The position numbers were made by a program, and so were the translations under genes. Shown here piece by piece: positions 1 through 64,000 of a stretch of 64,000 nucleotides of DNA. A model generated the notes under the pieces. It had not been told where the DNA came from. It ran no database searches and saw nothing but the letters and a program-made list of their open reading frames with translations. Source of the stretch: an uncultured Planctomycetales bacterium (GTDB lineage Bacteria > Omnitrophota > Gorgyraeia > Zapsychrales > JAHFFX01); contig CAZTCI010000002.1 in NCBI GenBank assembly GCA_964612665.1, positions 432,334 to 496,333 on the forward strand, written 5' to 3'. Every line of letters starts with the position of its first letter. Positions within the stretch are counted from its first letter, which is position 1.

Positions 1-77
1 GTGCCTTGCATTTGAGCGCTGATCTCGATGCTGCGTTCTTCGGGTTCTTTATTTTCTCGTCGATCTTTGAAAGCCAT
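1..77 (-). CDS. Partial hypothetical protein (N-terminal 25 aa, gene runs off the window start)
   Basis: Minus-strand ATG at 77 preceded by an AAGGAGAG RBS (rc of 83-90); translation MAFKDRRENKEPEERSIEISAQMQG, no family recognised. Confidence 0.4.
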   Translation of the reverse strand, partial: MAFKDRRENKEPEERSIEISAQMQG

Positions 78-190
78 TTTGCTCTCCTTCTTTCGAAGTT
101 AAAATCTATCTATAAAGACTAAGTTGTGTCCGTTAATTTACCGCAAGATGTTTGTATTATATATAAAAAGACTGCCGGCTCAAGATAAAT

Positions 191-1264
191 TCAAGCGTTT
201 GTTTCCTGAATTTGATGCTGGCTATAAATATTTTTAATTTCCGGAAGGATTTTGACAAATGTTTCAACCAAATACGGTTCAAAATGTTTTCCTGATTGAC
301 TTTTAACTTCCTCCACCGCTTTTTGAAACGGCCATGGCTGTTTATAAGGTCGTTGAGAAGTCAGCGCATCAAAGACATCACAAATTCCACAAATCCGGCC
401 CACCATCGGAATTTGGTTTTCCTTGATATGGTTTGGATATCCCGACCCGTCCCACTTTTCATGATGAGTCAACGCGATTGTTTCGGCCATTTTCATAAAT
501 GCGGAACGGCTGCCGCCTAATAATTTGGCGCCGATCGTGGTGTGGGTTTTCATAATTTCGAATTCTTCGGTAGTTAATTTTCCTGGCTTAAGCAAAATAC
601 TGTCAGGAATTCCTAGTTTCCCAATGTCATGTAAAGGGCTTGTTGTTAACAGTAAATCGACTTGACCATTGTTCATTCCCGTGGCGCGGCCCAGGCATGT
701 CGCATACTGACTCATTCGGACAATATGCTCACCGGTTTCTTGATCGCGGAATTCGGCAGCTCTGGCTAAACGGTGAATAACATCTAATCTCGTATCGTGT
801 AATTCTAGTGTGCGTTCGTTTACTTTTTCTTCCAATATTCTGTTTTGATCCCATAATGCCTTGTCCAGCATTCGAACTTCCAGCAAATTCCGAATACGCA
901 GCAAAACTTCAAAACGATCATACGGTTTGTGAATGAAATCTCGCGCACCGGCTTCGAGAGACCGAAGTTTGACCTGCGCATTTTCCTCCTCTGTAACAAT
1001 TAAAATTGGAAGATAACTACTTGGTTTCAATTTTTTTAATTCATCAATAACTTGGAAGCCGTTTAAAAACGGCATATTGATATCGAGAAGAATTAAATCG
1101 GGTTTAAATTTTTGGTAGGCTTGACAGGCATCCCTTGGATCCATAAGACTGCGATAATTAAGGTATCCTGCTTTTTTAAGCATGTCCTCAAGCATCCGGA
1201 CACTGATAATGTCGTCGTCAATGATTAGGATTGGGGCATTTAAAATTTGATTTTCTAAAATCAT
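191..1264 (-). CDS. Response regulator with CheY-like receiver and HD-GYP c-di-GMP phosphodiesterase domain (RpfG-like)
   Basis: N-terminal receiver (IIDDD...LLDINMP), C-terminal HD domain with HDIGK and HHEKWDGSGYP signature. Confidence 0.85.
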   Translation of the reverse strand: MILENQILNAPILIIDDDIISVRMLEDMLKKAGYLNYRSLMDPRDACQAYQKFKPDLILLDINMPFLNGFQVIDELKKLKPSSYLPILIVTEEENAQVKLRSLEAGARDFIHKPYDRFEVLLRIRNLLEVRMLDKALWDQNRILEEKVNERTLELHDTRLDVIHRLARAAEFRDQETGEHIVRMSQYATCLGRATGMNNGQVDLLLTTSPLHDIGKLGIPDSILLKPGKLTTEEFEIMKTHTTIGAKLLGGSRSAFMKMAETIALTHHEKWDGSGYPNHIKENQIPMVGRICGICDVFDALTSQRPYKQPWPFQKAVEEVKSQSGKHFEPYLVETFVKILPEIKNIYSQHQIQETNA

Positions 1265-1319
1265 ACATGCTTATTTTAGAATAAATAAATTTTATGCCCA
1301 ACAAAATGTAAATTATTTT

Positions 1320-2081
1320 TCAGATAGTTAAATTTTTAAAATTAGATAACTTTTGTAACGATGAATAATCGGTGAGATCGCAATGAATTGGTGTTGCGGT
1401 GACATATCCATGATGCAAAGCATACGTATCAACATCTAAATTTTTTTTCGGCGGCGGCATACGGCCGGTCATCCAATAATAATTGCGCAGATTAGGGTCA
1501 GTGCGTTTACGGAAAGATCCGTGGATAGGAATTAATCCTTGACGGGTGACTTTTATCCCTTTAATTTGTTTGGAAGGAATGGCGGGAACGTTTACATTAA
1601 GGAACGTTCCCGGTGGCAAATTGGCTTTAGACAAAAATTTGGCTAATTTAAAACCAATTTGTGCGGCGGGGTTAAAGTTTGGGTTAACAAAAGTCGCCAG
1701 AGAAATGGCCATGGAGGGAATTCCTAGCAAAGCCGCTTCCCTTGCGCCGGCGACGGTTCCGGAATAAAATACACTGCAGCCATCGTTGGCGCCGCAATTA
1801 ATTCCAGAGACAACTAAATCCGGTTTGCGTTTCAAAATAACACTGACGGCAAACTTCACGCAATCTGCCGGCGTACCGCTGATGCCATACCCTTTAAATT
1901 CTGCATGCCGATTAATTTTTGAAAAGCAAATCGGATGAGAAAGCGTGATTCCATGCCCAACGGAGCTTCTTTCAGTATCAGGTGCCACGACCGTGACCTT
2001 GCCCAATTTTTTTAACGTTTCATATAAGGCTCGAATGCCGTCCGCATAAATGCCGTCATCGTTGGTCAATAAAATTTCCAT
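1320..2081 (-). CDS. surE: 5'/3'-nucleotidase SurE
   Basis: MEILLTNDDGIYADGIRAL N-terminus and overall SurE-like sequence, 253 aa. Confidence 0.9.
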   Translation of the reverse strand: MEILLTNDDGIYADGIRALYETLKKLGKVTVVAPDTERSSVGHGITLSHPICFSKINRHAEFKGYGISGTPADCVKFAVSVILKRKPDLVVSGINCGANDGCSVFYSGTVAGAREAALLGIPSMAISLATFVNPNFNPAAQIGFKLAKFLSKANLPPGTFLNVNVPAIPSKQIKGIKVTRQGLIPIHGSFRKRTDPNLRNYYWMTGRMPPPKKNLDVDTYALHHGYVTATPIHCDLTDYSSLQKLSNFKNLTI

Positions 2082-2175
2082 AGAATGTCTTTGTTTTTTA
2101 TATTTAAAATTTCAATGAGCATTAACCTATCATAATCTGTCAATTTATTCAAACGCCCGGCGAATTATTTGGAAA

Positions 2176-2952
2176 CTAAAAATAATGTTCAAACTCCAGA
2201 ATCCACTTAAGTGTTCCATTAGGAGCGGCATCCGACACGCCGAATAGATAGCCGACGTCATATTTAATGTTATTTCCCAATTTTCCATAAAAAGCCGGGC
2301 CGACGCGATGCGTTTGTTCATTAAAATCCTTCCCTTCATTTAATCCGCCAAAATCAGCATGATACTCGAAGCCTGGCTCAAAATATTGATTCAACCGATA
2401 CCGGCTTGACCAGGCAAACCCGCCGTCGGTTTCATTAGTATGGCCACCACCGACTTCATGATCAAAATTAAAGTTAGCGATATTCTCAAAACGGCCAATC
2501 GTTTTATCCAGCAAAATTTTCCATCCCAGATTATCAGCGTGTTTATCTTCCGTTGAAATTTCATACTCAACTAAAAAACCAATATCGACGGGATATTGTC
2601 CAGGTTCAGTGAGTTGAAATTTATTTTCCCACTCGAGTAAAGTAAACCGGAAGTTAAGGTCTTCATTATCCGCGTTACGTTTTTTTTCAACTTCACCGTA
2701 AAGCTCACTAAACCAACGGTCCGTAAATCCGTAGCCCAAGGCGTATTTTTGTTTTTGGAGATTATCTTTCTCGGCATCACGATCAAAATCAATATTACCC
2801 TTGGCCTCAATCTCTAATTCCCCTTTTGTAACGTAAGGATTATAAACTTTTAAAATGGCATCGGCATTTTTAATGTTGATTGCGCTTAGTTCGATAATAA
2901 AAAAACTAGCCAATATAAATCCTTTAACAAAAAAATTTCTCAATGAAGACAT
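2176..2952 (-). CDS. Outer-membrane beta-barrel protein of unknown function (signal peptide, C-terminal Phe)
   Basis: Signal peptide, Y/G/N/F-rich amphipathic strands, terminal ...EHYF typical of OMP C-terminus. Confidence 0.55.
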   Translation of the reverse strand: MSSLRNFFVKGFILASFFIIELSAINIKNADAILKVYNPYVTKGELEIEAKGNIDFDRDAEKDNLQKQKYALGYGFTDRWFSELYGEVEKKRNADNEDLNFRFTLLEWENKFQLTEPGQYPVDIGFLVEYEISTEDKHADNLGWKILLDKTIGRFENIANFNFDHEVGGGHTNETDGGFAWSSRYRLNQYFEPGFEYHADFGGLNEGKDFNEQTHRVGPAFYGKLGNNIKYDVGYLFGVSDAAPNGTLKWILEFEHYF

Positions 2953-2982
2953 ATTTTACCTTTCTAATATGTTAATGAGTGT

Positions 2983-3333
2983 TTATTTAACGACAATAAT
3001 ACCTTTAGCCGTTTTTTTGTGAAAGTCGCCAAAATAAGAATACCATCCAGATTTTAAAGGTCCGAGAAAAACGGTTATCTTTCCTTCGCCGGGAACAACT
3101 TTTTCGCGGTTTAAATCAAAACTCTCGAATTCTTCCGGTGTGGCATCATTATTTTGTATGCTAAGTTTAATTTTCTTATTGGCAGGAATAGTTAATTCTT
3201 CGGGGAGGAAGTGATGGTTCTTTATTGCTAATGTGAAAATTTGGTCTTCTGCAAAACTCGTTCGGATACTGCTTAAACATAAAGCGAATTCTACAATCCA
3301 TAGAATAAACATCATTCGAAAAAATCTATTCAT
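2983..3333 (-). CDS. Secreted cupredoxin-like small protein (copper-ligand Cys absent)
   Basis: Signal peptide; C-terminal GWYSYFGDFHKKTAKGIIVV resembles the cupredoxin G.Y.Y.C..H..M.G motif but has no Cys. Confidence 0.4.
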   Translation of the reverse strand: MNRFFRMMFILWIVEFALCLSSIRTSFAEDQIFTLAIKNHHFLPEELTIPANKKIKLSIQNNDATPEEFESFDLNREKVVPGEGKITVFLGPLKSGWYSYFGDFHKKTAKGIIVVK

Positions 3334-3416
3334 TTGTCTCCTTTACTATTAATTATGAAAATCATTTTCATATCTGAGGCAGAAAATTTGAACTCTATTG
3401 AGCGGTACTCCCTTCT

Positions 3417-3770
3417 TCACGAACTTTTAGGATTTGATCGGCATTTTTGGCAGACGCCAAAAACTTTAAAGTTATGTTTGGTAGGAATAAAACTATTTTG
3501 TTTTGCTAGTTTATCTTGCAGATCTTCGAGCGTCAAATTGTCGAGATAATTATGCTGACCGCAAACGACGCACACCAAATGATTATGATGTTCACAACCA
3601 TTTTTACATTTAAATTGGCGGACGCGAAAACCAAAATCTATTTCAGCACCCGTGCCATCATCTTTAATGACCTTAATTGTTTTATAAACGTTATGGCGTC
3701 CCAAATTATTAGAATTAAGCAGTTGGTTGACTGTCATAGATTTTGTGTCTATAGGATTCGTTTTTTTCAT
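3417..3770 (-). CDS. Fur-family paralog, N-terminally truncated (metal-binding/dimerisation domain, partial DNA-binding domain)
   Basis: HHNHLVCVVCG...FGVCQKC Fur C-terminal Cys/His motifs; only about 40 aa precede it versus about 90 in the adjacent Fur. Confidence 0.6.
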   Translation of the reverse strand: MKKTNPIDTKSMTVNQLLNSNNLGRHNVYKTIKVIKDDGTGAEIDFGFRVRQFKCKNGCEHHNHLVCVVCGQHNYLDNLTLEDLQDKLAKQNSFIPTKHNFKVFGVCQKCRSNPKSS

Positions 3771-3796
3771 TCAAGCTCCTACTCAGACTTAACAAA

Positions 3797-4249
3797 TTAA
3801 CTACATTTTTTGCATAACCCAAAAATCTCTAAACGGTGATTTTGCGGTAGAAAATTTTGTTCCTTCGCTAAACGGGAACTTAAATGTTGGATTTTATCGT
3901 CGAAAACTTCAAAATTGGTGTTGCATTTTGTACAGATGAAGTGAGCATGATACTCGCGGCCCACTTTACGTTCGTAACGTTTAACACCATCTTGAAAGTC
4001 AACAACATCAGCAATCCCACTATCCACAATTAATTTTAAAGTACGATATACCGTCGTATAACTTATGTCCGGATATTTTTCTTTAACTAGCCGGAAAAGA
4101 TCTTCAGCGCTGATATGCTGGTCGGTTTTCAAAAAAATTTTTAAGACTAAATCTCTTTTTTGAGAATGCTTCAAACGCTTATGCGCAACATGTTTTCCAA
4201 AAATCTCTTGCTCTTGAGTCATGGAATGCATTAATAAGCCTTCTTTCAA
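3797..4249 (-). CDS. Fur-family transcriptional regulator (Fur/Zur/PerR type)
   Basis: wHTH ISYTTVYRTLKLI, HAHFICTKC...GLCKKC metal sites, 150 aa. Confidence 0.8.
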   Translation of the reverse strand: MKEGLLMHSMTQEQEIFGKHVAHKRLKHSQKRDLVLKIFLKTDQHISAEDLFRLVKEKYPDISYTTVYRTLKLIVDSGIADVVDFQDGVKRYERKVGREYHAHFICTKCNTNFEVFDDKIQHLSSRLAKEQNFLPQNHRLEIFGLCKKCS

Positions 4250-4325
4250 CTTATTTGCAGAGGCATCCTAACATTGCCTAAAAAATGTGTCAACATCATT
4301 TTATAAAATCATTTACTTAATTATG

Positions 4326-6131
4326 TTAAATGTAATATTCCGGGTCCAAAACAACTTCACGCACCAACAAATCGACAATCTTTTTGACCGCTGACTGGCT
4401 CTCTTCATTTTCCGCCAAGACTAAATCAACTCTTTCTTGCGAAAAAAGATTTTCTCCGACGTTAATGACGAAAGTTTTGTTAGGCCTGTTCAATGACTTC
4501 AACATAGACAGTTCGTAGTCTTCGATATCGGTGATACTGGTAATCAGAATTAGTCCGGAATCAGTCATAATGTGCGCAAGTTCACCGAGCTGCTGCAGAT
4601 GTTCAAATTTACTTAAAATTTTGTCTTTGGAATCGTTCGTGGCTAAGGATAGCCGATTTGAAATACCAAGAAAATAAACAAACTTCCCTAAATTAAATAA
4701 GACTTCTTCCAACGCCTTAGCGATTCTCTGTTTACCAGTATCAATTTGTCCAGTGATAATAATAAAAGCTGCTTTGTGCTGGTATTTAAACGAACGGATT
4801 TCAGGAGTAATATGGCTGCGTTCCCATTCATAGTCACGCTTTTTGATATGCTGATTTAAAGTTGTTTGCTCATCAAAAACGCCGGCGAGAATAATGCCGC
4901 CGCCGGCAATCTCATAATTATCCACGATCACGAAGCGGCCGGTTTCGGTAATTTCGGTTGTAAGGTCAAAGGCAATTGGTTTCATCGTTTCAAGAACACA
5001 TTCAGCAACTTCATGGCGGTCAACGTGCAGCTTGGCCGATGAGGAAAGTTCTGAGGCATTCATGACACTGATAATTTCAGCCAAGACAACCGGGACCTGT
5101 TGCGTGCCAAGTTTTAATTTATAAGTTTTTCCTTTAATAAAAGATTGTTTGCCCATCCAAAAAATATTCACCTTGAACTTTGAACTAACTAACGGCTGGC
5201 GGTCGCCGAGCCTGCACATAATCTCACCCGGGCGAATATAAATTTGTGTTTCAAGGCATACGCCGGTGCTTTGGCCAGCGAATATTTCAGTTTTAACGGG
5301 CGTATTAAAACTTTCAATAGATTTGATTTTAGATTTTTTTCCAGAAGGCAAAAAAACAACTTCTTCGCCAACTTGTCCCACGCCAGTTTCTACCCGGCCA
5401 GCAAAAATCCGGCGATCGTCTTCATCTTCGGTAAATTTATAAATATCCTGGACCGGCATGCGAAATGGCTGTTCCACTTTTGTGGAAGCCTTTTTAAAAT
5501 TATCGAGCGCTTGCAAAACAGAAACATCTTTGTCCCAGGGCATTTTAGAAGAAAGCGAAACAATATTATCACCTTCCCGTGCGGCGATTGGAATCACACT
5601 TGCAGGAACAAGATTAACTTCCTTAAGGAACTGGAGGTATTCTTTTTTGATCTGTTCAAAGGTTTCTTGACGGTAATCAACCAAGTCCATTTTATTTATA
5701 CAGACGGTTACGTTCCTGATTCCCAGAAACGAAAGCATATAACCGTGCCGCTTGGAATTCTCACGAATGCCTTCAAACGCATCGATCACTAAAAGCGCGG
5801 CTTCAGCGCGTGCGGCGCCGGTAATCATATTCTTTAAAAATTCAATGTGCCCCGGCGCATCAATAATAATGTAATCGCGTTTGGCTGACTTAAAAAAGGA
5901 GCGCGCGGTGTCGATTGTGATCCCTTGGGTTTGCTCATCCTTCAAGGCATCAAGCAAAAAGGCATATTCAAAAGGCTTGGCTGTGCGGCGGCAGCGTTCC
6001 TGAACTTCCTCAAGTTTACCTTTGGGTAGCGACCCTGTGTCTGCGAGCAGACGGCCGATCAACGTGCTTTTCCCATGATCCACATGCCCGACGATAACAA
6101 CATTCATTTGTTCACGCTGGTTGATACTCAT
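4326..6131 (-). CDS. cysN: Sulfate adenylyltransferase large subunit CysN fused to a degenerate APS-kinase-like (CysC-like) domain
   Basis: GTPase motifs [18 protein letters not shown]; C-terminal domain aligns to CysC but its P-loop is GQIDTGKQ (GK-S/T replaced by GK-Q) and the DGDN motif is LGIS. Confidence 0.85.
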
Positions 6132-7024
6132 TACATGTACCCTTCCCGCCGAAGCGTTTCTAATCCTCCGCCGTCTTCTTTGTCTTGCGCACGGCCGGAA
6201 CGCTCGGCGATGTTAGCGAATTTCCCTGAACGTAATTCTTCAATAATATCCGAAACATTTTTCGCGGTTGATTCAACCGGAGTCGTGCAAGGATAGCACC
6301 CTAACGATCGGTAACGTTTTCCATTCCCTTGATCAAAATAAAGTGAAGTAATAGGAATTTTTTCACGCTCGATATATTCCCAAATATTTAATTCGGTCCA
6401 ATCTAAAAGCGGATGGATCCTGACATGAGTTCCCGGCGCGAAATCGGTTTTGAATTGATTCCAAAGTTCAGGCGGCTGGTCACCGACATCCCAGTCACTG
6501 TTTCGGTCACGCGGCGAAAAATAACGTTCTTTAGAACGGCTCCCTTCTTCATCCGCTCGGGCACCGACAATAACACCGGTGTAAGGTTCTTTGTTGGGAT
6601 CTAATTCATATTTTCCACTACTATGATTTAACCGGTAACGCGGCCATTCGCCAGATAACGTATGTTTTAAGGCATCCGTCTTTAAAGCCTTGCAGCAACC
6701 AATGCGATCCAGTGCTCCATCGGGAAAAGTTCTTTTGGCTTCGAGCGCGGCTTTATTTTGACCGACAATCATGTTCAATTTCCATTTGATGGCCAGCTCG
6801 TCACGATATTTGATCATTTCCGGAATTTTATAGCTGGTATCAATATGCACCAGCGGAAAAGGAACGTGACCCAAGAAAGCCTTGCGGGTCAGCCACAAAA
6901 GGACCGTGCTGTCTTTGCCAATTGACCAAAGCATGACGAGACTTTTAAATTCCCGGAACGCCTCGCGCAAAATAAAAACGCTCTGCGCTTCTAAACTTTC
7001 TAATTTATCCATTTGACGGTTCAT
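6131..7024 (-). CDS. cysD: Sulfate adenylyltransferase small subunit CysD
   Basis: PAPS-reductase/ATP-PPase fold, [14 protein letters not shown], 297 aa, overlaps the cysN start. Confidence 0.9.
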
Positions 7025-7033
7025 CTTTAACCT

Positions 7034-7762
7034 TTATTTTTTCGTCGGGCGGTTGGGATTATTGTGCAAACCGCATTCTTTTTGCTGAGCTTCTTCCCAC
7101 CACCAGCGGCCCGCGCGAATATCTTCGCCGGGCTTAATCGCCCGCGTGCAAGGCGCGCAACCGATACTGGCAAATCCCTGAGCGTGAAGCGGGTTGACAT
7201 CGACTTTATTTTTTTTAATATATCGTCGAACCTGATCGAGCGTCCAATCCACTAGCGGATTAATTTTTATTTTTTTATTTTCACCGTCCCACTCAAATGT
7301 TTGCAAATCAGAACGCGTGACCGATTGTTCCCGTCGTAAACCGGTTATCCAGGCATCAACTTGAGATAAGGCGCGCTTTAAAGGTTCAACTTTCCGAACA
7401 CCGCAGCAAAGCTTGCGGTTCTCAACGCTTTCATAAAATAAATTGATGCCTTTTTCTCTGACCATACTTTCAACGGCTTTGGTGTCAGGATAATAAATTT
7501 TATAATTTAAGGTGTAACGTTTTTGAGTTTTGGCTAGAAGTTCGTAGGTTTCAGGAAATAACCTTCCAGTGTCTAAAGTAAAGATTTCGATGGGGGGAGC
7601 GTTTTGGGCAATCATATCGGTTAGAATCTGATCTTCCTCGCCGAGACTTGAGGCAAAATTGACTCGTGAACCAAATTCTTTGACGGCAAACTGCAAAATT
7701 TGCGGTGCTGAGAAGCCTTTGGTTTTTTCTCTTAAATCTTGAATTCGTTGTTGGAAATCCAT
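7034..7762 (-). CDS. cysH: Adenylyl-sulfate (APS) reductase, thioredoxin-dependent, Fe-S type (CysH family)
   Basis: CC...C.PC..KECGLH cysteine cluster characteristic of APS reductases; PAPS-reductase fold. Confidence 0.85.
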   Translation of the reverse strand: MDFQQRIQDLREKTKGFSAPQILQFAVKEFGSRVNFASSLGEEDQILTDMIAQNAPPIEIFTLDTGRLFPETYELLAKTQKRYTLNYKIYYPDTKAVESMVREKGINLFYESVENRKLCCGVRKVEPLKRALSQVDAWITGLRREQSVTRSDLQTFEWDGENKKIKINPLVDWTLDQVRRYIKKNKVDVNPLHAQGFASIGCAPCTRAIKPGEDIRAGRWWWEEAQQKECGLHNNPNRPTKK

Positions 7763-7828
7763 CGAGAAAATCCTTTAAATTTGTAGATAATAACTATGCT
7801 ATAGAATTTTCTTTTGTCAATAAAATCT

Positions 7829-8932
7829 TTAAACGTTAGCGAGCGATAATTGCCTTTCCTTTACGTCGGATTTTGTAACGGCCAAACGTTTGATGTGGTC
7901 AACTATTTTGGCGCTTCCAGAGGGCATCGCATAACGATCGAAATCTTTTATTTTGACCCAACAGTGGGTGTCATCAATTTTTGGCCATACTTTGAGCTCA
8001 CAATTAAACACATGTAACTTGACCCGGAATTCAGTATAAAAATGCTGCAAATCAAGCCAATGGGCGGCTTTCGTTACCTGAACGTTGAGCTCTTCTTTGA
8101 TTTCGCGTTTTAAAGCATCGCTTAAACTCTCATTGGCCTCAACTTTTCCGCCGGGAAATTCCCACAAATCCGCAAGCAATCCTTTGGCTGGACGTTTTTG
8201 AATAAAATACGCGCCATCTTTTTTAATAAGGGCAATGACCGCATGAATTTCTTTTAAAACTTTTTTCTTAGGCGTCGGGATAATTTCTTGAATTCCTTTT
8301 AGATACGCGGCGCAGTTGTTTTTGATTGGGCAAAGAATACAAAGCGGTTCTTTATTCCGGCAGACCAATGCGCCTAATTCCATTAAGGCTTGATTAAAAA
8401 AACTCATTTCTTTCTGTGGCATGACTGTTTCCAAGAACTTTAAAATTGTTTCATCCTGCGATGGATCAGCCAGACCTTTAATCGCCAGATATCGCATGAC
8501 AACCCGACGGACATTGGCATCGATTATCGGATGCCTTTTATCAAAAGCTATACTTAAAACCGCACCAACTGTATAAGGACCAAAGCCAGGTAATTTACGC
8601 AGTGCCTGAGGCTCGTCAGGCAGTTTGCCTTTAAATTCTTGGCAAACAATTTGAGCAGCACGATGAATATTTTTCGCCCGCGAGTAATATCCTAACCCTT
8701 GCCATTGTTTTAAAATTTCTTCAGTTGAAGCTTGAGAGACCGCTTCAACCGTCGGCCACATTTTTGTCCAGCGTTCATAATAAGGAATGACCGTCGCCAC
8801 CGTTGTTTGCTGGAGCATGATTTCGGATATCCAGATTTTATACGGATCTTTGGTTTTACGCCAAGGCAGATCGCGGGCGTTGGTTTTATACCATTTCAAT
8901 AAATTCTGAGAAAACATCAGGGATTGGGCCAT
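7829..8932 (-). CDS. mutY: A/G-specific adenine DNA glycosylase MutY with C-terminal NUDIX-like domain
   Basis: HhH-GPD glycosylase N-terminus (LPWRKTKDPYKIWISEIMLQQT), Fe-S Cys cluster, 367 aa. Confidence 0.85.
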   Translation of the reverse strand: MAQSLMFSQNLLKWYKTNARDLPWRKTKDPYKIWISEIMLQQTTVATVIPYYERWTKMWPTVEAVSQASTEEILKQWQGLGYYSRAKNIHRAAQIVCQEFKGKLPDEPQALRKLPGFGPYTVGAVLSIAFDKRHPIIDANVRRVVMRYLAIKGLADPSQDETILKFLETVMPQKEMSFFNQALMELGALVCRNKEPLCILCPIKNNCAAYLKGIQEIIPTPKKKVLKEIHAVIALIKKDGAYFIQKRPAKGLLADLWEFPGGKVEANESLSDALKREIKEELNVQVTKAAHWLDLQHFYTEFRVKLHVFNCELKVWPKIDDTHCWVKIKDFDRYAMPSGSAKIVDHIKRLAVTKSDVKERQLSLANV

Positions 8933-9292
8933 TTATTTATGTTTTAGCAAATCCATAAAAAGTTCAGGGATTTTGGAGTGTTGTCCCACTGGAATGGTTG
9001 TATGAAAAGTGACATTCGGATACCGCCGCTGTGCTTCCTTAATAATCCTAGGAATATCTTGATCAACGTGCTTACCAGCATTAAGAAAATTTAACAAGAC
9101 CGTTACATGTGTTGCGCCCTTTTGAAGGCAGTGGTTAATTCCGTCGGGAATGCTCGGCTTATCAATTTCGAGAAAGGCATATTCAACGATAGCAGGATCT
9201 AATTTTGTTTTTAGCTTCTGGCAAAGCGCAATAACTTCCTGTTTTGTTTTGGGAGAATGACTTCCGTGGGAAATGACAAGAATTGCGTCCAT
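8933..9292 (-). CDS. CbiX/SirB-like small chelatase (sirohydrochlorin ferro/cobalto-chelatase family)
   Basis: 119 aa, MDAILVISHGSHS N-terminus typical of the short CbiX family. Confidence 0.6.
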   Translation of the reverse strand: MDAILVISHGSHSPKTKQEVIALCQKLKTKLDPAIVEYAFLEIDKPSIPDGINHCLQKGATHVTVLLNFLNAGKHVDQDIPRIIKEAQRRYPNVTFHTTIPVGQHSKIPELFMDLLKHK

Positions 9293-10170
9293 TATTTCAA
9301 ACCTAAAACTTTTAAAGGAAATTCCGAATGACGCATGGTGATGGTTTTTCCAAAAGGAAAAGGGGAATTTAAATGCGCGCCGTCAATAAAGACCACTCCG
9401 TTACGCATTAAAGACACAACTTCGATTGGGTCTTTTAATATTAACGCGCTGCCTTTTAATTGATAACGAAAATGGTTTCCTTTATACAATTCTCTCGGGC
9501 GATATTGAATGGCTTGTGAATTAATAGGTAAAATTTTTCCACCCGCCGAATGGATGGCGCCAGATGACCCAGCCGCTGTTGCCACCCAAATTCCGGAGCT
9601 TCGCTGTTCTTCTCTTATCCTGTGAACGGACAGATAATAACGGCTCATCGCCGCCGGGTTAGCATGGCAAATTAGGATATCATTTAATACATTAATTTGG
9701 ATTACCCGTTTATCAAATTCCAAATCCACTTTAATCCGGTGTAAATTTTGTTCGACGATTTTGCCATTGAGAATTTTCTGCAACATCTTTTCAAAATTTA
9801 AACTGGTTGTAGAACAAAAGCGTCCGACGCTATTTTGCGGATCTGAATTGATTCCAAGAATGGACTGCCTTCGCAAACCGCGGGCAGCTTCCAAAAAAGT
9901 TCCGTCTCCGCCAACCGTTAGAACTAAATCATAAGGTTCATAATTTATCTGATGACCACGGCAACGCTTGGCGTAAGAAATATTATATTTCTTTAGAACA
10001 GCTTCAACTACATTTAAAGAACGGTAATGGGCATTATGAGATGCCAGGAATTGCTTGATTTGCGATGCGGGAAATTTTTTCTGTTTGTTATATAACGAAC
10101 TCTTCCGGTCGAGGAAATAAACAGTATAGGCGCTGCGTTTATAAACTAATAAACATCGTTTGGGCTTCAT
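9292..10170 (-). CDS. nadK: NAD kinase
   Basis: GGDGTFL motif and NAD-kinase-like overall sequence. Confidence 0.8.
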   Translation of the reverse strand: MKPKRCLLVYKRSAYTVYFLDRKSSLYNKQKKFPASQIKQFLASHNAHYRSLNVVEAVLKKYNISYAKRCRGHQINYEPYDLVLTVGGDGTFLEAARGLRRQSILGINSDPQNSVGRFCSTTSLNFEKMLQKILNGKIVEQNLHRIKVDLEFDKRVIQINVLNDILICHANPAAMSRYYLSVHRIREEQRSSGIWVATAAGSSGAIHSAGGKILPINSQAIQYRPRELYKGNHFRYQLKGSALILKDPIEVVSLMRNGVVFIDGAHLNSPFPFGKTITMRHSEFPLKVLGLK

Positions 10171-10856
10171 GGCTTATCTTTGTGGACACTTTTTAAAGGA
10201 ACAAACTCAATGGATTGTGTAAGCTGGCGATAAGAAGCAAAAATCTGATCAGCCCCTTTTAAGAATTTTCTCGGCAATGAAGTTTCTAGCGCAAAACATC
10301 TAAGGCCTGCGCTTTTAGCCGATTGGATACCGAAAGGAGCATTTTCAATTACAACGGTTTCGTGCGGCGATATCTTTAAATGCTGGACTGCTTTTCGATA
10401 CGGCTCTGGGTCAGGCTTCCCATAACGAACATCATTTCCCGTAATGGTCACAACAAAAAGACCGTAAATTTGTTTCGGTAAAATTCGTTCTACTTCTGGA
10501 CGGGAGGTTCCAGTGACTAATGCCAAACGAAATCCTGTCCTGTTCAAAGATCTTATATAACTTCTTGCGCCACTGATAAAGCGATGACGAACAATTTTTT
10601 GAAACAATTTTTCCTTCTTCTCTAAAATCTCTCTTGCGCGGCTTTGACTGAATAGTTTTCCATATTTCTTAAAGATTTCCGCAACACTAACAATACCTTT
10701 TTGCCCCTCGCGGCAATAAATATCAAAATGTGTGACGGAAATCCCCTCTTCCTGAAATACTCTCAGCCAAGCGCGGTAATGATAAGGCATTGTATCGGTA
10801 ATGACACCGTCCATATCAAAAATAACGGCATTAACTCTAAAAAGCTTTTTTGACAT
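10167..10856 (-). CDS. HAD-superfamily hydrolase (beta-phosphoglucomutase-like)
   Basis: AVIFDMDGVITDT motif I; likely start at the internal ATG at 10856. Confidence 0.75.
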   Translation of the reverse strand: MSKKLFRVNAVIFDMDGVITDTMPYHYRAWLRVFQEEGISVTHFDIYCREGQKGIVSVAEIFKKYGKLFSQSRAREILEKKEKLFQKIVRHRFISGARSYIRSLNRTGFRLALVTGTSRPEVERILPKQIYGLFVVTITGNDVRYGKPDPEPYRKAVQHLKISPHETVVIENAPFGIQSAKSAGLRCFALETSLPRKFLKGADQIFASYRQLTQSIEFVPLKSVHKDKP

Positions 10857-10967
10857 GATAACGATTATAGGCGATTCAATATAAAAAACAAGCGACGTCA
10901 TGAATTTGAATCACGGATGGAATTGAGGAAGAAATTAAAAATTAATTGAGAACCAACGGTGAGATTA

Positions 10968-11582
10968 CTAGTCCTTACTAAAATGGTCTTTTGGAAAACT
11001 AAATTTTTTGGTGCGGCGTTGTTTTTGAAGACGACCTTGTAAGTCATTATTGATGTTCACTTCTGGAGCATCTACTGATGCTTTAAAACCTTGATGGTTA
11101 GTACTGGTTGGAGATTGGATGCCGCCGTTAAGAGGTGCTTTTTTCAAAGATTCTTCCAAGTTAGTTGGAGGTTGAAATTTGCCGCTTATATCCATACCTT
11201 CGTCTAAGTCACTTGTCAACTTTATTTGCGGTGCTTGAAAACGGCTTTGGGGAAGTTTTCGATTTGGATCTTTTACAACATTAGGCAGATTAATCGGTGC
11301 AGGCGGCTGTTCATCAGAAACCTCTTTCTCAGCTTCTAGTTCGGCCAAAAATGCTTTGCGTTCTTCGGGGTAAGACTCTTCCCAAGAGAAACCATATTCC
11401 TGTTCAAAACGTTTTTGATTTAAGAATGACAGCCCTTGCATGGATTGAATTTGAGGGGAAGTTTGTTTACTTATACTTGGATCGGCGAAAAGGAGCTTAA
11501 CTGAAAATAAAAGTCCACAACCGCTCATCGCCAAGATCAACAAGTTTTTTAATTTAAGCTGATTAAATTGGGTTGATTGCAT
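10968..11582 (-). CDS. Secreted low-complexity hypothetical protein
   Basis: Signal peptide, P/Q/E-rich and probably disordered, no recognisable domain. Confidence 0.4.
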   Translation of the reverse strand: MQSTQFNQLKLKNLLILAMSGCGLLFSVKLLFADPSISKQTSPQIQSMQGLSFLNQKRFEQEYGFSWEESYPEERKAFLAELEAEKEVSDEQPPAPINLPNVVKDPNRKLPQSRFQAPQIKLTSDLDEGMDISGKFQPPTNLEESLKKAPLNGGIQSPTSTNHQGFKASVDAPEVNINNDLQGRLQKQRRTKKFSFPKDHFSKD

Positions 11583-11688
11583 TTTACGAAGATTTTATAA
11601 CCGTTTCATGGGAGAACTGCACTTAAAGTATAGCACACGATAGGCAAGTTGGGCAGGGAAAGGCTAAATTTGCTTTGCTATATAAAAA

Positions 11689-12348
11689 TCAATCAGTGAT
11701 GTGATGTTTAATGACTTTTCCGTCGACCATGTAAATGATATCTTCGCAAATATTGGTCGAATGATCAGCAACTCTCTCCAAATTCTTAGCAACTAAAACT
11801 AGATCAATAATCCGTTCAACGGATGACTGATCTTCAACTTTGCAAGCCAATAATTCCATAAAAATTTCATGGTCTAGATCATCGACTTCGTCATCCCGCT
11901 TGCAGACCTCATAAGCTAATTTTGAGTCTTTAGTAACAAAGGCATTAAGACTATCGCGCAGCATTCCTTGCGCGGCTTCCGCCATTTTAGGGATGTCGAT
12001 TCGTAACTTTAAAGGCGGCACTTTAATTAAATCTAATGTCCGCTGGCCAATATTCACAGCCAAATCACCAATTCTTTCCAGGTCATTATTAATTTTTAAA
12101 GTCGATGTAATAAAGCGTAAATCTCCTGCGGTCGGCTGATAAAGTGCCAGAAGTTTTAAACACAAATCATCAATTTCAATTTCAAGCATGTTGATTACAT
12201 CATCGGACTTAATTACTTTATAAGCTAATTCTGAATTGCGGTCGATCAATGCTTTAATTGAAGTGCTGATGCTCTCTTCAACCAATCCGCTCATGCGTAA
12301 AAGTTTTTCTTTAAGATGATTGAGCGCCTCGTCAAAATGTCTTTCCAT
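11689..12348 (-). CDS. phoU: Phosphate signalling regulator PhoU (copy 1)
   Basis: Two PhoU repeats (DLERIGD / NLERVADH motifs), 219 aa. Confidence 0.9.
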   Translation of the reverse strand: MERHFDEALNHLKEKLLRMSGLVEESISTSIKALIDRNSELAYKVIKSDDVINMLEIEIDDLCLKLLALYQPTAGDLRFITSTLKINNDLERIGDLAVNIGQRTLDLIKVPPLKLRIDIPKMAEAAQGMLRDSLNAFVTKDSKLAYEVCKRDDEVDDLDHEIFMELLACKVEDQSSVERIIDLVLVAKNLERVADHSTNICEDIIYMVDGKVIKHHITD

Positions 12349-12478
12349 AATTATTTCCTTGCTGTAATTATAGCTTAAAGTTTAAAGTATACGATTTTCA
12401 ATTTCATTTTTTTAATAATGCTTAATCAATGATACACAAGGCATCAAAATACTAACCAAAACGCCCAGGAATATAATC

Positions 12479-12703
12479 ATTAACGCCGTGTGCGAGTTTC
12501 AATAAAGCAAACCTTTGAGTTTCAAAAGATCACGGTTTAATTCCAAGTTCAAAAAGATACCACAGGTATTTACGAATAAGGCGGTTGCTCAAATGCCACA
12601 GGCGCCCTCCTTTCGTTTTGGGTTACTTTAGTCAGTTCCCATTTTAGCGTTAGGAGGGTTTCTTTTTTACTTTATTCAGGAAAAACTCGCACACGGCGTT
12701 AAT
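12479..12703. mobile_element. 225-bp non-coding element bounded by perfect 21-bp inverted repeats (MITE-like or IR-flanked sRNA locus) between phoU and phoR
   Basis: ATTAACGCCGTGTGCGAGTTT at 12479-12499, exact reverse complement at 12683-12703; no ORF; internal CCCTCCT/AGGAGGG stem followed by a T-tract. Confidence 0.5.
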
Positions 12704-12755
12704 TGTTAAATAAATATTATGATTTAATTAAAAAATTTAATGTTTGGATAGGAAT

Positions 12756-14120
12756 TTAGCTAGGACAAACAGGAAGGAAAATTGAAAAAGTAGAACCAGC
12801 TTGAGGCTCGCTTTCAACCGAAACTTTGCCTTGATGCAGTTGAACAATATGTTTGACGATAGAAAGTCCTAAGCCCGTGCCGCCAAGCTCTCTTGAACGG
12901 CCGCGGTCGACTCTGTAAAAACGTTCAAAAATACGTGGCAAATGTTCAGACTCAATGCCAATGCCCGTATCCTTAACATCAATTTGAATAAAACCATTTT
13001 GTTGAATACTGTTAATGATGATAGAACCGCCCGGGGGAGTAAATTTGATGGCGTTATCGATTAAATTAAAGAAAACTTGTTCTATTTTATTCCGGTCAGC
13101 CAGAATAGAAGGTAACTCTCGCGCCAGCTTTAAATGAATATTCAGTTTTTGATTCTCAAAACGTTCTTTATATAAGTTGAGTATCGCTTCCAAAAATGCA
13201 TTCACAGAAATCTTTTCACGGTTTAATTTAACTTCACGCGACTCAATAGCTGATAAACTTAACAAATCATTCACTAAATTTTCCAAACGTTCCGTATGCT
13301 TAGCGATGATCTCTAAGAATTTAATTGCGCTCCCTCGATCATTAATCGCCCCTTCTTTCAAGGTCTCAACAAATCCTTTAATTGTAGTTAAAGGCGTTTT
13401 AAGCTCATGAGAAACGTTTGCGACAAATTCTGAACGCAATCGGGCCAGCTTTTTAAGTTCAGTAATATCATGAAAAACCGCAACGACACCCAAAAGATAG
13501 CCTGACTCTAAAACAACCGATGAAACCTGAACACTAAAATGCGTTTCTTCCGGTGAAATAATGGTTAGTTCCCGCACCAGTGAACTTTTTGTGGCCATGG
13601 CCTCTTTAATAAAAGAATTAATCTCCTGATGTCGGATGACTTCCCAATACGGCCGGCCGATTGTTTCACGTGAACGCAGTTCAAGCATCGTATAAACCGG
13701 CGCATTCAAAAGCAAAATGCGTTCATCTTTTCCAACGACAATAACGCCCTCAATCATGCTGGAAACAATCGCTTTAATTTCGCTTTTGTCGCGGATTGTT
13801 TCTTTAACCCGGTTTTGCAACTCGATAGACATCTGATTGAGATTATCGGCCAACTCGCCAAATTCATCTTTATGACTTAAGCGAATATGCTCCTGAAAAT
13901 TTCCTTGAGCCAAATTTTCGATGATTTTCTTAATTTCTTGTATGGGTTTTTGGAAAATTCTCCAGGAGGCAAAACTAACCGCGCAGGTCAGCAGGACACC
14001 GAAGATTATTAAGACAGGGTAATTTGAAAACGAAGGTTGTATAAGTAAAACGAAGATTAAAATTCCAAATTGGATAACAACAAGGTTAATAAAAAATAAA
14101 TTACGTTGAACCTTATTCAT
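12756..14120 (-). CDS. phoR: Phosphate-regulon sensor histidine kinase PhoR-like (TM, PAS, HisKA, HATPase)
   Basis: H-box VSHELKTPLT, N/G-box ATPase motifs; probable start at the ATG at 14120, overlapping the phoB stop. Confidence 0.85.
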   Translation of the reverse strand: MNKVQRNLFFINLVVIQFGILIFVLLIQPSFSNYPVLIIFGVLLTCAVSFASWRIFQKPIQEIKKIIENLAQGNFQEHIRLSHKDEFGELADNLNQMSIELQNRVKETIRDKSEIKAIVSSMIEGVIVVGKDERILLLNAPVYTMLELRSRETIGRPYWEVIRHQEINSFIKEAMATKSSLVRELTIISPEETHFSVQVSSVVLESGYLLGVVAVFHDITELKKLARLRSEFVANVSHELKTPLTTIKGFVETLKEGAINDRGSAIKFLEIIAKHTERLENLVNDLLSLSAIESREVKLNREKISVNAFLEAILNLYKERFENQKLNIHLKLARELPSILADRNKIEQVFFNLIDNAIKFTPPGGSIIINSIQQNGFIQIDVKDTGIGIESEHLPRIFERFYRVDRGRSRELGGTGLGLSIVKHIVQLHQGKVSVESEPQAGSTFSIFLPVCPS

Positions 14121-14814
14121 CGGAGTCTTCCAACTCTTTAAAACGATAACCAACACCACGCACTGTCTCAATCAAATCTGCCGCGTCATCCAATTTTTTA
14201 CGAAGGGCGCGGATATGTACATCAACCGCCCGGTCAACAATATACTTCCCGTCCTTCCAAACCTTATCCATAATTTGATCGCGGCTAAAAACCCGACCTG
14301 GGTAACGGGATAAAAATTCCAAGATATTAAATTCAATGGTCGTTAAATCAATTGACCGGTCTTTATAGGTGATCTTATGTTTCGGTAAATCTATTTTTAA
14401 GAATCCAATTGCGCGGACTTGGTCAGGCATGGCCTTTTCTGACAACCGGCGCATCACAGCTTTAATACGGGCATTAAGAACTTTGGGGCTGAAAGGTTTC
14501 GTAATGTAATCATCGGCACCTAACTGCAACCCGACGACAACATCGGCCTCTTCACTCTTGGCGGTTAAAAAAATAATCGGTATTTTACTGCTCTTGGGAT
14601 CTTGTTTAATGATACGGCAGGTTTCTAAACCATCTATGCCTGGCAACATCAAATCTAAAAGGACAAGCTCGGGCGTTTCTTTGCTTATAATTTCTAAGGC
14701 CTCTTCACCACTCGCCGCCGAAATCACATGATAACCTTCGCGCTCAAGATTATATCGAACCAACTCAATAATGTCTTTTTCATCCTCGATGATTAAAATC
14801 TTTGCTTTGGCCAT
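14113..14814 (-). CDS. phoB: Phosphate-regulon response regulator PhoB (OmpR family)
   Basis: MAKAKILIIEDE receiver, winged-helix C-terminus; start taken at the internal ATG at 14814. Confidence 0.85.
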   Translation of the reverse strand: MAKAKILIIEDEKDIIELVRYNLEREGYHVISAASGEEALEIISKETPELVLLDLMLPGIDGLETCRIIKQDPKSSKIPIIFLTAKSEEADVVVGLQLGADDYITKPFSPKVLNARIKAVMRRLSEKAMPDQVRAIGFLKIDLPKHKITYKDRSIDLTTIEFNILEFLSRYPGRVFSRDQIMDKVWKDGKYIVDRAVDVHIRALRKKLDDAADLIETVRGVGYRFKELEDSDE

Positions 14815-14908
14815 ATTTTTCCTCACACCTAAATTAAATGCAACTGTTCGATATAATACTACAAACACCTGAATCAGAAAACAGTTCTCAAGTGAATTCA
14901 ATTCAGAT

Positions 14909-15559
14909 TTAAATTTTATGATGCTGAATCGCTTTGCCCTCAACCATGAATATCACGTCTTCCCCAATGTTCGTTGAAAGATCAGCGATGCGTTCCAGAT
15001 TGTGAGAAATCCTGATCAAATGTAAAGCCCGTTCAATTGTGGTCACATCGGAAATCATGTAGGTTAAAAGTTCGCGAAAGATTTGCTCAGCTAAACGGTC
15101 CACTTGCGAATCCCGGCCGCAGACATTTTTAGATAAGGAAGCGTCCTCGTTGATAAAAGCATCGATGCTGTCTTTTACCATCCGGACAGTTAATTCAGCC
15201 ATTCGCGGGATATCAATAAGCGGTTTTAGAAGCGGTTTGGAAATTAAAAAAAGACTGCTTTCGGCAATATTCACACCATGGTCCGCCATGCGTTCCAAAT
15301 CTTTATTGATTTTATAAATCATCATAACGGTGCGCAGGTCTTTGGCCTTTGGTTCATACTGCGCCATCAAATGGATACACATTTCTTCGAGTTCCGAATC
15401 ATAGGCATTAGCTTTGATTTCATCTTTGTAAATAACAGCATCCAATAATTCTTTTTCTCTATTCAAAAGCCCTTTAATGCTTTTATCAATTAAATTTTCA
15501 ACAAGCGTGGCAGAGGTGATCAGTTCTTTTTTAAGTGCGTTTAGTTTGACGTCGAGCAT
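14909..15559 (-). CDS. phoU: PhoU (copy 2)
   Basis: Two PhoU repeats, 216 aa, immediately downstream of pstB. Confidence 0.9.
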   Translation of the reverse strand: MLDVKLNALKKELITSATLVENLIDKSIKGLLNREKELLDAVIYKDEIKANAYDSELEEMCIHLMAQYEPKAKDLRTVMMIYKINKDLERMADHGVNIAESSLFLISKPLLKPLIDIPRMAELTVRMVKDSIDAFINEDASLSKNVCGRDSQVDRLAEQIFRELLTYMISDVTTIERALHLIRISHNLERIADLSTNIGEDVIFMVEGKAIQHHKI

Positions 15560-15606
15560 GGATTCTCCTTTTAAGAGTAACGCTACTCTTTACTTCATAA
15601 ATAATC

Positions 15607-16464
15607 TTAACCAAATTTTCCCGTCAAATAAGCTTCCGTGCGTTTGTCCTTTGGAACTGTAAACATTTTTTCGGTGTTGCCGAATTCAATGAGCTCTCCT
15701 AAGTACAAAAACGCAGTAAAGTCTGAAACGCGGGCGGCTTGCTGCATGTTGTGGGTGACAATGATAATGGTGTAATCATTTTTCAATTCAAAAATTAATT
15801 CTTCAATCTTTGCTGTTGCGCCCGGATCCAAGGCTGAACAAGGTTCGTCCATTAAAATAACTTCCGGCCCGATAGCCAACGCCCGGGCGATACAAAGACG
15901 CTGCTGCTGCCCGCCGGAAAGCGCCAAAGCCGATTTGGAAAGATGGTCTTTGACCTCATCCCATAACGCCGCGCGCTTAAGACTTTTTTCGACAATTCCA
16001 TTTAAAGTATCTCTGTCTTTAATGCCGATAATCTTTAATCCATAAACGACATTTTCATAAATGGATTTTGGAAACGGCGTTGATTTCTGAAAGACCATGC
16101 CGATCCGTCGGCGCAGTGCGACCACATCGGTATCGCGATTGTAAATATCTTTACCGTCAATTAATATCTCGCCTTCCATTCGGCTGCTGGGGATCAGATC
16201 ATTCATGCGGTTAAAAGTCCTAATCAGTGTAGATTTACCACATCCGGAAGGACCGATAAGCGCGGTCACCTTTTTACTGGCGATATCAATTGAAATGTTC
16301 GATAAGACTTTGAGCTGGCCATAATAAAAATTTAAATTCTTAACCGCTATTTTGACCGCATCCGGTGCCGTTGTTTTGGAGTCTTCTTTCTGAGTCTTCG
16401 GTGTGGCAAAAACGGGGTTGGCTTTATTTGCAGTTGACAATTTTTTTTCTTCTGTTTTATTCAT
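15607..16464 (-). CDS. pstB: Phosphate ABC transporter ATP-binding protein PstB
   Basis: NLNFYYG, Walker [18 protein letters not shown] signature; about 35-aa N-terminal extension. Confidence 0.9.
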
Positions 16465-16476
16465 GGTTAAACCTCA

Positions 16477-17403
16477 TTATCGTTTGCCTGATGAAATTTT
16501 GAGCTGCCGGGTCACGAAAAAATTCGCCACAATGTTGATTAAAAACACGATAAGAATCAAAACCAGCGCACCAGCCCAGGCTTGCCGGTGCCAGTCATCA
16601 AAAGGAGAAATGGCGTATGAAAAAATTTGCAGAGGCAAAGCAGCAATCGGCTGCATCAAAGATGAATGCCAGAACCGGTTTCCAAACGCGGTAAAAAGTA
16701 GCGGAGCTGTTTCGCCGGCGATTCTCGCCAAAGAAACCATGATGCCGGTCACAATGCCGCCGCTGGCAACGGGCAAAACAATATCTAAAATCACTTTCCA
16801 TTTCGGCGCCCCCAATGCCAATCCAGCCTCGCGTAATGCCTCCGGAACCATTTTTACAAAATTTTCAGTTGTTCTGGTTATCATCGGAATCATCATAATC
16901 CCTAAAGCCATTCCACCGGAGACCGCGGAAAAAGTTTTCATCGGTAAAACAAAAACCGCGTAAGCAAAAATTCCATAAACAATCGATGGAATTCCATTCA
17001 TGACATCCGCTAAAAATCGGACAATATAAGCGAAACGGTGATTGGCATATTCACTTAAATAAATTCCAGCGCCTAACCCAATCGGCACTCCAACGCAAAA
17101 AGCGACTGCTAAAAGAATAAGCGTTCCTACAATCGCATTGGCCATTCCTCCGCCGGCTTCTCCGACGGGTTTCGGCAAATGCGTAAAGAAATCCAAATTA
17201 ATCGAACTCATTCCTGTAGAAAGCAAATGAAAAAGAATACTAAAAAGAAAAATTAAAACACATATCGCGCAAACCGGAAGAACCAGCATAACCACGGAAT
17301 CAACAACCCGCCGCTGCTGCCGTGTCTTTTGAAACGAACTTTCAATGCGTTCATGAATCGCTTTGTCGCTAAATACGTCGAGCGTGAACGTAGTTTCACT
17401 CAT
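16477..17403 (-). CDS. pstA: Phosphate ABC transporter permease PstA
   Basis: ABC permease with EAA-like loop; start taken at the ATG at 17403 with an AAAGGAA RBS, 12 nt after the pstC stop. Confidence 0.85.
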   Translation of the reverse strand: MSETTFTLDVFSDKAIHERIESSFQKTRQQRRVVDSVVMLVLPVCAICVLIFLFSILFHLLSTGMSSINLDFFTHLPKPVGEAGGGMANAIVGTLILLAVAFCVGVPIGLGAGIYLSEYANHRFAYIVRFLADVMNGIPSIVYGIFAYAVFVLPMKTFSAVSGGMALGIMMIPMITRTTENFVKMVPEALREAGLALGAPKWKVILDIVLPVASGGIVTGIMVSLARIAGETAPLLFTAFGNRFWHSSLMQPIAALPLQIFSYAISPFDDWHRQAWAGALVLILIVFLINIVANFFVTRQLKISSGKR

Positions 17404-17414
17404 AATAAATTCCT

Positions 17415-18347
17415 TTAAGCTTTGGCTAAAGTCGGATTTGATTTTGACGTCACGGACCAAATCAAAAGTCGGGCCACGACATTAACCACAATTGAAACGA
17501 CTAACAACACCAATCCAATTTCCATTAAAGCTGATTGATATAATTTTGTTGTTGCTTCTGCAAATTCATTGGCAATAACACTGGCTAACGTATAACCAGG
17601 AGAAAATAACGATGCTGAAATTTTAACGTTATTGCCGATGATCATGGTCACCGCCATCGTTTCTCCGATTGCCCGTCCTAACGCCAAAATAATGCCGCCT
17701 AAAATTCCTGGTTTGCCATAACTTAAAATAATGCCGCGCAATGCTTCCCATCGCGTTACGCCCAATGCGTACGCGGCTTCTTTATAAACTTGAGGGACTG
17801 CTAAAATAACTTCTCGCGAGACAGAAATAATAAATGGAACAATCATGATCGCTAAAATCACGCTGGCCGAAAGAATTCCGACGCCATAATTAGGTCCATG
17901 AAAAAATGGTAAGAACCCAAAACATTTTCCTAGAAAAGGTTGAACATGCAGACGCATAATTGGAACTAAAACAAATATGCCCCACAACCCATAAATGACA
18001 CTGGGGATCGCAGCCAAAAGATCAATCAGCATCGAAACAATTTTACGGATTTGGACTGGCGCGTATTCAGCTAAATAAATCGCCGCGCCCAAACCGATTG
18101 GGATCGCCAGTAAAAGTGCAACGATCGATGATACGATCGTCCCAAAAATAAAAGGCAGTGCACCGAAATTATCAAAAACCGGGTCCCAGGTCTGCGTGAT
18201 CAAAAATTGTAAACCGAATTTTTGTAAAGAAAGTTCGGATGTTTTGAATAATTCAAAAAATATTCCACCGACGATAAGTAAAATCAGGCAAGGAAAAATA
18301 CTAAGAATTCTTTTAAAAATAATATCGCCGGTATCGTGTCTGGTCAT
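17415..18347 (-). CDS. pstC: Phosphate ABC transporter permease PstC
   Basis: Six-TM permease with a PstC-like sequence. Confidence 0.85.
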   Translation of the reverse strand: MTRHDTGDIIFKRILSIFPCLILLIVGGIFFELFKTSELSLQKFGLQFLITQTWDPVFDNFGALPFIFGTIVSSIVALLLAIPIGLGAAIYLAEYAPVQIRKIVSMLIDLLAAIPSVIYGLWGIFVLVPIMRLHVQPFLGKCFGFLPFFHGPNYGVGILSASVILAIMIVPFIISVSREVILAVPQVYKEAAYALGVTRWEALRGIILSYGKPGILGGIILALGRAIGETMAVTMIIGNNVKISASLFSPGYTLASVIANEFAEATTKLYQSALMEIGLVLLVVSIVVNVVARLLIWSVTSKSNPTLAKA

Positions 18348-18380
18348 AATTAGTAAACTTAAAAACGTTAAAAAAAAATA

Positions 18381-18477
18381 GATTTAACGCGAATCATCGC
18401 AGATTACACACCGATTATCGCAGATATTAATTGAAATCTGCGTGTATATATGTGCCATCCGCGAGGATCCGCGTTAA
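18381..18477. repeat. Palindromic intergenic repeat element, copy A (pstC-pstS spacer)
   Basis: GATTTAACGCGAATCATCGCAGATTACACACCGATTATCGCAGAT ... AATCTGCGTGTATATATGTGCCATCCGCGAGGATCCGCGTTAAA. Confidence 0.75.
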
Positions 18478-18491
18478 AAAAGTTTTCAACA

Positions 18492-19499
18492 CTATTTAAC
18501 TTGATCAAGTTTAGCGTCAATCATACTAACGACGGCTTTAGGTAACGGGGCGTAATACAAAGCTTCAGTGTACTTTTGTCCATCGTGAATCGCCCAGCGG
18601 ATAAATTCCACAATGGCTTTTCCTTTAACGGCGTCATCCATTTTCTTATAAATCAAAAGCCAGGTAAACCCACTGATTGGATAAGCAGCGGCATTTGCGC
18701 TGTTGACCAATGACACCCGGAAATCAGCCGGGATAGTGACACCTTCAGCAGCTTTTGAAATACTTTCCAACGAAGGTTCAATAAATTTACCAGATTGATT
18801 TTGAACATAAGCATATCCAAGATCATTTTTAATGGCATAAGAAAATTCCACATAACCAATGCTTCCATCGGTTTGTTTAACCAGCCCAGCCACGCCTTCG
18901 TTACCTTTACCACCTAATCCCGTCGGCCAATTGACCGAAGTTCCTTTACCAACTTTTGATTTCCATGCGCCGCTGACATTGCTAAGGTAATCGGTAAAAA
19001 TATAAGAAGTCCCGCTTCCATCAGAACGATGAATGACGACAATCGCCTGGCTGGGTAGTTTAACGTCGGGATTAGAAGCTTTAATCCGTGCATCGTTCCA
19101 ATCTGTAATTTTTCCCAAGAATATATCAGCGATAACATCGGGCGTTAACTTCAAGCCTTTTTCAACACCGGCAACATTGTAAGTTACGACAACAGCTCCC
19201 ATGACCGTTGGGATATGATAGATCCGGCCCGGAGCTTCGGCTAACTGTTCTTGAGTCATTGGCCCGTCGCTGGCACCGAAATCAACGGTCTTAGCCGTGA
19301 TTTGTTTAATGCCGCCGCCGGAACCTATTGATTGATAATTAAAACGCACTTCGGGATTGATTTTCGAATAAACATCGAACCATTTTGAATAAATCGGATA
19401 CGGAAAAGTAGCGCCCGCGCCATTAATTAAAACCGGCGCTGCCATCACGTTCGTGGCCACGGCAAGTAACATAACAGTAGCTAAAATTTTTTTAAACAT
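18492..19499 (-). CDS. pstS: Periplasmic phosphate-binding protein PstS
   Basis: Signal peptide, GAGATFPYPIYSKW...SGTSY motifs. Confidence 0.9.
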   Translation of the reverse strand: MFKKILATVMLLAVATNVMAAPVLINGAGATFPYPIYSKWFDVYSKINPEVRFNYQSIGSGGGIKQITAKTVDFGASDGPMTQEQLAEAPGRIYHIPTVMGAVVVTYNVAGVEKGLKLTPDVIADIFLGKITDWNDARIKASNPDVKLPSQAIVVIHRSDGSGTSYIFTDYLSNVSGAWKSKVGKGTSVNWPTGLGGKGNEGVAGLVKQTDGSIGYVEFSYAIKNDLGYAYVQNQSGKFIEPSLESISKAAEGVTIPADFRVSLVNSANAAAYPISGFTWLLIYKKMDDAVKGKAIVEFIRWAIHDGQKYTEALYYAPLPKAVVSMIDAKLDQVK

Positions 19500-19564
19500 C
19501 GATACCTTCTCCCTTTTTGATGAGTTTTTTTATTGTGATCGACTTAAAAATTTTCACTGAAACG

Positions 19565-20821
19565 TTAGAATTTGAAATTGAAATCAGTTTGAACCAAACT
19601 CTCTGGCGCCTTGGTGGTCTTTCGGCGTTCCGTGCGGTAATAATCAATCACAAAGCTTACGTTTTTAGCTAAGCCAAGTTCCAAGATGCTTTCATACCCT
19701 TTGACATCCGTTGCACCGCCATAAAAATCTGAATCAGGCAAGGCATCAAGCCAAGCATCTCTGGCAATTGATTTATAGGCACCCGTAATTTTCCAGGCAC
19801 CAGCTGAACTTACGGTTGAATTCCCCATATAGGCCCCAAACATATAAGCGATATCTTGCTTTTCAGGTGATGGATTGTTTAAGTATTCGCCAAAAATACC
19901 AACTCTAGGGACATACAATATAGGAAGAGCTTCACCGAATGGATCGTTCAGCCCTAACTCGACGCCTACTTCCGGTGAAGAATAATGATATACATATTGG
20001 CTGGCCGCGTTTGTTGTGTTGGTTGTAGGACTCGAGCGGTTGGCCAATAAATTTTTATCAACATTATCCAAGCCGTTCCAAGTACCAACCAGTTTATAAT
20101 CAGCTTTTTCTCCCAACTTACCTTTGATGCCGCCCTGGATAACATACATAAACGGATCATCGGTAATTGAGGCACTTTCACTGAGTTGAAAAGCGGCCGC
20201 GGTTAAAAAGGGATTGATATAATCGTTGAGTTTATAATTTAACTGAATAGCACCGCCGTCAGGCGTGATGTCTGAGTCCCACAGGAATTCCATAGGTTCC
20301 CAAATGGGATTTTTCATTTTACCGCCGGTTAGTTTCATATAATCGTTGGGCGAATATTCGGCGTAAGCATAGTTCAAAACAACATTGCCTTTGGCAAAGG
20401 TACTCCCGAAAGACTGATTGTTTGACCGAGGATTACCGCCGTCACTGGCGAGACCAGCAGCCACTTTAACCTTGTCATTGATTTTAGTTTCAATGCCTAA
20501 ACGATAACGGATGCGTCCCCGGTTACGTTGTACGTCCGTGCTGTCGTTACGCAATGAATATTCATGACGTAAACGGAAATCACCGTTTAATTTCATATCT
20601 TGCACCCATTGCGGGAGATCAGATTTCATATTGGCTTCCCGAATGTTTTTTTCATCATAAACAATTTCACCTTTAATTTGGTCGGCTTCTTTTTCAGTCA
20701 GGATTCCTTTTTCAATGAGTTTATTTATTAAGGAATCAACCTGTGTGGTTGCCGCAAAACTGCATTGCGTAAAAACCAGTCCAGCAATAACGAAGATGCT
20801 TACTAAACCTTTTTTTCTCAT
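19565..20821 (-). CDS. Outer-membrane porin, probably phosphate-selective (first gene of the pst operon)
   Basis: Signal peptide, N-terminal coiled segment, beta-barrel strands ending ...TDFNFKF; placement directly upstream of pstS. Confidence 0.6.
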   Translation of the reverse strand: MRKKGLVSIFVIAGLVFTQCSFAATTQVDSLINKLIEKGILTEKEADQIKGEIVYDEKNIREANMKSDLPQWVQDMKLNGDFRLRHEYSLRNDSTDVQRNRGRIRYRLGIETKINDKVKVAAGLASDGGNPRSNNQSFGSTFAKGNVVLNYAYAEYSPNDYMKLTGGKMKNPIWEPMEFLWDSDITPDGGAIQLNYKLNDYINPFLTAAAFQLSESASITDDPFMYVIQGGIKGKLGEKADYKLVGTWNGLDNVDKNLLANRSSPTTNTTNAASQYVYHYSSPEVGVELGLNDPFGEALPILYVPRVGIFGEYLNNPSPEKQDIAYMFGAYMGNSTVSSAGAWKITGAYKSIARDAWLDALPDSDFYGGATDVKGYESILELGLAKNVSFVIDYYRTERRKTTKAPESLVQTDFNFKF

Positions 20822-21212
20822 TACCTTTTCTCCTCCTGTGTGTGCAGCTGTTATGAAACTAGGCAGTTTAAACTTATTTGTATATCAAAATTAAAACTCT
20901 TAAAGCCGATTAGAGTTTTAAGTTGGGAAGAAATTAAATTTTCTCTACAAATTCAGGGTAAGTCTAAATTCAGCAGATTAAATCCGTATTAACCTAAAAT
21001 TAAGATTTGGTAAATTAATATTAGTTTAGCTGTGATTAACAAGAATTACACTAAAAGTATATAGATAATTATTAATTTATTGTAAAAGCAAGGTTAATTT
21101 TGGGTTAAGAAACGAAATTTGAATAAATGCACGAAGGGAATACGATTACGAGGGCATTTTGGTGGAGTTTAGTCTAATTCACCTTTTTTAAGATAATTTC
21201 ATCTCATTTCCT

Positions 21213-21596
21213 TTACTTAAAATTTAAAAAATACTTAGAAACAATCGAACCTATAAAAACTAGCGCTATTCCTAAGATATTACTTAAAACCACATTCATG
21301 AGAGCCAATTTTATCTCACCATCGCGGATCAAATTAAAAGTTTCCAGCGAATAACTCGAAAAAGTCGTAAATCCACCCAGCACGCCGATAAAAAGGAAAA
21401 TGCGCATATTTGGGGAAATAAATCCGGCTTGAAACAGTTCCCACAGAACGCCGATAATAAAAGACCCTAAAAGATTGACCGCCATTGTGCCCCATGGAAA
21501 AATTACCGCTGAAAAGCGGTAAACCGCTCCGCTTAAAACATAACGAAAAACAGTACCCAACCCACCACCCAATACAAGATAAAAAAACTTTAGCAT
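21213..21596 (-). CDS. crcB: Fluoride ion channel CrcB/Fluc
   Basis: 127 aa, 4 TM, GGLGTVFRY and GGFTTFSS motifs. Confidence 0.85.
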   Translation of the reverse strand: MLKFFYLVLGGGLGTVFRYVLSGAVYRFSAVIFPWGTMAVNLLGSFIIGVLWELFQAGFISPNMRIFLFIGVLGGFTTFSSYSLETFNLIRDGEIKLALMNVVLSNILGIALVFIGSIVSKYFLNFK

Positions 21597-21607
21597 AAAT
21601 TTGCCTG

Positions 21608-21650
21608 ATTAAAAATCAAGGCCTATTTCAACTAAAGAGAATAGGCCTTG
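21608..21650 (-). terminator. Rho-independent terminator after the FKBP gene
   Basis: CAAGGCCTAT-loop-ATAGGCCTTG 10-bp stem followed on the minus strand by ATTTTTAAT. Confidence 0.75.
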
Positions 21651-21671
21651 ATAAAAATTTAAACAAACCGC

Positions 21672-22175
21672 TTATTTAATATCCACAACTTTGACATGAA
21701 ACTTGAGTTCTTTTCCGGTGAGCGGATGATTAAAGTCAACAACAATTGTTTGATCTTTGACTTCTTTAATCCGACAAGGAAAAACATGGCCGGTGGCATC
21801 GTGCATTTCCATCGAGGCACCTGGTTCTAATTTTAAATCTTTAGGCATTTGACTTTTCTGAACTTCTTGAAGACCTTTTGGGTCAACTTTACCATATCCT
21901 TCTTCCGGAGGGACGACGACATCTTTTTCCTCGCCAACTTTCATTCCAGCGAGTTGTTTTTCCAAGCCAGGAATAATTTTCTTCTGTCCTTGGGTATATT
22001 GCAGAGGCGCTTTCCCTTCGGAGGTATCAACCACTTTGCCATCTACGGTCAATGTATAATCAATTGAAACGTTCTTTCCATCGGCCACCACGAGATCCTC
22101 GGCCATTACGCCTCTGGCGGTAAAACCAATAACAGCCAACGCGCCGGCCAGTAAAAAAACATGGATCTTTTTCAT
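21672..22175 (-). CDS. Periplasmic FKBP-type peptidyl-prolyl cis-trans isomerase
   Basis: Signal peptide plus FKBP domain (DGKVVDTSEG...GLEKQLAGMKVGE). Confidence 0.8.
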   Translation of the reverse strand: MKKIHVFLLAGALAVIGFTARGVMAEDLVVADGKNVSIDYTLTVDGKVVDTSEGKAPLQYTQGQKKIIPGLEKQLAGMKVGEEKDVVVPPEEGYGKVDPKGLQEVQKSQMPKDLKLEPGASMEMHDATGHVFPCRIKEVKDQTIVVDFNHPLTGKELKFHVKVVDIK

Positions 22176-22239
22176 GGAACAACTCCTTTACTTCAATGAA
22201 ACATTAATAAAAAATCCCCGCGTCTTTGCGGCCTTTTGA

Positions 22240-22274
22240 TTAAAAAATAAAGCCCGAAAATTCTTCGGGCTTTA
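22240..22274 (-). terminator. Rho-independent terminator after cspA
   Basis: AAAGCCCGAA-AATTCTT-CGGGCTTT stem plus T-tract on the minus strand. Confidence 0.75.
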
Positions 22275-22282
22275 TTTTATTT

Positions 22283-22486
22283 TTAAGATACTTTTGTGAC
22301 GTTCTTAGCTTGCTCGCCTTTAGGGCCTTGTTCAATTTCAAAATCAACTTCTTGGCCCTCTTGTAAGGTTTTATAACCGTCACCCTGGATAACACTGTAA
22401 TGGACAAAAACGTCTTTACCGGATTCGGGTGTAATAAATCCATAACCCTTTTGGTTGTTAAACCATTTCACCTTTCCTCTTGCCAT
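22283..22486 (-). CDS. cspA: Cold-shock protein (CspA family)
   Basis: [18 protein letters not shown]...[11 protein letters not shown] motifs, 67 aa. Confidence 0.95.
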
Positions 22487-22675
22487 TTGACCTACTACCT
22501 CCTTTCCTGCCTTGGACTATGTAGCTCGTCGAAAAACTTATTTGCTTACTTGAGATCGTGATAAAAATAAATAATCTCAAACTGCAAATATTGTGTATGT
22601 ATAAATTCAGAGGTCACAATACACTAATTTATTTCGTTTGTCAAAAGAACTTTTAATTGTATAAATAGCCCAATT

Positions 22676-24346
22676 TTACTTAAGTTTTTGTTGCTGCAAG
22701 ATTTGCCGAGCTCGACTCAAGGCTAGATCAATGTCAGTTACGACATTTTCTTTGCCCAGCAAATCTAAAAGTCCGGCTTTTTCTAAAGCTGTGTACGGTT
22801 CAGCATTAATGCCTGAAATAACAAAAAAAATCCCATGCTTTCTTGAATTTTGGTATTGCTGACGCAAAACATGAAGTCCTGTGGTATCGATAATGGGAAC
22901 ATTACGCATACGGATGATACGCACTTTAGGCTTTTTCTTGCCGATGTCAGTCATCGCTTCCATAAATTTATATGCGGCGCCGAAAAAAAATGGGCCGTTA
23001 ACTTCATAAACTTCAACTCCCGGTGGAATGTCTTTTTTATCGATTCCCATAGGATCATTAACGGTTTCATCTTCGTCGGTAAACTCGTGCCGAATAACTT
23101 CAACGGAATCAAGGGCCATCCGTCTCATAAAAAGAAAACAGGAAAGCACAACCCCAACTTGGATGGCCACAGTTAAATCAATAAGAACAGTCAAACCAAA
23201 AGTAACCAGCAAAACAGCGGCATCACTACTTGACGTTTTTAAAACCATCCCAAAAGAATGCCACTCGCTCATATTGTAAGCGACCACAATCAAAATGGCC
23301 GCCAGGGATGCTAAAGGAATATAGGCAACCAAATGTCCCATAAAAAACATAATGATTAATAAAACGATCGAATGAATAATGCCGGCTACCGGTGTTCTTC
23401 CGCCATTATTAATATTGGTGGCGGTTCTAGCAATCGCTCCTGTTACTGGAATACCTCCGAACAAAGGCGAAACTATATTCGCAATTCCCTGTGCGACGAG
23501 TTCCATATTGGAGCGGTGTTTGCCACCGATCATGCCGTCGGCGACAACTGCCGATAACAATGATTCAATTCCAGCCAGAAGCGCGATCGTGAGGGATGAA
23601 GGAAGAATTTGATGAATCAATTCTATACTAAACTTAGGAATCGCCGGTTGAGGTAAAACATGCGGAATTTCTCCAAAACGGCTGCCAATTGTTTCAACCG
23701 GTAAATGCCAATAATAAACCAGCACCGTCGATAAAATAACAACGACCAAAGGCCCTGGAATGCGCTGGGTGATTTTGCGCCAAGCTAGAATGATAATGAC
23801 GCAGCTAATGCTTAAAATAAACGCATAAGGATTAATTGTATTGAGGTGTTCTAAAAATAGGCTCCACTTCGCTAAGAAACTAGCAGGAACAGGACCGGTT
23901 TTAAGGCCGAGAAAATCTTTGACCTGCGATGAGAAAATAATGACGGCAATGCCGCTGGTGAAACCTATGACGACTGGATAAGGAATAAATTTAATCGCTG
24001 ATCCTAACCGCGCCAGGCCCATAATGAGCAGCAACACTCCACCCAAAAAAGTGGCCAGCAAAAGACCGTCCATCCCAAATTGCGTTACAATGCCATAGAC
24101 AATAACCACAAAAGCGCCCGTTGGACCGGAAATTTGAACACGGCTTCCCCCTAAAAGCGAAGCGATAAAACCTCCAATGATCGCTGTAAATAATCCCCTC
24201 TCAGGTGAAACGCCGGAGGCAATGGCAAAAGCAATCGCAAGCGGCAGAGCAACAATACCAACAATCAGCCCAGCCACACTGTCAGCGATAAATTGATCTA
24301 AGGAATAATCTTTTAAAGTCGTTATGATTTTAGGTTTGAGCGGCAT
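22676..24346 (-). CDS. SulP-family anion (sulfate) permease with C-terminal STAS domain
   Basis: 556 aa, SulP TM core and STAS-like C-terminus. Confidence 0.85.
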   Translation of the reverse strand: MPLKPKIITTLKDYSLDQFIADSVAGLIVGIVALPLAIAFAIASGVSPERGLFTAIIGGFIASLLGGSRVQISGPTGAFVVIVYGIVTQFGMDGLLLATFLGGVLLLIMGLARLGSAIKFIPYPVVIGFTSGIAVIIFSSQVKDFLGLKTGPVPASFLAKWSLFLEHLNTINPYAFILSISCVIIILAWRKITQRIPGPLVVVILSTVLVYYWHLPVETIGSRFGEIPHVLPQPAIPKFSIELIHQILPSSLTIALLAGIESLLSAVVADGMIGGKHRSNMELVAQGIANIVSPLFGGIPVTGAIARTATNINNGGRTPVAGIIHSIVLLIIMFFMGHLVAYIPLASLAAILIVVAYNMSEWHSFGMVLKTSSSDAAVLLVTFGLTVLIDLTVAIQVGVVLSCFLFMRRMALDSVEVIRHEFTDEDETVNDPMGIDKKDIPPGVEVYEVNGPFFFGAAYKFMEAMTDIGKKKPKVRIIRMRNVPIIDTTGLHVLRQQYQNSRKHGIFFVISGINAEPYTALEKAGLLDLLGKENVVTDIDLALSRARQILQQQKLK

Positions 24347-24393
24347 TTTTTTAAAAGAACAAATATTTAGGAGGGATTTTATTACACATCAAT

Positions 24394-25314
24394 CTAGTCT
24401 TTTACAATATGAACCGTTCGCTGCGGAAACGGGATGGTAATTTGATTTTTTCTAAACTCATCTAAAATTTTCTTATTAAGATCAAAAACAGTGTCCCAAT
24501 AATGTGCCTGCTTACACCAGATGCGGCCGGTCAGCGTAATGCTTGAGTCGGCAAATTCAGAGATGCCGACTTGAATTTGCTTACTTTGCAAAATGCGTTC
24601 GTCCTTGGCAATAAGTCTTTTCATGATAATAACCGCTTTATCGACGTCACTGTCATAAGCCACACCAACTTTTAAATCGATTTTTTTAAATTCAGAAAAG
24701 TTGTGAATGATTTCACCAATGATGTGTTTATTAGGGACGACAATGACTGTGTTGTCCATGGTGCGCAGTAATGTCCTGGGAAGTGTCATGTCTTCGACTT
24801 CGCCTAAAACACCGGCGACTTCAATAATATCACCGACCTTAAAAGGTTTGGTAAAGATGAGTGAAATGCCGGCGGCATAGTTTGATAATAATCCTTGGAG
24901 AGCTAAACTTATTCCGACGCCAGCAACCGATAATCCAGCGATTAAAGGCGCGATTTCGATACCGAATTTACCTAGGGCGATTATTCCGGCGAAAGTGAAA
25001 ATAGCGAGCTTGACTCCGCCTACTAAAAATTTGGTGACTGTTACATCGATTTGACGTTTATGAAGAAATTTAGAAATGAATTTGGTCACAAAGCCTGCCA
25101 GGATCCATCCTAAGATTAAAATAATAAGCCCGCCTAAGACCTGGAAACTGTATTTCACCATGCCTTCAATTAATAAATCAATGAGATGTTTTGCCGTCGA
25201 TAAGGGGGAAAATAGTGGATCGTTTTGAGTGGTTTGGATTTGAGTTAAAAGGCCTTGCGGTGCTGTTGCGGTTGCTGACAAGTAAATTAATTTTTCTTTG
25301 AATATTTGCTTCAT
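24394..25314 (-). CDS. Small-conductance mechanosensitive channel (MscS family)
   Basis: Three TM followed by an MscS beta-domain (FKVGDIIEVAGVLGEVEDMTLPRT). Confidence 0.8.
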   Translation of the reverse strand: MKQIFKEKLIYLSATATAPQGLLTQIQTTQNDPLFSPLSTAKHLIDLLIEGMVKYSFQVLGGLIILILGWILAGFVTKFISKFLHKRQIDVTVTKFLVGGVKLAIFTFAGIIALGKFGIEIAPLIAGLSVAGVGISLALQGLLSNYAAGISLIFTKPFKVGDIIEVAGVLGEVEDMTLPRTLLRTMDNTVIVVPNKHIIGEIIHNFSEFKKIDLKVGVAYDSDVDKAVIIMKRLIAKDERILQSKQIQVGISEFADSSITLTGRIWCKQAHYWDTVFDLNKKILDEFRKNQITIPFPQRTVHIVKD

Positions 25315-25387
25315 AGCACCCTCCTTTTCATGTCAAAATCAAAATTCGGTTCATTGTAGCAAAAGCACTTATTTGTGCAATGCCTTT

Positions 25388-25417
25388 TTGGCAGCGCAAA
25401 ATTACATATGTTATACT
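25388..25417 (+). promoter_or_regulatory. Sigma70-like promoter (TTGGCA, 18 nt, TATACT) driving the long structured leader
   Basis: -35 TTGGCA at 25388-25393 and -10 TATACT at 25412-25417. Confidence 0.4.
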
Positions 25418-25423
25418 TTAACC

Positions 25424-25733
25424 GGTAGTTAAGAAATTGTAGTCGTTCGTTCTTTAACTTTTAAAAAGGTAAACTACTTCGAAAGAGTAGGACCCCTGAA
25501 CCACGTTCGGTTTCAGGGCTTTGAACTTTTCTAGTTCAAAGCCCGTGAATAATTCGTGGGACAGGGCCCTAAACCCAACGTAGTTTAGGGACAAAGCCGT
25601 GAGCCTAATTTTCTTTTATAGAAATATGGTTGTCTGGCTGCCGTTGTCGATAACGTGATATCGATTGTTTTGGTAAGCACGGGTTCTTGGTCCCTTCTTT
25701 CGAAGTTCAATACCTTAAAAGGGGATTAAGAAA
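25424..25733 (+). promoter_or_regulatory. Highly structured 5' leader, candidate riboswitch with c-di-GMP-I (GEMM)-like P1 (GNRA) and P2 (tetraloop-receptor) pieces split by about 95 nt of extra hairpins
   Basis: At least 6 consecutive hairpins; G-U wobble pairs form only on the plus strand. 25467-25493 resembles the GEMM 5' half (GGUAAACUACUUCGAAAGAGUAGGAC); 25588-25629 resembles GGGAC-AAAGCC...CCUAA...UAUGG. Confidence 0.35.
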
Positions 25734-25985
25734 ATGCGAAAAATTATTAGCATGACCTGTGCTGTTTTTCTTTTAAGCAGTCTAAATTTGAATGCCGCTG
25801 TAACACGAGATGTCGCTTACCATGTTGCGGTCATTATTCCCCCGCACGTTGATACAGCTGTTCTTAATTATTTTCAACCTGAAAAAAACGATGCCAAAGC
25901 GGCCGACGACGATTTTGTCATCACAACTGAAAAGGTCATCCGGAATAAAAAACCGGTTATCATACAGACAATAACTACGAAATGA
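25734..25985 (+). CDS. Small secreted protein (83 aa) of unknown function
   Basis: GGGGA RBS about 9 nt upstream of the ATG, signal peptide MRKIISMTCAVFLLSSLNLNA. Confidence 0.55.
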   Translation: MRKIISMTCAVFLLSSLNLNAAVTRDVAYHVAVIIPPHVDTAVLNYFQPEKNDAKAADDDFVITTEKVIRNKKPVIIQTITTK

Positions 25986-26044
25986 GGGCTCACCGTTAAT
26001 CGGCGAAGTCCTCAGCCCTTCTGGGATCCGCAGGAGGGCAATCT

Positions 26045-26106
26045 CTTTTAAAACAAAAGCGGGCCAGCCCTCGTCGCTGCGTAAATCAAGGGCTGGCCCG
26101 CTTCTT
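26045..26106 (-). terminator. Rho-independent terminator (15-bp GC stem) after the 978-aa gene; partly bidirectional
   Basis: AAGCGGGCCAGCCCT / AGGGCTGGCCCGCTT inverted repeat followed on the minus strand by TTTTGTTTTAAAAG. Confidence 0.7.
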
Positions 26107-26123
26107 TGCTAACTGATCTTAAA

Positions 26124-29060
26124 TTATCGCCGCCTTACCGGAAAATTCAAAATAGAAGTGGCCCCTTCCTTCAAATCAACCGTATTTTTTATTTTAGTTA
26201 CGGGAAGATACTGTAACGGCAAAGAGTTAATATCTAAGGTAATCGTATGTTTCCCCGGCGGAATGTCGGTGAAGAAATAACTGCCCTGATAATCGGTCGT
26301 CATGGTTTCGTTGCGATCCAGCGTAACTTTTACGCGCGGGATCAAGATTTCACCGGGATCGACTTTATTGTTTCCGTTAGTATCTTCAAAAACAGCGCCA
26401 TAAATTCCTGAATGGGTGGCGACCGCAAAGTTAAATGTTTTTACCTTGTCCTGTTCAATGATTACGTCTTCATATAAAGGCGTATTGACCACATACCCGG
26501 CGGGAATATTTTCAGGATTGATGGCAATTGAAATTTTTTTGGCGCGGATCGTGGTTTGATAAAAACCAAGATGATTCGTCATAACTTCTCGTTCACCCAC
26601 CTTGACTTTAATTCCTTCCAGGCCTGGTTCGTCCGTATCCTTTTTATTATTGCCGTTTAAATCCTTAAAGACCGTCCCCTGAATGATGCCAAGCGGACTA
26701 TAACTAAATGGCAAATCCCAGGCCGAACGGATGCCCCAACGCAGATCACCTTCAGCGTAGGGATGGTTCTCCCGATTTTCCGCCCAAACATTACGTATTT
26801 CGCCGTCGACAAATAATTCAAAATCTTGTTTAGGCCGGTAAGATAATCCCAGCGTTCCCGAAATACTGTCTTCGCCTGCGAGAAAACTGTGCAAGCTTTC
26901 GCTTTGTTCTTCATTACGATAATAAAAGCCAATTGTGCCGGACAAGCGTTGGTTTAGCTGTTTATTATAATTAATACCCGTTGTATAAACCTGCGGGTTC
27001 GAACGTTCTTTTGAGGAAGTTTCCGTCAGCCATGAATATTCATAATTAAAGAAATAATAAAGCCCTTGTAAAATCCCAATGCGAAAGCCTGTGGTCAACC
27101 CATAACGGTCGAACTCCGAGATCGGCGACAAGGGAAAACGGCTGCGTTGATACACATTACCTACAAACGCCGAAAAAAGCTGCCCGCCTGAAAGTTGAAA
27201 GCTTTTCGAATATGTATCTGAGATTCGCGCGTCACGTCGGGGTGAAATCGTCCCGGGCGTATCAACATAAAAAAGATTAGTACTTAAGCCTGAAGTATCA
27301 TCCAACGGCACTTCAAATGAACTGCTTAAATCATAATTAATTTTATCCGGATGATTCGGGTTCGGAAAAGCCCGGTCTTTATAAATATCGAAATTAGAAT
27401 AAGCGCCCCACTTATCATGCCGATAATTCCAAGTTGCAATACCGCCCAGTTCTCCGCGGTCCGATGGAAAACTACTGACCGTTGTAAAATCTTTATCGAT
27501 GTTACGAAAATTCAACTGTAGATTATTATCCCGACCTCCGAACTGCGTGTTGACCAAGCTTGCAAACCGTTCCTCGTCGTGCGCCACTTCCGCATCAAGG
27601 TACATCTGTTTAAATTTATGACTAGTCTCAACCGAATAGGCCCTCTTTTTAAGGAAGTTCGGGCGGGCCGTTCCATAACCTTGGGCGTAATTCAAGGAAA
27701 CGGAATGATCTTCATGAGGAAACAATGTCGTGCGCAGACCTTCTATATAAGAATCCGTTCTCTTAGTAAGTCCTGGGACCAGATATCCAAATGTCGACTG
27801 GTCCAGCCCCCACAAGGCTGAATAACCTAACTTATTATGAAAGGCTTCGGCATTCAGCAACACACCGCGAAAATATTTTCCAGGAAGCGTGAGCGGTGTA
27901 AAATGCTGGGCCGCGTCGAAACCGCGGATATTGAAATCTTTAAAGTTACCTATCTTTCCATTGGTTAGTCCAACAGTGTAGCCCGTTGCTTTGGTCGTAT
28001 CTTCGAATTTATTAAAAATGGCAGAGGTGTCAAATTCACCATAAGGCGTGGCGCCATAGATTCCGGTATACTGAAGATAATTTAAACTCTGTCTTTTTTG
28101 GCTTCGAACACTATGACCAGTGTAATAAGAACTCCAATCAGACGAATAGGTAAATCTAAAAGGTTTTTCTTTTTCTTCCACTGTCTTTTTAGTTTCCGAC
28201 TGAGCAGTGATAGCCAAAGGATAAATGACCTTCACATTAAATGTCCAGCGTCCGTGCTGTTCCCAAATATGCAGTAGCGTTTCTCCTCGAGCAACCGCTG
28301 TTAATGCTAAGTGGTCATTGTCTAACCGTTTTATCTCAATAAAACCTGGTGTAATAATCAAGTAGCGTTCAATATTTCGGCCGGAAAGAGTGACCGTGGA
28401 ATTTAATTCTACATTTAATTCACTGCGCGGTTGCTGGGCCCATAATCGGTCATCGAGATATATCGTTTGCAGTTCCTGTCCACCTGCTTTTTGGATATGT
28501 GTTAGGCTGGGTTGCGCTTGATGAGGTTCTGATTTTGTGATCGGAAGCGTTGACTTTTTAGAAATTTTGGCCGGTTGAGATACAACAACGGGTGTAGTTG
28601 TGACTAATTCAACCCGCTGGTGGGCTTCGATCGGTTCTAATTGTTGTACAGATTGAGTCTGAACCGTTTGTTTTTGTTGAGATGGCCGTGCTAAGGAAGT
28701 CTTTTGGGAAGTCGCCGGGATAGAAGCGCGTTTGATTTCTTTGACGGAGAGTTTTCCAACAACGACTTGTTGTTTTACCGACGGTGGAAAGGTTTTGACT
28801 GGCGGAAGCTCCTCAATCTTCCCTTCTTTAAAAAGTTCAATTTGATGAAGATAATTCTTGGGTTCTTGAGCTTTCGGGTCAGACAGAGACGCTAAATTAA
28901 AATATAAAATGGCCTTATCGTAATTACCCTGATCAATTGCAGTCTTGCCTAAGTGAATGAGCTCTTGATAAGAAAGGACTTCATCACTTTGAGCGGGGAC
29001 GGGCCAAAACAATAAATAAACAACCACGACCATTCGAAGAAGAAAAGGAAGTTTGCGCAT
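26124..29060 (-). CDS. Large outer-membrane assembly-platform-like protein: signal peptide, TPR, secretin-N/CpaC_N-like domain, beta-barrel, two C-terminal Cna-B/SdrD-B-like beta-sandwich domains
   Basis: TVTLSGRNIERYLIITPGFIEIKRLDNDHLALTAVARGETLLHIWEQHG matches the pilus-secretin N-domain pattern; Y/G/N-rich barrel region; GTVFKDLNGNNKKD and GAVFEDTNGNNKVD repeats. Confidence 0.5.
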   Translation of the reverse strand: MRKLPFLLRMVVVVYLLFWPVPAQSDEVLSYQELIHLGKTAIDQGNYDKAILYFNLASLSDPKAQEPKNYLHQIELFKEGKIEELPPVKTFPPSVKQQVVVGKLSVKEIKRASIPATSQKTSLARPSQQKQTVQTQSVQQLEPIEAHQRVELVTTTPVVVSQPAKISKKSTLPITKSEPHQAQPSLTHIQKAGGQELQTIYLDDRLWAQQPRSELNVELNSTVTLSGRNIERYLIITPGFIEIKRLDNDHLALTAVARGETLLHIWEQHGRWTFNVKVIYPLAITAQSETKKTVEEKEKPFRFTYSSDWSSYYTGHSVRSQKRQSLNYLQYTGIYGATPYGEFDTSAIFNKFEDTTKATGYTVGLTNGKIGNFKDFNIRGFDAAQHFTPLTLPGKYFRGVLLNAEAFHNKLGYSALWGLDQSTFGYLVPGLTKRTDSYIEGLRTTLFPHEDHSVSLNYAQGYGTARPNFLKKRAYSVETSHKFKQMYLDAEVAHDEERFASLVNTQFGGRDNNLQLNFRNIDKDFTTVSSFPSDRGELGGIATWNYRHDKWGAYSNFDIYKDRAFPNPNHPDKINYDLSSSFEVPLDDTSGLSTNLFYVDTPGTISPRRDARISDTYSKSFQLSGGQLFSAFVGNVYQRSRFPLSPISEFDRYGLTTGFRIGILQGLYYFFNYEYSWLTETSSKERSNPQVYTTGINYNKQLNQRLSGTIGFYYRNEEQSESLHSFLAGEDSISGTLGLSYRPKQDFELFVDGEIRNVWAENRENHPYAEGDLRWGIRSAWDLPFSYSPLGIIQGTVFKDLNGNNKKDTDEPGLEGIKVKVGEREVMTNHLGFYQTTIRAKKISIAINPENIPAGYVVNTPLYEDVIIEQDKVKTFNFAVATHSGIYGAVFEDTNGNNKVDPGEILIPRVKVTLDRNETMTTDYQGSYFFTDIPPGKHTITLDINSLPLQYLPVTKIKNTVDLKEGATSILNFPVRRR

Positions 29061-29084
29061 AGTTGATTTTCATTTGAGGCCGTA

Positions 29085-29897
29085 TCAATCTCTTTCCTCA
29101 CGAATAACAAAATGACCGGAATCATCTTTCGTAAAATCGATCTCTTTCACTAAGCTATCGTCTTGCCCCAAATCAAAAGTAAGAACGATCGTATAAGCCC
29201 CAGCTCGAAGATTAGGTGAAATTTTTATTTTAAAAGGTGTCTTTTTGCCTGGCGGTAAATAAAATGGCTGAGTTTTCCCACGGTCAACAATCAGACTATT
29301 TTTATCCATAATGTAATAAGTACAGGATGGGATAAGAATGATGTTCCCGATATTGAGAAAATCACCGCTAACGGCATTATCCTTAAGGGCTGCGTTTTGA
29401 ACTTTCCCTGCCTTATTACGGTTCGAAGGTTCGACAAAAAACAGACTTCCCACTCGAGTGATAATACTTAAACCTGTTTGACTGCGCATAGCTTTGCTGA
29501 CGGATTTTTCAAAAAATAAAACACCATAATGACCGCCTTGAATATTATCTGGAACTTTGATTGAATAGCGGACTTTCTGTTGTCCATAAGAAGGCAAGTT
29601 AAATTCTTGAGGAGAAAATTGAACCCATTGATACATTGTGTAAGGAGTTGATCCGGCCGGTAAAAAATCTTTCTTACCACCATATGGAGGGATATACGTA
29701 AAATCTTCCCAATAAGCTCTAACAATTTGAGCTTCTGGAGAAGTATTGTGTACAGTAATCGTGCCACTAAGAGATTGCCCCGGCGTCACCTGAAGATTGA
29801 TTTTGCCTTCTTCAATCAACAGTTGAGCCGAGGCAGTCTTATGGCCGGTTAAAATCAATAGCGTCGAAAGAATAACGCTGATCAATATACGTTTCAT
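29085..29897 (-). CDS. Periplasmic PapD/FimC-like pilus chaperone candidate
   Basis: Signal peptide; LQVTPGQSLSGTITVHNTSPEAQIVRAYWED and HYGVLFFE match the chaperone N-domain pattern (R.I..........V.N.s..P.L.Q.W.D and ESLFYLN); ATG at 29897 (GTG at 29924 possible). Confidence 0.5.
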   Translation of the reverse strand: MKRILISVILSTLLILTGHKTASAQLLIEEGKINLQVTPGQSLSGTITVHNTSPEAQIVRAYWEDFTYIPPYGGKKDFLPAGSTPYTMYQWVQFSPQEFNLPSYGQQKVRYSIKVPDNIQGGHYGVLFFEKSVSKAMRSQTGLSIITRVGSLFFVEPSNRNKAGKVQNAALKDNAVSGDFLNIGNIILIPSCTYYIMDKNSLIVDRGKTQPFYLPPGKKTPFKIKISPNLRAGAYTIVLTFDLGQDDSLVKEIDFTKDDSGHFVIREERD

Positions 29898-29927
29898 ATT
29901 GCAGTGGCCATTTTTCTTTGTCACTTA

Positions 29928-30563
29928 TTATGTTGCCGTCGCTGAGATTAACAAGGTTCCGTCATAGCTTCCGGCCTTATCGGCATTAGAGAAAACTTCA
30001 CCAGCTGTCGGATCAGGAATTGGAGCTGTGGCATCTTTCGTCACAATTCCTAAATAAACTCTTAACCATCCTCCAGCCGTCTCGGTTGATGCAATTGTTT
30101 CACCATGAACATCCTTTAAGAGTTTTTTAGGCCCATGCGCACTTATAGGACTTTCAGTGGTATCCGTCGGATTGGGGCCAACAAAAACAACCTTCATAAA
30201 CGTGGCGGTTGATTTCCAACCTAGACCGTGGGCAGGATTATTTGGGTTAGCGCCTTCCGTATAAGTGACAACCGCGCTTGGACTGCCCGCTCCTCCGGAA
30301 CTTACCACATCAATGGCAAAAAAATGATCCGGAAGATAAATACCAATTGCGGGATTAAGTGTCATTGGCGAAAAGTTTAAAGTTGTTCCTGTGACAGCCG
30401 TAAAAACCGGCGGCGTTCCTTTAACCGAAAAAGCGTTAATACCAACACTCGTCGCGGCCGGAACTGTTGCAGAAATAACGAATGTCTTATCAAGGGCAAA
30501 ACTTTTGGCAGAAGCAAAAACTGCGACACAAAAAACAAGTAAACCTAGTAATATCTTTTTCAT
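29928..30563 (-). CDS. Pilin-like secreted subunit candidate (about 211 aa)
   Basis: AGGAGG RBS before the ATG at 30563; signal peptide; T/S/A/G/V-rich beta protein ending AGSYDGTLLISATAT, like the C-terminal G.Y..T.T..V.Y strand of chaperone-usher pilins. Confidence 0.45.
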   Translation of the reverse strand: MKKILLGLLVFCVAVFASAKSFALDKTFVISATVPAATSVGINAFSVKGTPPVFTAVTGTTLNFSPMTLNPAIGIYLPDHFFAIDVVSSGGAGSPSAVVTYTEGANPNNPAHGLGWKSTATFMKVVFVGPNPTDTTESPISAHGPKKLLKDVHGETIASTETAGGWLRVYLGIVTKDATAPIPDPTAGEVFSNADKAGSYDGTLLISATAT

Positions 30564-30648
30564 GATGTTTTCCTCCTTTTGAGTATGAGTTACATGTTGA
30601 ATGTCAGCTTTCAAAAACACCGACCTGCAGTTCATTATCATAATACAA

Positions 30649-32034
30649 CTACATTTCGCTTAGCGAGTACATTACAGCGAGATTGTAGTCTCCAGGTTGC
30701 ATTTCGGGATAAGGGCTTAATTGATAAAGTACCCGAAACGTTGTCAAAGTACCTTGAATATCAGAGAACAAAATTGGTACAGTCCCGGATGGTACAGCAC
30801 TAAAGTCATTAAATTCGGTCTTTCCCGTTTGACCTTCTAATACTTCAATCTTCATGCGAAAAGCGTCTGATGGAATTTTTTCTCCTTTTTCGCTGGTTAA
30901 TGATGAATTAATGTTTTGAGTTACCATAAACGGTTTGCCTAAATTAGTGTTAACCACAACTTTAATTTCTTTGATCTGACTTGGCGTTCCAGGCAATAAT
31001 TTTGAGAAACGCAATCCATCCGATGGATATTGTACATCGAGATTAAAGATCGGAGTCACTTCAATATTGAGATCAAAATCCACGGTTTCCGGGCGATCAC
31101 CTTTTTCAATCGTGTAACGGATTTTACCCCGGTAATATCCAGCTTTTTGATTGGTTAACGTTTTATCATCCAGCGCAAAGTCAACAATAAAGGAACCACT
31201 GTTTTCTGAAGCGCTGTAAAGTAGTTGATGCTTTCGTTCGAGGGAAACAGGATTCAAATAAGAAAGCTGTCCTTGATCTCCGGCCAGCTCGTGGGTCGAA
31301 AACACTAAACTTCCCGGAAGTAAATCTTCATCCAATTCATTGTGCGGAAATTCTAACACATCTTGATAAATGCGGAGATCGCCTGGATTCCCCTCGTACC
31401 CTATTTTGACATAACCTGTTTGGTCTTTTCCGTTATGTGTACTCAACTTGACTGATTGTTTTCCTGATGAACCTTCTATGGTGAATTTATTTTCCTTCGA
31501 CACTTCAAACGACATATTCAAAACAGCATCTTCAACGCTACCAGCGCCGATAGGACGCAATACATATTGTAATTTGCCAAGGTAATCACCTGACTGTTCA
31601 ATTTTGTTTTTATCGATATTATAAACGACTTGGAAGGAATCACTATCGCCGTTCGGATTTGAAGTATAAAGCAGTTGATCTGAATAACCGAAAGATGTCG
31701 GTTCTTGAACGTACAAGGTTCCGGCAGAATTTGAAGCATTGAGCGTATAAGTTGTTATTCCAGAGGGATTCATGGAGTAACCTCTTTCATTCACTAAGGG
31801 TTCCAGAATTCTTTGAAAGATCTGATACTGTTTACCGTCGTTTGAAATGATGCGTATGCGGGCTTCTTTATTGGCCACGGACTGGTTATCCACCCGTCCA
31901 AAACGAAGACTATTCCCACCTTCGACCGGATTTACGGACAGATTGGTTACAGCATATGTGGATACGGGCGCAAGACCAAAAAAGATCAAAAATAAAAGAT
32001 AGGGTAACCGTTGATTGAACATAAGAAGCCTCAC
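30649..32034 (-). CDS. Secreted protein with three tandem pilin-like domains
   Basis: Signal peptide; three roughly 140-aa repeats each ending with a G-[DY]-Y-x-G-x-[LI]-x-Y-x-[LI] strand (SGDYLGKLQYVL, AGYYRGKIRYTI, PGDYNLAVMYSL). Confidence 0.45.
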   Translation of the reverse strand: MRLLMFNQRLPYLLFLIFFGLAPVSTYAVTNLSVNPVEGGNSLRFGRVDNQSVANKEARIRIISNDGKQYQIFQRILEPLVNERGYSMNPSGITTYTLNASNSAGTLYVQEPTSFGYSDQLLYTSNPNGDSDSFQVVYNIDKNKIEQSGDYLGKLQYVLRPIGAGSVEDAVLNMSFEVSKENKFTIEGSSGKQSVKLSTHNGKDQTGYVKIGYEGNPGDLRIYQDVLEFPHNELDEDLLPGSLVFSTHELAGDQGQLSYLNPVSLERKHQLLYSASENSGSFIVDFALDDKTLTNQKAGYYRGKIRYTIEKGDRPETVDFDLNIEVTPIFNLDVQYPSDGLRFSKLLPGTPSQIKEIKVVVNTNLGKPFMVTQNINSSLTSEKGEKIPSDAFRMKIEVLEGQTGKTEFNDFSAVPSGTVPILFSDIQGTLTTFRVLYQLSPYPEMQPGDYNLAVMYSLSEM

Positions 32035-32121
32035 GAGACGACTTTATTATAGAGGAAAGAAAAACGAATGTAAAGAGAGTCTTATAGACGGGTGAGTTCT
32101 TAAAAACTATATTTTAAATGG

Positions 32122-34272
32122 TTATGCTGAATTTAGAACAATAACCGGACAGGTCGCGCTTTTTAAAACGCGTTCGACACGCGGACCAAGAAAAAGTTTA
32201 TTAGAACTTGGTCGAACGCCTGTTCCTAAAATGATTAGATCAACTCCCTCTTTTTTCGCTAAAGTTAAAATAACTGTCTCAGGATCCGCGGCAACCCGAA
32301 CTTCAACCCTGGTCTGAATATTTTTTAATTGCGCTAATTCTTGTAACTCTTCAGCGGCATGTTTCGCTAAGTTAGTTTGTCTTTGAAGAATCGCGCCGCT
32401 TGCGTCATGGATTCCAGAAAAAGAATTAGTTTCAATAACTGAGAGAAATATAATTTCGTTTTCACTTGAAGCCAACAGAAAAGCCAATTCGGCGGCTCGG
32501 CGGGACGGCAGAGAACCGTTGGTCGGCACCACAATACGGTTAGGTTTCCATTGTTTAGTGTCGGAAAATCCTTGAACAACCATCGTTGAGCATGGAGAGA
32601 ATCGGACTAATGCATCAATCGATGGCGAGAAAATATTATCTTGGTTGTGGTGATGCTCGGAAGCGCCCAAAAGAACCAAATCATAATTTTTCTCAGCCTC
32701 CTGCAAAATAACATCGACGGGCTTTTTGCTGACAACCACTTTTTTAATGAGTTCTATTTGTAAAAATTGACCGCTTAAATTCTCAACAAACTTTCCTCCG
32801 TCGCTGCGTTTATCTTCATTCATGATGGTTAAAATCGTAATGGAAAGTTTAGTTTTAGCTTCCAAGCGTTGCAAAAGATACGCCTTGATCGCATGAATCG
32901 CCTCTAATTGCCCTTCCCTATATCTGACCGGCAGAAGCACTCGATGCATTCTGGCAATGGGACTGTTTTGAATCAATTCTTCTTCGCGCAATCGTTTTAA
33001 CTCTTGTTCTTCCGGTTTAATATGCCGCAGAGTCCAGCGCAGCGCCGTCGGTGCCATTAATGAGGTTACAATCGCCATTAACACAATAATGGAAAACATG
33101 TTCGGCGATAAAATACCAAGCGAAAGTCCGATCGTCGCGATAATGATTTCCATCGCACCTCTGGCGTTGATCGCCATGCCAAAACTTAACGCCGTCCAGC
33201 GGCCTCTTTTGCCGATCCATCGCGCTCCCCAATAACCTCCGATCACTTTTCCGAGGGTCGCAACCAAAATAACGATGCCGGTGATCATCAATAGCGTCGG
33301 TTCGAGCAATCCCTTTACATTAACCTTCAAACCAGCAACGGCAAAAAATATCGGAGCAAATATGCCCAACGTGATATTTTCTAAAACCTGATAAACGTTG
33401 CTCGGCAGGCGGCGCATTTGGCCGAAAATAATTCCCGTCACAAAAGCGCCCAGCATGGCTTCTAATTTTAAAGACTGAGATAAAGTTCCCAACGCGAAAG
33501 CAAAGACCATAATCAATGTCAAAATACTGTATGGGCTTACAAATTCATCTTGGACAAAATCTAAACTTTTTTTGGCCGTCCATCGTCCGATTGTAAAACT
33601 GAAAATCATAAATCCGGCGACAATGCCAATCTCTTTAAAAACCATCATAAAACCAATCGCTTGGCCTTTGGCCAGCCCGGCCACAATCGAAAGTAAAATC
33701 CATCCAATCGTATCGTCGCACATGCCCGCCGCAATAATCGTCTGGCCAATATCTCGACGGATTAAATTTAAATCAATTAAAACCTTAGCAATAACTGGAA
33801 TCGCCGAAATTGACATGGCCGTTGCCAGAAATAATGAGAAGACAATACGCTTGTCAGGTTCCATTAGCAATGCATCCGGGATCAACTGCCCTAACCCAAA
33901 ACCTAAAACAAAAGGCAAAATAAATCCGCCCAACGAAACGCCGACACCAGTTTTGGCATGATGCCGGATTAAAGCCAAATCGGTTTCAAGGCCGGTGAGT
34001 AAAAGCAAAAACATAACGCCGATAAAACTGACGACTTCTAAAAGATATCCTTGAAGCTGTGTTTGCGGAACAATCCAATGATGCACGGCAGGGAAAAAAC
34101 CGGAAAGGCATGATGGTCCTAAGAAAATACCGGCGAGGATTTCGCCAACGACAGACGGCTGTCCTAGACGTTGAACAATCTCGCCTAAAAGACGGGCGGT
34201 TAAAAGAAGCAGTGTGACACGGAACAATAAAAACAGTATGTCACTATGAGGAGCGGCGGTAAAGACAGGCAT
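32122..34272 (-). CDS. CPA2-family cation/proton antiporter (Kef/NhaP-like) fused to two C-terminal universal stress protein (UspA) domains
   Basis: About 400-aa 12-TM Na_H_Exchanger core; two USP-like modules (LLGASEHHHN..., IILGTGVRPS...VLKSATCPVIVL). Confidence 0.8.
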   Translation of the reverse strand: MPVFTAAPHSDILFLLFRVTLLLLTARLLGEIVQRLGQPSVVGEILAGIFLGPSCLSGFFPAVHHWIVPQTQLQGYLLEVVSFIGVMFLLLLTGLETDLALIRHHAKTGVGVSLGGFILPFVLGFGLGQLIPDALLMEPDKRIVFSLFLATAMSISAIPVIAKVLIDLNLIRRDIGQTIIAAGMCDDTIGWILLSIVAGLAKGQAIGFMMVFKEIGIVAGFMIFSFTIGRWTAKKSLDFVQDEFVSPYSILTLIMVFAFALGTLSQSLKLEAMLGAFVTGIIFGQMRRLPSNVYQVLENITLGIFAPIFFAVAGLKVNVKGLLEPTLLMITGIVILVATLGKVIGGYWGARWIGKRGRWTALSFGMAINARGAMEIIIATIGLSLGILSPNMFSIIVLMAIVTSLMAPTALRWTLRHIKPEEQELKRLREEELIQNSPIARMHRVLLPVRYREGQLEAIHAIKAYLLQRLEAKTKLSITILTIMNEDKRSDGGKFVENLSGQFLQIELIKKVVVSKKPVDVILQEAEKNYDLVLLGASEHHHNQDNIFSPSIDALVRFSPCSTMVVQGFSDTKQWKPNRIVVPTNGSLPSRRAAELAFLLASSENEIIFLSVIETNSFSGIHDASGAILQRQTNLAKHAAEELQELAQLKNIQTRVEVRVAADPETVILTLAKKEGVDLIILGTGVRPSSNKLFLGPRVERVLKSATCPVIVLNSA

Positions 34273-34311
34273 TTTTCAATATTTCTTCCGACCGAGTAAA
34301 AATAAAAAAGG

Positions 34312-35595
34312 TTACTTACACTTGTCGCTTCGATTGAGCCGGATAATCAAACGTAATCCGCGGTCATAGCTTATGTAATTCCACATCCAATTCACAAAAA
34401 CGACCAAACGGTTACGAAACCCGACGAGTGTCATCAAATGCACAAACATCCAGACAAACCACGCGAAAATTCCTTGAAAATTAACAAACGGTAGTTCCAC
34501 GACGGCTTTATTCCGTCCGACAGTCGCCATAACACCTTTATTATGGTAGACAAACGGTTGAAGCGGTTGGTTACGTAAAAGCTTTTTGAAATTATTTCCC
34601 AAACAAGTGGCTTGCTGAATCGCAACTGGCGCCAGCATCGGATGTCCTTTAGGCATTTTTTCTGAAATTATGGCGCCGACATCACCAATTGCAAAAATAT
34701 TTTTAGACCCTTCCATTCTATTAAATTCATCCACCTTTACGCGTCCACCTACAATTAATCCAGGGTTTATCCCGGGAAGCAAACTTCCAGTAACACCCGC
34801 CGCCCAAATAACAGTCCGCGTTAAAATTCTTTTTCCGTTGGAAAGCCCCAAGACTTGCCCGTCGTAGGAAACAACACCCGTGTTTAACCAGACCGTCACA
34901 TTAAATTTCTTTAAGAATTCTTGACCTTTGACCGATGAGGCTTCAGACATGCCGCTAAAAACCCGGTCCATCCTTTCGACAAGGTGAATTTGCATTTTGG
35001 CGACATCTAATTCGGGATAGTCGCGCGGCAAGATATGATTTTTAAGTTCGCCTAAAGCACCCGCCGTTTCAACACCCGTTGGCCCGCCGCCGACAACGAC
35101 AAAATTCATGAGACTCGCGCGTTCTTCCAAATTAACCGTAAGCACTGCCTTTTCAAAATTATCCAGAATAATACTGCGCAGATTGAGCGCTTCCACGATG
35201 GATTTCATCGGCACGGCGTATTTTTGAAAATCTTGCATGCCAAAAAAATTGGATTGAGAACCGGTGGCGATAACTAAATAATCATAATTAATCTCGCCAA
35301 TCGAAGTTTCAACTGTATTGTTTTCCGGTTTAATACTAATAACCTCAGCCATTCGAAAGATAAAATTTTCTTGAGCCTTAAAAATTTTTCGCAGCGGAAA
35401 AGCGATGGAATCTGGTTCGAGGCCACTGGTGGCAACTTGATACAAAAGCGGTTGAAATGTATGGAAATTATTTTTATCAAGCAAAACGACTTGGACATCT
35501 TCATTTTTTAATCTTTTAACCAGATGAATTCCAGCGAATCCTCCGCCGATGATAACAATCCGTGGCTTATTCGTGACTTCGATATTGACTGGCAT
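34312..35595 (-). CDS. ndh: Type II NADH dehydrogenase (NDH-2)
   Basis: Two Rossmann GxGxxG motifs (IGGGFAGI, VGGGPTGVE), 427 aa. Confidence 0.85.
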   Translation of the reverse strand: MPVNIEVTNKPRIVIIGGGFAGIHLVKRLKNEDVQVVLLDKNNFHTFQPLLYQVATSGLEPDSIAFPLRKIFKAQENFIFRMAEVISIKPENNTVETSIGEINYDYLVIATGSQSNFFGMQDFQKYAVPMKSIVEALNLRSIILDNFEKAVLTVNLEERASLMNFVVVGGGPTGVETAGALGELKNHILPRDYPELDVAKMQIHLVERMDRVFSGMSEASSVKGQEFLKKFNVTVWLNTGVVSYDGQVLGLSNGKRILTRTVIWAAGVTGSLLPGINPGLIVGGRVKVDEFNRMEGSKNIFAIGDVGAIISEKMPKGHPMLAPVAIQQATCLGNNFKKLLRNQPLQPFVYHNKGVMATVGRNKAVVELPFVNFQGIFAWFVWMFVHLMTLVGFRNRLVVFVNWMWNYISYDRGLRLIIRLNRSDKCK

Positions 35596-35767
35596 ATTAA
35601 GCTCCCAAGCCGCACTCTATAGTTAAGCAATAGGTTTTAGGACAATGAACAGCTAATAGTTTACTATTGGAACGACTTGGAATAAAGAGCTAGATTTGGA
35701 CAAAACACATCCTAGGCAAAGGGGATTGCTTTGGCGGAAGTGTTCAAGCAAGATACGATCGGTGAAG

Positions 35768-36409
35768 TTAGAGAACGGAATTTAAATGAGCTTCTTCTTT
35801 TTTTTGTTTACGAATTTCGATGATAAGTGGAATGAAGGAAAGTACAATCACTATACCGATGACGAGATGTAAATATTTTTCGATATTGGGAATCGTTTTA
35901 CCGACGAAGAATCCTAACAAGACTGTTGAAAAAACCCAGCCAATGCCGCCTGCGATATTGAAGAAAACAAATTTTTGATAAGGCATACCGGCGGCACCGG
36001 CAACGGCCGGGGCAAAGGTGCGGACAATCGGAACAAACCGGGCCAGTACAATTGTCTTGGATCCATGTTTCGCATAAAAGGCCTGAGTTCTTTTTAAATA
36101 GACTTGTTTAAAAAATCTTGAATCCTTTTTTGAGAACAACAGCTTTCCCATTTTATTCCCAATGAAATAACCCACTTGATCACCGACGACCGCGCATACC
36201 GCGGCTAATAGTAAAAGCGACCCTAAATTTAAAACACGCGCCGCGGCAAAAATTCCGGCGGTGATTAACAGCGAATCTCCCGGAAGAAAGAATCCAAAAA
36301 ACAAACCGGTTTCAACGAAAATAATCACACCGATGATTACCAATCCGCCCCATTCAATAATTCCTTTTACGTCCAACATGTGATGAATCAATTGCATTAT
36401 ATTTTCCAT
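35768..36409 (-). CDS. dedA: DedA-family membrane protein
   Basis: FLPGDSLLITAG motif, 213 aa. Confidence 0.8.
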   Translation of the reverse strand: MENIMQLIHHMLDVKGIIEWGGLVIIGVIIFVETGLFFGFFLPGDSLLITAGIFAAARVLNLGSLLLLAAVCAVVGDQVGYFIGNKMGKLLFSKKDSRFFKQVYLKRTQAFYAKHGSKTIVLARFVPIVRTFAPAVAGAAGMPYQKFVFFNIAGGIGWVFSTVLLGFFVGKTIPNIEKYLHLVIGIVIVLSFIPLIIEIRKQKKEEAHLNSVL

Positions 36410-36426
36410 AAGCCCTTCCTTATCGT

Positions 36427-36696
36427 TTAATTAACTTTTTCCACTTTGCTTAGTATCAGTGTAATTTGATTCTTAAAAACATCGAAAAAGCCGGCTTCAC
36501 TGGACTTAAAAATTTGCGTTTGGCCGCTGGGTTCTCTTAAAGTAATTTGACCGGGTTTAAGAGTGCTTGCCATCGGCGTGTGATCGGCCAGGACACCGAA
36601 ATAGCCCGCCTCGCCCGGGACAATGACCGATGTCACTTCACCTTCAAAAATTTTTTGCTCAGGGGTGAGCATACTTAAATGAATCGGACGTTCCAT
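36427..36696 (-). CDS. atpC: F1 ATP synthase epsilon subunit, short form (beta-sandwich only, 89 aa)
   Basis: N-terminal beta-sandwich sequence; C-terminal helical hairpin absent; directly downstream of atpD. Confidence 0.85.
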   Translation of the reverse strand: MERPIHLSMLTPEQKIFEGEVTSVIVPGEAGYFGVLADHTPMASTLKPGQITLREPSGQTQIFKSSEAGFFDVFKNQITLILSKVEKVN

Positions 36697-36699
36697 AAA

Positions 36700-38974
<2,275 letters not shown>

Positions 38975-39065
38975 ATTTAGTAATTCTTTTTAAACTTCAT
39001 GTCTCAATGCTGCAGGCTTCATAAGCTGTACGGCATGAAGCTTGCGGCTTTAAATTTATAAAATA

Positions 39066-40592
39066 TTATTTCGTTTTCACAAATTGATGCTTAAAAGCAG
39101 CTAAAGCTTGATTCAATTTTAAGCGAAGATCGTCGGACAGTTCTTTTTTCGTTTCAATTTCGTGAATGATGGCGGAATATTTTTCCTGAATATATTTATT
39201 AAATTCAATTTCAAAACGGTTAATTTGGGAAACAGGCAAATCATCCAGAAAGCCGTTAACCCCGGCGTAGATAATTAAAACTTCACGCGCGACCGACAAC
39301 GGATCGTATTGGCCTTGCTTTAAAATTTCAACCATCCGCTCGCCGCGGGTCAATTGCATTTGGGTGGCTTTATCGAGTTCCGAACCAAATTTGGTGAAAG
39401 CGACCAGTTCCTTATACTGCGCTAAATCCAATCGCAATTTTCCGGCGACTTGACGCATGGCTTTAGTTTGAGCTTTACCGCCCACACGTGAAACCGACAA
39501 ACCGACGTTAATGGCCGGACGAACACCGCTATAAAAAAGATCGTTGTCCAAAAAGATCTGACCGTCGGTAATAGAAATAACATTAGTTGGAATATAACTT
39601 GTAATGTCCCCTGCTTGCGTTTCAATTAAAGGAAGTGCGGTTAAAGATCCGGCGCCCAAATTATCATGCAGTTTGGCGGCGCGTTCAAGCAAACGCGAAT
39701 GAAGATAAAAAACATCGCCCGGATAAGCTTCACGGCCCGGCGGCCGGCGCAGCAACAATGATAATTGACGGTACGCTTGAGCGTGTTTGGAAAGATCATC
39801 GTAAATAACCAACGCATTTTGACCAGCATACATAAATTCTTCACCGATCGCGCAGCCAGCGTAAGGCGCTAAATATTGCATGGATGCTGAATCCCGCGCG
39901 GAGGCGCAGACAATCGTTGTGTAAGCCAACGCGCCATGCTCTTCTAAAATTTGCGCCAGCCCAACGACGTTTGAAATCTTTTGACCAATGGCAACATAAA
40001 TACAATAAACGCCAGAATTTTTTTGATTCATAATCGTATCAACGACAATCGCCGTCTTTCCGGTCTGGCGGTCACCGATAATTAATTCGCGCTGTCCTAA
40101 ACCAATTGGAATCATGGCATCAATTGCTTTGATCCCGGTTTGCAAAGGATCTTTAACCGGCTGACGGTCAATAACACCGGCCGCCTTGGATTCAATCGGA
40201 CGATAGCGGTCAGGAACAATCGAGCCTTTTCCGTCGATAGGATTTCCCAAAGCATCAACCACGCGGCCCAACATTGCTTTTCCAACGGGAACTTGAGCGA
40301 TCTTTCCTGTCCGTTTTACTATTTGCCCTTCCTTAATATTCTTATCTGGATTGTCGGCTCCGAAAATAATTACACCCACACTATCTTCTTCGAGATTAAG
40401 CACTAATCCAGTTGATTGATCTTCAAAGGTCACAAGCTCTCCCAGCATCGCCTGGTCAAGCCCATGCACCCGCGCGATGCCGTCACCGACCTGAATCACC
40501 GTGCCGATCGATTCTTGACGGAGTTTAGTTGAAAAATCTTGGATTTCTTTTTGAATAACGGCGGTAATCTCTTCTGGTCTTAGAGGAATCAT
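39066..40592 (-). CDS. atpA: F1 ATP synthase alpha subunit
   Basis: GDRQTGKT Walker A, 508 aa. Confidence 0.97.
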
Positions 40593-40628
40593 AGAATAAC
40601 CTTTTTTTCTGACAGGATTTTTGTGTGA

Positions 40629-41174
40629 CTAATGAACCTTTACGGTCATAAGCCTTTGCTTGAGTTCTCCTAAAGATTCTTGCAGAGAATAATCAAATAA
40701 CTGGTGCCCGACGGTCAACCGGATGCCGCCTAAAAGATCCGGATCTAAATGAATATAAAGTTTCAGGCGCCGGTTCAATTTGTTTTCTGTTTTTTGTTTG
40801 ATCGTTTCTAAAACTTCTGTGTCGAGCGGAAAACTGGTTTGTAAAACCGCCTCGAGCGCTTCGCCGTTGGCATAAGTTTGGCGGACATATTCCGTAATGT
40901 CATTTAATAAATCAACCCGGCTGCGGTTAATAAGAAGAAACAAAAAATTACGGGTTAAATCTAAAAAGCCTTCGTTAAAAATACGGTTAACAATTTCGTA
41001 TTTTTCCGCACGGGTTAAAACCGGTGCGATCAAAAATCGCAAGACGTCGGGTTGATCGCGTAAAATGCTGCGCACATTTCGTAATTCTTTAATTCCCGGC
41101 TCTAAGCCTAATGTTTCTTTAGCGGCCCGTAAAAAACCTTCAGCGTAGCGTTTAGCGATGACTTTATTTTTCAT
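40629..41174 (-). CDS. atpH: F1 ATP synthase delta subunit (OSCP)
   Basis: Delta/OSCP-like; start at the ATG at 41174 overlapping the atpF stop (ATGAAAAATAA). Confidence 0.8.
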   Translation of the reverse strand: MKNKVIAKRYAEGFLRAAKETLGLEPGIKELRNVRSILRDQPDVLRFLIAPVLTRAEKYEIVNRIFNEGFLDLTRNFLFLLINRSRVDLLNDITEYVRQTYANGEALEAVLQTSFPLDTEVLETIKQKTENKLNRRLKLYIHLDPDLLGGIRLTVGHQLFDYSLQESLGELKQRLMTVKVH

Positions 41175-41655
41175 TTTTAGTTTCGAGCTCGCGCAAAAAG
41201 TTTTCAACCAGATTCTTGTCCGATTGAGGGTTTAGTTTTTCTTGAATCATCCGTTCGGTCGCTTGAAGCGTTAAATCAATAACACTGCGTTTCAACTCTT
41301 CTTTCACTTTAATGACTTCCTGCTGAATGTCCTGCTTGGCGTCGCTGATTATTTTTTCCGATTCAGCGCGGGCCTTTTGGCGGATTTCTTCCGCCATTTT
41401 TTGGCCGGATTGAATCGCGTCTTGAATTTTCTGGCGCGACGTTTCTTCAATTTTGGCCAAGCTGGTTTCGTACTGGACTTTTAAATCAGCCACTTCTTTC
41501 TTGGCCGCTTCAATGGAGGCGAACTCGGTGCTGATTTTGGCCCGTCTTTCTTCCAAAATAGCGACGAAGCGTTTCCAAAGAAATTTCTGCAGCAAAAAAA
41601 CTAAAATTAAAAAATTAACAATTTGAGCTATGAGCTGACTAATATTTAATTCCAT
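41164..41655 (-). CDS. atpF: Fo ATP synthase b subunit
   Basis: N-terminal TM plus long charged helix, 163 aa. Confidence 0.85.
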   Translation of the reverse strand: MELNISQLIAQIVNFLILVFLLQKFLWKRFVAILEERRAKISTEFASIEAAKKEVADLKVQYETSLAKIEETSRQKIQDAIQSGQKMAEEIRQKARAESEKIISDAKQDIQQEVIKVKEELKRSVIDLTLQATERMIQEKLNPQSDKNLVENFLRELETKNEK

Positions 41656-41671
41656 AGGATTTCACTTTGGT

Positions 41672-41896
41672 TTAATGAAGTTTATAGAAAGCAAAACCCA
41701 AAACGAAAATGGTGATGGCTTCGATAAAAGCGCAGCCGATCATCATCATTAAAAGGATTTTTCCTTGCGCTTCGGGCTGGCGGCCTAAGGCTTCCAACGC
41801 TGATCCGGCGGCCCGGCCAAGCCCCATCCCTGAACCTAAAGCAGCCAATCCCAACCCAATTGGAACAGACAAAGATAATGCTGTTGCTACATCCAT
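41672..41896 (-). CDS. atpE: Fo ATP synthase c subunit
   Basis: 74-aa hairpin proteolipid with the carboxylate in AFIEAITIF. Confidence 0.9.
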   Translation of the reverse strand: MDVATALSLSVPIGLGLAALGSGMGLGRAAGSALEALGRQPEAQGKILLMMMIGCAFIEAITIFVLGFAFYKLH

Positions 41897-41990
41897 ATCA
41901 TTCCTCCTTCATCATAGTACCGCATTTTTTAATCGATTGTGGTATACGGCACGGACCACACGTTTCAAGTGAACTAGTTTTAATTTTAAA

Positions 41991-42740
41991 TCAGTGGTGC
42001 TCTTCGTCCTCATGATGCAAAGCTAACGCAAAATAAACGGTTGATAGCAAGAAAAAAACCAACGCCTGAACTACAGCGGCGATCAAGGCCAGAATAGATA
42101 TAAAAAATAAAACTGGTAATAACGGAACACCAAATCCAGCGACGATCGCCAGGATTAAATCTTCGCCCCAAATATTCCCCCGCAAACGCAAAGATAATGT
42201 CAGCGGTCTTAAAAAAATTGAAATCGTTTCCATAATAAAAAGAAAAATCGGCAGAATTAAAGTCCAAAGCAAAACACCGCGTGGTTTGCCGGCCAAATGA
42301 TCAATGAAACCGACGACTCCCATTTCTTTAAAATAGGTGAAGAAAAAGTAAAGAAAGACACAGATGGCCATTGAAGCAGTTGTGGCCAGGTTAGATGTTG
42401 GCGATTTGAAGAATGGAATTAAACCAATGAGGTTCATTAGAAATATATAGATGAAGATAGTTCCTAAAAACGGCAGAAGAATTTTGGCGTGCTTGCCTAG
42501 AATGCCGTTTAAAAAGTCAAGCATGTTTTCAACCAGGAATTCAAAGGCGTTTTGTAATTTTCCCGGAATCAAAGTCATTTTACGGGAAGCGATAATACTC
42601 ATTGTCACCAAGAAAACAATAACCATTGAAGAAAAAATCACATCTTCCCAAAAATGTAAAAAATGGCCGACCTGTTCGTTCGGCGCATGCTCGGCGGCTA
42701 AAGAAATAATATTGGGTAGTTCTAGGCTATTTTGGGACAT
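41991..42740 (-). CDS. atpB: Fo ATP synthase a subunit
   Basis: Conserved Arg in LSLRLRGNIWGEDL, 249 aa. Confidence 0.9.
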   Translation of the reverse strand: MSQNSLELPNIISLAAEHAPNEQVGHFLHFWEDVIFSSMVIVFLVTMSIIASRKMTLIPGKLQNAFEFLVENMLDFLNGILGKHAKILLPFLGTIFIYIFLMNLIGLIPFFKSPTSNLATTASMAICVFLYFFFTYFKEMGVVGFIDHLAGKPRGVLLWTLILPIFLFIMETISIFLRPLTLSLRLRGNIWGEDLILAIVAGFGVPLLPVLFFISILALIAAVVQALVFFLLSTVYFALALHHEDEEHH

Positions 42741-43051
42741 GCGACCAGGATACCTCCGACGATAAAAGCGGACACCGCACCCATGATTAAACCCAATTTA
42801 GGCAAACCGCTTTTAAGGACAATAAAAAATCCGGCCAGATAAAGGACCGGATATTTTAAAAAAATCATCCACTTTAATTTTTGTATCGCTACTTTATTAC
42901 TGACGGCCAATACAATGGCGAGCATTGCCCAAACATTCGCAATAGACCATGCCCCGCCGACCATAACGCCGATACCCCACGCCACATTTTTCTTCACACA
43001 CAAAAAGCCCGCCATCAGTATTACACTGACCACTGTGACCGGGATAATCAA
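42722..43051 (-). CDS. atpI: ATP synthase-associated small membrane protein (AtpI-like)
   Basis: 109-aa hydrophobic protein immediately upstream of atpB. Confidence 0.55.
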   Translation of the reverse strand: MIIPVTVVSVILMAGFLCVKKNVAWGIGVMVGGAWSIANVWAMLAIVLAVSNKVAIQKLKWMIFLKYPVLYLAGFFIVLKSGLPKLGLIMGAVSAFIVGGILVACPKIA

Positions 43052-43092
43052 ACCGCTATTTCTGATAGGTAATTGAGTAATTTTTCCCTCTC

Positions 43093-43356
43093 TTATGACT
43101 TATCATTACTCTTTTTTATAACGATTTGCAGAAGCCGCCAGGTTTCTTTAATACTAAAAAATGTACCCAGCAAGATTAGGACAATCAGAACAATGGCTGA
43201 GAAATGCCAGCGTTGAACTAAATAATTTCCGATGAAGTAACCGAGTAAAGGCCCTCCCGCTAAGACAAAAGGGATAAATGAAAGTATGCTGCCGATACGG
43301 ATCCATTTATAGGTTTCATTCGTTGGCATGACAACTTTCAGTCGAAAAAGCGGCAC
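43093..43356 (-). CDS. atpZ: ATP synthase-associated small membrane protein (AtpZ-like)
   Basis: 87 aa, 2 TM, first gene of the atp operon. Confidence 0.5.
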   Translation of the reverse strand: MPLFRLKVVMPTNETYKWIRIGSILSFIPFVLAGGPLLGYFIGNYLVQRWHFSAIVLIVLILLGTFFSIKETWRLLQIVIKKSNDKS

Positions 43357-43393
43357 TATAATATCATACTTATTTATAAGTAAAAGAATATTT

Positions 43394-44167
43394 TCAGAAA
43401 ATGTTTTTGATTGTGTAGGCGGCGCTCAAAACGACACGATAAATACCAAATGCAATGAAAGTGTGGTTCTTGATAAAGTGAAGTAAAAACTTAATGCTTA
43501 AAATAGCGACTGCAAAAGAGACTAAAAAACCGACGCCAAGTACTTCGATTTGACCACCGCCGAAATGATGGGCGCTTTTTAATAAATCTAAGGCGGTCGC
43601 GGCCATCATCGTTGGGACAGCTAATAAAAAAGAAAATTCTACAATCGTTTGCCGCTTTATGCCTAAAAGAAGTCCACCAATAATCGTCGCCGCCGAACGT
43701 GAAACGCCTGGGATAATCGCTAGAGATTGAAAAATGCCAATAATGACGGCCTGTTGGTAGGAAATCGCAGCCAAATCATTGATTGCACCTGGCTTTTCTT
43801 TATGCAAACATTCAAAAGCAATAAGAATAACGCCGCCGACAAAAAGCGACAAGATAACTACTGTCACATTCCCCAATAAAAAATGCTTGATGAATTTATA
43901 AAGAATAAGCCCTAAAACCGCTGTTGGCAGGAATGCGGCGACAATTCTTTTCATAACTTCAATGTCAACCAATAATTTACGCCAATATAAAACCACAACC
44001 GCCAGAATCGCGCCGAGTTGGATCGCAATTTCAAAACTTTTTACGAATTCATTTTGCGTTAGTTTAAGAAAATCACTGACTAAAATTAAATGGCCTGTTG
44101 AAGAGATCGGTAAGAATTCGGTAATGCCTTCGACAATACCTAAAATAACTGAATAAAGAAAATCCAT
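43394..44167 (-). CDS. uppP: Undecaprenyl-diphosphate phosphatase UppP/BacA
   Basis: GITEFLPISSTGHL and PGVSRSAATI motifs. Confidence 0.9.
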   Translation of the reverse strand: MDFLYSVILGIVEGITEFLPISSTGHLILVSDFLKLTQNEFVKSFEIAIQLGAILAVVVLYWRKLLVDIEVMKRIVAAFLPTAVLGLILYKFIKHFLLGNVTVVILSLFVGGVILIAFECLHKEKPGAINDLAAISYQQAVIIGIFQSLAIIPGVSRSAATIIGGLLLGIKRQTIVEFSFLLAVPTMMAATALDLLKSAHHFGGGQIEVLGVGFLVSFAVAILSIKFLLHFIKNHTFIAFGIYRVVLSAAYTIKNIF

Positions 44168-44200
44168 GAGTTCCCTCTCTTTTTTAATTTAAGTTGCTAA

Positions 44201-44245
44201 AATAATGCGGTGCGATGGGCGGCCCTGGATTGACGCAGCGCCGCA
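44201..44245 (-). terminator. GC-rich hairpin downstream of the tauE-like gene (possible terminator)
   Basis: GGGCGGCCCTG ... CAGGGCCGCCC 11-bp stem with 16-nt loop; moderate U-tract on the minus strand. Confidence 0.4.
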
Positions 44246-44269
44246 GGGCCGCCCACGTCGGATATTTTC

Positions 44270-45046
44270 TCAAATAATTCCAACCCCCAACAACCCCGCA
44301 ATCACAAACAACATGACCGCGACAGCAAGCTGAACAAAATGAATTGTAGTTTTCTTCGCCAACTGATTACCTAAAAAACTTCCCATAAATGCACTTACTG
44401 TGGTAACAACTAACGTCAATCCCCCTCCTCGCCAATTTAAAACCTGCCAATGCTGTCCATACACAACCAACCGACTTATATCAACCAAACACGCAATCAC
44501 AATGCCTGTTCCTAAAAAAGCTTCCTTATTTAACCCTGCATTAATTAAAAAAGCGCTGCGCAGCGCCCCTTGATTTCCTGACAATCCTCCCAAAAAACCG
44601 CTTAAAATACCGCCGAGGCTTAAATATTTCCGCTCAAAATTTAATTTTTTAAACCGCGGTAGAAGTTCGAGCAAGGCAAAGGCAACCATTATTAAAGCTA
44701 CAAGCACTTTAAGAAACGTTATTGAAAAATGCTTTTCTCCGATTTGATAAGTCACGAAAGGCGCAATCGTACCCAACTTTACTAATATCCACGCACCGAA
44801 CCAAGCTGCAACCATAGCAGGAAAACCAAAACGAAAAACAACCGCCCAATCAGAGAATTTTCCCAGCAAAAAAAATTTAAAAATATTATTAAGCAAATGG
44901 ACAACAGCGGTTAAAGCAATAGCAACAGACACCGGAAAGAAAACCGCCAAAACCGGCATCAAGATTGTCCCCAGACCAAATCCTGAAAAAAGTGTTAGCC
45001 AAGCAATGAAGAAAGCCGCCGCACCGACGATTAATAACTCCATCAC
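44270..45046 (-). CDS. TauE/SafE-family sulfite/anion exporter
   Basis: 258 aa, 7-8 TM, duplicated 4-TM halves typical of TauE/SafE. Confidence 0.7.
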   Translation of the reverse strand: MMELLIVGAAAFFIAWLTLFSGFGLGTILMPVLAVFFPVSVAIALTAVVHLLNNIFKFFLLGKFSDWAVVFRFGFPAMVAAWFGAWILVKLGTIAPFVTYQIGEKHFSITFLKVLVALIMVAFALLELLPRFKKLNFERKYLSLGGILSGFLGGLSGNQGALRSAFLINAGLNKEAFLGTGIVIACLVDISRLVVYGQHWQVLNWRGGGLTLVVTTVSAFMGSFLGNQLAKKTTIHFVQLAVAVMLFVIAGLLGVGII

Positions 45047-45050
45047 TCAC

Positions 45051-45290
45051 CTACTCACCTTTTCTCTTCCCAACAAATTTAAACCGTGGACTGCGCTTTC
45101 CTTCAATCAAAATTTTTTCCAAAAACATTTTTTTAGGCCGAATCCATAATGAATTCTTGCCAAACCGGGTTCGATACAAAGCTTTGTAAACAACCATAAG
45201 TTCCAAGGTTTCGCTATGACGCGCCTCACCCAAAACTTCATAAAGCTTGCCCTTATAATGAGCGTATAATCCTTTTTTTAATTTTTTCAT
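45051..45290 (-). CDS. DUF1653-like small protein
   Basis: YAHYKGKLYEVLGEARHSETLELMVVYKALY matches the DUF1653 signature. Confidence 0.6.
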   Translation of the reverse strand: MKKLKKGLYAHYKGKLYEVLGEARHSETLELMVVYKALYRTRFGKNSLWIRPKKMFLEKILIEGKRSPRFKFVGKRKGE

Positions 45291-45308
45291 GGAAAATAAT
45301 TTGTGGAT

Positions 45309-45794
45309 TCAACTGCGGACTTTCAATTTCTGTTTACGGCTCATCAAAATAAAAAATGTTAAAAAATAAACGGCAACTCCAATGACCAAACTCACCACAA
45401 AATAACCAAAAAAAACAGAGCCCACCAATTTAAGCATTGAGCCCTGTTTTAACTTTAACCAAACATTATTCAAATGTAAGTCATGAATAAATTCATTCCA
45501 GTCTGCTTTCAATTTTTGTTCATCGCTTCCCGGAAGAAGCGCCGCGACCCGGATTGAAAATCCCAACGTAATTAAACTTAACCAAGTATTGGTAAGCACA
45601 CTGCCCAGCAAGGCGGTGGCGCGGTTGGCGCGAAAAATAAAGGCGGCAATGAGTGCCGTCACCGGCCCCATACTAGGGAAGTTACCCAGAAAAACACCTA
45701 AGCCTAAACCAAGCGCTTTACGATGCGGCGTGTCATTAATTCCTAATATATGGTGGTACTGCTTTTTAGCCCAAACTTTAGCGTTATCAAACAT
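45309..45794 (-). CDS. Small integral membrane protein (DUF2062-like)
   Basis: 161 aa, 3-4 TM. Confidence 0.4.
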   Translation of the reverse strand: MFDNAKVWAKKQYHHILGINDTPHRKALGLGLGVFLGNFPSMGPVTALIAAFIFRANRATALLGSVLTNTWLSLITLGFSIRVAALLPGSDEQKLKADWNEFIHDLHLNNVWLKLKQGSMLKLVGSVFFGYFVVSLVIGVAVYFLTFFILMSRKQKLKVRS

Positions 45795-45807
45795 GCTTAA
45801 CCGTCTT

Positions 45808-46422
45808 TTATTTTAAAAGCGCCTCAACTTCATATCCGATGACACCGTGCGCATCAATGACTACTTTTTTAAAACGATAGATTTTTTGTAGCATAGTTAA
45901 ATAAGGACTTTCATTCTCAATAACAACCCAAAGCAAATCTTCGTTATAACGAATTTTGTCTTCAACAGTGCTGCGGTCAATAATCCAGCCGTTGCCTTCT
46001 TTATAAAGGAAAATTGGCGCTAAATGATTATCTTGCGGAAAATAAATAACGGCATACTTACCGTCTTCACTGACTTTAAATGGTTTGTTAAAGGCCTTAG
46101 CGGATTCTTGAAAATCCGGAGAACTGAGAATATGGTGTCCTTTTTTGCGCCACTGCGGATCAAAAAGCGGCAAGTCGTAACAGTAAATGCCTTGGGCAAC
46201 TAACTGCAGCTCGAGTTGATAAGATTCTTTAGGAGTTTTTTGGGGAACATATTGCTGTACTAACTCATCGTAATAAGCTTTCTCGGCTTCTTTGGAATTA
46301 GTGGCAGAATCCGTGGGAGACGGTTGAGCCGGCAAAGCACCAGTGGAATAACACGCCAAAAGAAGGAATAATATAAAAAAAAGGCGGCAATTTTTATTTA
46401 ATGATTTATGATTTATAAACAT
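45808..46422 (-). CDS. Lipoprotein of unknown function
   Basis: Start taken at the internal ATG at 46422; lipobox LLLAC; about 204 aa. Confidence 0.5.
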   Translation of the reverse strand: MFINHKSLNKNCRLFFILFLLLACYSTGALPAQPSPTDSATNSKEAEKAYYDELVQQYVPQKTPKESYQLELQLVAQGIYCYDLPLFDPQWRKKGHHILSSPDFQESAKAFNKPFKVSEDGKYAVIYFPQDNHLAPIFLYKEGNGWIIDRSTVEDKIRYNEDLLWVVIENESPYLTMLQKIYRFKKVVIDAHGVIGYEVEALLK

Positions 46423-46664
46423 ATACTTATTTAGGATAGCAACATCCATCATACTGTCAAGCGGGAAAATCCCGAAAAAATAAACGAATACTGTTTCTAC
46501 AAATTTGTGTGCTATAATACCGCCACTTTTTCGGTCAACCAAATTAGACATCGGAAAAAACTTAATTACTGGCCTTTTCTTTCCCAAATATTTTTCTATC
46601 ATTCTCAGGGAGAAAAGGCGTAGTACTAGACTTTTGCAATGCAAAAGTCAGTAAGGAGAGTGGG

Positions 46665-47054
46665 ATGTTCTCTAAAGAATGGATGAATACGCTAAAAAAA
46701 TATTGTTTGGTAGGAACGTTCACCCTGTTAGCTGGCTGCGCGACTATGAGCCCGGTGGTTACCGAAACCGAATCAGGCAATAAAAATTTATCTGTTGAAA
46801 ATATTTTGAAAATTGAAAAAGGCAAGACAACCAGCGAAGAAATCAAAAAGTTATTTGGAGAGCCAGATTTAAAGTACGAAAATGCTTCCGATAAATCGAC
46901 ATCTTGGGTCTATGATTATTCAAAAACTCGTAAACGCAGTATGGAGCGCGCGCCCTTCGCCATTGATCAAACCCAACTAGAAATCACCTTTAACAACGAC
47001 GGCATTGTTAAAGAATATACTCACACGGTTTCCAATAAGACAAAAAAAGATTAA
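46665..47054 (+). CDS. bamE: BamE/SmpA/OmlA-like outer-membrane lipoprotein
   Basis: Lipobox LLAGC; GKTTSEEIKKLFGEPD resembles the BamE G-T-x-x-V-x-x-L-G-P motif. Confidence 0.55.
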   Translation: MFSKEWMNTLKKYCLVGTFTLLAGCATMSPVVTETESGNKNLSVENILKIEKGKTTSEEIKKLFGEPDLKYENASDKSTSWVYDYSKTRKRSMERAPFAIDQTQLEITFNNDGIVKEYTHTVSNKTKKD

Positions 47055-47071
47055 ACTCGAATTAAGTACAA

Positions 47072-47106
47072 TAAAAAAGCCAAGCAATTTGCTTGGCTTT
47101 TTTATT
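47072..47106. terminator. Bidirectional Rho-independent terminator
   Basis: AAAAAAGCCAAGCAATTTGCTTGGCTTTTTT: perfect 9-bp stem flanked by A- and T-tracts. Confidence 0.85.
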
Positions 47107-47131
47107 GTGTAATCCTTTAAAAACTTTATCT

Positions 47132-47509
47132 TTAATCGCGAGCGGCAAAGCGCTTGAACTTCAACAGCACTTCAAGAACTTGAACATTTATCAACACAAA
47201 AAATAAAGTCAAAAGTGAAATTTCCAGAGGATGCATTTGCAGAATGTTATGTATAGCTAAATGAGATCCTTTAAGTTTTGGCTGCAACGAAATGGCCAAT
47301 TGATTAATAAAAATACCCAAAATAAGACCCGTTGCCCAAAACCCTCCCACAATTCCGAGTCCTAGTCCTACTTGAGAACGGACAAAACGCCAGCGCTTTC
47401 GGCTGCTTTTACCGGATATCGTCTTAATCAATTCATTAACTGGCATAACAAAAACACTTAAAAGGTAAAAAATCCCTCCAATACCTGTTCCGGGAATTCC
47501 TGCGACCAT
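47132..47509 (-). CDS. Small membrane protein (GtrA/DUF2062-like) downstream of the GT2 gene
   Basis: 125 aa, 4 TM, 2-nt gap to the GT2 gene. Confidence 0.4.
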   Translation of the reverse strand: MVAGIPGTGIGGIFYLLSVFVMPVNELIKTISGKSSRKRWRFVRSQVGLGLGIVGGFWATGLILGIFINQLAISLQPKLKGSHLAIHNILQMHPLEISLLTLFFVLINVQVLEVLLKFKRFAARD

Positions 47510-47511
47510 TT

Positions 47512-48624
47512 TTAGTGCCCTTTCTCGTAAACCGAAAAGCGTTTACGTATAATCCACTCACTCCAAATTGCTTCTAACATGAAGACTGCATTTACTGTCC
47601 GCAATATGAAAAAAGCTGGAATGCTGGTTAAAACAAGTTTAACTTCTTTTCTAGGAATGGCCTTATATAATGTTGGGACTAATACCGCCGGAATGTCAAT
47701 GAAGTAGCCTAACAATAAATAAGGATTTTGTAGCCAAATAACTAAAATTGGCAGCAAGACTAAATACACAAAGGAAGCGACAACCGCATCCCACAATGCG
47801 ACTGCAATAATCGAACGCAAATATTTGATCCCTAAAATATCTTTCCAGTGCAATTGAACGTTTTGAATAAATCCGTGCGACCAGCGTTTTAATTGCTTAT
47901 GCATGAAATTATAATTGTGCGGTTCGATTGGATAACAAAAAGCATCAGCCACAAAACGGACTTTATGGTTCTCTTTATAGAAACTCCAGGTCAAGTCCAT
48001 ATCTTCAGCGAGCGTTCGCGTTGACCATCCTCCATTCTGTTTTAGAATGTCTGTCCGATAAACGGAAAAACAGCCCGATGAGATCAAAGGCTTTTCATAA
48101 TAGTCCTGAATTGGTTTAAAAAAGGTAAATGCGAACAAATATTCAATGTAACGCCCGCGTTCCCATAACGTTTTCACGTGACGAGGAATTACAAAACCGC
48201 ACGCCGCTGCTACGTGGAAATCTTCAAAAGCGGATAAAAGTTTTTCAATGGCATCTGGCGCTAGGGTTGTATCAGCGTCGATGGCCATAGTAAATTCGGT
48301 TTTAACATATTGTAGAGCGAAATTCTGGGCACCGGCTTTGGAACCGGTATTTTTAGGCGGGCGGATAACGGTGACACCTAGGGCACGGGCGACATCACCT
48401 GTGCCGTCGCTGGAAAAATCATCAATAACAATGATTTCTTCGGCGGGGATGGTTTGATTCTGCAGGCTAATAATCGTATCAGATATGCTTTGGGCCTCAT
48501 TGTACGCGGGGACCAAAACGGTAAGACGGCTTGATCTTTTTATTAAATTGAAAATAGACAATCGTTTAATACGGCTTCCAGTGGCTGCCATATTAAACCC
48601 TTTTTTATCCAATAAACTATACAT
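47512..48624 (-). CDS. Family-2 processive glycosyltransferase with C-terminal TM segments (NodC/PgaC/cellulose-synthase-like catalytic core)
   Basis: LTVLVPAYNE, DDFSSDGT, DAD, QxxRW (KQLKRW) motifs. Confidence 0.8.
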   Translation of the reverse strand: MYSLLDKKGFNMAATGSRIKRLSIFNLIKRSSRLTVLVPAYNEAQSISDTIISLQNQTIPAEEIIVIDDFSSDGTGDVARALGVTVIRPPKNTGSKAGAQNFALQYVKTEFTMAIDADTTLAPDAIEKLLSAFEDFHVAAACGFVIPRHVKTLWERGRYIEYLFAFTFFKPIQDYYEKPLISSGCFSVYRTDILKQNGGWSTRTLAEDMDLTWSFYKENHKVRFVADAFCYPIEPHNYNFMHKQLKRWSHGFIQNVQLHWKDILGIKYLRSIIAVALWDAVVASFVYLVLLPILVIWLQNPYLLLGYFIDIPAVLVPTLYKAIPRKEVKLVLTSIPAFFILRTVNAVFMLEAIWSEWIIRKRFSVYEKGH

Positions 48625-48793
48625 TATCTATCGTTCCTTACAATTTTTCAAAACGTTATAATTTTGAATTTATCGCAGGCAGGAAAATAAAAAACCAATG
48701 TCCAGATGCATCAGAACATTGGCCAGTTGAAATAAGTATAAACGAACCACTAACTGATGTCAAGTTGACTAAAATTTTTTTTAAGTAATGGGA

Positions 48794-49213
48794 TTATCTG
48801 TACAAAGCATCTTCGAGGGCTTGCGGATCGAATCCAGAGACAACGGTGCGCCCAATTTTGGTGAGCGGAACTTCCCCTTTCCCGCCGATATCCGTATAGC
48901 GTTTTAAATTGGCCGGATACCGCTGAATATCATATGTTTTATAGCGGATATTTTTATTTTTTAAATATCTAACCACCTGGTCGCAGTAAGAACATTCGGC
49001 GATCACGAATATTTCGGCGGAATTATATTTGTATTTTTTATGAGCGGAAGTTTCTTTTTGTTTTTGTGAAACTGAATTCTCCACAGCTTGCTTCAATGGC
49101 GCCGCTGGTTTTTCAGTTGTCTGAGAATTGCTCTGGAGTTCAGATAGACAAGTGGTCCAATAGATCATGGCCACTGCCAAAGTTAACAAAAGTCGTTTTA
49201 TAATCGCTTTCAT
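48794..49213 (-). CDS. Secreted glutaredoxin-like thiol-disulfide protein
   Basis: Signal peptide plus CSYC active site in a glutaredoxin fold (FVIAECSYCDQVVRYL...TKIGRTVVSGFD). Confidence 0.6.
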   Translation of the reverse strand: MKAIIKRLLLTLAVAMIYWTTCLSELQSNSQTTEKPAAPLKQAVENSVSQKQKETSAHKKYKYNSAEIFVIAECSYCDQVVRYLKNKNIRYKTYDIQRYPANLKRYTDIGGKGEVPLTKIGRTVVSGFDPQALEDALYR

Positions 49214-49228
49214 TCTATTTTCGCTCCT

Positions 49229-49612
49229 TTAATTAACCGTTGCGACGGCTTCCATTTCAACCAAGACATCCTTTGGCAAGCGGGCGACTTCGATTGTACT
49301 GCGCGCCGGGGCTTGTTCGGGTTTAAAGAATTCACTGTAAACGGCGTTCATCGCTGCGAAATCATTCATATTTTTTAAAAAGACCGTCATCTTGACGACA
49401 TTTTGAAGTGATGAGCCAGCCGCTTCTAAAACATTTTTAAGGTTGGTTAAGACCATGCGAGCTTGTTCGGTGATGCCACCCGAGATCACATTGTTATTTA
49501 CATCCAACGGAATCTGCCCGGATGTATAAACAAAATTTTGGATTTTAACCGCCTGATTATACGGCCCGACGGGCGCAGCGACTTTAGGTGTTCGAATGAT
49601 TTCTTTTGTCAT
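49229..49612 (-). CDS. ridA: RidA/YjgF-family enamine/imine deaminase
   Basis: 127 aa, PARSTIEVARLP C-terminal motif. Confidence 0.85.
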   Translation of the reverse strand: MTKEIIRTPKVAAPVGPYNQAVKIQNFVYTSGQIPLDVNNNVISGGITEQARMVLTNLKNVLEAAGSSLQNVVKMTVFLKNMNDFAAMNAVYSEFFKPEQAPARSTIEVARLPKDVLVEMEAVATVN

Positions 49613-49673
49613 AAAATTCTCCTTGGTTGAAAATAAAACTTAATCTTCCTCGCACAGCTCTTGTTGTGGTTTT

Positions 49674-50510
49674 TCATTTTAGGGAAGAACTTCCGCGTAT
49701 AAAACTGCCGCCGGTGATCACATTAGAATGGGTCGTGCCAGTTGGTATAATTGAAGAGGCAAATTGAACCCAGTAATCGTTAGAGCCACCATTCACTGTC
49801 CAATTCATCGTGACACTCGCCGCCCCGGCCTTAGTGCTACCTCCGATGTTATTACATTCTAGGGCAGTATTTACGTTAAGAATATATTGTTGAGTTTCAC
49901 CGGTCGAATCTGCACTAGTTCCCGCGCAAATAGTATCTAAAACCAGGTCATTAGCAGCACTGCTAACGGTAACACTCGCCACATTCCCATGATTTAATCC
50001 GTCATTAGCATTATGATTCCTAATGGGAGTACCTTGATCCACTCCAGTTAAAGATGTCGCTCCGCTTAAAATAGCGCATTGCGCACTACTTAGCGTGACT
50101 ACGACATTATGAGCTCCAGTTGCCGGAGCAATCAAGTACCAGTGATCCACACGTGCCGCGTTTCCTCCGCTTTGAACCATAACATATGAGCCAATTTGTG
50201 TAAGATTTACTCCGTTGTAAGTAACGGAGGCAACCGATTTTAGATCTTTATTTGTGTTATCGGTGAGAACTACCCCCACGACCAGAAGCCGGTTGGACCC
50301 TCCTGCTCCCACGGTTATAGAATAAGTCAACGAAGAACAAGTCTGTGCACCACCTCCACTATAGCAATTTGAGGAAGCGTTCGTGTCCACAGCAATCGCC
50401 GCCCAGACTTTATTGTTTAATACAAATAAATTCCCGACGAAGAACCAAACCAATAAAAAAATGAGTATAGCTTTTGTTTTCTGTTTTATTCTATTGAAAG
50501 AATTTGGCAT
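49674..50510 (-). CDS. Secreted S/G/T/N/V-rich beta protein of unknown function
   Basis: Signal peptide/TM, 4 Cys, no recognised domain. Confidence 0.4.
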   Translation of the reverse strand: MPNSFNRIKQKTKAILIFLLVWFFVGNLFVLNNKVWAAIAVDTNASSNCYSGGGAQTCSSLTYSITVGAGGSNRLLVVGVVLTDNTNKDLKSVASVTYNGVNLTQIGSYVMVQSGGNAARVDHWYLIAPATGAHNVVVTLSSAQCAILSGATSLTGVDQGTPIRNHNANDGLNHGNVASVTVSSAANDLVLDTICAGTSADSTGETQQYILNVNTALECNNIGGSTKAGAASVTMNWTVNGGSNDYWVQFASSIIPTGTTHSNVITGGSFIRGSSSLK

Positions 50511-50528
50511 ATACGTTTCTTCAGAAAT

Positions 50529-51116
50529 TTAATTCTTAGCCCAAGCCACGATGTCCCAGTCAATCGTAATATGGTTTCCCACAATAAGTCCTCCCTGGTC
50601 TAATATTTTATTCCAGACAACATCAAAGTCCTTGCGGTTAACGACCCACCTTCCGCTCGCTTTAATATAGGAACGCTGATGCACGTCTTTAAATGGACCT
50701 TTAACATCAAAAGGAAACGCCAACGATTTTGAAATCCCATGCAAGTGCGCTGTGCCAATGACCCAATAGCCCGACGGTTTCTTGGTAATCGATTGGCTTT
50801 CGAAAGTCATGGTGGGATACGCTGCGGCATCCAGCAATCTTTTCGATAAAATAATTCGATCCAGCTTTGGGTAACGCGAATGAAGACTTTTGGTTTTAAC
50901 TGTTAAAACAACTGAACTTTGAGCTAGATGATTAGGATCAAAATTAATTTTGCCGCCAATATCATTAAACTGCGCACGGTAACGGCCGATAACTGTATAA
51001 CTAACTGAACCTTTTATATGCGATTGCTTTTTATCGACGATATACAGTGTTTGAGCCAAACAAGGCGAAGTCCATATTAAACTGAGAAATAAAATGATAC
51101 AAAACCTTTTTACCAT
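50529..51116 (-). CDS. YceI-family periplasmic protein
   Basis: Signal peptide plus YceI-like sequence (YIVDKKQSHIKGSVSY...). Confidence 0.7.
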   Translation of the reverse strand: MVKRFCIILFLSLIWTSPCLAQTLYIVDKKQSHIKGSVSYTVIGRYRAQFNDIGGKINFDPNHLAQSSVVLTVKTKSLHSRYPKLDRIILSKRLLDAAAYPTMTFESQSITKKPSGYWVIGTAHLHGISKSLAFPFDVKGPFKDVHQRSYIKASGRWVVNRKDFDVVWNKILDQGGLIVGNHITIDWDIVAWAKN

Positions 51117-51143
51117 TTTTAATTTTCCAAAATCACGTCTGAA

Positions 51144-51749
51144 TTAATTCATTTGTAAACCAATGACACCGACCACATAATTCCCATAATCTCCCAATAA
51201 TTCAACGCTCAGCTGTGAATCCATGGCTAAACTCAAATTATAAATCCGCGGTTTGCTGCGTTCGAAATCGACTTGAAAAAATTTATTGAGCGATTGATCG
51301 GCTTGACGGGATTTGACAGCAATTTTTAGACGGATATCCGAAAGCGTCATCTTCTCGACTTTGATCTCCGGCCAATCGAGTTGGCGATCATTATGAAAGT
51401 TGTGCAGTTTGCCGGCGTACGCATTTGAATTTGATACTAAGAATAATTGGTAGCCCGCCGCAAAACGTTTGGTTAAATCGGCCTCTTGTTGTGAATCAAC
51501 TGAATCTAAAACGTTTTGAAATTCCGTCGGAATTAAGTTAGTTTGAAGTGGATGTTTGGAAAAATAACTAAAAACAAGCAACCCGGCGAGAATAGTAATC
51601 GTGGCGATACCGATTTCGATATCATAACGCTTCCAAAATGGAATCCGCTCAGCGCGTAAACCTGCGCTAGAAAATTTCGCCTGAATCGCCTCTTTCTTTC
51701 GGCGGATCGCTTTAAGCTGCCGGGCCCGTTTGGAACGCTTTTGGCTCAT
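51144..51749 (-). CDS. Hypothetical single-TM protein with basic N-terminus
   Basis: K/R-rich N-terminus, one TM, periplasmic domain; no family recognised. Confidence 0.4.
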   Translation of the reverse strand: MSQKRSKRARQLKAIRRKKEAIQAKFSSAGLRAERIPFWKRYDIEIGIATITILAGLLVFSYFSKHPLQTNLIPTEFQNVLDSVDSQQEADLTKRFAAGYQLFLVSNSNAYAGKLHNFHNDRQLDWPEIKVEKMTLSDIRLKIAVKSRQADQSLNKFFQVDFERSKPRIYNLSLAMDSQLSVELLGDYGNYVVGVIGLQMN

Positions 51750-52963
51750 TGACCTAAACGTTTTTTAATATAATTTTCCAAGATATCAACAAATTCCTCT
51801 TTAATGCGGTCGCCTTTTAGAATTGTGAGTTCCTGACCGTCGACATAAACGGGCGCGATCGGTTTTTCGGAAGCGCCTGGTAAACTGATGCCGATGTCTG
51901 CGTGACGGCTTTCGCCAGGGCCGTTGACCACACAGCCCATGACCGCGATTTTTAAGCGTTCAACGCCGGGGAATTCCTTTTTCCAAATTGGCATCTTGCG
52001 TTCGATGTGTTGATTAATGTCCTGGGCCAAATATTGAAAATAGTTTGAACTCGTGCGGCCGCAGCCAGGACAACTGGTGACACTTGGTTTAAAATAACGC
52101 AGTCCCATCGATTGTAAAAGATGTTTGCAAACTTCAACTTCTCGCGAACGTTTAACATTGGGTTGAGGTGTGAGTGAAACGCGGATGGTGTCGCCGATTC
52201 CCTGCTGTAATAAAATCGCCAGCGCCGCCGAACTTGCCGAAATCCCTTGAACGTCCCCGCCCGCTTCCGTTAATCCTAAATGCAAAACATAATCACAACG
52301 CTTGGCCAATCGCGTGTAAACCGCCACCATGTCTTGAAGAATCGACATCTTAACACTGACGACAATCCGTTCCTTGGAACAGCCGATTTTTTCAGCCAAT
52401 TGCGCGCTGGTTAAAGCGCTTTGAATCATGGCTTCGTACGTCACTTCTTTAAAATCTTTGGGTTCTTTGAGCTTGGCGTTTTGATCCATCAATGAGGTTA
52501 AAAGTTCTTGGTCAAGCGAACCCCAGTTAACGCCGATGCGGATGGCTTTATTGTTATCGACGGCGATTTTGACGATGCTGGAAAAATTTTCGTCGTGGCG
52601 TTCGCCGCGGCCGACGTTACCGGGATTAATACGGTATTTGTCTAAAGCTTTGGCACAGGCAGGATGTTTTTGTAAAAGCGTATGGCCGTTAAAATGAAAA
52701 TCGCCGATAATCGGCGTGTTGAATCCACGGTCGCGCAGGCGTTTGATTATTTCGGGAACGGCTTGAGCAGCCGCATCGTCATTAACAGTCCAGCGGACGA
52801 GTTCGGAACCGGCGTCGATTAATTCGATTGTTTGAGTGAGCGTGGCGTCGATGTTGGCGGTGGGCGTGTCGGTCATTGATTGAATGACGACCGGGTGGCT
52901 CAAGCCCATTTTGATTGAGCCAACTGTAACGGTTGGGGTAAAACGACGTGTAAAGAGTTCCAT
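51746..52963 (-). CDS. ispG: 4-hydroxy-3-methylbut-2-en-1-yl diphosphate synthase IspG (GcpE)
   Basis: GcpE TIM-barrel and CPGCGR Fe-S motif; start taken at the ATG at 52963 (MELFTRR). Confidence 0.9.
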   Translation of the reverse strand: MELFTRRFTPTVTVGSIKMGLSHPVVIQSMTDTPTANIDATLTQTIELIDAGSELVRWTVNDDAAAQAVPEIIKRLRDRGFNTPIIGDFHFNGHTLLQKHPACAKALDKYRINPGNVGRGERHDENFSSIVKIAVDNNKAIRIGVNWGSLDQELLTSLMDQNAKLKEPKDFKEVTYEAMIQSALTSAQLAEKIGCSKERIVVSVKMSILQDMVAVYTRLAKRCDYVLHLGLTEAGGDVQGISASSAALAILLQQGIGDTIRVSLTPQPNVKRSREVEVCKHLLQSMGLRYFKPSVTSCPGCGRTSSNYFQYLAQDINQHIERKMPIWKKEFPGVERLKIAVMGCVVNGPGESRHADIGISLPGASEKPIAPVYVDGQELTILKGDRIKEEFVDILENYIKKRLGQ

Positions 52964-52982
52964 AGATTTAGACGAAAGAATA

Positions 52983-53057
52983 CGCGGGGCGGCCTGCCGA
53001 CAGAAAATACCAGGCAGGCCGCCCGCGGGACCCATCTACACCTCCGGGGTGTAGATG
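52983..53057. promoter_or_regulatory. Two consecutive GC-rich palindromes in the divergent ispG/ispH control region
   Basis: CGCGGGGCGGCCTGCC...GGCAGGCCGCCCGCGGG (15-bp arms), then CATCTACACCTCCGGGGTGTAGATG (10-bp arms, 53033-53057). Confidence 0.5.
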
Positions 53058-53144
53058 AGTATATTTAGCAAATTATAATTTCACAACAATTTCAAAAATG
53101 TTATAATTACGCGCAATTATAAGGAAATTTCGAGGAGAATTCAA

Positions 53145-54065
53145 ATGGAAATCTATTTAGCGCGCACGCAAGGATTTTGCGCAGGTGTCGCCAGCGCCGT
53201 TGAGATCGTCGAACGGGCCCTGCAAAAATATGGCGCCCCTCTCTATGTTTTTCATGAAATTGTTCATAACACCTTTGTCGTGGCCGATTTTCGAAACCGC
53301 GGCGTCATTTTCGTGGATGATTTAAGTGAAGTGCCGGATAATGAACGCGTAATTTTTAGCGCGCACGGTGTTTCACCCAGTGTCTTGACTGAAGCCAAAC
53401 GCAAAAATCTCAAATTTATCGACGCCACCTGTCCTCTCGTCACCAAAGTCCACCGCGAAGCCATCACCTTTTCTAAAAAAGATTACGAAATCGTTTTAAT
53501 CGGCCACAAAGGCCATCAGGAGTTAATCGGAACCTCCGGTTATGTCGCGCCTCACCTCCTGCATATCGTTGAAGATGAAGCCGACATTGAACAATTGAAC
53601 ATTGATCCTTCCCAAACCGTCGGCTATTTGACGCAAACCACTCTTTCCGTCACTGAAACTCAAGGTTTAATCAAAAAACTTAAAAACCGTTTTCCAAAAC
53701 TAATCGCCCCGCCCCGCGAAGATATTTGCTACGCGACGCAAAACCGGCAGGACGCGGTCAAAGAATTGGCCCAACTCTGCGACATCATTATTATCTGCGG
53801 TTCGCCGAATAGTTCCAACAGCAACCGTCTGCGCGAAACCGGCGAAGAAGAAAATGTCCCGAGCTATATTATAGATTCGGCGGATGAACTTGACATGAAA
53901 CTTTTAAACGGCAAAACCAAAGTCGGTATCAGCTCCGGTGCTTCTGTGCCGCGGCATATTGTTGATGAGTTGGTGAACCGTATTAAAGAATTTTTTCCCG
54001 GAACGATGGTGAACACTTTTCCAGATCCTGAAAAAAATATTCACTTTCAACTTCCGGCGATTTAA
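53145..54065 (+). CDS. ispH: 4-hydroxy-3-methylbut-2-enyl diphosphate reductase IspH (LytB)
   Basis: Three conserved Cys (C12, C96, C195 regions) and LytB-like sequence, 306 aa. Confidence 0.92.
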   Translation: MEIYLARTQGFCAGVASAVEIVERALQKYGAPLYVFHEIVHNTFVVADFRNRGVIFVDDLSEVPDNERVIFSAHGVSPSVLTEAKRKNLKFIDATCPLVTKVHREAITFSKKDYEIVLIGHKGHQELIGTSGYVAPHLLHIVEDEADIEQLNIDPSQTVGYLTQTTLSVTETQGLIKKLKNRFPKLIAPPREDICYATQNRQDAVKELAQLCDIIIICGSPNSSNSNRLRETGEEENVPSYIIDSADELDMKLLNGKTKVGISSGASVPRHIVDELVNRIKEFFPGTMVNTFPDPEKNIHFQLPAI

Positions 54066-54080
54066 TTAGAAAAATTTTCC

Positions 54081-54335
54081 ATGGCCAAATTCATTCTCGA
54101 TAACATCGAATATGATCTCCCCGACGGCACGGCGCTGGCAGAGACTTGCGAAAAAGCCGGCGTTCCTTTTAGCTGTAATTCGGGCGTCTGCGGGACCTGC
54201 CAGATTGAGATCTTGGAAGGTTCGGAAAATCTTTGTGAACTAAACCAGGAAGAAAAAGATTTAGGTATGGATCAAAACCACCGCTTGGGCTGTCAGTGTA
54301 AAATCATTCAGGGGATTGTTAAAGTTAAGTTTTAA
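54081..54335 (+). CDS. [2Fe-2S] ferredoxin (plant/adrenodoxin-like fold), 84 aa
   Basis: C-x4-C-x2-C ... C pattern (CNSGVCGTCQ ... LGCQC). Confidence 0.75.
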   Translation: MAKFILDNIEYDLPDGTALAETCEKAGVPFSCNSGVCGTCQIEILEGSENLCELNQEEKDLGMDQNHRLGCQCKIIQGIVKVKF

Positions 54336-54348
54336 GTTTTAATTTATA

Positions 54349-54452
54349 AAACGCGGATTTACGCGGATTGCGCACAGATCAACGCAGATATGAAAAATAT
54401 TTTTAAACCTATCTGCGACCATCCGTGTGTAATCCGCGTAAATCTGCGTCAA
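54349..54452. repeat. Palindromic intergenic repeat element, copy B (fdx-moaE spacer)
   Basis: AAACGCGGATTTACGCGGATTGCGCACAGATCAACGCAGAT ... inverted copy ATCTGCGACCATCCGTGTGTAATCCGCGTAAATCTGCGTCAA. Confidence 0.8.
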
Positions 54453-54467
54453 TTTTTGTTTTCAATT

Positions 54468-54923
54468 ATGTTTAAACTCTCCTCAACCCCGTTAGAAAAT
54501 CTTCCCTTAAATAAAGGCCTAAGCCATCCAGCCAACGGCGCGATTGTTGGGTTTGAAGGTGTGGTGCGCAATCATCATCAAGGTCAAAAAGTCGTGGCGT
54601 TGGAATATGAGGCTTTTGCAAAATTAGCCGATAAAGAAGCGAAACGGATTTTGATGGAAGCTAAAAAAAAATTCGATGTGACGGCTGTCCAATGTTTTCA
54701 CCGCGTTGGGAAATTAAAAGTCGGTGACATGGCCGTGTGGGTTGGCGCCGGCGCCGCTCACCGCGATGAAGCCTTCAAAGCCTGCCGCTACACCATCGAT
54801 GAAATCAAAAAACGCCTGCCGATTTGGAAGAAAGAATATTATAAAAACGGGGATTCGGGTTGGGTGAATTGTAAATTAAGTGGTTCAAGAAATAAACGCG
54901 AATTATCGCAAATTACACACTAA
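54468..54923 (+). CDS. moaE: Molybdopterin synthase catalytic subunit MoaE
   Basis: VGFEGVVRNHHQG...ALEYEAF...WVGAGAAHR; start at the ATG at 54468; last about 10 codons lie inside repeat copy C. Confidence 0.8.
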   Translation: MFKLSSTPLENLPLNKGLSHPANGAIVGFEGVVRNHHQGQKVVALEYEAFAKLADKEAKRILMEAKKKFDVTAVQCFHRVGKLKVGDMAVWVGAGAAHRDEAFKACRYTIDEIKKRLPIWKKEYYKNGDSGWVNCKLSGSRNKRELSQITH

Positions 54924-54990
54924 TCTCGCGAATTTTACGATTGAACGATTCGCGTTTATTCGTGTGTAATTCGCGATAATTCGCGTTCAA
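54894..54990. repeat. Palindromic intergenic repeat element, copy C (moaE-ATR spacer)
   Basis: AAACGCGAATTATCGCAAATTACACAC ... GTGTGTAATTCGCGATAATTCGCGTTCAA. Confidence 0.8.
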
Positions 54991-55006
54991 ATCTTTTAAT
55001 AATCTT

Positions 55007-55567
55007 ATGAAGAAAATTTCCATCACAACTAAAACCGGCGACAAAGGTTACTCTCACCTTTTCTCGGGCGAACAGGTTTTAAAAAATTCATCACGCCTGG
55101 AGACTTATGGGGATTTGGATGAACTGGTGAGCTTTCTAAGCATTGCCCGACATGCGGTTCAAAATACAAATTTAAAAGAAGATATTCTCTGGATTCAGCA
55201 AACTCTCTTTACCGTCGGAAATGAATTGGCGACAACCCAAGGAAAATTGCACAAGCTTAAAAAACGCATCGATACCAAGACAGTTGAGAAAATGGAAACG
55301 AAACGGCTCGCGCTGGAATCTCAAGTAGAAGTCCCTGACAATTTTGTGATTCCTGGAAATACAATAGCCGCCGCGTATCTCGATTACGCCAGGACAATTT
55401 CCCGTCGGCTGGAACGAAAAGTCGTTGACTTAAACGCCCAAAAAGAAATCGACAATAGCTTTCTATTAATTTGGCTGAACCGTTTGTCTGACTATCTCTA
55501 TTTAATGGCGCGGCTGGAAGAAAAAAAGCCGCTCTTGGTCAATTCACTCGATCAATTGAATTATTGA
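55007..55567 (+). CDS. PduO-type ATP:cob(I)alamin adenosyltransferase
   Basis: ITTKTGDKGYSHLFSGEQV...ETYGDLDELVSFLSIAR matches the Cob_adeno_trans signature. Confidence 0.85.
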   Translation: MKKISITTKTGDKGYSHLFSGEQVLKNSSRLETYGDLDELVSFLSIARHAVQNTNLKEDILWIQQTLFTVGNELATTQGKLHKLKKRIDTKTVEKMETKRLALESQVEVPDNFVIPGNTIAAAYLDYARTISRRLERKVVDLNAQKEIDNSFLLIWLNRLSDYLYLMARLEEKKPLLVNSLDQLNY

Positions 55568-55668
55568 CTTTTGTGAATCCAAAGGAAGAAACAAAAGTCA
55601 ATATTAGGCCTTTTCTCTTGGATGATAAGAATGAAAAATTCTCTTTGGAAAGGAAAAGGCCAATAACT

Positions 55669-56634
55669 ATGCCATCCATTCTTGATGACCTGGATCACCT
55701 TAATTTAACCGTCAAAAATAACGCTGCGTTATCCGACTACACAACCTTCCGCCTCGGCGGACCTTGCCCTTCACTTATTTCCTGCCAAACCGCAGTGCAA
55801 TTAGAAGCGGTTGTTTTGCGATTAATTAAAAGTAAAGAGCCTTTCATTTTAATCGGCAGCGGATCGAATCTGGTTGTTTCGGATGAAGGATTATCGTGTA
55901 CAGTTGTGCGTTACGTCAGCCCGACGCCGTTTGTTCAGAAAGATGGAACGGATTTAATTGTTTCCGGCTCGACGCTGCTGGATGATTTAGCGAAAGTCGC
56001 TTTAGACTTTTCGCTGGAAGGCATTAATTACGCGTCGGGGATTCCAGGCACCATCGGCGGCGCGATTGTCGGGAACGCCGGCGCGTTTGGCAAGCAAGTC
56101 GGTGATTATTTGAAATCGGTTTGTGTCATTACCAAGACAGGGATCAAAAAAGAAGTCGATCTCTCTTATTTGGGATTCAGTTACCGTCATTCGAAACTCA
56201 AAGAAACCGGTGACATTGTTCTGTGGGCGCGGTTTGGATTTAAAGATGGCAATAAAACTGAACTTGCGCGTGAACGCGGAGAAATTCTAAAAATCCGTCA
56301 CGAAAAACATCCCGACCTCGAAACACAGCCCTGCGCCGGAAGTTTTTTCCGTAACGTCGAACCCACCTCCAAAGCCGAACGCCGTCAGGCCACGGGATTT
56401 TTTCTAGAAGAAGCCGGCGGCAAAGATTTACACGTCGGCGGCGCGGTCATTTTTGACAAACACGCCAACATCATCATTAAATCCAACGGCTGTACCGCGC
56501 AAAACGTTCATGATCTTTCTTTAAAAATGGCGGCCCTTGTGAAAGATAAATTTGGAATTGAGTTGGTGCGTGAAGTGAGGTTTGTGGGACAGTTCTTAGG
56601 AAAACCTTACGAAGCTCGAGAGATTATTTGGTAA
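55669..56634 (+). CDS. murB: UDP-N-acetylenolpyruvoylglucosamine reductase MurB
   Basis: FAD-binding TTFRLGGP, GSGSNLVV; start uncertain (ORF opens at 55564, first plausible ATG at 55669). Confidence 0.8.
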   Translation: MPSILDDLDHLNLTVKNNAALSDYTTFRLGGPCPSLISCQTAVQLEAVVLRLIKSKEPFILIGSGSNLVVSDEGLSCTVVRYVSPTPFVQKDGTDLIVSGSTLLDDLAKVALDFSLEGINYASGIPGTIGGAIVGNAGAFGKQVGDYLKSVCVITKTGIKKEVDLSYLGFSYRHSKLKETGDIVLWARFGFKDGNKTELARERGEILKIRHEKHPDLETQPCAGSFFRNVEPTSKAERRQATGFFLEEAGGKDLHVGGAVIFDKHANIIIKSNGCTAQNVHDLSLKMAALVKDKFGIELVREVRFVGQFLGKPYEAREIIW

Positions 56635-56635
56635 G

Positions 56636-57700
56636 TTACCCGCCGATCTGAAACATCTCAATCTTCTTCACCGACTTCCCTTCAATCGAAGAAACCAGCG
56701 CTCGGTTTTCGGAGTAGCGGTCTTGTCTTTGGGTCCAAACTGATTTGATGCGTTCAAGCAACTCTTCATCGCTGGCGCCTTCGCGTAACGGCGTTCGTAA
56801 GTCTGTGCCTGTTCCGGCAAAAAGGCAGGTATATAATTTTCCGTCGGTAGAAATTCTCGCGCGTGAGCAATTGCCGCAAAACGGCTGCGTCACCGACGCA
56901 ATAAAACCGATCTCGCCCGTCCCATCCAAATACTGATAACGCTCAGCGACCTCACCGGTATAATTCGGTTCAACCGGTTTCAGCGGAAAATGTTTGTGAA
57001 TTCTATTTAAGATTTCTTTAGACGGCACAACAAATTTGGATTCCCAGTGATTGCAGTTACCCACGTCCATATATTCGATAAAGCGAACGACGTGTCCGGT
57101 TCCTTTAAAATAACGGATCAAATCAAGCAGCGTGTGGTCGTTGATTCCCTTTTGCACGACGGTATTAATTTTGATTGAACTGAAACCAGCGCGTTCGGCT
57201 TCTTTAATGCCTTTGAGAATTTGAGCAGCCGTGCTGCGCCCGCCGTTCATACGCGCAAAAACTTTTTCATCAAGCGTATCGAGGCTGACCGTTAAACGTT
57301 TTAATCCAGCCGCTTTCAAGGCAACGGCATATTTATGAAGCAGACTGCCGTTCGTTGTCAGGGCTAAATCATCGATCGATGTGATTCTGGAAAGTTGTTC
57401 AATCAATCGCGGAAGATCCGGCCGTAAAAGCGGCTCTCCACCGGTCAATCGTACTTTACTCACGCCGAGATTTACGAAAATTTGGGCCAGACGAAAAATC
57501 TCCGGTAAGGTCAGCCAATCTTTCTTTTCTAAAAATTGATAATGCTGACCTTCGTCTTCAGGCATGCAATAGGTGCAGCGGAAATTACAACGGTCGATGA
57601 CGGAAATGCGTAAATCATGAAGTGGACGATTGAGGCGGTCACGCAATAAATTCTTCCCAATATTATTTTCAGTCTTTGCGTTGGTTAAAAGAAATTTCAT
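56636..57700 (-). CDS. moaA: GTP 3',8-cyclase MoaA (radical SAM)
   Basis: CNFRCTYC radical-SAM cluster, C-terminal CGNC second cluster, 354 aa. Confidence 0.9.
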   Translation of the reverse strand: MKFLLTNAKTENNIGKNLLRDRLNRPLHDLRISVIDRCNFRCTYCMPEDEGQHYQFLEKKDWLTLPEIFRLAQIFVNLGVSKVRLTGGEPLLRPDLPRLIEQLSRITSIDDLALTTNGSLLHKYAVALKAAGLKRLTVSLDTLDEKVFARMNGGRSTAAQILKGIKEAERAGFSSIKINTVVQKGINDHTLLDLIRYFKGTGHVVRFIEYMDVGNCNHWESKFVVPSKEILNRIHKHFPLKPVEPNYTGEVAERYQYLDGTGEIGFIASVTQPFCGNCSRARISTDGKLYTCLFAGTGTDLRTPLREGASDEELLERIKSVWTQRQDRYSENRALVSSIEGKSVKKIEMFQIGG

Positions 57701-57822
57701 AGTTCACAGATGTTACTCTTTCAACGAAGTTGCGGGTCCTGCCGCTTCGTTACGTGAATGGGCCCCTCCGCCTGGTGTAGATCCTCCCATTCACTTCACT
57801 GCGCGTCACCAGCAACCGACGA
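57701..57822 (-). promoter_or_regulatory. Structured sufU-moaA intergenic leader (two hairpins immediately upstream of the moaA RBS); possible Moco-responsive element
   Basis: On the minus strand: GUGAAUGGG-22 nt-CCCAUUCAC, then AACGAAGCGG-CAGGAC-CCGCAACUUCGUU, ending 22 nt before the ATG. Confidence 0.2.
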
Positions 57823-58299
57823 TTACAATTTATTTTCTTCACCCTCGGTCGACACGGTCTTCACTTTATGCAACGCGCCATTCATCGCGTGCCAGGCGAG
57901 ACTCGCGCACTTAACGCGCGCCGGATATTGCCACACACCGGAAAAAATACTCAATTTTCCTAAGACATTCGCATCTTTGTCTGGTTTTAATTCGCCGATC
58001 ACAAGTTTATGAAATTGAGTGAAAACTTTCTCAGCTTCAACAACGCTTTTACCTTTTAAACTTGTTGTCATCATCGACGCTGAAGCTTTTGAAATCGCGC
58101 AGCCTGAACCTTCGAACGAAATATCTTCAATGACTTTTTGCGCGTTGACTTTTAAATAAACCAAAAGATGATCCCCGCACAACGGATTATAACCTTCGGC
58201 GAAATGAGTTGCATTTTCAATTTTGTGAAAATTCCGCGGCTTTTTATTGTGCTCCAAAATCATTTCCTGATAAAGCTCGTTACGGGCATCCAGGTTCAT
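57823..58299 (-). CDS. sufU: SufU/IscU-like Fe-S cluster assembly sulfur-transfer protein
   Basis: NPLCGD, GSGCAIS, RVKCASLAW motifs. Confidence 0.85.
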   Translation of the reverse strand: MNLDARNELYQEMILEHNKKPRNFHKIENATHFAEGYNPLCGDHLLVYLKVNAQKVIEDISFEGSGCAISKASASMMTTSLKGKSVVEAEKVFTQFHKLVIGELKPDKDANVLGKLSIFSGVWQYPARVKCASLAWHAMNGALHKVKTVSTEGEENKL

Positions 58300-59534
58300 T
58301 TAAAAACACCCTTTGCTTTGTTGACGGCGGCAACCAGCTTATCAAGTTCTTCTTTTGTATTATAAAAAGCCAGCGACGCCCGCGCGGTCGCCGGGACATT
58401 AAACCGTTTCATTAAAGGCATCGTGCAATGATGACCAGTGCGGATGGCAACACCTTCTTGATCGACGAGCGTTCCTAAATCATGCGGATGAATGTTAGGA
58501 AGCACAAACGCCAGCACAGCGGCTTTTTCTTTAGCGGTTCCAATCATTCGTAGGTCTTTGATTGATCCTAACGCGCTCGTCCCATACGCCAATAAATCTT
58601 TCTCATATTTTTGAATTTGATCAAAACCAATCGACCGCACATAATCAAGCGCCGCGCCCAGTCCAATCGCTTCCGCAATCGGCGGAGTCCCGGCTTCAAA
58701 TTTATAAGGCAAAACATTGTACATTGTTTTTTCAAACGTCACGTAAGCGATCATATCGCCGCCACCTTGCGCCGGCGGCATTTGATCCAAAAGCTCATGC
58801 CTGCCATACAAAACGCCAATTCCCGTCGGGCCATAAAGCTTGTGGCCAGAGAACGCCAGAAAATCACAGTCCAATTGCTGAACCTTGACCGGCAGGTGAT
58901 TCACCGCCTGAGCGGCATCAACTAAAACCGGAATTTTCTGACGGCGCGCGGCTTTAATAATCTTTTTAACCGGATTAACTGTTCCCAACGAATTTGAAAT
59001 GTAAACAAGCGAAATAAATTTTGTTTTAGGACTTAAAAGTTTTTCAAACTCTTGATAAATCAATTCACCGTTATCATTGATCGGCACGGTCTTAAGAATA
59101 CAACCCTTCTCTTCACAAAGCATTTGCCAGGGCACGATATTGGAATGATGTTCCATCTGGGAAATAATGATCTCATCGCCTTTTTTTAAAAAAGTCCGGC
59201 CATAACTTTGAGCGACGATATTAATGGCATCGGTTGTGCCGCGGGTGAAAATAATTTCGGAAGCTCTACGCGCACCGATAAAGTCGCGCACATTCTCGCG
59301 CGCGCCTTCATATAACTTGGTCGCGGCTTCACTTAAATAATGGACGCCGCGGTGAACGTTCGAGCAGGTTTGGGTGTAATAATTATCGAGAGCCTTGATG
59401 ACTGGAAGCGGTTTTAAAGTCGTGGCGGCATTGTCGAGATAAACTAAGGACTTGCCATGGACTTTAACACTGAGGTTGGGAAAGTCCCGGCGGATTTTAT
59501 TGACGTCAAAAGAGTTCTTTGAAGCATGTTTCAT
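58296..59534 (-). CDS. sufS: Cysteine desulfurase SufS
   Basis: Class-II aminotransferase; PLP Lys in SGHKLYGPTG; RTGHHC active-site loop. Confidence 0.9.
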   Translation of the reverse strand: MKHASKNSFDVNKIRRDFPNLSVKVHGKSLVYLDNAATTLKPLPVIKALDNYYTQTCSNVHRGVHYLSEAATKLYEGARENVRDFIGARRASEIIFTRGTTDAINIVAQSYGRTFLKKGDEIIISQMEHHSNIVPWQMLCEEKGCILKTVPINDNGELIYQEFEKLLSPKTKFISLVYISNSLGTVNPVKKIIKAARRQKIPVLVDAAQAVNHLPVKVQQLDCDFLAFSGHKLYGPTGIGVLYGRHELLDQMPPAQGGGDMIAYVTFEKTMYNVLPYKFEAGTPPIAEAIGLGAALDYVRSIGFDQIQKYEKDLLAYGTSALGSIKDLRMIGTAKEKAAVLAFVLPNIHPHDLGTLVDQEGVAIRTGHHCTMPLMKRFNVPATARASLAFYNTKEELDKLVAAVNKAKGVFK

Positions 59535-60835
59535 TTATACTCCGTAAAGCTTGTTCCTAAAAGTTTATTAATTTTTGCAACGATAGACGCATGTTCAATC
59601 CGGTTTAAAATGTCGTCGACAAATCCGCGCGCGAGCATTTTGACGGCGATGTCCCGGGGAATACAACGCGTTTCCAAATAAAAAATTTCATCTTCGTTAA
59701 GCTGGCCAATCGTGGCGCCATGGGTGCATTTGACGTCGTCGGCAAAAATTTCGAGCTGCGGTTTGGTGTCGGCGCGGCAATTCGAACCTAACAGTAAATT
59801 TTTATTAAGCTGATAAGAATTGGTTTGCTGCGCTTCACGGCTGACTAAAATCTTTCCATTAAAAACCGCACGCGAGGCGCCGTTTAGGATTCCTTTATAA
59901 AGCTGGTTACTCGTGCAATTCGGCGGGCGATGTTCGACACAAGTGTGATTATCCACGTGCTGATTGTCCGCGACGGCGTAAAGCCCGTTTAAAATCGAAT
60001 TGGCTCCGGAACCATTTAAAACAATATTTAAATTATTACGAGTGAGCATCCCGCCTTTTGTCATCGAAAATGAATTAAGCTGGCTGTCGCGTTCTTGCCA
60101 AATCCGCGTCGTGCCAATATGAAATGATTGAAGACTCTCGCCCTGTGCCTTGCAGTATAAAAGATTTGCATTTTCCGCGAGATGAACATCCGTCAAACAA
60201 TCGGCAAAATAAACAGCTTGGCCAAATGAAATATGACTTTCCAAAATGTGCGCCTGCGCCGATTCTCCGAGGAGAATAACCGTCCGTGGCGCAGTAACAA
60301 TTTGTTCATTCGTACTGGTGACATGAACAATATGTATCAAGGGAGCGATGTTCACTTTGGCTTCAACTTTCACAAAAGCGCCATCACTGATAAGCGCTTT
60401 GTTAAGCGCGACAAACGCGTCTTCGGTGCTGTATTTTTGAGATAATGCGGCGATTTCTTTTTCAAATGAAACAGCGGCTTCACTTAGATTAAGAACCGTA
60501 ACACCTTTGGGAAGGGTTTTGATTTGAGAAAACTCGGCGTTAAAAACACCATTTACAAAAACAAGATTAATTTCTTTGGGGTCGCAATAATCTTTGAGCG
60601 CGTCTTTTTCTAAAATCTTTTGTTCTGTTGAAATAACAAATCGAGAGTTGGCGATCGGCTTGACATTCGTGTATTTCCATTCTTCATCTTCCAGCGTCGG
60701 GAAACCCAGCTCACGGAAACGGTTTAATCCAGCATTACGCCAATCAGCAAAGAGCGCGGATTTATTTTTATTCTTTTTTTCAAATGTTTCCCAACCTTCA
60801 ATCAAGGTTGATAATGGATCTGACTTCACAATCAT
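59531..60835 (-). CDS. sufD: Fe-S cluster assembly protein SufD
   Basis: SufBD beta-helix domain; start at the ATG at 60835 (MIVKSDPL), leaving repeat copy D in the sufC-sufD spacer. Confidence 0.8.
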   Translation of the reverse strand: MIVKSDPLSTLIEGWETFEKKNKNKSALFADWRNAGLNRFRELGFPTLEDEEWKYTNVKPIANSRFVISTEQKILEKDALKDYCDPKEINLVFVNGVFNAEFSQIKTLPKGVTVLNLSEAAVSFEKEIAALSQKYSTEDAFVALNKALISDGAFVKVEAKVNIAPLIHIVHVTSTNEQIVTAPRTVILLGESAQAHILESHISFGQAVYFADCLTDVHLAENANLLYCKAQGESLQSFHIGTTRIWQERDSQLNSFSMTKGGMLTRNNLNIVLNGSGANSILNGLYAVADNQHVDNHTCVEHRPPNCTSNQLYKGILNGASRAVFNGKILVSREAQQTNSYQLNKNLLLGSNCRADTKPQLEIFADDVKCTHGATIGQLNEDEIFYLETRCIPRDIAVKMLARGFVDDILNRIEHASIVAKINKLLGTSFTEYK

Positions 60836-60860
60836 AGTTTTTCCTTTAAGAAAAATAGGC

Positions 60861-60930
60861 AACGCGGATTGCACACGGATTTACGCAGATGTATTGAATC
60901 TGCGATCATCTGTGTGTAATCCGCGTTAAA
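60861..60930. repeat. Palindromic intergenic repeat element, copy D (sufC-sufD spacer)
   Basis: AACGCGGATTGCACACGGATTTACGCAGAT-GTATTGA-ATCTGCGATCATCTGTGTGTAATCCGCGTTAAA. Confidence 0.8.
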
Positions 60931-61680
60931 TTAAGTTAACCAATCATAACCCTTCTCCTCAACCTGTAGGGCCAGTTCTTTGCCGGATGAGCGGACGATT
61001 TTTCCTTTATGCAGGATATGGACAAAATCCGGGACGATATAGTTGAGCAGTCGCTGATAATGGGTTATCAGGATAATGGCGTTGTTTTTATTTCTTAGTT
61101 TGTTAACACCTTCGGCGACGATTTTCATAGAATCGATATCCAACCCCGAATCGGTCTCATCCAAAATCGCTAGACGTGGATTTAAGACAGCCATTTGCAG
61201 GATTTCGTTGCGTTTCTTTTCCCCGCCGGAAAAATCCACATTGACTGGACGGTTGATAAATTTTTCATCCATATTTAGCAGCTTCATTTTTTTACGCAAA
61301 TAGGTGTCGAATTCAATCGGGTCCATTTCTTCAGCGCCTTGATGTTTGCAAATCGCATTAAAAGCCGCACGCAAGAAAACCGCCGTATTAACACCAGGAA
61401 TCTCAACGGGATATTGAAAGGCCAGAAAAACGCCTTCACGCGCCCGTTCATCAGCATCAAGTTCTAGCAGATCAATCCTTTTAAAATTGACTTCATACTG
61501 CATTGAACCTTTTGTTACTTGATAATCTTTATGACCGGCCAACACTTTCGCCAATGTACTTTTCCCAGAACCGTTCGGTCCCATAATGGCATGAACTTCA
61601 CCGGCGCCGACTTCCAAATTAATCCCATTAAGAATTGGGGTTTCATTGATACTCGCGTGCAGATCTTTAATCTCTAACAT
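60931..61680 (-). CDS. sufC: Fe-S cluster assembly ATPase SufC
   Basis: MLEIKDLHA start at 61680 with a GAGGGAG RBS; Walker A GPNGSGKST; LSGGEKKR. Confidence 0.92.
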   Translation of the reverse strand: MLEIKDLHASINETPILNGINLEVGAGEVHAIMGPNGSGKSTLAKVLAGHKDYQVTKGSMQYEVNFKRIDLLELDADERAREGVFLAFQYPVEIPGVNTAVFLRAAFNAICKHQGAEEMDPIEFDTYLRKKMKLLNMDEKFINRPVNVDFSGGEKKRNEILQMAVLNPRLAILDETDSGLDIDSMKIVAEGVNKLRNKNNAIILITHYQRLLNYIVPDFVHILHKGKIVRSSGKELALQVEEKGYDWLT

Positions 61681-61708
61681 AAACTCCCTCTTTTTCATTG
61701 AATGTATT

Positions 61709-63151
61709 TTATCCAACACTGCCTTCCAGTTTCATTTCCAAAAGTTTAACCGCCTCGACGGAAAATTCCAAAGGCAGTTCCTTAAAGACTTCTTTACAAA
61801 ACCCATTAATGATAAGCGAAACCGCGCCTTCCAAATCTAATCCACGCGATTGCAGATAAAACATCTGCTCCGCGCTGATTTTTGAGGTGGACGCTTCATG
61901 TTCCAAGGTTGCGGTTGAATTTTGCACTTCAATATAAGGAAAAGTGTTCGCGCTGCAATTGTTGCCAACCAGCATGGAATCGCATTGCGAAAAATTCCGC
62001 GCGCCATCGGCGCTTGGCAAAATTTTAATCAAGCCACGATAATTATTATTAGAGTAATCAGTTGAAATCCCTTTTGAAACAACCGTGCTTTTGGTATTTT
62101 TGCCGATATGAATCATCTTGGTGCCGGTGTCGGCTTGCATGTGATTATTTGTCAAAGCGACCGAATAGAATTTCCCAACGGAATTATCACCTTGAAGGAT
62201 AACGCTCGGATATTTCCAGGTAATCGCTGCGCCAGCTTCCACTTGCGTCCAGGAAATCTGTGAATTGCGTCCCTGGCATTTGCCACGTTTAGTCACAAAA
62301 TTGTAAATGCCGCCTTTCCCTTCTTTATCGCCGGAGTACCAGTTTTGGACGGTTGAATATTTTATTTCAGCGTTGTTAAGAGCCACTAATTCAACGACCG
62401 CTGCGTGCAATTGGTTTTGATCGCGCGACGGCGCGGTACATCCTTCCAAGTAACTCACATAACTGTCATCTTCTGCGACGATCAAAGTCCGTTCAAATTG
62501 CCCGGACTCAGCCGCGTTAATTCTAAAATACGTTGAAAGCTCAAGCGGAGAGCGTACACCTTTGGGAATATAACAAAACGATCCATCACTAAAAACCGCG
62601 GAATTAAGCGCCGCAAAAAAATTATCCGTGTAGGGAACAACCGAGCCTAAATATTTCTGAACCAAATCCGAATGATGCTGAATCGCCTCTGACATCGAAC
62701 AGAAAATAATCCCAAGCTTGGCTAATTCATTTTTATGCGTTGTTCCGACGGAAACGCTGTCAAACACCGCGTCCACCGCAACGCCGGTTAAACGCTTTTG
62801 TTCGGTTAAAGGAATGCCGAGGCGCTCGAACGTTTTCAAAAGCTCTTGATCAACTTCCTCAAGGCTGTTTGTTTTTTTCTTCTGTTTGGGAGCGGAATAA
62901 TAAGTAACGGCTTGATAATCAATCGGCCCGTATTTAAAATTGGGCCATTTGGGTTCCGTCATCTTAGTCCAATGACGAAAGGCCTTTAAACGCCATTCAA
63001 GCATAAAGGCAGGTTCTTTTTTCTTTTCTGAGAGCATGCGGACGATGTTCTCATTAAGACCTTTGGGGAATTCTTCGGTTTCGATATTGGTCACGAAACC
63101 GTATTTATATTCGCGGTTGGTTAATTCTTGTTGTTGAACTGATTTAGACAT
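61709..63151 (-). CDS. sufB: Fe-S cluster assembly scaffold SufB
   Basis: 480 aa with strongly SufB-like sequence. Confidence 0.92.
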
Positions 63152-63171
63152 AGTAAAAACCTCGACTATAT

Positions 63172-63639
63172 TTAGTCTTTGACGGCTGTGGATTCAACGG
63201 GTTTTAATTTAATGACTTTTTCTTTTGGATTTTTGGATCCTAATAAATCTTTGACGGTGATGGTGTCAAACAATTGGCTTAATTTTTCGTTGAGGTTCAG
63301 CATCGGCGAAATTAAGTTGCAGCAACCGGTTAATTCACAGAAAGAATGTTTTTCATGAAAGCAATTTACAATTTCGATCGGACCGATGATGATCCGGATC
63401 AATTCATTTAGTGTCACCCGGGAAAGATCTTTTTGAATCAAATATCCGCCATGCGCGCCGTGTTCGGCTTTGAGAATTCCACTTTGCGCCATCAATTGCA
63501 GTACGCGGGAAGTTGGATCAAAAGGCGTATGATAAACATCGCAGATTTCTTTTGCGGCGGTGAGTTGACCTGGATAATTCCCGCTCATATGTTTGAGCGC
63601 GATTAAGGCGTATTCGACTTTACGATTGATTTTAAACAT
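63172..63639 (-). CDS. Rrf2-family transcriptional regulator (IscR/SufR-like, three-Cys cluster)
   Basis: N-terminal wHTH ([12 protein letters not shown]), C92/C98/C104-like cysteines [15 protein letters not shown]. Confidence 0.8.
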
Positions 63640-63643
63640 AATG

Positions 63644-63991
63644 TTATTTTTTTAAGTCCGCCGGAAGTTCATCAATTTTAGCCGCCAGAATAAAATCATT
63701 GTCGGTTAAACCACCGAGCGCGTGGGTTGATAATTCAACACGCAATTTCCGGTAGCCGGTTAAATGAAGATTCGGATGATGGTTTTCAGCTTCGGCGATT
63801 TTGGCAATACGGTTGATTAAATCAACACCGGCCATGAAATTCTTCAAAACATACTCGCGAAAAATAACTTTACCCGACGGATCCAATCGCCACTGGTTTA
63901 ATGATTTTAAATGTTGCTGAATTTGATCCAGTGCTAATGTCTCCCCGATGCCTTCGCAGGGCTGGCATTTTTTTTGAGCTAACTGCGTCAT
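63644..63991 (-). CDS. Pterin-4a-carbinolamine dehydratase (PCD/DCoH)
   Basis: 115 aa, EAENHHPNLHL motif. Confidence 0.8.
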   Translation of the reverse strand: MTQLAQKKCQPCEGIGETLALDQIQQHLKSLNQWRLDPSGKVIFREYVLKNFMAGVDLINRIAKIAEAENHHPNLHLTGYRKLRVELSTHALGGLTDNDFILAAKIDELPADLKK

Positions 63992-64000
63992 TGTTCTGCC

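Follow-up and report, generated by a model that had tools for sequence, protein, structure and literature searches.

A probable internal-deletion remnant of an IS982-family IS at a rearrangement junction between phoR and phoU in an uncultured Omnitrophota lineage

Results

The element in the phoR–phoU spacer

The spacer between the phoR-like and phoU genes of the window (the whole 64-kb stretch of DNA that was analysed) contains an element of 217 bp, which is very probably what an internal deletion left of an IS982-family IS in an Omnitrophota genome, situated on a rearrangement scar, and not a new RNA gene. Its transposase-sense strand is the - strand, on which both phoR and phoU are also encoded. 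The features of the spacer and its neighbours, with the evidence for each, are as follows.

11689–12348, - strand: phoU paralogue, the second PhoU gene of the locus and downstream neighbour of the spacer (Pfam PF01895, E 9e-52)
12452–12481, - strand: relic of the pstB 3' end, NDYIPGRFG and stop codon (86% identity over 29 nt to the first pstB of relatives, L085–L088)
12474–12482, no strand: putative 9-bp target-site copy on the phoU side, TAATCATTA on the + strand (overlaps the N-D-Y codons of the pstB relic)
12483–12699, - strand: probable non-autonomous IS982-family element of 217 bp, a MITE-like internal-deletion derivative (homology to both ends of the full-length copy L064)
12483–12499, no strand: right terminal inverted repeat (IRR), ACGCCGTGTGCGAGTTT on the + strand (inverted-repeat search)
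12499–12601, - strand: 3' remnant of the transposase gene (translation and alignment to the C-terminus of the L064 transposase)
12604–12682, - strand: IS leader, the 5' UTR of the lost transposase gene (alignment to L064)
12605–12670, - strand: parts of the leader, namely the A-rich tract (12659–12670), the anti-SD CCCTCC (12653–12658), inner stems and the Shine–Dalgarno (SD) GGAGGG (12605–12610)
12683–12699, no strand: left terminal inverted repeat (IRL in the IS sense), ACGCCGTGTGCGAGTTT on the - strand (exact core in public loci; IS982 IR consensus)
12700–12708, no strand: putative 9-bp target-site copy on the phoR side, TAATTGTTA on the + strand (family-wide TAA-NNN-TTA repeat)
12756–14171, - strand: phoR-like histidine kinase, upstream neighbour of the spacer (Pfam HAMP, PAS, HisKA and HATPase_c)

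The genes around the spacer are all oriented on the - strand, in the order pst permease genes, pstB (15607–16464), a first phoU (14909–15559), a phoB-like response regulator, the phoR-like kinase, the spacer of 407 nt, the second phoU, a gene for a 204-aa protein, a HAD hydrolase gene and an NAD-kinase-like gene. The location between phoU and phoR, given by an earlier sequence-only reading of this DNA, was confirmed by the PhoU-domain gene on one side and, on the other, by the HAMP-PAS-HisKA-HATPase kinase that follows the response regulator. Two PhoU-domain genes are thus present at the locus, one after pstB and the other after phoR. The 204-aa ORF (10968–11582, - strand), placed directly 3' of the second phoU, had no Pfam match; it was found in Logan assemblies of the same organism and was missing between phoU and the NAD kinase in the related loci L089 and L093. 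Elsewhere in the window, a match to the c-di-GMP-I riboswitch (25555–25645, 35.7 bits relative to an Rfam gathering score of 35) was detected on the + strand amid genes lying nearly all on the - strand, the sole + strand ORF downstream of it encoding 83 aa (25734–25985).

The perfect 21-nt inverted repeat from which the sequence-only reading had started, ATTAACGCCGTGTGCGAGTTT at 12479–12499 with its exact reverse complement at 12683–12703, was found again on both arms; in 100 shuffles of the window that preserved dinucleotides, the number of matches expected by chance was 0, also when up to 3 mismatches were tolerated. The 183-nt interior, described earlier as free of ORFs, contained none longer than 38 aa. 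The sequences of the reported stem and T-run were likewise present, with CCCTCCT at 12605–12611, AGGAGGG at 12652–12658 and TTTCTTTTTT at 12659–12668 in the + strand reading. Neither a second copy of the element nor an IS982 transposase gene was found in the 64-kb window, and a tblastn search of the window with the transposase of L064 gave a sole match, the 3' remnant inside the element. The same spacer was recovered, in the same orientation, from three Logan assemblies (SRR12313477-79).

Ends shared with a family of insertion sequences

A 19-nt core, TTAACGCCGTGTGCGAGTT, containing the first 16 nt of the element end, was scanned in a genome collection with one genome per GTDB species. The exact core was present at 30 loci, relative to an estimated chance expectation of about 4 matches, and at 50 further loci in JGI/ENA metagenome contigs; no match was found in viral contigs. 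Ten contigs of a single Candidatus Omnitrophota MAG and 9 of a single Planctomycetales MAG were among the 30 genome loci; in the former, the core was mostly located at the contig end, as is typical of multicopy repeats that break assemblies. The other carriers were further Omnitrophota MAGs, a Fimbriiglobus MAG, a Pseudomonadota-labelled MAG and the isolate Victivallis vadensis. In every locus, the core was located at a sharp boundary, with unrelated DNA outward and one of a few recurrent types of sequence inward.

In ten different loci, two such ends were 989–1050 bp apart around one intact ORF of about 290–300 aa, and an eleventh locus (L067) had paired ends without an intact ORF. The ORF of L064 scored 199.8 bits on the NCBIfam model NF033520 'IS982 family transposase' (cut-off 130) and also matched Pfam DDE_Tnp_1_3 (PF13612) and DDE_Tnp_1 (PF01609); a 60-aa fragment from L032 matched NF033520 as well. 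Full copies measured 989–1050 bp from AC to GT, with the ORF starting at about nt 100. Members of the IS982 family have a mean length of about 1 kb (845–1282 bp) and a single transposase gene starting about 50–185 nt from the left end (PMC7335449). Their IR consensus is 5'-AC(N)6T(N)5TT-3' and their direct repeats are 2–10 bp long (PMC7335449). At both ends of the window element, ACGCCGTGTGCGAGTT parses as AC-GCCGTG-T-GCGAG-TT, an exact fit to this consensus, and both 17-nt ends are identical to those of full-length IS copies. The parent element agreed with the IS982 family in its transposase model, its length and gene layout, its IR consensus and its direct-repeat range. Judged by these sequences, the parent is an IS982-family IS of about 1 kb with 17-nt ends ACGCCGTGTGCGAGTTT, a leader of about 100 nt and a predicted DDE transposase of about 294 aa. 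The first 16 nt of the end were constant across the fetched copies (exact or with at most 3 mismatches), in which transposases were as low as 54% identical.

Many unrelated short elements bounded by these ends were found in Planctomycetales and Omnitrophota MAGs. Elements of 123–184 bp with the same IS982-type ends occurred in L006, L016, L018, L026, L028 and L033, all from one Planctomycetales MAG (CAYHTV...), and additionally in L010, L027 and L036. Their interiors were unrelated to the IS and held many nested palindromes (GTGTCATTGCGAGG...GAAGCAATCTTT...). They form a MITE family that is truly amplified, and their target duplications of 9 bp are mostly perfect. Another MITE family, independent of the first but with the same transposase-binding ends, is represented by elements of 86–120 bp in L008, L024 and L030 (Pseudomonadota-labelled MAG, JBDRGF...), in which the ends surround one or two GGGGCAGGTTTTAAACCTGCCCC hairpins. 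In Victivallis vadensis DSM 14823 (L029) and in human gut metagenomes (L040, L055 and L079), the 19-nt end precedes a GC-rich sequence that is identical across these loci and resembled neither the leader nor the 3' end of the IS. In metagenome contigs L035, L039, L042, L049, L053, L054, L057, L065, L071, L074 and L081, many of them with the end located at the contig end, the same end is followed by TTTCTCATATCGCGACAGAGATTCCGACTACCGC...; this type, which often truncates contigs, probably represents one more multicopy element that shares these ends.

Target-site duplication and true boundary of the element

With the published AC end taken as the boundary, the IS runs from ACGCC... to ...GGCGT, and a direct repeat of 9 bp with the palindromic form TAA-NNN-TTA lies on either side of it. 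Among 26 non-redundant element pairs, this repeat was perfect in 10 and matched in at least 8 of 9 positions in 15. Deviant forms of the TTA/TAA triplet (TAG in L018 and L033, CTA in L080, TAT in L056) recurred in the opposite 9-mer, and since both copies of the 9-mer carry the same deviation, TTA/TAA must be target DNA and not part of the IS. With flank positions numbered outward from TTAACG, the logo showed T in 71 of 84 flanks at -6, A in 70 at -5 and A in 59 at -4, and a (T/C)TAA signal was located four to seven bases outside TTAACG. Two other models of the duplication were considered and rejected. A 3-bp duplication flanking TTAACG...CGTTAA was exact in 16 of 29 pairs, and the 9-bp model with a start at AC was preferred because it agrees with the AC end in the literature and explains why apparent mismatches in the outer 'TTA' recur in the opposite flank; a 7-bp model, judged by eye, was inconsistent.

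The 21-bp repeat of the window is accordingly composed of the 17-nt transposon end, 3 nt of the palindromic target duplication (TTA/TAA) and 1 chance pair. The two window 9-mers, TAATCATTA and TAATTGTTA, both obey the TAA-NNN-TTA form and match in 7 of 9 positions, with 1 match at the 3 informative central positions. As these 9-mers differ in their centre, they do not show that the 217-bp derivative moved as such.

Perfect inverted repeats of about 20 bp around a non-coding segment of about 180 bp, directly upstream of a gene, are also the anatomy of an invertible DNA switch (inverton), in which a promoter segment flipped by a site-specific recombinase would make phoU expression phase-variable. 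This reading is extremely improbable here: a transposon family that encodes a DDE transposase has these repeats as its ends, the same repeats bound the ~1-kb IS copies and the unrelated short elements at scattered loci, and the orientation was constant in four assemblies, i.e., the window and the three independent Logan assemblies. The constant orientation and the transposon nature of the repeats led to its rejection.

The interior of the element and the supposed small RNA gene

The window element was compared with L064, the closest full-length copy, using BLAST and pairwise alignment. The alignment was numbered on the - strand from 12702, the TTA of the 9-bp repeat being included, which gave a stretch of 223 nt (12480–12702). 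Nucleotides 1–99 of this stretch were 90% identical to the left end of L064 and nucleotides 102–223 were 79% identical to its last ~133 nt. The alignment covered both ends of L064 and nothing else, and it accounted for the whole window element. About 765 nt between the aligned ends are missing, including the entire catalytic region of the transposase. The first ~95 nt of the IS, i.e., the leader through the Shine–Dalgarno AAGGAGGGC and short of the ATG, were kept together with the last ~105 nt. The deletion junction lies at about 12603/12604, just before the position of the ATG, and reads GGAGGGC|GCCTGTGG; the same junction was not found elsewhere among about 95 fetched loci. On the 3' side, about 33 transposase codons remain, encoding LWHLSNRLIRK and, after a frameshifting deletion of 11 nt, TCGIFLNLELNRDLLKLKGLLY followed by a stop codon (TGA, 12499–12501), for comparison with the C-terminus ...LWHLSNRIIRKILSHTFGVFLNLQLNRDPLKLKGLLY* of the L064 transposase.

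The CCCTCCT...AGGAGGG stem with its T-run had been read as consistent with a small RNA gene nested between the inverted repeats, which would be transcribed from the + strand and end at the CCCUCCU...AGGAGGG hairpin and U-run. This remains a very improbable explanation. In its favour, the hairpin is followed by UUUCUUUUUU on the + strand (12605–12668), and the + strand fold was very stable (-80.9 kcal/mol, z = -8.3); this z score and the -7.2 obtained for the - strand are, however, to be expected of every element whose two ends are complementary over 20 bp. No Rfam family was found in the spacer at E ≤ 1, nor did a scan of the whole window at gathering thresholds place any family there, and a tRNA/tmRNA scan gave no hits. 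No + strand promoter-like site was detected in 12200–12900. The hairpin has an interior of about 40 nt, which is not terminator-like, and it was not called by a terminator scan. Moreover, the homology to the IS accounts for all 217 bp, and the hairpin with its A/T-run was part of the IS leader in 12 of 12 aligned leaders, where it is explained on the opposite strand. The supposed terminator is therefore the antisense reading of an IS leader hairpin, its U-run being the complement of the preceding A-rich tract, and the claim of a small RNA gene was not upheld.

On the sense (-) strand, CCCTCC (12653–12658) pairs with the transposase Shine–Dalgarno GGAGGG (12605–12610). Folding predicted a hairpin that pairs the Shine–Dalgarno for the window element and for each of 10 full-length leaders of the family. 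This hairpin was extended and closed by the Shine–Dalgarno pairing in 9 of the 10 leaders and in the window, the hairpin of L072 being shorter and local. The 6 outer anti-SD/SD pairs were kept in 12 aligned leaders, apart from single mismatches in one divergent member. Compensatory double changes from C-G to U-A were observed at 2 pairs and the A-rich tract was conserved in these 12 leaders, several of which are close relatives. RNAalifold recovered the outer 6-bp anti-SD/SD stem only; the inner stems were seen solely in single-sequence folds, because indels misalign them in the alignment.

IS10 and IS50 are protected against outside transcription because their read-through RNA folds back and pairs its ribosome-binding site. 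By analogy, the hairpin described here may mask the transposase ribosome-binding site in read-through transcripts entering from outside. The window-type leader resembles those of IS10/IS50 in having an upstream segment complementary to the transposase Shine–Dalgarno, with compensatory changes; it differs in belonging to another IS family, and the mechanism is suggested here by structure only.

Relatives of the locus and the relic of pstB

Homologues of the second PhoU with 82–89% identity came from sources named as Omnitrophica/Omnitrophota MAGs, which places the host in this phylum, and their loci (L084–L098) were compared with the window. In L089/L090, phoR is the upstream gene, the spacer to phoU measures 16 nt and the synteny is phoB-phoR-phoU-NAD kinase-CbiX-MutY. 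In L097/L098, phoR is also upstream, with a spacer of 66 nt, and in L084 the spacer between phoR and phoU contains an extra gene of 180 aa. In L085–L088 and L091–L095, two tandem pst ATPase genes are located upstream, with spacers to phoU of 23–116 nt. Homologues of the second phoU thus follow phoR in some loci and two tandem pst ATPase genes in others, so that the region upstream appears as a rearrangement hot spot in this Omnitrophota clade.

The IS end was absent from the loci L084–L098 even when five mismatches were allowed. The comparison of orthologous phoU-phoR spacers, which the sequence-only reading had proposed as a check on mobility, thus revealed the element in neither the phoR-phoU nor the pstB-phoU spacers of these relatives, and the element is lineage-specific, as expected of a mobile insertion. 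No exact empty site was recovered: apart from the pstB relic, the spacers of the relatives did not align with the window flanks, because the relatives are too distant (84–89% identical in PhoU).

The relic adjoins the element on its phoU side and reads AAT GAT TAT ATT CCT GGG CGT TTT GGT TAG on the - strand, which corresponds to the last 9 codons of pstB and the stop codon; the C-termini of PstB in the relatives read ...RTNDYISGRFG*. It lies 103 nt upstream of phoU, comparable with the 116-nt pstB-phoU spacer of L093. The flank on the other side consists of the 47 nt 3' of the phoR stop codon. As one flank is phoR 3' DNA and the other a relic of pstB, the two sides come from different original sites. 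The earlier description of an insertion upstream of phoU consequently had to be modified, as the element sits downstream of phoR at a rearrangement junction and does not represent a clean insertion.

From the sequence of the two flanks, it may be proposed that the element marks an IS-mediated deletion or recombination which joined phoBR to phoU with the loss of a pstB copy. The predicted order before the rearrangement would be phoR ... pstB-phoU, in which TAACAATTA, the N-D-Y codons of pstB or both of these sites carried an IS copy. Two IS copies, one downstream of phoR and the other in these codons, could have recombined; alternatively, a single IS copy could have made an adjacent deletion by intramolecular transposition. 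Either route would remove pstB and whatever lay between. In the order of events that we infer, an internal deletion extending from just before the start codon to about 135 nt before the right end would have removed the transposase gene, and the second deletion, of 11 nt, would have followed within the 3' remnant of the transposase. The resulting 217-bp remnant would be movable only by a transposase supplied in trans, as neither of its ends is damaged or departs from the family consensus. A join of the flanks free of the element, produced by excision or representing an empty allele, would read TAATNNTTA.

Discussion

The sequence-only reading had offered a MITE as one interpretation of the element. 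This interpretation was supported by the IS982-family ends, by an interior made of two IS ends and by the absence of the element from relatives; it was weakened by the single copy of the 217-bp derivative and by a target duplication matching in only 7 of 9 positions. In the manner of a MITE, the element is 217 bp long without a transposase gene, its longest ORF having 38 aa, it possesses ends identical to those of full-length IS copies and it shows a presence/absence polymorphism at orthologous sites (L084–L098). On the basis of its sequence, the element is best filed as a putative non-autonomous (MITE-like) deletion derivative of an IS982-family IS, of which one copy was seen in the 64-kb window and the fetched loci.

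The parents of the element resemble the IS982 family as reviewed by Fayad, Kallassy Awad and Mahillon (2020, PMC7335449) in their length, in a transposase of about 294 aa starting near nt 100, in the IR and in the 9-bp repeat, whereas the window holds two ends only and no transposase. The table of 70 members in that review (PMC7335449) does not include the sub-group from Omnitrophota, Planctomycetota, Victivallis and environmental MAGs, which is distinguished by a near-constant 16-nt end and a clear palindromic target preference, TAA-NNN-TTA. A literature search for IS elements in Omnitrophota returned nothing specific to this phylum. MITEs derived from IS982 are already known, and what is new here is a member in another phylum. 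In Cardinium, MITECca01, MITECca02 and an eroded 250-bp copy of ISCca4 are transposase-less elements of about 240–250 bp with the inverted repeats of their IS982 parent; one of these derivatives keeps a 3' piece of the transposase and was read as an early stage of MITE birth (PMC9769881). The window element has exactly the anatomy of the Cardinium derivatives (PMC9769881), but MITECca01 is abundant in one genome while the window element is a single known copy, and no sequence relationship between them extends beyond the family.

The identification of the element as an IS982 remnant is compatible with, and not opposed to, its co-option to regulate the phoU paralogue downstream, which we consider unlikely though conceivable. 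Two forms of co-option may be imagined. The remnant could provide an outward hybrid promoter on the - strand, TTGAAA-18-GATTAT, which spans the right boundary of the element with its -35 (TTGAAA, 12497–12502) in the right end and its -10-like hexamer (GATTAT, 12473–12478) in the flank. Alternatively, the stable 20-bp terminal duplex could be processed in read-through RNA from phoR or attenuate transcription, as in Correia and ERIC elements. The Correia elements of Neisseria and the ERIC/IRU elements of enterobacteria are short, bounded by inverted repeats, situated between co-oriented genes and co-transcribed with them; long RNA duplexes can arise from their ends, which can also contain promoter elements, and effects on RNA have been demonstrated. 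To our knowledge, no autonomous parent of the IS982 type exists for them, and they differ from the window element in their ends and target (TA for Correia) and in having hundreds of copies per genome.

Apart from this boundary-spanning site, co-option is favoured by the - strand RNA (12470–12712), which folds at -78.1 kcal/mol (z = -7.2), and by the separation of genes that lie 16–66 nt apart in relatives. IS982-family members are also documented to create hybrid or outward promoters (PMC9330008, PMC7335449). On the other hand, promoter-like sites were no more frequent than in shuffled sequences (2 found vs 2.0 ± 1.6), the -10 matches in only 4 of 6 positions of a consensus that may not be that of Omnitrophota, and a strong fold is a trivial consequence of the inverted ends of any transposon. 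Any present effect of the element on phoU expression is one that we infer. As a more far-reaching and distinctly unlikely conjecture, the remnant may have been retained to uncouple the second phoU from phoBR after the loss of pstB, through the hybrid promoter and/or duplex processing, and its 16-nt end may define a large, undescribed IS982 sub-family that seeds independent MITE families in Omnitrophota and Planctomycetota.

The element explains the unusually long phoR-phoU spacer and removes a candidate small RNA and terminator from consideration. It records a rearrangement, presumably IS-mediated, that destroyed a copy of pstB in the Pho locus of an uncultured Omnitrophota lineage. The IS982 sub-group to which it belongs is common in the MAGs of Omnitrophota and PVC bacteria and breaks their assemblies, and its description, comprising the 16–17-nt end, the TAA-NNN-TTA target, the leader hairpin pairing with the Shine–Dalgarno and the derived MITEs, is usable for the annotation of these genomes and the joining of their contigs.

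Follow-up and report, generated by a model that had tools for sequence, protein, structure and literature searches.

It is very likely that positions 25462-25644 on the plus strand of the window (the whole 64-kb stretch of DNA analyzed here) form a c-di-GMP-I (GEMM-I) aptamer that is split by a 97-nt insert (25494-25590) and controls the gene of an 83-aa protein. An earlier sequence-only reading had proposed a GEMM-I aptamer whose halves are parted by extra hairpins, and nearly all of the sequence features that it listed are present where it placed them. The proposal itself was borne out by insert-free orthologues, by a leave-one-out covariance model, by covariation of the basal helix across the insert, and by the location of the GAAA partner of the tetraloop receptor. 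GEMM-I is among the best-studied riboswitch folds, and docking of its hairpins P2 and P3 is considered essential. Since the pocket nucleotides are conserved, we infer from the sequence that the ligand is c-di-GMP.

Segments and conservation of the candidate aptamer

The upstream segment (25462-25493, plus strand) is delimited by an Rfam half-match, the orthologue model, and the core alignment. In Vc2 numbering, G25468 corresponds to G20 and G25469-U25470 to the 5' strand of the basal helix (G21, C22); AAA (25471-25473), the P2 stem-loop (25474-25490, with a GAAA tetraloop at 25481-25484), and G-A-C (25491-25493; G42-A43-C44) follow. The P2-like hairpin pointed out earlier, GGUAAACUACUUCGAAAGAGUAGGAC with its GAAA loop, is indeed there, but it starts at 25468 and not at 25467, which is the preceding A; alone (25468-25493), it gives a sub-threshold RF01051 half-match (25458-25505, 18.1 bits). 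The downstream segment (25591-25644, plus strand), recognized by the Rfam hit, the orthologue model, covariation, and the core alignment, contains the 3' strand of the basal helix (A25591-C25592; G45, C46), A25593 (A47), and P3 (25595-25639), with G25632 and C25641 at the positions of G83 and C92. Its junction and P3 half, GGGACAAAGCC with the downstream motifs CCUAA (25604-25608) and UAUGG (25625-25629), had also been recognized from the sequence and is the portion that aligns well in the window's single Rfam hit. The roles of G20, A47, and C92 as pocket residues are established from the Vc2 structures. We numbered these residues by counting along the Vc2 sequence and checked them against the residues named in PMC11705072.

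The first hairpin of GEMM has been described as a 2-bp stem, a 3-nt internal loop, a 6-bp stem, and a GNRA cap (PMC1950547). That of the window fits this description, with GU/AC basal pairs (25469-25470 with 25591-25592), AAA and GAC loops, a 6-bp upper stem with one bulged U, and the GAAA cap. The AAA linker between the hairpins is present in ACAAAGCC (25591-25598), and its CAAAGC is invariant in 12 of the 12 cores compared. The second hairpin has covarying pairs and carries the 11-nt receptor for the GAAA loop, CCUAA/UAUGG, whose GAAA partner exists only in the upstream hairpin. In Vc2, P2 and P3 are in contact through the C44-G83 pair and the tetraloop-receptor interaction, and the mutation G83C abolishes binding, which is not regained in the swapped pair C44G/G83C (PMC11705072). 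By alignment, the pocket and tertiary positions G25468, A25593, C25641, and C25493/G25632 match G20, A47, C92, and C44-G83, respectively; G20, C44, and the GCC are identical in 12/12 cores, and the position of G83 is a G in at least 11. What departs from the description is the connection of the 2-bp basal helix to the internal loop on the 3' strand, which is not direct: 97 nt lie between C25493 and A25591, and we therefore regard the element as a variant of c-di-GMP-I. The 3' strand of P2 would thus be broken between the equivalents of C44 and G45 by a domain of two hairpins, which would turn the internal loop of P2 into a four-way junction. A short P1 could form between UAAC (25455-25458) and GUUG (25643-25646); no consistent P1 helix was found across the leaders: besides the UAAC/GUUG of the window, some relatives offer UUUAA/UUAAA as a candidate, located beyond the 3' hairpin.

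Orthologues, defined as leaders ahead of the same small secreted-protein gene in metagenome-assembled genomes of Candidatus Omnitrophota, were found by synteny and have P2 and P3 hairpins near-identical to those of the window. The insert-free ones join P2 straight to P3 (in L006, GGUAAACUACUUCGAAAGAGUAGGGC is followed directly by ACAAAGCC) and score 63-67 bits on Rfam (L006 66.7 and L012 63.0; L013 67.4 on RF03167, the GGC variant). An insert is present in 6 of the 12 orthologues compared (97, 83, 82, 65, 56, and 41 nt) and has zero length in eight, when two near-duplicate loci are counted. Sequence parsing placed the insertion between GGRC and ACAAAGC in all cases. This site, between the G-A-C of P2 (Vc2 C44) and the 3' strand of the basal helix (Vc2 G45), is occupied by 36-97 nt in six orthologues and 15 metagenomic aptamers, so that at least 20 other environmental bacterial sequences carry an insert where the window does. 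The metagenomic aptamers come from a scan in which 17 of 19 hit loci had the same architecture (15 distinct aptamers, with inserts of 36-83 nt); one of these relatives, L038, has three tandem aptamers, two of them with inserts. A neighbor-joining tree interleaves insert-bearing and insert-free leaders, the clearest close pair with and without the insert being L018 and L017. The full-text articles searched do not describe any insertion at this position, although supplementary alignments or subscription journals may mention one.

To represent this architecture, we used a covariance model (R1) made from 10 orthologues with shortened flanks, leaving out the window and L004; trained on relatives, it tests the architecture inside the lineage and not membership of the wider family. 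R1 aligns the window over its full length across the split with 73.0 bits (E about 1e-12), treating the 97 nt as an insertion, and its next-best match elsewhere in the window has 15.7 bits. L004, also left out of the training, scores 51.3 bits. R1 gives 38-74 bits to all the insert-bearing metagenomic aptamers, of which the Rfam gathering score recovers 3/18. Among the orthologues, L011 has 30.4 bits on Rfam with 84 nt replacing P2, L008 has 29 bits, and L004 and L010 are missed. Alignment of the homologous leaders revealed covariation in the core, where 92.3% of cells are paired and 16 of 22 pairs are compensatory, a level reached by 0 of 500 shuffles, with slid controls 32-52% paired. These counts are taken from the model-based alignment; MAFFT of the spliced cores put L017 and L018 one base off in P3. 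Five of the six pairs of the P2 upper stem covary, as does one of the two in the basal helix, which spans the insert and is paired in 12/12 cores (G-C in 12 at one pair; U-A in nine, C-G in two, and U-G in one at the other).

The inserted hairpins and the alternative readings

The insert has a strong predicted fold (RNAfold -51.2 kcal/mol; z = -7.95 relative to dinucleotide shuffles), as the sequence-only reading had noticed, but its energy and the architecture common to insert-bearing relatives indicate two hairpins and not the four described there. HpA (25494-25566, 73 nt) has a CCCUG/CAGGG base, two internal loops, and an apical stem GGGCUUUGAACU/AGUUCAAAGCCC; HpB (25567-25590), formed by CCCUAAAC and GUUUAGGG with an 8-nt loop, adjoins both HpA and the basal helix with zero linker. 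As one long hairpin, HpA has -41.1 kcal/mol versus -25.9 for three small hairpins in the same segment, a candidate fold that we rejected as 15 kcal/mol worse. Folded in isolation, each of the inserts forms exactly two hairpins that directly adjoin each other (z of -3.7 to -8.0). Nine of them can be aligned to one another, and for this reason we consider that they share an origin; 87% of their cells are paired and 17 of 26 pairs are compensatory, with slid controls at 27-49%. The structure behind these counts was set by hand (RNAalifold shifted HpA by one at a GGGCCC palindrome and missed HpB through gaps), and the register of the domain alignment across relatives is unstable. The insert of the window has no detectable sequence similarity to the conserved HpA/HpB domain of the other members, so that its homology to them would be one of position and two-hairpin architecture. 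A search of viral contigs with an insert-specific pattern gave no match.

The most likely role of the insert, proposed here with low confidence, is that of a peripheral structural or folding-kinetics domain beside the C44-G83 tertiary pair. Since it lies right after C44, 2 nt from the pocket, affinity or specificity could differ from those of uninterrupted aptamers. We think it unlikely that HpA and HpB amount to more, namely a conserved functional module grafted beside C44-G83 that binds a protein or small molecule at a second site or, as a tertiary clamp, resets affinity or kinetics, which would make this a composite, two-input, or re-tuned riboswitch. The insertion site does adjoin the essential C44-G83 pair, and the nine alignable inserts conserve unpaired nucleotides (HpA internal loops UUC/UAC and loop UUNCU, HpB internal loops GAA/GAA and a cap that is often GAAA), UUC and GAA being complementary; however, the window's insert is without these conserved internal loops, no Rfam family matches it, and close relatives without the domain (L018 versus L017, and the interleaved tree) indicate that it is dispensable for regulating the same gene. 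If such a module did exist, insert-bearing aptamers would be a distinct subclass with a different input-output relation, systematically missed by databases.

A second alternative comes from the Rfam search itself. RF01051 was the only Rfam family to hit the 64-kb window (25555-25645; 35.7 bits versus a gathering score of 35, E = 0.0026); the c-di-GMP-II family RF01786 did not reach its gathering score anywhere in the window and gave no match with E <= 10 within 25380-25760. The RF01051 gathering score is reached solely in a register that takes HpB for P2. Were this register right, the aptamer would be contiguous at 25555-25645 with 25567-25590 as P2, and the upstream GAAA hairpin would be a decoy, a competitor, or the decayed remnant of a tandem. 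We hold this to be very improbable. The register leaves eight positions of the P2 half in non-standard pairs (NC line of the Rfam alignment), drops the 3' strand of the basal helix from the alignment, and offers no GNRA loop to a P3 with a GAAA receptor, even if GGGC precedes the 25567-25590 hairpin as it does in Vc2. Under the orthologue model it obtains 43.9 bits versus 73.0 for the split aptamer; insert-free orthologues link an upstream-type P2 straight to P3, and among orthologues the second insert hairpin varies in sequence. The perfect complementarity of UAAACUAC (25470-25477) to GUAGUUUA (25580-25587), by which the two hairpins could compete, is the remaining point in its favor.

That the 97 nt are a MITE- or REP-like mobile or repetitive element, or a local duplication (25558-25578 resembles 25588-25608 at 71%), that inactivated the aptamer into a pseudo-riboswitch is scarcely credible despite the palindromic insert and its GGAC...GGGAC flanks, because blastn-short, run on the 64-kb window and on 352 kb of related loci, detected no further copy, 20 other aptamers carry inserts of unrelated sequence and the same two-hairpin fold at the identical site, covariation is seen in some of the inserts, neither the core nucleotides nor the promoter, the expression platform, or the ORF show any damage, and the leader is 100% identical in four contigs from three sequencing runs. 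The GGAC/GGGAC bracket, which had been read as a possible trace of insertion, is real but is explained by structure (HpB ends in GGG and AC follows) and is no target-site duplication; the idea of an inserted mobile element gives way to a recurrent two-hairpin insert at one fixed site in many relatives.

Leader, expression platform, and regulated gene

The split aptamer lies in a 5' regulatory position on the coding strand, with a conserved promoter upstream and the ORF 89 nt downstream. The sigma-70-type promoter recognized by the sequence-only reading (TTGGCA-18-TATACT, 25388-25417, plus strand) has 10/12 consensus matches, with the -35 box TTGGCA at 25388-25393 and a TG ahead of the -10 that makes up the extended element TGTTATACT (25409-25417). 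Of 12 distinct orthologous leaders, 10 keep this element letter for letter, with 18-133 nt between it and the aptamer downstream, and transcription probably starts near 25424. The four identical contigs carrying the same ORF provide no comparative signal over the leader. The minus strand of the region folds well too, as any set of hairpins does; the assignment to plus-strand RNA, which agrees with the earlier reading, was thus made from the covariance-model hits, the conserved promoter, and the downstream ORF, leaving fold energy aside. Most orthologous leaders also have a conserved 5' box, GUUCUUUAAC (25449-25458, plus strand), complementary to the loop and 3' strand of P2 and also to the nucleotides that separate the Shine-Dalgarno sequence from the AUG; its pairing with 25728-25732 appears in the unconstrained minimum free energy (MFE) structure.

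Right after the aptamer there is a hairpin (25646-25665, GUCGAUA/UAUCGAU), found at this position in all orthologues, and then a switching segment (25684-25717) with alternative pairings to the Shine-Dalgarno region or to the P2 region, followed by the Shine-Dalgarno sequence AAGGGGA (25719-25725) and the start codon AUG (25734-25736), all on the plus strand. In folds constrained to contain the aptamer, the Shine-Dalgarno region (25722-25732) is paired with 25684-25694, and the unpaired probability of its GGGG falls from 0.31 to 0.01. Instead, 25689-25717 can pair with the P2 region (25466-25494) in a duplex of -27.3 kcal/mol, and duplexes between P2 and downstream sequences of -17 to -31 kcal/mol are found in 12/12 leaders. 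These foldings suggest a model in which c-di-GMP would lock P2 against P3, so that 25684-25694 pairs with the Shine-Dalgarno region and translation is blocked; without ligand, the P2 region would pair with 25689-25717 and the Shine-Dalgarno sequence would be partly freed. Several relatives may follow the same logic with an intrinsic terminator, which appears only with the aptamer enforced in L006, L012, L017, and L018 and forms in both states in L013, L020, and L021. In the window, enforcing the aptamer costs 18.5 kcal/mol of stability relative to the unconstrained MFE, a structure in which the 5' box still pairs with part of the Shine-Dalgarno sequence. This last point leaves the direction of regulation uncertain, and the predicted foldings tip us only slightly toward an OFF switch.

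The ORF noted earlier downstream of the leader (25734-25985, plus strand; 83 aa, with a signal-peptide-like N-terminus), which would be the regulated gene, is confirmed as a member of a small conserved family. A terminator-like hairpin with a U-run (26015-26049, plus strand) comes after it. The family has 23 members, all named hypothetical, with the consensus ...SVTIP...R.NQ.V.L.T.V.K. and no Pfam match. A single-sequence homologue search with the ORF returned that ORF alone, and the family was reached via synteny: all the examined homologues of the neighboring 978-aa gene have a convergent small ORF with a leader of 320-550 nt. The small gene is always beside a four-gene cluster that includes a 9xx-aa protein with a pilus-assembly N-terminal domain. 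AlphaFold2 with the 23 family sequences gave a pLDDT of 63.7 and a pTM of 0.26, too poor for a fold search. The c-di-GMP phosphodiesterase of the HD-GYP type that had been assigned to 191-1264 (minus strand) has Response_reg and HD_5/HD matches, consistent with such a protein.

These data would link c-di-GMP to an uncharacterized, conserved small secreted protein. Natural aptamers accept a domain of 36-97 nt right after C44, a tolerance of the scaffold that exceeds the one implied by the consensus, and matched aptamers that have or lack the insert, such as L017 and L018, provide a natural experiment on affinity, folding kinetics, and switching. Considering that Rfam recovers 3/18 insert-bearing aptamers and mis-assigns P2 in the window, the c-di-GMP regulons of Omnitrophota and related uncultured bacteria are probably under-annotated.

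Comparison with known riboswitches

Like RF01051 and Vc2 of Vibrio cholerae, the window's element has G20, the 2-bp basal helix, the AAA/GAC loop, a 6-bp P2 with GAAA, the AAA linker, P3 with the 11-nt receptor, equivalents of C44 and G83, and the GCC that bears C92. It also shares with RF01051 its location in the 5'-UTR of a secreted- or surface-protein gene and a platform that competes with aptamer strands (PMC1950547). The switching strand of the window pairs with P2, whereas for many GEMM terminators pairing with the 3' part of P3 has been described (PMC1950547). In the window and its insert-bearing relatives, a two-hairpin domain of 36-97 nt separates C44 from G45 on the 3' side of P2. 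The RF01051 model has no place for this domain: it discards P2 through a local end or assigns an insert hairpin as P2.

The same scaffold is found in RF03167 (c-di-GMP-I-GGC) and in GEMM-Ib, and the orthologue L013/L016 matches RF03167 at 67.4 bits. GEMM-Ib is defined by an A at position 20. Unlike RF03167 and the cGAMP-sensing GEMM-Ib, which differ by point changes in the pocket, the window keeps G20 and the standard junction and differs in architecture. Thiamine pyrophosphate (TPP) and cobalamin aptamers have variable extensions and optional peripheral helices, and they resemble the split aptamer in that a ligand-binding core tolerates lineage-specific extra helices that may be present or absent. 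However, those extensions are in distal loops, while the helices of the window leave beside a tertiary pair, 2 nt from the intercalating adenine. Finally, leaders with multiple GEMM-like hairpins recall the triple-tandem c-di-GMP-I arrangement Bc3-5 of Bacillus thuringiensis (PMC4759541), and L038 has a comparable array of three; unlike Bc3-5, the window has one aptamer, which comprises both the GAAA hairpin upstream and the P3 downstream.

The leader and its split aptamer

Scanning the whole window with Rfam 15 returned one family only, the c-di-GMP-I (GEMM-I) riboswitch RF01051, at 25555-25645 on the + strand, with 35.7 bits (gathering score, 35). The scan recovers the family but misplaces P2, the first hairpin of the aptamer. 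The junction and the half containing the second hairpin, P3 (25593-25645, CCUAA...UAUGG), align well, while the P2 half fits badly. P2 is placed on a hairpin (25567-25590) with an 8-nt loop that is not GNRA, eight positions of this half are flagged in non-standard pairs, and the alignment leaves out the 3' strand of the basal 2-bp helix. Scanned at higher sensitivity, 25380-25760 gave a second, sub-threshold match to RF01051 at 25458-25505 (18.1 bits), comprising only the 5' half, AAAAAGGUAAACUACuUCGAAAGAGUAGGACCC. Since it covers the P2-like GAAA hairpin noticed earlier, that hairpin is real, and the question becomes which of the two is the true P2.

A single-sequence search detected no homologue of the 83-aa ORF that follows the leader (ORF call, start at 25734, + strand), and other contigs carrying this ORF have a leader identical to that of the window. 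Its convergent neighbor, a 978-aa protein (26124-29060, minus strand) with SdrD_B and weak pilus-N-terminal domains, has homologues at 31 to 49% identity in Candidatus Omnitrophota MAGs and metagenomes. All loci fetched are arranged alike, with a four-gene cluster whose last member is a 9xx-aa gene, followed by a convergent small ORF (77 to 115 aa) behind a leader of 320 to 550 nt. Rfam was run on seven of these orthologous loci. L006 and L012 match RF01051 contiguously (66.7 and 63.0 bits), as does L013 the GGC variant RF03167 (67.4 bits); L011 scores 30.4 bits for RF01051 with P2 replaced by 84 nt, L008 scores 29 bits with a false P2 like that of the window, and L004 and L010 are missed, with no family assigned. 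These outcomes are explained by the presence or absence of an insert between the P2 and P3 halves. In all orthologous leaders P2 is nearly identical to the upstream hairpin of the window (GGUAAACUACUUCGAAAGAGUAGGRC), and the other half reads alike in all of them, ACAAAGCC...CCUAA...UAUGG...GGCUGCC. The halves are joined directly in L006, L012, L013, L018, L020, and L021, and are separated by 97 nt in the window, 83 in L017, 82 in L008, 65 in L011, 56 in L004, and 41 in L010. In every split leader the break falls at the same phosphodiester bond, between GGRC and ACAAAGC.

A covariance model built from 10 orthologues (R1), with the window and L004 left out, matched the window at full length (25462-25644, 73.0 bits, E ~1e-12), treating the 97 nt (25494-25590) as an insertion between model positions 31 and 32; L004 scored 51.3 bits, and the next-best place within the 64-kb window scored 15.7. 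With the upstream hairpin hidden, the contiguous register reached only 43.9 bits. The RF01051 alignment is misleading as to P2, and the split GEMM aptamer proposed from sequence is supported. The core also covaries among homologous leaders: in a 12-sequence alignment fitted to the model, which favors structure somewhat, 92.3% of cells hold standard pairs and 16 of 22 core pairs show compensatory changes, a result reached by none of 500 shuffles. Slid controls (32 to 52% paired) and a MAFFT alignment agree with this pattern. The 2-bp helix across the insert is paired in all 12 sequences, with an invariant G-C and a second pair that is U-A in nine, C-G in two, and U-G in one.

The promoter, hairpin-rich leader, and downstream ORF also read as originally described. 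The sigma-70-like promoter (TTGGCA-18-TATACT, TG before the -10; 25388-25417, + strand) has an extended -10 element, TGTTATACT (25409-25417), that is letter-identical in 10 of 12 distinct orthologous leaders, with the neighboring protein only 31 to 49% identical; such conservation is unusually strong for a promoter. The leader of ~310 nt between promoter and ORF folds at -113.7 kcal/mol (z = -6.3), far above shuffled controls in structure. Folding is almost as strong on the minus strand, and the energies therefore do not tell the two strands apart. No conventional P1 could be defined in the window or its orthologues. A hairpin begins 0 to 3 nt past the aptamer GCC in every orthologue (25646-25665 in the window), often followed by (C)GUUAA, and it may replace P1 or stack in its place.

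Structure and distribution of the insert

Folded by itself, every one of the six orthologous inserts gives exactly two hairpins, which abut and together take up its full length (z = -3.7 to -8.0); those of the window, on the + strand, are HpA (25494-25566) and HpB (25567-25590). The original reading is supported with this refinement, the insert having two hairpins and not four: dividing HpA into three small hairpins costs 15 kcal/mol relative to a single long one. Neither the window nor 352 kb of related loci contained a second copy of the insert.

A metagenome scan with P2 followed by CCC as the query returned 19 loci, 17 of them with the same split architecture (15 distinct aptamers; inserts of 36 to 83 nt, with two abutting hairpins). 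R1 scores all of these split aptamers at 38 to 74 bits, and the Rfam gathering score recovers 3 of 18 such metagenomic aptamers, through a local end that discards P2. Among the genes downstream of these aptamers are members of the small-protein family found in the window, genes resembling type IV pilins, and others. Nine inserts (L008, L043, L036, L026, L034, L017, L041, L035, and L025) can be aligned to one another, with the patterns CCCNGC-UUC-stem-UAC-GCNGGG in HpA and CCNGGC-GAA-stem-GAA-GCCNGG, often with a GAAA cap, in HpB; 87% of cells are paired (27 to 49% in slid controls) and 17 of 26 pairs are compensatory. The window insert shares with them only position, CCC...GGG ends, and two-hairpin form. 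The conserved internal loops of the nine, UUC/UAC in HpA and GAA/GAA in HpB, lie ~6 bp from the junction; the UUC and GAA loops are complementary, L026 changes both (GCC with GGA), and a tertiary contact may form between them. In the window, HpB could compete with P2, because the P2 5' strand UAAACUAC (25470-25477) is perfectly complementary to the HpB 3' side GUAGUUUA (25580-25587).

On a neighbor-joining tree of the neighboring protein, leaders with and without inserts interleave, implying that the domain as a whole was precisely lost or gained more than once. L017 and L018, for example, group together and have an identical P2, with an 83-nt insert in the former and none in the latter. Repeated gains are possible; we infer an old insertion followed by several precise losses, since alignable inserts (L008 and L017) occur in both main clades. 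One metagenomic leader (L038:2165-2788, minus strand) has three GEMM-I aptamers in tandem, the first without an insert and the next two with two-hairpin inserts of 49 and 54 nt (R1 scores of 37.7, 52.7, and 53.1 bits). Besides the P2 insert, L004 (8285-8515, minus strand), L026, L027/L031, L037, and L038 have a long distal P3 extension beyond the tetraloop receptor (P3 segments of 127 nt in L004 and 82 to 105 nt in the others), and there are therefore two expansion sites. The L004 aptamer with extended P3 is missed entirely by Rfam.

Predicted switching and the regulated gene

Each of the 12 leaders has a downstream hairpin whose 5' arm complements the P2 region, with duplex energies of -17 to -31 kcal/mol. 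An intrinsic terminator takes this place in L006, L012, L013, L017, L018, L020, and L021, and a Shine-Dalgarno-sequestering helix in the window, L004, L008, and L011. When the window aptamer is enforced, 25684-25694 pairs with 25722-25732 and the probability that the Shine-Dalgarno GGGG is unpaired drops from 0.31 to 0.01; in the unconstrained minimum free energy (MFE) fold, 25466-25494 pairs with 25689-25716 instead. The terminator forms only with the aptamer enforced in L006, L012, L017, and L018, and in both states in L013, L020, and L021. Since enforcing the aptamer hides the Shine-Dalgarno in the window or forms the terminator in those four leaders, an OFF switch is predicted, with slightly better than even confidence: the c-di-GMP-bound aptamer would let 25684-25694 pair with the Shine-Dalgarno region, repressing the gene of the small secreted protein. 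Confidence is limited by the aptamer-enforced state of the window leader lying 18.5 kcal/mol above the MFE, by a 5' box (25449-25458) that can also pair with the Shine-Dalgarno region, and by the use of equilibrium folds only. This conserved box, GUUCUUU(AA), lies between transcription start and aptamer, and most orthologous leaders have it there too. Its sense is that of the anti-Shine-Dalgarno strand or of the terminator 5' arm, and it complements both GAAAGAG of the P2 loop and 3' strand and the Shine-Dalgarno-AUG spacer.

The small proteins share a signal-peptide-like N terminus, an ...SVTIP... strand, and a C-terminal R.NQ.V.L.T.V.K motif. A profile search gave a family of 23, none of which has a name or a Pfam domain, and the AlphaFold2 model (pLDDT 63.7) is too uncertain for use. 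A role at the surface or in secretion is plausible, since the gene always adjoins a cluster with a pilus-N-terminal-domain protein. This four-gene cluster (26124-32034, minus strand, in the window; ~460, 210 to 240, 250 to 280, and 930 to 1050 aa) recurs at every orthologous locus and is always convergent to the riboswitch-controlled small ORF. Its Pfam matches are weak and confined to the largest protein (T2SS-T3SS_pil_N, SdrD_B), and it may be an uncharacterized surface or secretion apparatus. An RHH-PIN toxin-antitoxin pair has inserted at one orthologous locus (L010:5180-5870), where it separates the 1032-aa gene from the small ORF.

Comparison with known GEMM-I aptamers

For comparison with Vc2, the type example from Vibrio cholerae, we used a numbering counted along the Vc2 sequence, with G20, G32-A35, C44, and A47 at their published places. 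On this count, G20 corresponds to G25468, G21-C46 to G25469-C25592, C22-G45 to U25470-A25591, the GAAA tetraloop to 25481-84, G42-A43-C44 to 25491-93, A47 to A25593, G83 to G25632, and C92 to C25641 (all + strand), and the insert lies between C44 and G45. All 12 cores agree at G20, C44, and the GCC that supplies C92, and at least 11 of them have G at the G83 position. Residues named in PMC11705072 are consistent with the count; that work describes two long-range P2-P3 contacts, C44-G83 and a tetraloop-receptor stack, and a G83C change that abolishes binding. The original description of GEMM gives a first hairpin in which a 3-nt internal loop divides a 2-bp from a 6-bp stem, and an almost invariant AAA linker, mentioning no insertion (PMC1950547), whereas the window aptamer has 97 nt between C44 and G45.

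Full-text literature searches gave no description of GEMM-I aptamers whose C44/G45 site holds an inserted domain, nor of c-di-GMP riboswitches in Omnitrophota, and the split architecture is absent from the Rfam model. The split aptamer stays within a known class of riboswitches, where it is a new variant in structure. Other riboswitch classes also have peripheral helices that may be present or absent; what is unusual here is the location of the insert, next to the ligand pocket and to a tertiary pair that is essential.

Follow-up and report, generated by a model that had tools for sequence, protein, structure and literature searches.

A probable, deeply divergent chaperone-usher-type system of Omnitrophota with a c-di-GMP riboswitch upstream of a small secreted protein

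Gram-negative bacteria use chaperone-usher machinery for adhesive surface fibres, whose subunits are marked by an incomplete Ig fold with an acceptor groove. The alternative (alpha) pathway is represented by the E. coli common pilus EcpA-E, with the chaperones EcpB and EcpE and the usher EcpC, and by CFA/I, with the chaperone CfaA. The classical Fim and Pap systems (FimC/PapD, FimD/PapC) employ an usher with a 24-strand, plugged barrel, and the archaic (sigma) pathway includes the Csu system of Acinetobacter (CsuC). In other bacteria, for example Vibrio and Clostridioides, genes for surface appendages are controlled by c-di-GMP riboswitches. A further point of comparison is provided by the WxL/WxLIP (DUF916-DUF3324) clusters of Firmicutes, where a strand of the two-domain WxLIP is predicted to insert into its partner (PMC10599100).

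The gene cluster described here lies on contig CAZTCI010000002.1 (GCA_964612665.1), and all coordinates are positions in the window, i.e. the whole 64,000-nt stretch of DNA that was analysed. Its genes probably specify an assembly apparatus of chaperone-usher type, deeply divergent and conserved throughout Omnitrophota, that would put a fibre or adhesin on the cell surface; this would be a so far unannotated form of the machinery.

Gene order and conservation of the cluster

As the first-pass annotation had it, this is a real cluster of four co-oriented, closely packed genes, all on the minus strand: g1 (32034..30649, 461 aa), g2 (30641..29928 as an ORF; 29928..30563, 211 aa, with the database-supported start at 30563), g3 (29924..29085 as an ORF; 29085..29897, 270 aa, with the supported start at 29897) and g4 (29060..26124, 978 aa). 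The g2/g3 and g3/g4 gaps are 3-30 nt. N-termini resembling signal peptides can be read in all four products, and the TATAAT seen upstream of g1 belongs to a sigma-70-like promoter candidate, TTTACA-17-TATAAT (32046..32074, minus strand), which is the best site in the region and matches the consensus at 11 of 12 positions. A fifth gene, g5 (25734..25985, plus strand, 83 aa), converges on g4 and encodes a small secreted protein. Neither g5 with its c-di-GMP riboswitch nor the phylum-wide conservation had figured in the first-pass account.

Synteny of g1-g2-g3-g4 with a convergent g5 is seen in 79 loci, drawn from the 112 species genomes that matched. Since the g1-g2-g3-g4 order recurs in essentially all 79 related loci, the arrangement is not due to chance. 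The cluster is kept in at least 112 species-level genomes, nearly all of them labelled Omnitrophota.

Where g5 and g4 converge in the window, hairpins are predicted between their ends, at 26015-26039 (followed by a T-run) and 26061-26103, making the segment 26015..26103 a candidate terminator region without assigned strand. In most loci 0-20 nt separate the two stop codons, or these overlap, and there is therefore no space for terminators. Spurious symmetric "miRNA" matches also mark the palindrome between g5 and g4.

Candidate subunits, chaperone and usher-like protein

The three tandem domains attributed to g1 (residues ~29-178, 179-331 and 332-461) are beta-rich and mutually homologous, with hhalign probabilities of 98.6, 98.1 and 94.6%. 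The gene is the first of the cluster, a place in which it is conserved, and its product is a candidate tip or adhesin subunit. The candidate major subunit is g2. Among 1.84 billion cluster representatives, 405 belong to its family at E<=1e-3; all are ~200-230 aa long. Its mature N-terminal strand, "TF-V-SATVP", and the C-terminal "G-Y-G-TL-ISAT" are conserved. Several loci carry additional g2 paralogues (2-4 copies). No match was found for g1 in Pfam, NCBIfam or PDB, or for g2 in Pfam or PDB; neither matched known pilin families by sequence, and profile comparison with E. coli pilins was not significant (best 32% for g2 and 18% for g1), which counts against our explanation and leaves the first-pass reading of g1 and g2 as classical donor-strand-type subunits unsupported so far. 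For g1, g2 and g5, Pfam, NCBIfam and PDB gave no competing annotation.

The proposal that g3 is a PapD-like chaperone was borne out by modelling, which predicts a two-domain PapD-like fold (pLDDT 94). The best solved structural match of the model is the pilus chaperone CfaA, and the second best is a solved WxLIP. The invariant proline of the chaperone superfamily and its R-V-G ("R-I/V-G") donor-strand motif are kept, along with "NxGN" and the domain-2 tyrosine in "YLxPG", as in EcpB (PMC4654587). The only sequence or profile signal of g3 is to EcpB/EcpE, the profile comparison with classical chaperones being not significant (1%); WxLIP_PGBD and WxLIP_HBD match members of its family weakly. One position counts against our explanation: an invariant glycine of g3 aligns with the F1-strand arginine Arg89 of EcpB, the type of arginine that serves as subunit carboxylate anchor in archaic and alternative chaperones.

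For g4, the domains originally called (TPR, secretin-N/CpaC_N-like, barrel and two C-terminal Cna-B-like sandwiches) hold in Pfam searches and in the AF2 model. A short TPR-like helical module at residues 31-78 (28827..28970, minus strand) is supported by AF2 helices, a Pfam TPR match at residues 34-62 and profile matches to TPR proteins in PDB. It is followed by a Q/S/K/P-rich linker, predicted to be disordered (residues 86-197, AF2 pLDDT <50), and by a T2SS-T3SS_pil_N-type beta domain at residues 198-279 (28224..28469, minus strand), built of strands in the AF2 model. This periplasmic domain, of the CpaC/RcpA N-terminal type, occupies the position of the usher N-terminal domain. PF13629 is found in 30/30 family members (best E 9e-8), the match in the window covering residues 213-278 at E 1.9e-4 and 21.5 bits, where the cut-off is 23. 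Residues 300-786 (26703..28163, minus strand) form a large beta-barrel, to which DSSP on the AF2 model assigns 26 strands; no plug-sized insertion was found in it, the longest loop being 421-437. The two SdrD_B/Cna-B-like beta-sandwich domains at residues 790-977 (26130..26693, minus strand), which SdrD_B matches twice (E 1.6e-12), lie where ushers have CTD1 and CTD2.

The first-pass statement that g4 is not a PapC-type usher stands at the level of sequence, where no relation to EcpC or other ushers could be detected and the usher Pfam families were absent; it does not stand for the model, whose best solved matches are ushers. The top 11 Foldseek matches were full-length FimD and PapC (E 5e-18 to 7e-14), aligned over ~770-850 columns and 4 to 8 orders of magnitude ahead of others; the next hit was at 8e-10, and non-usher barrels, with LptD and MtrB among the structural matches, at 4e-8 or worse. 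The order of N-domain, barrel and two C-terminal beta sandwiches in the AF2 model is that of ushers. Because FimD and PapC fill the top 11 matches, g4 makes most sense as a highly divergent usher-like protein, not as an alien platform. The 26 predicted strands, the missing plug and an N-domain of secretin-associated type, not an usher NTD, count against our explanation.

The c-di-GMP riboswitch and the g5 product

Upstream of g5 lies a c-di-GMP-I (GEMM-I) aptamer (25462..25645, plus strand). Its Rfam match, RF01051, covers 25555-25645 at 35.7 bits (gathering score 35), with a half-hit at 25458-25505. At the orthologous positions the scores are 43.7-73.6 bits, and in 5/5 loci tested RF01051 or its GGC variant reaches or exceeds the gathering score. 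With our own covariance model the aptamer was found in 63/67 loci, and gene and aptamer occur together in 61/67. Compensatory changes are seen in 16 of 22 pairs, a number reached by 0/500 shuffles. In alignment with the related locus L003, the window aptamer has additional hairpins after the first hairpin, an insertion that some copies, including L003, share. A promoter-like site matching the consensus at 10/12 positions, TTGGCA-18-TG-TATACT with an extended -10 TG (25388..25417, plus strand), stands ~45 nt before the aptamer.

The putative expression platform (25646..25733, plus strand; z -7.4 for the window fold) contains an anti-SD segment, GGUCCCUUCUUUCGAAG, for which two alternative pairing partners are predicted, the SD region and the first hairpin of the aptamer. 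SD:anti-SD duplexes were better than shuffles in 26/36 leaders, and the anti-SD was significantly complementary to the aptamer in 17/36. From these predicted alternative pairings we read the leader as a switch that probably shuts translation OFF on c-di-GMP binding.

The g5 gene itself was found in 62/67 loci. Its mature product is ~55 residues long, with no subunit body. The signal peptide is followed by a strand motif ("VAYHVAVIIPPHV" in the window; family consensus "T-SF-ISVTIP-HV"), and the C-terminus reads "VIRN-K-I-L-TIVVK". The N-terminal motif aligns in register with the mature N-terminus of g2 (hhalign E 8e-4 over 17 columns with signal peptides removed; 96.8% with signal peptides kept).

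Assembly model, alternatives and known systems

We infer the following mechanism. Sec would export g1 and g2, which g3 would capture in the periplasm and hand over to g4, the presumed site of subunit polymerisation and threading to the surface. The N-terminus of g5 may mimic the N-terminal strand of g2, and by donating it to the last subunit g5 could cap, terminate or anchor the fibre. If c-di-GMP binding to the leader turns g5 translation OFF, high c-di-GMP would favour continued fibre assembly.

The system could be chaperone-usher-like with a different part for g5, as initiator, adaptor or barrel plug, or with a riboswitch that acts mainly by convergent transcription, antisense to g4 and reaching its 3' end; in either case the c-di-GMP logic may be the opposite. 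We regard this as a tentative, somewhat doubtful alternative. The solved 26-strand barrels of LptD and MtrB are each filled by a partner protein, and g4 has no plug of its own; ~55 residues would, however, be small for filling such a barrel, and the g2-like N-terminal motif is best explained by strand mimicry. In its favour, too, are the lack of terminator space in most loci and seven leaders whose spacer is at most ~10 nt and in which no separate hairpin sequesters the SD. Against an antisense-only role, the g5 protein is conserved in its signal peptide and two strands, so the product itself, not transcription alone, is under selection.

It is unlikely, to our judgement, that the genes serve export or display without polymerisation, with g3 binding g1 and g2 as a scaffold or holdase of PapD/WxLIP type, in the way proposed for WxLIP and the WxL proteins of Firmicutes, g4 as exit or anchor, and a surface complex or secreted monomers, but no pilus, as products. 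WxL clusters do share with this locus the WxLIP-like signals of g3 and a pairing of small and large secreted partner proteins. However, the C-terminal membrane helix of WxLIP is missing from the g3 sequence, no WxL domain was detected in g1 or g2, the hosts have an outer membrane, g4 is collinear with pilus ushers, the motifs that g3 shares with EcpB include the donor-strand region, and the g2 paralogues resemble the multiple subunit genes of pilus operons. Very improbable is the export of something else by g4, such as an exopolysaccharide (compare PgaA, BcsC, PelB and AlgE), beside functionally unrelated neighbours in the periplasm or at the surface. TPR-plus-barrel polysaccharide exporters have barrels of ~16-18 strands, far smaller than that of g4, whose top Foldseek matches are ushers and not polysaccharide porins; the five genes co-occur strictly, and none of the examined loci has a linked glycosyltransferase or polysaccharide gene.

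As a chaperone-usher-type system, the cluster has in common with the alternative pathway the two-domain chaperone fold, the g3 motifs and an operon that combines subunits and chaperone with an outer-membrane assembly protein. It differs in that no Omnitrophota component has Pfam-level membership, glycine replaces Arg89 of EcpB, the candidate subunits are unrelated to EcpA by sequence and the host phylum is another; g4 departs from EcpC by its ~26 strands and lack of a plug, by the pil_N type of its N-domain and by the TPR module and linker that it has in addition. From the classical systems it is set apart by its plugless barrel of ~26 strands, the insignificant g3 profile match and the absent usher Pfam families, and from Csu by a g4 that is not of the PF00577 type and a g2 for which a Pfam search gave no SCPU or DUF4402 hit (one member at E 0.96). 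Unlike WxL/WxLIP clusters, it belongs to a diderm lineage and has an usher-like outer-membrane part. PapH is a full-size pilin, whereas g5, in its proposed likeness to a PapH-type terminator or anchor, would supply the last subunit with an N-terminal strand while leaving no site for another; it has ~55 residues, lacks a subunit body and is riboswitch-regulated. A literature search found no report of a c-di-GMP riboswitch tied to a chaperone-usher system. Whereas in other bacteria c-di-GMP-I riboswitches are known to control adhesion or pilus genes, here only the convergent g5 is preceded by one, not the pilin or assembly operon, and what would be new is a chaperone-usher version whose regulatory module is a riboswitch-led, tiny secreted protein.

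Layout and distribution of the gene cluster

The four co-oriented ORFs described in the first-pass annotation are all present, on the minus strand. From upstream to downstream they are g1 (32034..30649, 461 aa) and g2, the candidate subunits, g3, the candidate chaperone, and g4 (29060..26124, 978 aa), the predicted outer-membrane protein. The g2 ORF extends over 30641..29928, with a database-supported start at 30563 that gives a protein of 211 aa, and the g3 ORF over 29924..29085, with a supported start at 29897 and 270 aa. On reading of the sequence, the N-termini of all four proteins are signal-peptide-like, and the promoter-like TATAAT noted upstream of g1 belongs to a sigma-70-like site (TTTACA-17-TATAAT, 32074..32046, 11 of 12 matches), the best one in this region. 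Convergent to g4 lies g5 (25734..25985, plus strand), a small ORF encoding 83 aa; few other genes of the window are on the plus strand.

Homologues were found in 169 (g3), 30 (g4) and 119 (g2) clusters, each set being of the same length class, and the named ones come from metagenome-assembled genomes of Candidatus Omnitrophica/Omnitrophota. The label "P pilus assembly chaperone PapD" is already attached to a g3 homologue in a few JGI records. When GTDB species were scanned with one genome each, 112 genomes had g3 relatives, and 79 loci could be retrieved; a genome scan with g4 as a single-protein query gave no match, and the g4 alignment was too variable to yield search patterns. As to the check on co-occurrence suggested by the first-pass annotation, an HMM survey of all ORFs of the retrieved loci found g1-g2-g3-g4, in this order and on a single strand, in essentially all of them. 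The flanking genes vary between loci, and the cluster is therefore a self-contained unit.

The source labels of these loci were mostly Omnitrophota, with some generic "uncultured Planctomycetales" bins, one Elulimicrobium and one Methanosarcinales contig. Complete clusters are deposited under such other names in JAIWAR010000056.1 ("Methanosarcinales archaeon", L022), in DYOU01000007.1 ("Candidatus Elulimicrobium sp.", L039) and in many records with CAZ or CAY prefixes ("uncultured Planctomycetales"). The non-Omnitrophota labels probably reflect binning or labelling issues, not true spread outside Omnitrophota, and the Methanosarcinales-labelled contig was probably mis-binned.

The survey also detected one to three extra g2 paralogues in several loci (L003/L032, L005, L007, L026, L030, L040, L041, L075, L076 and L077), placed before g1 or after g2 and, in L005, between g3 and g4; loci of this kind resemble pilus operons with several minor subunits. 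An atypical locus, L080 (PMCS01000010.1), carries three g3-like chaperone genes, each beside g2-like genes, together with a same-strand g5-like ORF, and no g4 was found in the 10 kb examined; it may represent a multi-chaperone variant of the system. At L001, a two-partner secretion pair (a ShlB/POTRA transporter and a TPS-domain exoprotein, 1124-6273) lies just upstream of the cluster with three small genes between, a further adhesion or secretion system that is not conserved at other loci.

Chaperone, outer-membrane protein and candidate subunits

Direct family assignment of the five proteins was unsuccessful: Pfam and NCBIfam matched g4 to TPR, pil_N and SdrD_B, gave weak Ig-like noise for g3, and returned nothing else. 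The predicted model of g3 does have the PapD-like fold that had been anticipated, its two Ig-like domains forming a boomerang. Its sole lower-confidence stretch is the F1-G1 loop, which is flexible in free chaperones, and the protein is without a membrane anchor. None of 52 g3 family members matched PapD_N or PapD_C (PF00345, PF02753) at E<=0.1, and NCBIfam holds no equivalog; the sole PDB sequence match was the alternative-pathway chaperone EcpB (E 0.02 with the single sequence, 0.11 with the profile). Using the fimbrial operons of E. coli K-12 as the comparison set for hhalign, the g3 family aligned with EcpB and EcpE at 77% probability (E 2e-5, 178 columns, both domains covered), as against 1% for four classical chaperones. 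This signal is meaningful for such shallow alignments because the control, classical versus Ecp chaperones, reached only 10.7%.

Residue roles in non-classical chaperones have been described by Pakharukova et al. (PMC4654587). The superfamily-invariant proline that kinks strand D1, Pro60 in EcpB (PMC4654587), is kept as g3 P96 in 'FSPQxF', at least 90% conserved and aligned with EcpB 'LTPASL' and FimC 'TPPLF'. Further features of non-classical chaperones are hydrophobic donor residues on the G1 donor strand and, in domain 2, a Tyr/Arg anchor for the carboxylate (EcpB Ile117, Tyr169 and Arg148; PMC4654587). In the alignment with EcpB, at 77% probability only, g3 R148-V149-G150 lies opposite R116-I117-G118 in the G1 donor region, invariant Y213 in 'YLPPG' opposite the carboxylate-anchoring Tyr169 in 'YLMPG', and conserved Y195 opposite Arg148, i.e. 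this arginine is not kept; an 'N-x-G-N' motif is common to both proteins. [quoted passage not shown] We conclude that g3 is a PapD-like periplasmic chaperone, nearest to the alternative-pathway branch and outside every sequence-defined family.

A pil_N domain (best 9e-8) is common to all 30 g4 family members, as are two domains of SdrD_B type (best 3e-17); a TPR motif is found in most. No member matched Usher (PF00577-type), PapC_N, PapC_C or Secretin, and the matches of two members to CooC_C (E 0.16) were not significant. Against the PDB, the family profile matched only TPR and SdrD structures, with no usher and nothing for the barrel; hhalign against five E. coli ushers gave less than 1%, in a low-power test in which classical ushers versus EcpC also reached only 2%. 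In the AF2 model (pLDDT 80.3, barrel mostly above 90), helices at residues 31-78 are followed by a disordered linker (86-197), a small beta domain (198-279), a barrel with 26 DSSP strands (300-786) and two beta sandwiches (790-977). The model thus has the usher architecture of a periplasmic N-domain, a large barrel and two C-terminal beta-sandwich domains, and the parallel drawn earlier between the last two and the usher CTDs agrees with this predicted order. The top 11 Foldseek matches were full-length FimD and PapC ushers (770-850 columns, E 4.8e-18 to 7e-14); the next match stood at 8e-10 and non-usher barrels at 4e-8 or worse. As modelled, the usher-specific signal comes from the collinear order of N-domain, barrel, CTD1 and CTD2, and not from the barrel alone. 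As to strand count and plug, a check also suggested by the first-pass annotation, a barrel of 26 strands is predicted, with no plug-sized insertion, the longest inter-strand loop being 17 residues. Ushers have a 24-strand barrel gated by an internal plug domain between strands 6 and 7, and the g4 model matches neither. On its predicted structure, g4 is usher-like in architecture, and by sequence it is not a member of the usher family.

In g1, hhalign shows homology among all three domains (94.6-98.6%). The idea of one pilin domain common to all subunits is unsupported by sequence, as hhalign detected no relation between the g1 domains and g2. Of all proteins of the cluster, g2 is conserved best (45-70% identity), with a conserved strand at the mature N-terminus ('TF-V-SATVP') and a conserved C-terminus ('G-Y-G-TL-ISAT'). 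Neither protein had a significant match to Pfam, PDB or pilin profiles, and profile-profile comparison of g2, the g1 domains and g5 with E. coli pilins, EcpA and EcpD was not significant. When 1.84 billion cluster representatives were searched exhaustively with the g2 HMM, only 405 relatives were retrieved at E<=1e-3, and nothing linked them to a large pilin family. The g2 family is therefore closed, the best 150 of the 405 being mostly full-length matches of 190-240 aa, with some fragments. Chaperone-usher subunits are defined by an incomplete Ig fold, in which the G strand is missing, and an N-terminal donor extension; for g1 and g2 as candidates of this kind, the sole and indirect hint is the N-terminal strand motif of g2, which recurs in g5.

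The riboswitch and the small secreted protein g5

Upstream of g5, Rfam RF01051 matched a c-di-GMP-I aptamer at 25555-25645 with 35.7 bits, against a gathering score of 35. Orthologous aptamers scored 73.6 (L001), 73.4 (L005) and 43.7 bits (L003), and that of L004 59.7 bits to the GGC variant. Our own covariance model, built from three of these aptamers, placed an aptamer on the same strand as g5 in 63 of 67 loci; in 61 of the 67, aptamer and g5 were both present, the aptamer lying 10-400 nt upstream. Across 50 aptamers 94.8% of cells pair and 16 of 22 pairs show compensatory changes, values reached by none of 500 shuffles and closely approached by no slid control. The leader element of g5 is accordingly assigned, on sequence evidence, as a predicted c-di-GMP-I riboswitch (RF01051).

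Extra hairpins follow the first hairpin and precede the conserved 'ACAAAGCC' junction in the window (25462-25645, plus strand; an insertion of ~85 nt with three to four hairpins) and in L003 (14162-14296, minus strand; two hairpins). The low score in the window arises because the insertion stretches the true aptamer to ~25462-25645, so that Rfam scores only its 3' part. Similarly long, low-scoring matches occur in L009, L012, L036, L058, L060 and L064, and the inserted aptamers may be a structural sub-variant of GEMM-I. Two strong aptamer copies occur in L038, 1.2 kb apart (5478-5570 and 4194-4285, both minus strand; 83.5 and 81.3 bits), the distal one with no obvious same-strand ORF after it and running antisense into a plus-strand TPR gene (4463-5317).

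Most leaders contain a hairpin that sequesters the Shine-Dalgarno (SD) sequence, pairing an anti-SD 'UUCGUCCUCUUU' with 'AAGGAGGGCGAA-AUG', with co-varying versions at other loci. Such a hairpin can coexist with the folded aptamer. In 26 of 36 leaders the SD:anti-SD duplex was stronger than its shuffles (median -20.6 vs -11.8 kcal/mol); in 17 of the 36 the anti-SD also showed significant complementarity to the aptamer, for the most part within the 3' half of the first aptamer hairpin. In the minimum-free-energy fold of the window leader, the anti-SD opens the aptamer hairpin and the SD is left free. The simplest reading is a translational OFF switch, in which bound c-di-GMP would close the aptamer and free the anti-SD to block the SD.

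A g5 homologue lies tail-to-tail with g4 in 62 of the 67 loci having enough flank, with stop codons often touching or overlapping. In most loci these stops are separated by 0-20 nt or overlap, by 28 nt at most (e.g. L001 13898/13899, L013, L021, L066), so close that the transcripts must overlap at their 3' ends. The junction in the window is unusual, with a 138-nt spacer that contains two hairpins. In an alignment of 64 g5 sequences, a signal peptide precedes the conserved strand 'T-SF-ISVTIP-HV'; after a linker that varies, the C-terminus 'VRNN---V-L-TIVV' is again conserved. By hhalign the N-terminal strand is in register with the mature N-terminus of g2 (96.8% with signal peptides; E 8e-4 over 17 columns without), and no such match was found to g1 or g3.

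Proposed assembly model, rival explanations and comparison with known systems

The best-supported explanation of the cluster is a divergent chaperone-usher-type system. In such a system g1 and g2 would be exported by Sec, held by g3 and delivered to g4, where assembly or export would take place; g5, made at low c-di-GMP, would act as a strand-only cap, terminator or anchor. In its specific form, which we consider unlikely, g5 would be a donor-strand-only mini-subunit of ~55 residues, with the N-terminal strand of g2 and no body, whose translation is shut off by c-di-GMP and whose strand inserts into the last assembled subunit, capping or terminating the fibre and possibly releasing or anchoring it. 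Other roles of g5 would be those of a plug, which the g4 barrel lacks in the model, of an initiator, or of antisense effects, which could draw on the overlapping transcripts.

A rival explanation is a non-polymerising surface complex like those built around WxLIP, the DUF916-DUF3324 protein of Gram-positive clusters. These are defined by DUF916, DUF3324 and a C-terminal transmembrane helix in WxLIP and by WxL-domain partner proteins. Recurrent weak Pfam matches among the 52 g3 family members were indeed to fn3_5, WxLIP_PGBD (19 of 52, best 2e-7) and WxLIP_HBD (7 of 52), but those to the WxLIP domains are weak and partial, g3 has no C-terminal hydrophobic helix, and no WxL domain was found in g1 or g2. 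The solved Gram-positive WxLIP (PDB 9i1y_A) resembles the g3 model in fold as closely as the best pilus chaperone does. This fold likeness and the weak Pfam matches hint at a possible evolutionary link between WxLIP proteins and the chaperones of the chaperone-usher pathway, a link of which we found no discussion in the literature searched, including that on WxL with donor strand. An unrelated exporter is a further rival, with little in its favour.

Omnitrophota are uncultivated and mostly ultra-small, and many are proposed to be predators or symbionts that need attachment to other cells (PMC10066038). Only type IV and Tad pili were recorded as appendages in their main genomic survey (PMC10066038), and the literature searched held no prior description of a chaperone-usher system or of this riboswitch context in Omnitrophota, nor of a chaperone-usher system with a c-di-GMP riboswitch. 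The cluster would thus be a third, unannotated, phylum-wide conserved adhesion system, and the chaperone-usher pathway would gain a new lineage and a new, plugless usher design with a larger barrel and an N-domain of the secretin type. This design bears on usher gating and pathway evolution, and g3 on the relation of the pathway to Gram-positive WxLIP proteins. Through the module of conserved riboswitch and mini-protein, the connection of c-di-GMP with fibre assembly becomes concrete and open to test, and this module gives a function-linked context to dozens of GEMM-I riboswitches in an uncultured phylum. If the strand-only reading of g5 were true, pilus length or persistence would be under the direct control of a second messenger during assembly itself, and the plugless 26-strand usher would represent a new phylum-wide chaperone-usher class in ultra-small, probably host-dependent bacteria.

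Relative to ushers, g4 is set apart by its predicted strand number, the missing plug, the type of N-domain and the added TPR and linker. Secretins of the Tad CpaC/RcpA type have pil_N followed by a Secretin domain (PF00263), whereas g4 has pil_N without Secretin and is modelled as a monomeric barrel. Taken together, the components are like known kinds in fold, fall outside the sequence-defined families, and differ from them in plug, strand number and F1 arginine; the regulatory module is new.

Follow-up and report, generated by a model that had tools for sequence, protein, structure and literature searches.

An Omnitrophota operon that resembles a very divergent chaperone-usher pilus system and encodes a protein of three homologous Ig-like domains

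Among the adhesive fibres of Gram-negative bacteria, chaperone-usher pili are understood best. An ordinary pilin of these systems has an immunoglobulin-like (Ig) fold without its last (G) strand, and the N-terminal extension of the next subunit fills in for it. In CFA/I, the class 5 (alternative, or alpha) pilus of ETEC, CfaA is the chaperone, CfaB the major pilin, CfaC the usher and CfaE a two-domain tip adhesin. In-cis donor-strand-complemented CFA/I fusions have been engineered (PDB 3f85, 3f84, 3f83); in the CfaB fusion 3f85, the donor strand of each subunit is supplied in cis. The carboxylate anchor of the chaperone is formed by Arg/Lys in classical chaperones, and by an F1 arginine together with an arginine and a tyrosine of domain 2 in non-classical ones.

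The Omnitrophota are ultra-small, uncultured and probably host-dependent or predatory bacteria. Chaperone-usher pili have been described only in Proteobacteria, Cyanobacteria and Deinococcus-Thermus, and the alternative systems only in beta- and gamma-proteobacteria (PMC4654587). In a phylum-wide survey of Omnitrophota, the attachment gear consisted only of type IV pili, Tad pili and giant proteins (PMC10066038), and our literature search for Omnitrophota together with "chaperone-usher" or "usher" found no papers.

We analyzed an operon in a 64,000-nucleotide stretch of Omnitrophota DNA (hereafter, "the window") which, from modelled structures, looks like a very divergent chaperone-usher pilus system. 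An operon with donor-strand pilus architecture would add to Omnitrophota biology an adhesion organelle, of a fibre kind not previously reported in this phylum.

A conserved four-gene operon

Four genes, in the order tri-domain protein, 211-aa subunit, chaperone and outer-membrane protein, occur colinearly and with tight spacing in the loci of about 80 Omnitrophota species. All four protein families carry "hypothetical protein" status, and the operon is unannotated. In the window, the features are:

32046..32074, minus strand: promoter-like site TTTACA-17-TATAAT, directly upstream of the tri-domain gene (consensus match only)
30649..32034, minus strand: tri-domain subunit gene, a 461-aa ORF from GTG
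31951..32034, minus strand: signal peptide of the tri-domain protein, residues 1-28, cleavage after ...STYA (seen in sequence)
29928..30563, minus strand: 211-aa subunit gene, candidate major/shaft subunit (ORF extends to 30641)
29085..29897, minus strand: PapD-like periplasmic chaperone candidate, 270 aa from ATG (ORF extends to 29924)
26124..29060, minus strand: 978-aa outer-membrane protein, candidate assembly platform (architecture from domain searches)
26015..26039, plus strand: terminator-like hairpin with a T-rich tail (9 pairs, 6 of them G-C; consensus match only), where the outer-membrane-protein gene and the small-protein gene converge
25734..25985, plus strand: small secreted protein of 83 aa, convergent to the operon, candidate terminator/anchor

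The reading frame at 30649-32034 named in an earlier note on this DNA is present, with 461 aa from GTG. Its true start is likely the ATG at 32022, which gives 457 aa: this version is identical to a database protein (P0001), and both an SD-like GAGG and the promoter-like site precede this ATG, the latter being the region's best (11/12, a consensus match only, and the top match within 25.5-32.4 kb). Sec signal peptides are found on all four operon proteins, and residues 2-20 of that of the tri-domain protein form a helix in the AlphaFold2 model. No paralogues of the cassette proteins were found elsewhere in the 64-kb window. The tri-domain protein has no Pfam, NCBIfam or PDB sequence matches, and a PDB profile search by sequence with its family returned nothing.

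Three homologous domains and two linker strands

The earlier note had described three tandem repeats, each ending in a G-x-Y-x-G-x-L-x-Y-x-L strand. The repeats and their closing strands, at residues 148, 298 and 447, are borne out; the motif holds for domains 1 and 2, whereas domain 3 reads G-D-Y-N-L-A-V-M-Y-S-L, without the second glycine. The three domains, of ~135 aa each, are homologous, as detected both by Smith-Waterman alignment and by hhalign with family profiles. Against 300 shuffles, Smith-Waterman scores reach z = 11.4 for domains 1 and 2 and z = 7.3 for domains 1 and 3, domains 2 and 3 alone not being significant by this measure. By hhalign with family profiles, each of the three pairs is significant, with probabilities of 99.2% (E 2.8e-19), 99.1% (E 4.9e-19) and 97.1% (E 5.5e-11). 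The parts of the protein are:

31552..31950, minus strand: domain 1, residues 29-161, ending in SGDYLGKLQYVL
31495..31539, minus strand: linker strand 1, residues 166-180, AVLNMSFEV with alternating hydrophobic residues, putative cis donor (G) strand of domain 1
31102..31494, minus strand: domain 2, residues 181-311, ending in AGYYRGKIRYTI
31048..31095, minus strand: linker strand 2, residues 314-329, VDFDLNIEVTP, putative cis donor strand of domain 2
30652..31047, minus strand: domain 3, residues 330-461, ending in PGDYNLAVMYSLSEM and followed by no further strand, putative open acceptor groove

The three domains are joined by two linker strands of about 15 residues, with none before domain 1 and none after domain 3. 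In the hhalign alignments, the start of domain 1 falls at residue ~181 for domain 2 and ~330 for domain 3, which makes the linker strands extra elements, just two in number; domain 1 begins right behind the signal peptide without an extra N-terminal strand, and profile-profile alignment finds no counterpart of linker strand 1 ahead of it. Linker strand 1 is modelled as a strand at residues 168-178, six residues past the 13-residue motif strand. A single-domain subunit of 177 aa from a variant cluster (L085) matches the profile of linker plus domain 3 (E 4e-8, 22 bits, in a search of only the six proteins of that cluster), and its mature N-terminal strand, DIDVHVRVV, aligns with linker strand 2. 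Mean-field DCA on 117 tri-domain sequences (Neff 104), run for the partner of the linker strands, gave phylogenetic noise only. At the other end, the C-terminus lies 3 residues past the last motif strand in 69/69 homologues.

In the AlphaFold2 model (pLDDT 92), the protein folds into three Ig-like domains. Among 350,542 PDB chains, its top Foldseek match is the engineered CfaB-CfaB-CfaB trimer 3f85 (E 9.6e-17, 505 columns), followed by CfaE-CfaB, CfaB-CfaB, SafDAA-dsc and CfaE.

We consider it probable that the tri-domain protein is the distal (tip) subunit, or fibrillum, of a very divergent chaperone-usher-type pilus, with domains 1 and 2 completed in cis and domain 3 open. The note's idea of a self-complemented tri-pilin tip or adaptor is supported by four independent lines, namely the Foldseek ranking, a PapD-like neighbour (see below), three domains with just two linker strands, which are homologous to the N-terminal strand of the single-domain L085 subunit, and the fixed C-termini; self-complementation, however, is possible for two of the three domains only. 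The two linker strands would derive from N-terminal extensions that units 2 and 3 once had. From the topology, each linker strand would pair with the preceding domain, folding back beside its F strand after a turn of 4-6 residues. Domains 1 and 2 would thereby be complemented in cis, as are the subunits of the artificial CfaB trimer fusion. Domain 3 would end at its F strand and keep an open groove. Since domain 1 has no N-terminal extension, the protein could not insert into another subunit, which is a property of a tip.

Alternatively, the protein could sit at the surface or in the periplasm without polymerising, for instance as an adhesin or binding protein, its three tandem Ig-like domains all being ordinary and complete. 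The linkers would then be the normal first (A) strands of the second and third domains, and the neighbouring genes would export or hold the protein without donor-strand exchange. We regard this as unlikely: domain 1 would miss, without replacement, a strand found in domains 2 and 3 and in the single-domain relatives, and neither the strictly fixed C-termini nor the top Foldseek rank of in-cis complemented pilin fusions would be explained. Two of the neighbours described below, the PapD-like two-domain partner and the small protein that carries the strand motif only, would be left unexplained as well.

Candidate chaperone, shaft subunit and assembly platform

Three further strands lie in the neighbouring genes:

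29427..29456, minus strand: candidate G1 donor strand of the chaperone, RVGSLFFVEP, residues 157-166
30456..30494, minus strand: candidate N-terminal donor strand of the 211-aa subunit, LDKTFVISATVPA (family consensus FxVSATVP)
29931..29975, minus strand: C-terminal motif strand of the 211-aa subunit, AGSYDGTLLISATAT

The second gene downstream of the tri-domain gene encodes a 270-aa protein with a predicted two-domain PapD-like chaperone fold, closest to CfaA. The candidate G1 strand follows a low-confidence loop (residues 141-156), aligns with the G1 region of EcpB and includes four residues that are invariant in the family (R157, G159, L161 and F163). The protein has the features of a two-domain PapD-like periplasmic chaperone with a G1 donor strand. 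At the sequence level, EcpB is the best PDB match of the chaperone profile (E 0.11) and three homologues bear COG-based PapD names from JGI; PapD_N and PapD_C (PF00345/PF02753) are absent for the 270-aa protein and from the top families of 43 homologues. Among residues that may anchor the carboxylate, K85, R157, R215 and Y222 are invariant; in the weak EcpB alignment, the position of the F1 arginine of non-classical chaperones is an invariant glycine here. Grouped at 50% identity, the family forms 6,666 clusters in the representative library. Against the WxLIP families of Pfam (PF06030 and PF11797), the 270-aa protein reaches 17.9 bits where the cut-off is 27.3; distant relatives of the family do pass PF06030.

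A surface complex like that of WxL clusters, instead of a fibre, would cast the 270-aa protein as a scaffold of the WxLIP type, which inserts a hairpin strand into its partners and keeps them at the envelope, with the outer-membrane protein as the anchor. This seems to us improbable, somewhat more so than a non-polymerising protein: the signal peptide of the 270-aa protein is cleavable and its sequence shows no C-terminal transmembrane helix, the cluster has no WxL domain, the operon belongs to a diderm and encodes a dedicated outer-membrane protein, and the subunit termini are pilin-like. A true WxL cluster was rejected, there being no WxL domain in the neighbouring genes and no membrane anchor.

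For the protein downstream of the tri-domain gene, the C-terminal strand AGSYDGTLLISATAT given in the earlier note is correct; it occupies residues 223-237 of a 237-aa ORF, or the end of 211 aa from the likely ATG. The implied likeness to the repeats extends to this terminal motif and not to the rest of the protein (hhalign probability against domains 1, 2 and 3 of 6% or less). A fourth copy of the repeat domain is therefore unsupported, as hhalign against the repeat domains was not significant. The 211-aa subunit has no Pfam match, and a PDB profile search by sequence gave chance-level matches only. In 74/87 homologues, the C-terminus lies exactly 3 residues past the motif, so that the fixed-distance C-terminal F-strand motif of chaperone-usher pilins is found in both subunit families. 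At the other end, the FxVSATVP strand stands right behind the signal peptide and is conserved in 61 aligned homologues. About 80 loci have 1-3 copies of this gene beside the tri-domain gene.

These observations bear on a reversal of roles, in which the tri-domain protein would repeat along the shaft and the 211-aa protein would be a minor or tip subunit. The tri-domain gene does come first behind the promoter-like site, the usual position of the major pilin in many chaperone-usher operons. However, it is the 211-aa family that has a donor-type strand and whose gene is duplicated in some loci, while the tri-domain protein has no N-terminal extension to donate and hence, by donor-strand logic, fits the distal end only. 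We judge this reversal very improbable and keep the tri-domain protein at the tip.

The 978-aa outer-membrane protein consists of a signal peptide, TPR, a PF13629 pilus-N domain, an amphipathic beta-strand region of ~490 aa and, at the C-terminus, two beta-sandwich domains of SdrD_B-like type. PF13629, typical of the N-termini of Tad secretins, is its sole pilus-related domain. Among nine homologues, no Pfam match to an usher (PF00577) was found; for 64 homologues, neither the names nor the precomputed Pfam domains include an usher, and a 60-sequence profile searched against the PDB matched only TPR and SdrD, not PapC, FimD or CsuD. One homologue has a weak CooC_C match (E 0.018). The layout, an N-terminal periplasmic domain, an amphipathic beta region and two C-terminal beta-sandwiches, is analogous to that of an usher, and the protein may play the usher's role.

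The convergent 83-aa protein carries the N-terminal strand motif of the 211-aa subunit, [FY]x[IVL]S[VA]T[IV]P in common, without a pilin domain. It is recovered by a strict motif filter in at least 31 of 79 loci and, on visual inspection, occurs in most.

From these parts, we infer donor-strand exchange and the pilus itself, assembled as follows. The 270-aa chaperone would fill the groove of domain 3 with its G1 strand in the periplasm; at the outer-membrane protein, the FxVSATVP strand of the 211-aa subunit would replace that strand; the 211-aa subunit would polymerise likewise; and the small protein, with its donor-strand motif only, may end or anchor the fibre. More broadly, we tentatively raise the possibility of a previously unrecognised, phylum-wide branch of donor-strand-exchange fibres that combines a natural cis-complemented triple-pilin tip, a non-usher pore (TPR/PF13629/barrel/SdrD_B) and a donor-strand-only capping or anchoring mini-protein. 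If this is true, the chaperone family connects the WxLIP proteins of Gram-positive bacteria with the PapD-like chaperones of Gram-negative pili, and strand-donating Ig chaperones are far older and more widespread than in the Proteobacteria-centred view. The system would also offer a possible non-usher assembly pore for study, and the family alignments allow annotation of the four "hypothetical protein" families.

Comparison with known pilus systems

In sequence, the cassette stands far from described systems. Pfam and NCBIfam scans covering all five proteins assign no informative family to the subunits. No Pfam chaperone-usher families match the cassette proteins, no significant similarity of any subunit to known pilins was found, and CfaA, CfaB, CfaC and CfaE each align with the cassette family profiles at hhalign probabilities below 2%. 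Membership of the alternative (class 5) family, with Fimbrial_CS1 pilins and a CooC-type usher, finds no Pfam matches and the same hhalign values below 2%. Type V pili (FimA/Mfa of Bacteroidota) were rejected because the subunits lack lipoboxes: they have type I signal peptides with A-x-A-like sites and no lipobox cysteine.

The WxLIP proteins (DUF916-DUF3324) share with the 270-aa protein two tandem Ig-like domains, weak-to-passing Pfam matches over the wider chaperone family and a predicted strand insertion into a partner protein. WxLIPs, however, have a C-terminal membrane anchor, WxL-domain partners and monoderm hosts, whereas the 270-aa protein is soluble and periplasmic, with pilin-like partners and an outer-membrane protein. 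The likeness to the archaic (sigma; Csu) and ECP pili lies in the chaperone, whose profile matches EcpB best among PDB sequences (E 0.11, as above); the archaic family is also the chaperone-usher family known beyond Proteobacteria. In contrast to these pili, SCPU and usher families find no matches here, the tip is tri-domain, and conservation of the F1 arginine of the non-classical carboxylate anchor is not evident. FimH and PapG, two-domain tip adhesins of classical chaperone-usher pili, show the layout proposed for the tri-domain protein: one or more complete N-terminal domains and, at the C-terminus, a pilin domain whose groove is open. They also share the lack of an N-terminal extension. 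Their N-terminal lectin domain is unrelated to the pilin domain, whereas the three domains here are mutually homologous.

The closest resemblance in predicted structure is to CFA/I: the chaperone fold is nearest to CfaA, and the tri-domain model to the CfaB trimer and the CfaE-CfaB fusions. The subunit termini are like those of CfaB and CfaE at the motif level, with ITVTASVDP at the N-terminus there against FTVSATVP here, and AGNYSGVVSLVMT or AGQYMGNIKITF at the C-termini against AGSYDGTLLISAT or AGYYRGKIRYTI. For the 211-aa subunit, the N-terminal strand resembles that of CfaB, VEKNITVTASVDP, at the motif level only, and its C-terminal motif strand compares with CfaB's AGNYSGVVSLVMTLGS. CfaE and the tri-domain protein are both multi-domain and without an N-terminal extension. 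The gene order differs, being tip, major subunit, chaperone and outer-membrane protein here but chaperone, major subunit, usher and tip in CFA/I; the outer-membrane protein here has no usher signature and carries TPR, PF13629 and SdrD_B; and the host phylum here is Omnitrophota. Finally, the fusion of three homologous pilins is natural here and engineered in CFA/I, so that the tri-domain protein would be the natural counterpart of a hand-built in-cis donor-strand fusion.

Three homologous domains and their predicted fold

The genes considered here lie on the minus strand with intergenic gaps of 24-85 nt and therefore form an operon; an 83-aa gene converges on it from the opposite strand.

Features of the cassette in the window
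32074-32046, minus strand: promoter-like site TTTACA-17-TATAAT, the best match in the region, by consensus only
30649-32034, minus strand: tri-domain ORF, 461 aa
29928-30563, minus strand: gene for the 211-aa subunit, the ORF directly downstream of the tri-domain gene
29085-29897, minus strand: gene for the PapD-like chaperone candidate, 270 aa
26124-29060, minus strand: gene for the 978-aa outer-membrane protein, fourth in the operon
25734-25985, plus strand: small secreted protein, 83 aa (~60 aa mature), convergent to the operon and just past the outer-membrane-protein gene

The probable start of the tri-domain gene is the ATG at 32022, which is preceded by an SD-like GAGG and the promoter-like site and would give a product of 457 aa, identical to a database protein (P0001). 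No paralogues of the cassette genes were found elsewhere in the 64-kb window. Genes for the epsilon, beta, gamma and alpha subunits of an F-type ATPase (36427-40592, minus strand) lie some 4 kb to the upstream side of the operon, after NDH-2-like, DedA-like and cation/H+ antiporter genes; for Omnitrophota a 'symbiotic' type of this ATPase has been described beside the respiratory one. The minus strand holds nearly all long ORFs of the window, and ARAGORN found no tRNA or tmRNA genes in the whole 64 kb.

The earlier note had described three internal repeats, each closed by a G-x-Y-x-G-x-L-x-Y-x-L strand; the strands it quoted lie at residues 148, 298 and 447, and the repeats themselves are borne out by two methods. 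Scored against 300 shuffles, local alignments reach z = 11.4 (D1-D2) and z = 7.3 (D1-D3), and hhalign of domain profiles made from 69 homologues gives probabilities of 99.2%, 99.1% and 97.1% for the three pairs (E 2.8e-19, 4.9e-19 and 5.5e-11), so that by sequence comparison all three are clearly homologous. The homologues form 53 clusters, every one of 440-490 aa and annotated 'hypothetical', and those with a named source are Candidatus Omnitrophota MAGs. Neither Pfam nor NCBIfam recognised a family, and a PDB sequence search with a 44-sequence profile returned no match.

An AlphaFold2 model with the family alignment as input (mean pLDDT 92) consists of a signal-peptide helix and three beta-sandwich domains. 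In a Foldseek search of all 350,542 PDB chains, its best match is 3f85 (E 9.6e-17, 505 alignment columns), the engineered homotrimeric CfaB fusion in which the next pilin's N-terminal strand completes each pilin in cis. Next come the CfaE-CfaB fusion 3f83, the CfaB-CfaB fusion 3f84, SafDAA-dsc and CfaE, a ranking that agrees with the pilin-like domains proposed from the sequence. The TM-scores are low, about 0.37, as differing inter-domain angles would be expected to make them. Integrin legs are scattered among these matches. That the protein is an ordinary tandem-Ig surface protein seems to us rather unlikely.

Linker strands between the domains

In profile alignments, the first residue of mature D1 corresponds to residue ~181 in D2 and ~330 in D3, and segments 166-180 and 314-329 align to each other, with nothing equivalent before D1. 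Both segments are 11-residue strands in the AlphaFold2 model (AVLNMSFEV and VDFDLNIEV) with alternating hydrophobic residues, starting 4-6 residues after the preceding domain's 13-residue motif strand and stopping 3-4 residues before the next domain's first strand. D3 ends 3 residues past its motif strand in 69/69 homologues. With three domains, two linker strands and D3 ending at the motif strand, one of the two end domains has to lack a strand: the G strand in D3 or the A strand in D1.

We infer that each linker strand completes the preceding domain (D1 or D2), because the hairpin geometry is short, because the model matches the engineered in-cis fusions and because the alternative reading leaves D1 permanently incomplete. 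A DCA covariation test on the tri-domain family gave no informative signal on linker-strand pairing. At the distant variant locus L085, a 177-aa single-domain subunit matches the linker-plus-D3 profile (E 4e-8, 22 bits, with only six L085 proteins searched), and the alignment pairs the linker strand with DIDVHVRVV, the strand at this subunit's mature N-terminus; the linkers are thus fossil N-terminal strands of formerly separate subunits.

The other proteins of the cassette and their conservation

As the earlier note stated, the 211-aa protein ends in the motif strand (AGSYDGTLLISATAT at its C-terminus). Its likeness to the repeats extends to this terminal motif, but homology between the 211-aa family and the D1/D2/D3 domain is undetectable by hhalign, and Pfam and PDB yield no match. 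Across the family, a rigid F-x-V-S-A-T-V-P strand lies right behind the signal peptide, and the motif G-x-Y-x-G-T-L-x-V-x-A-T stops 3 residues short of the C-terminus in 74/87 sequences. The proposed resemblance to chaperone-usher pilins holds at the motif level only, in the termini of CfaB (sequence from plasmid p948; N-terminus VEKNITVTASVDP, C-terminus AGNYSGVVSLVMTLGS) and CfaE (C-terminus AGQYMGNIKITFTPSSQTL), but not in hhalign, where probabilities are < 2%.

The small protein is without a pilin domain. Behind its signal peptide it carries [FY]-x-[IVL]-S-V-T-I-P, near-identical to the 211-aa N-terminal strand, and a conserved strand, V-x-L-x-T-I-V-V-K, lies towards its C-terminus. Compared with the 211-aa family by hhalign, it scores a probability of 95% if signal peptides are kept and 26% (E 7e-4) if they are removed. 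Most of the loci L001-L083 from other genomes have an equivalent gene after the outer-membrane-protein gene. Speculatively, a protein that bears just this strand would suit a modular role as strand donor, e.g., as chain terminator or anchor.

For the chaperone-like family, the best PDB sequence match is EcpB, a weak one (E 0.11) spanning the F1-G1 region, where a low-confidence loop (residues 141-156) precedes an invariant R-x-G-x-L-F-F strand. Three homologues carry the JGI name 'P pilus assembly chaperone PapD'; the Pfam PapD families are matched neither by the protein nor among the top families of 43 homologues. An exhaustive profile search gathered 6,666 representative clusters at E <= 1e-3 and 177 at <= 1e-30, with more distant members reaching the Pfam WxLIP families of Gram-positive WxL clusters. 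For WxLIP, too, insertion of a strand into the partner protein is predicted (PMC10599100). The pattern hints that strand-donating Ig chaperones form a far larger superfamily. That the cassette is instead a WxL-like envelope complex we regard as improbable.

The 978-aa protein comprises, in this order, a signal peptide, one TPR, PF13629, a region of ~490 residues with many amphipathic beta strands, and two SdrD_B-like beta-sandwich domains. This layout parallels the periplasmic N-domain, barrel and two C-terminal sandwiches of an usher, the barrel being putative here. PF13629, 'pilus formation protein N-terminal', exceeds the Pfam threshold in several homologues. No usher signal came from Pfam or the PDB, nor, for 64 homologues, from their names and precomputed domains, the one exception being a CooC_C match (E 0.018). 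Inside the putative barrel region, residues ~310-410 (27800-28150, minus strand) form a stretch of ~100 residues without amphipathic strands that carries the family's most conserved motifs (GETPYGxFDxS, DFNLRGFDA, SPLTLPGxxLRG) and could be a plug or substrate-binding insert.

Scanning one genome per species turned up 114 relatives of the chaperone-like gene. Plausibly all are from Omnitrophota; the label is Planctomycetales in several records and archaeon in one. Where the contig allows (79 loci kept), gene order is near-invariant: tri-domain, 211-aa (1-3 copies), chaperone-like, outer-membrane protein. About 20 cassette-bearing loci are labelled 'uncultured Planctomycetales/Planctomycetia', and another (L018, JAIWAR010000056.1) sits on a contig assigned to the MAG of a Methanosarcinales archaeon. 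Such labels probably come from Omnitrophota contigs that were mis-binned or only coarsely classified, and the archaeal bin could reflect an Omnitrophota cell physically associated with its host.

Two loci vary. At L085 (5565-11506), three or four single-domain subunits (177-224 aa) replace the tri-domain gene, the chaperone-like protein is longer (387 aa) and the outer-membrane protein shorter (777 aa), and the cluster adjoins a giant GH8-domain protein and a 1044-aa protein without assigned function. At L081 (1526-11223), one tri-domain gene is followed by three alternating chaperone-like/211-aa-like gene pairs, with no outer-membrane-protein gene within that stretch.

Assembly model and relation to known systems

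We consider it fairly likely that the tri-domain protein is the distal tip fibrillum of a chaperone/donor-strand-exchange assembly at the outer-membrane protein. Sec would export all the proteins, and the chaperone would cap the open groove of D3 and the grooves of the 211-aa subunits; at the outer-membrane protein, an incoming 211-aa subunit's N-terminal strand would replace the chaperone strand. Being without an N-terminal extension, the tri-domain protein would be incorporated first and come to form the distal tip, a rigid fibrillum of three beads with covalent bonds at its first two joints. That it serves as a shaft subunit is very improbable.

Chaperone-usher systems have been reported only in Proteobacteria, Cyanobacteria and Deinococcus-Thermus (PMC4654587). 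A phylum-wide study of Omnitrophota lists type IVa pili, Tad pili and giant ORFs and mentions neither ushers nor fimbriae (PMC10066038), and our literature search found no paper combining Omnitrophota with chaperone-usher. The cassette shares with such systems the fold of the chaperone and a subunit C-terminus of fixed length; tests of sequence membership placed neither chaperone, pilins nor usher among them. Its unusual features would be a triple pilin completed in cis by nature rather than by engineering, an outer-membrane partner that is non-canonical, and a donor-strand-only mini-protein. Judged by fold and logic, the Omnitrophota system would work like a chaperone-usher pilus, and its nearest known counterparts are the alternative (CFA/I, ECP) and archaic chaperone-usher branches.
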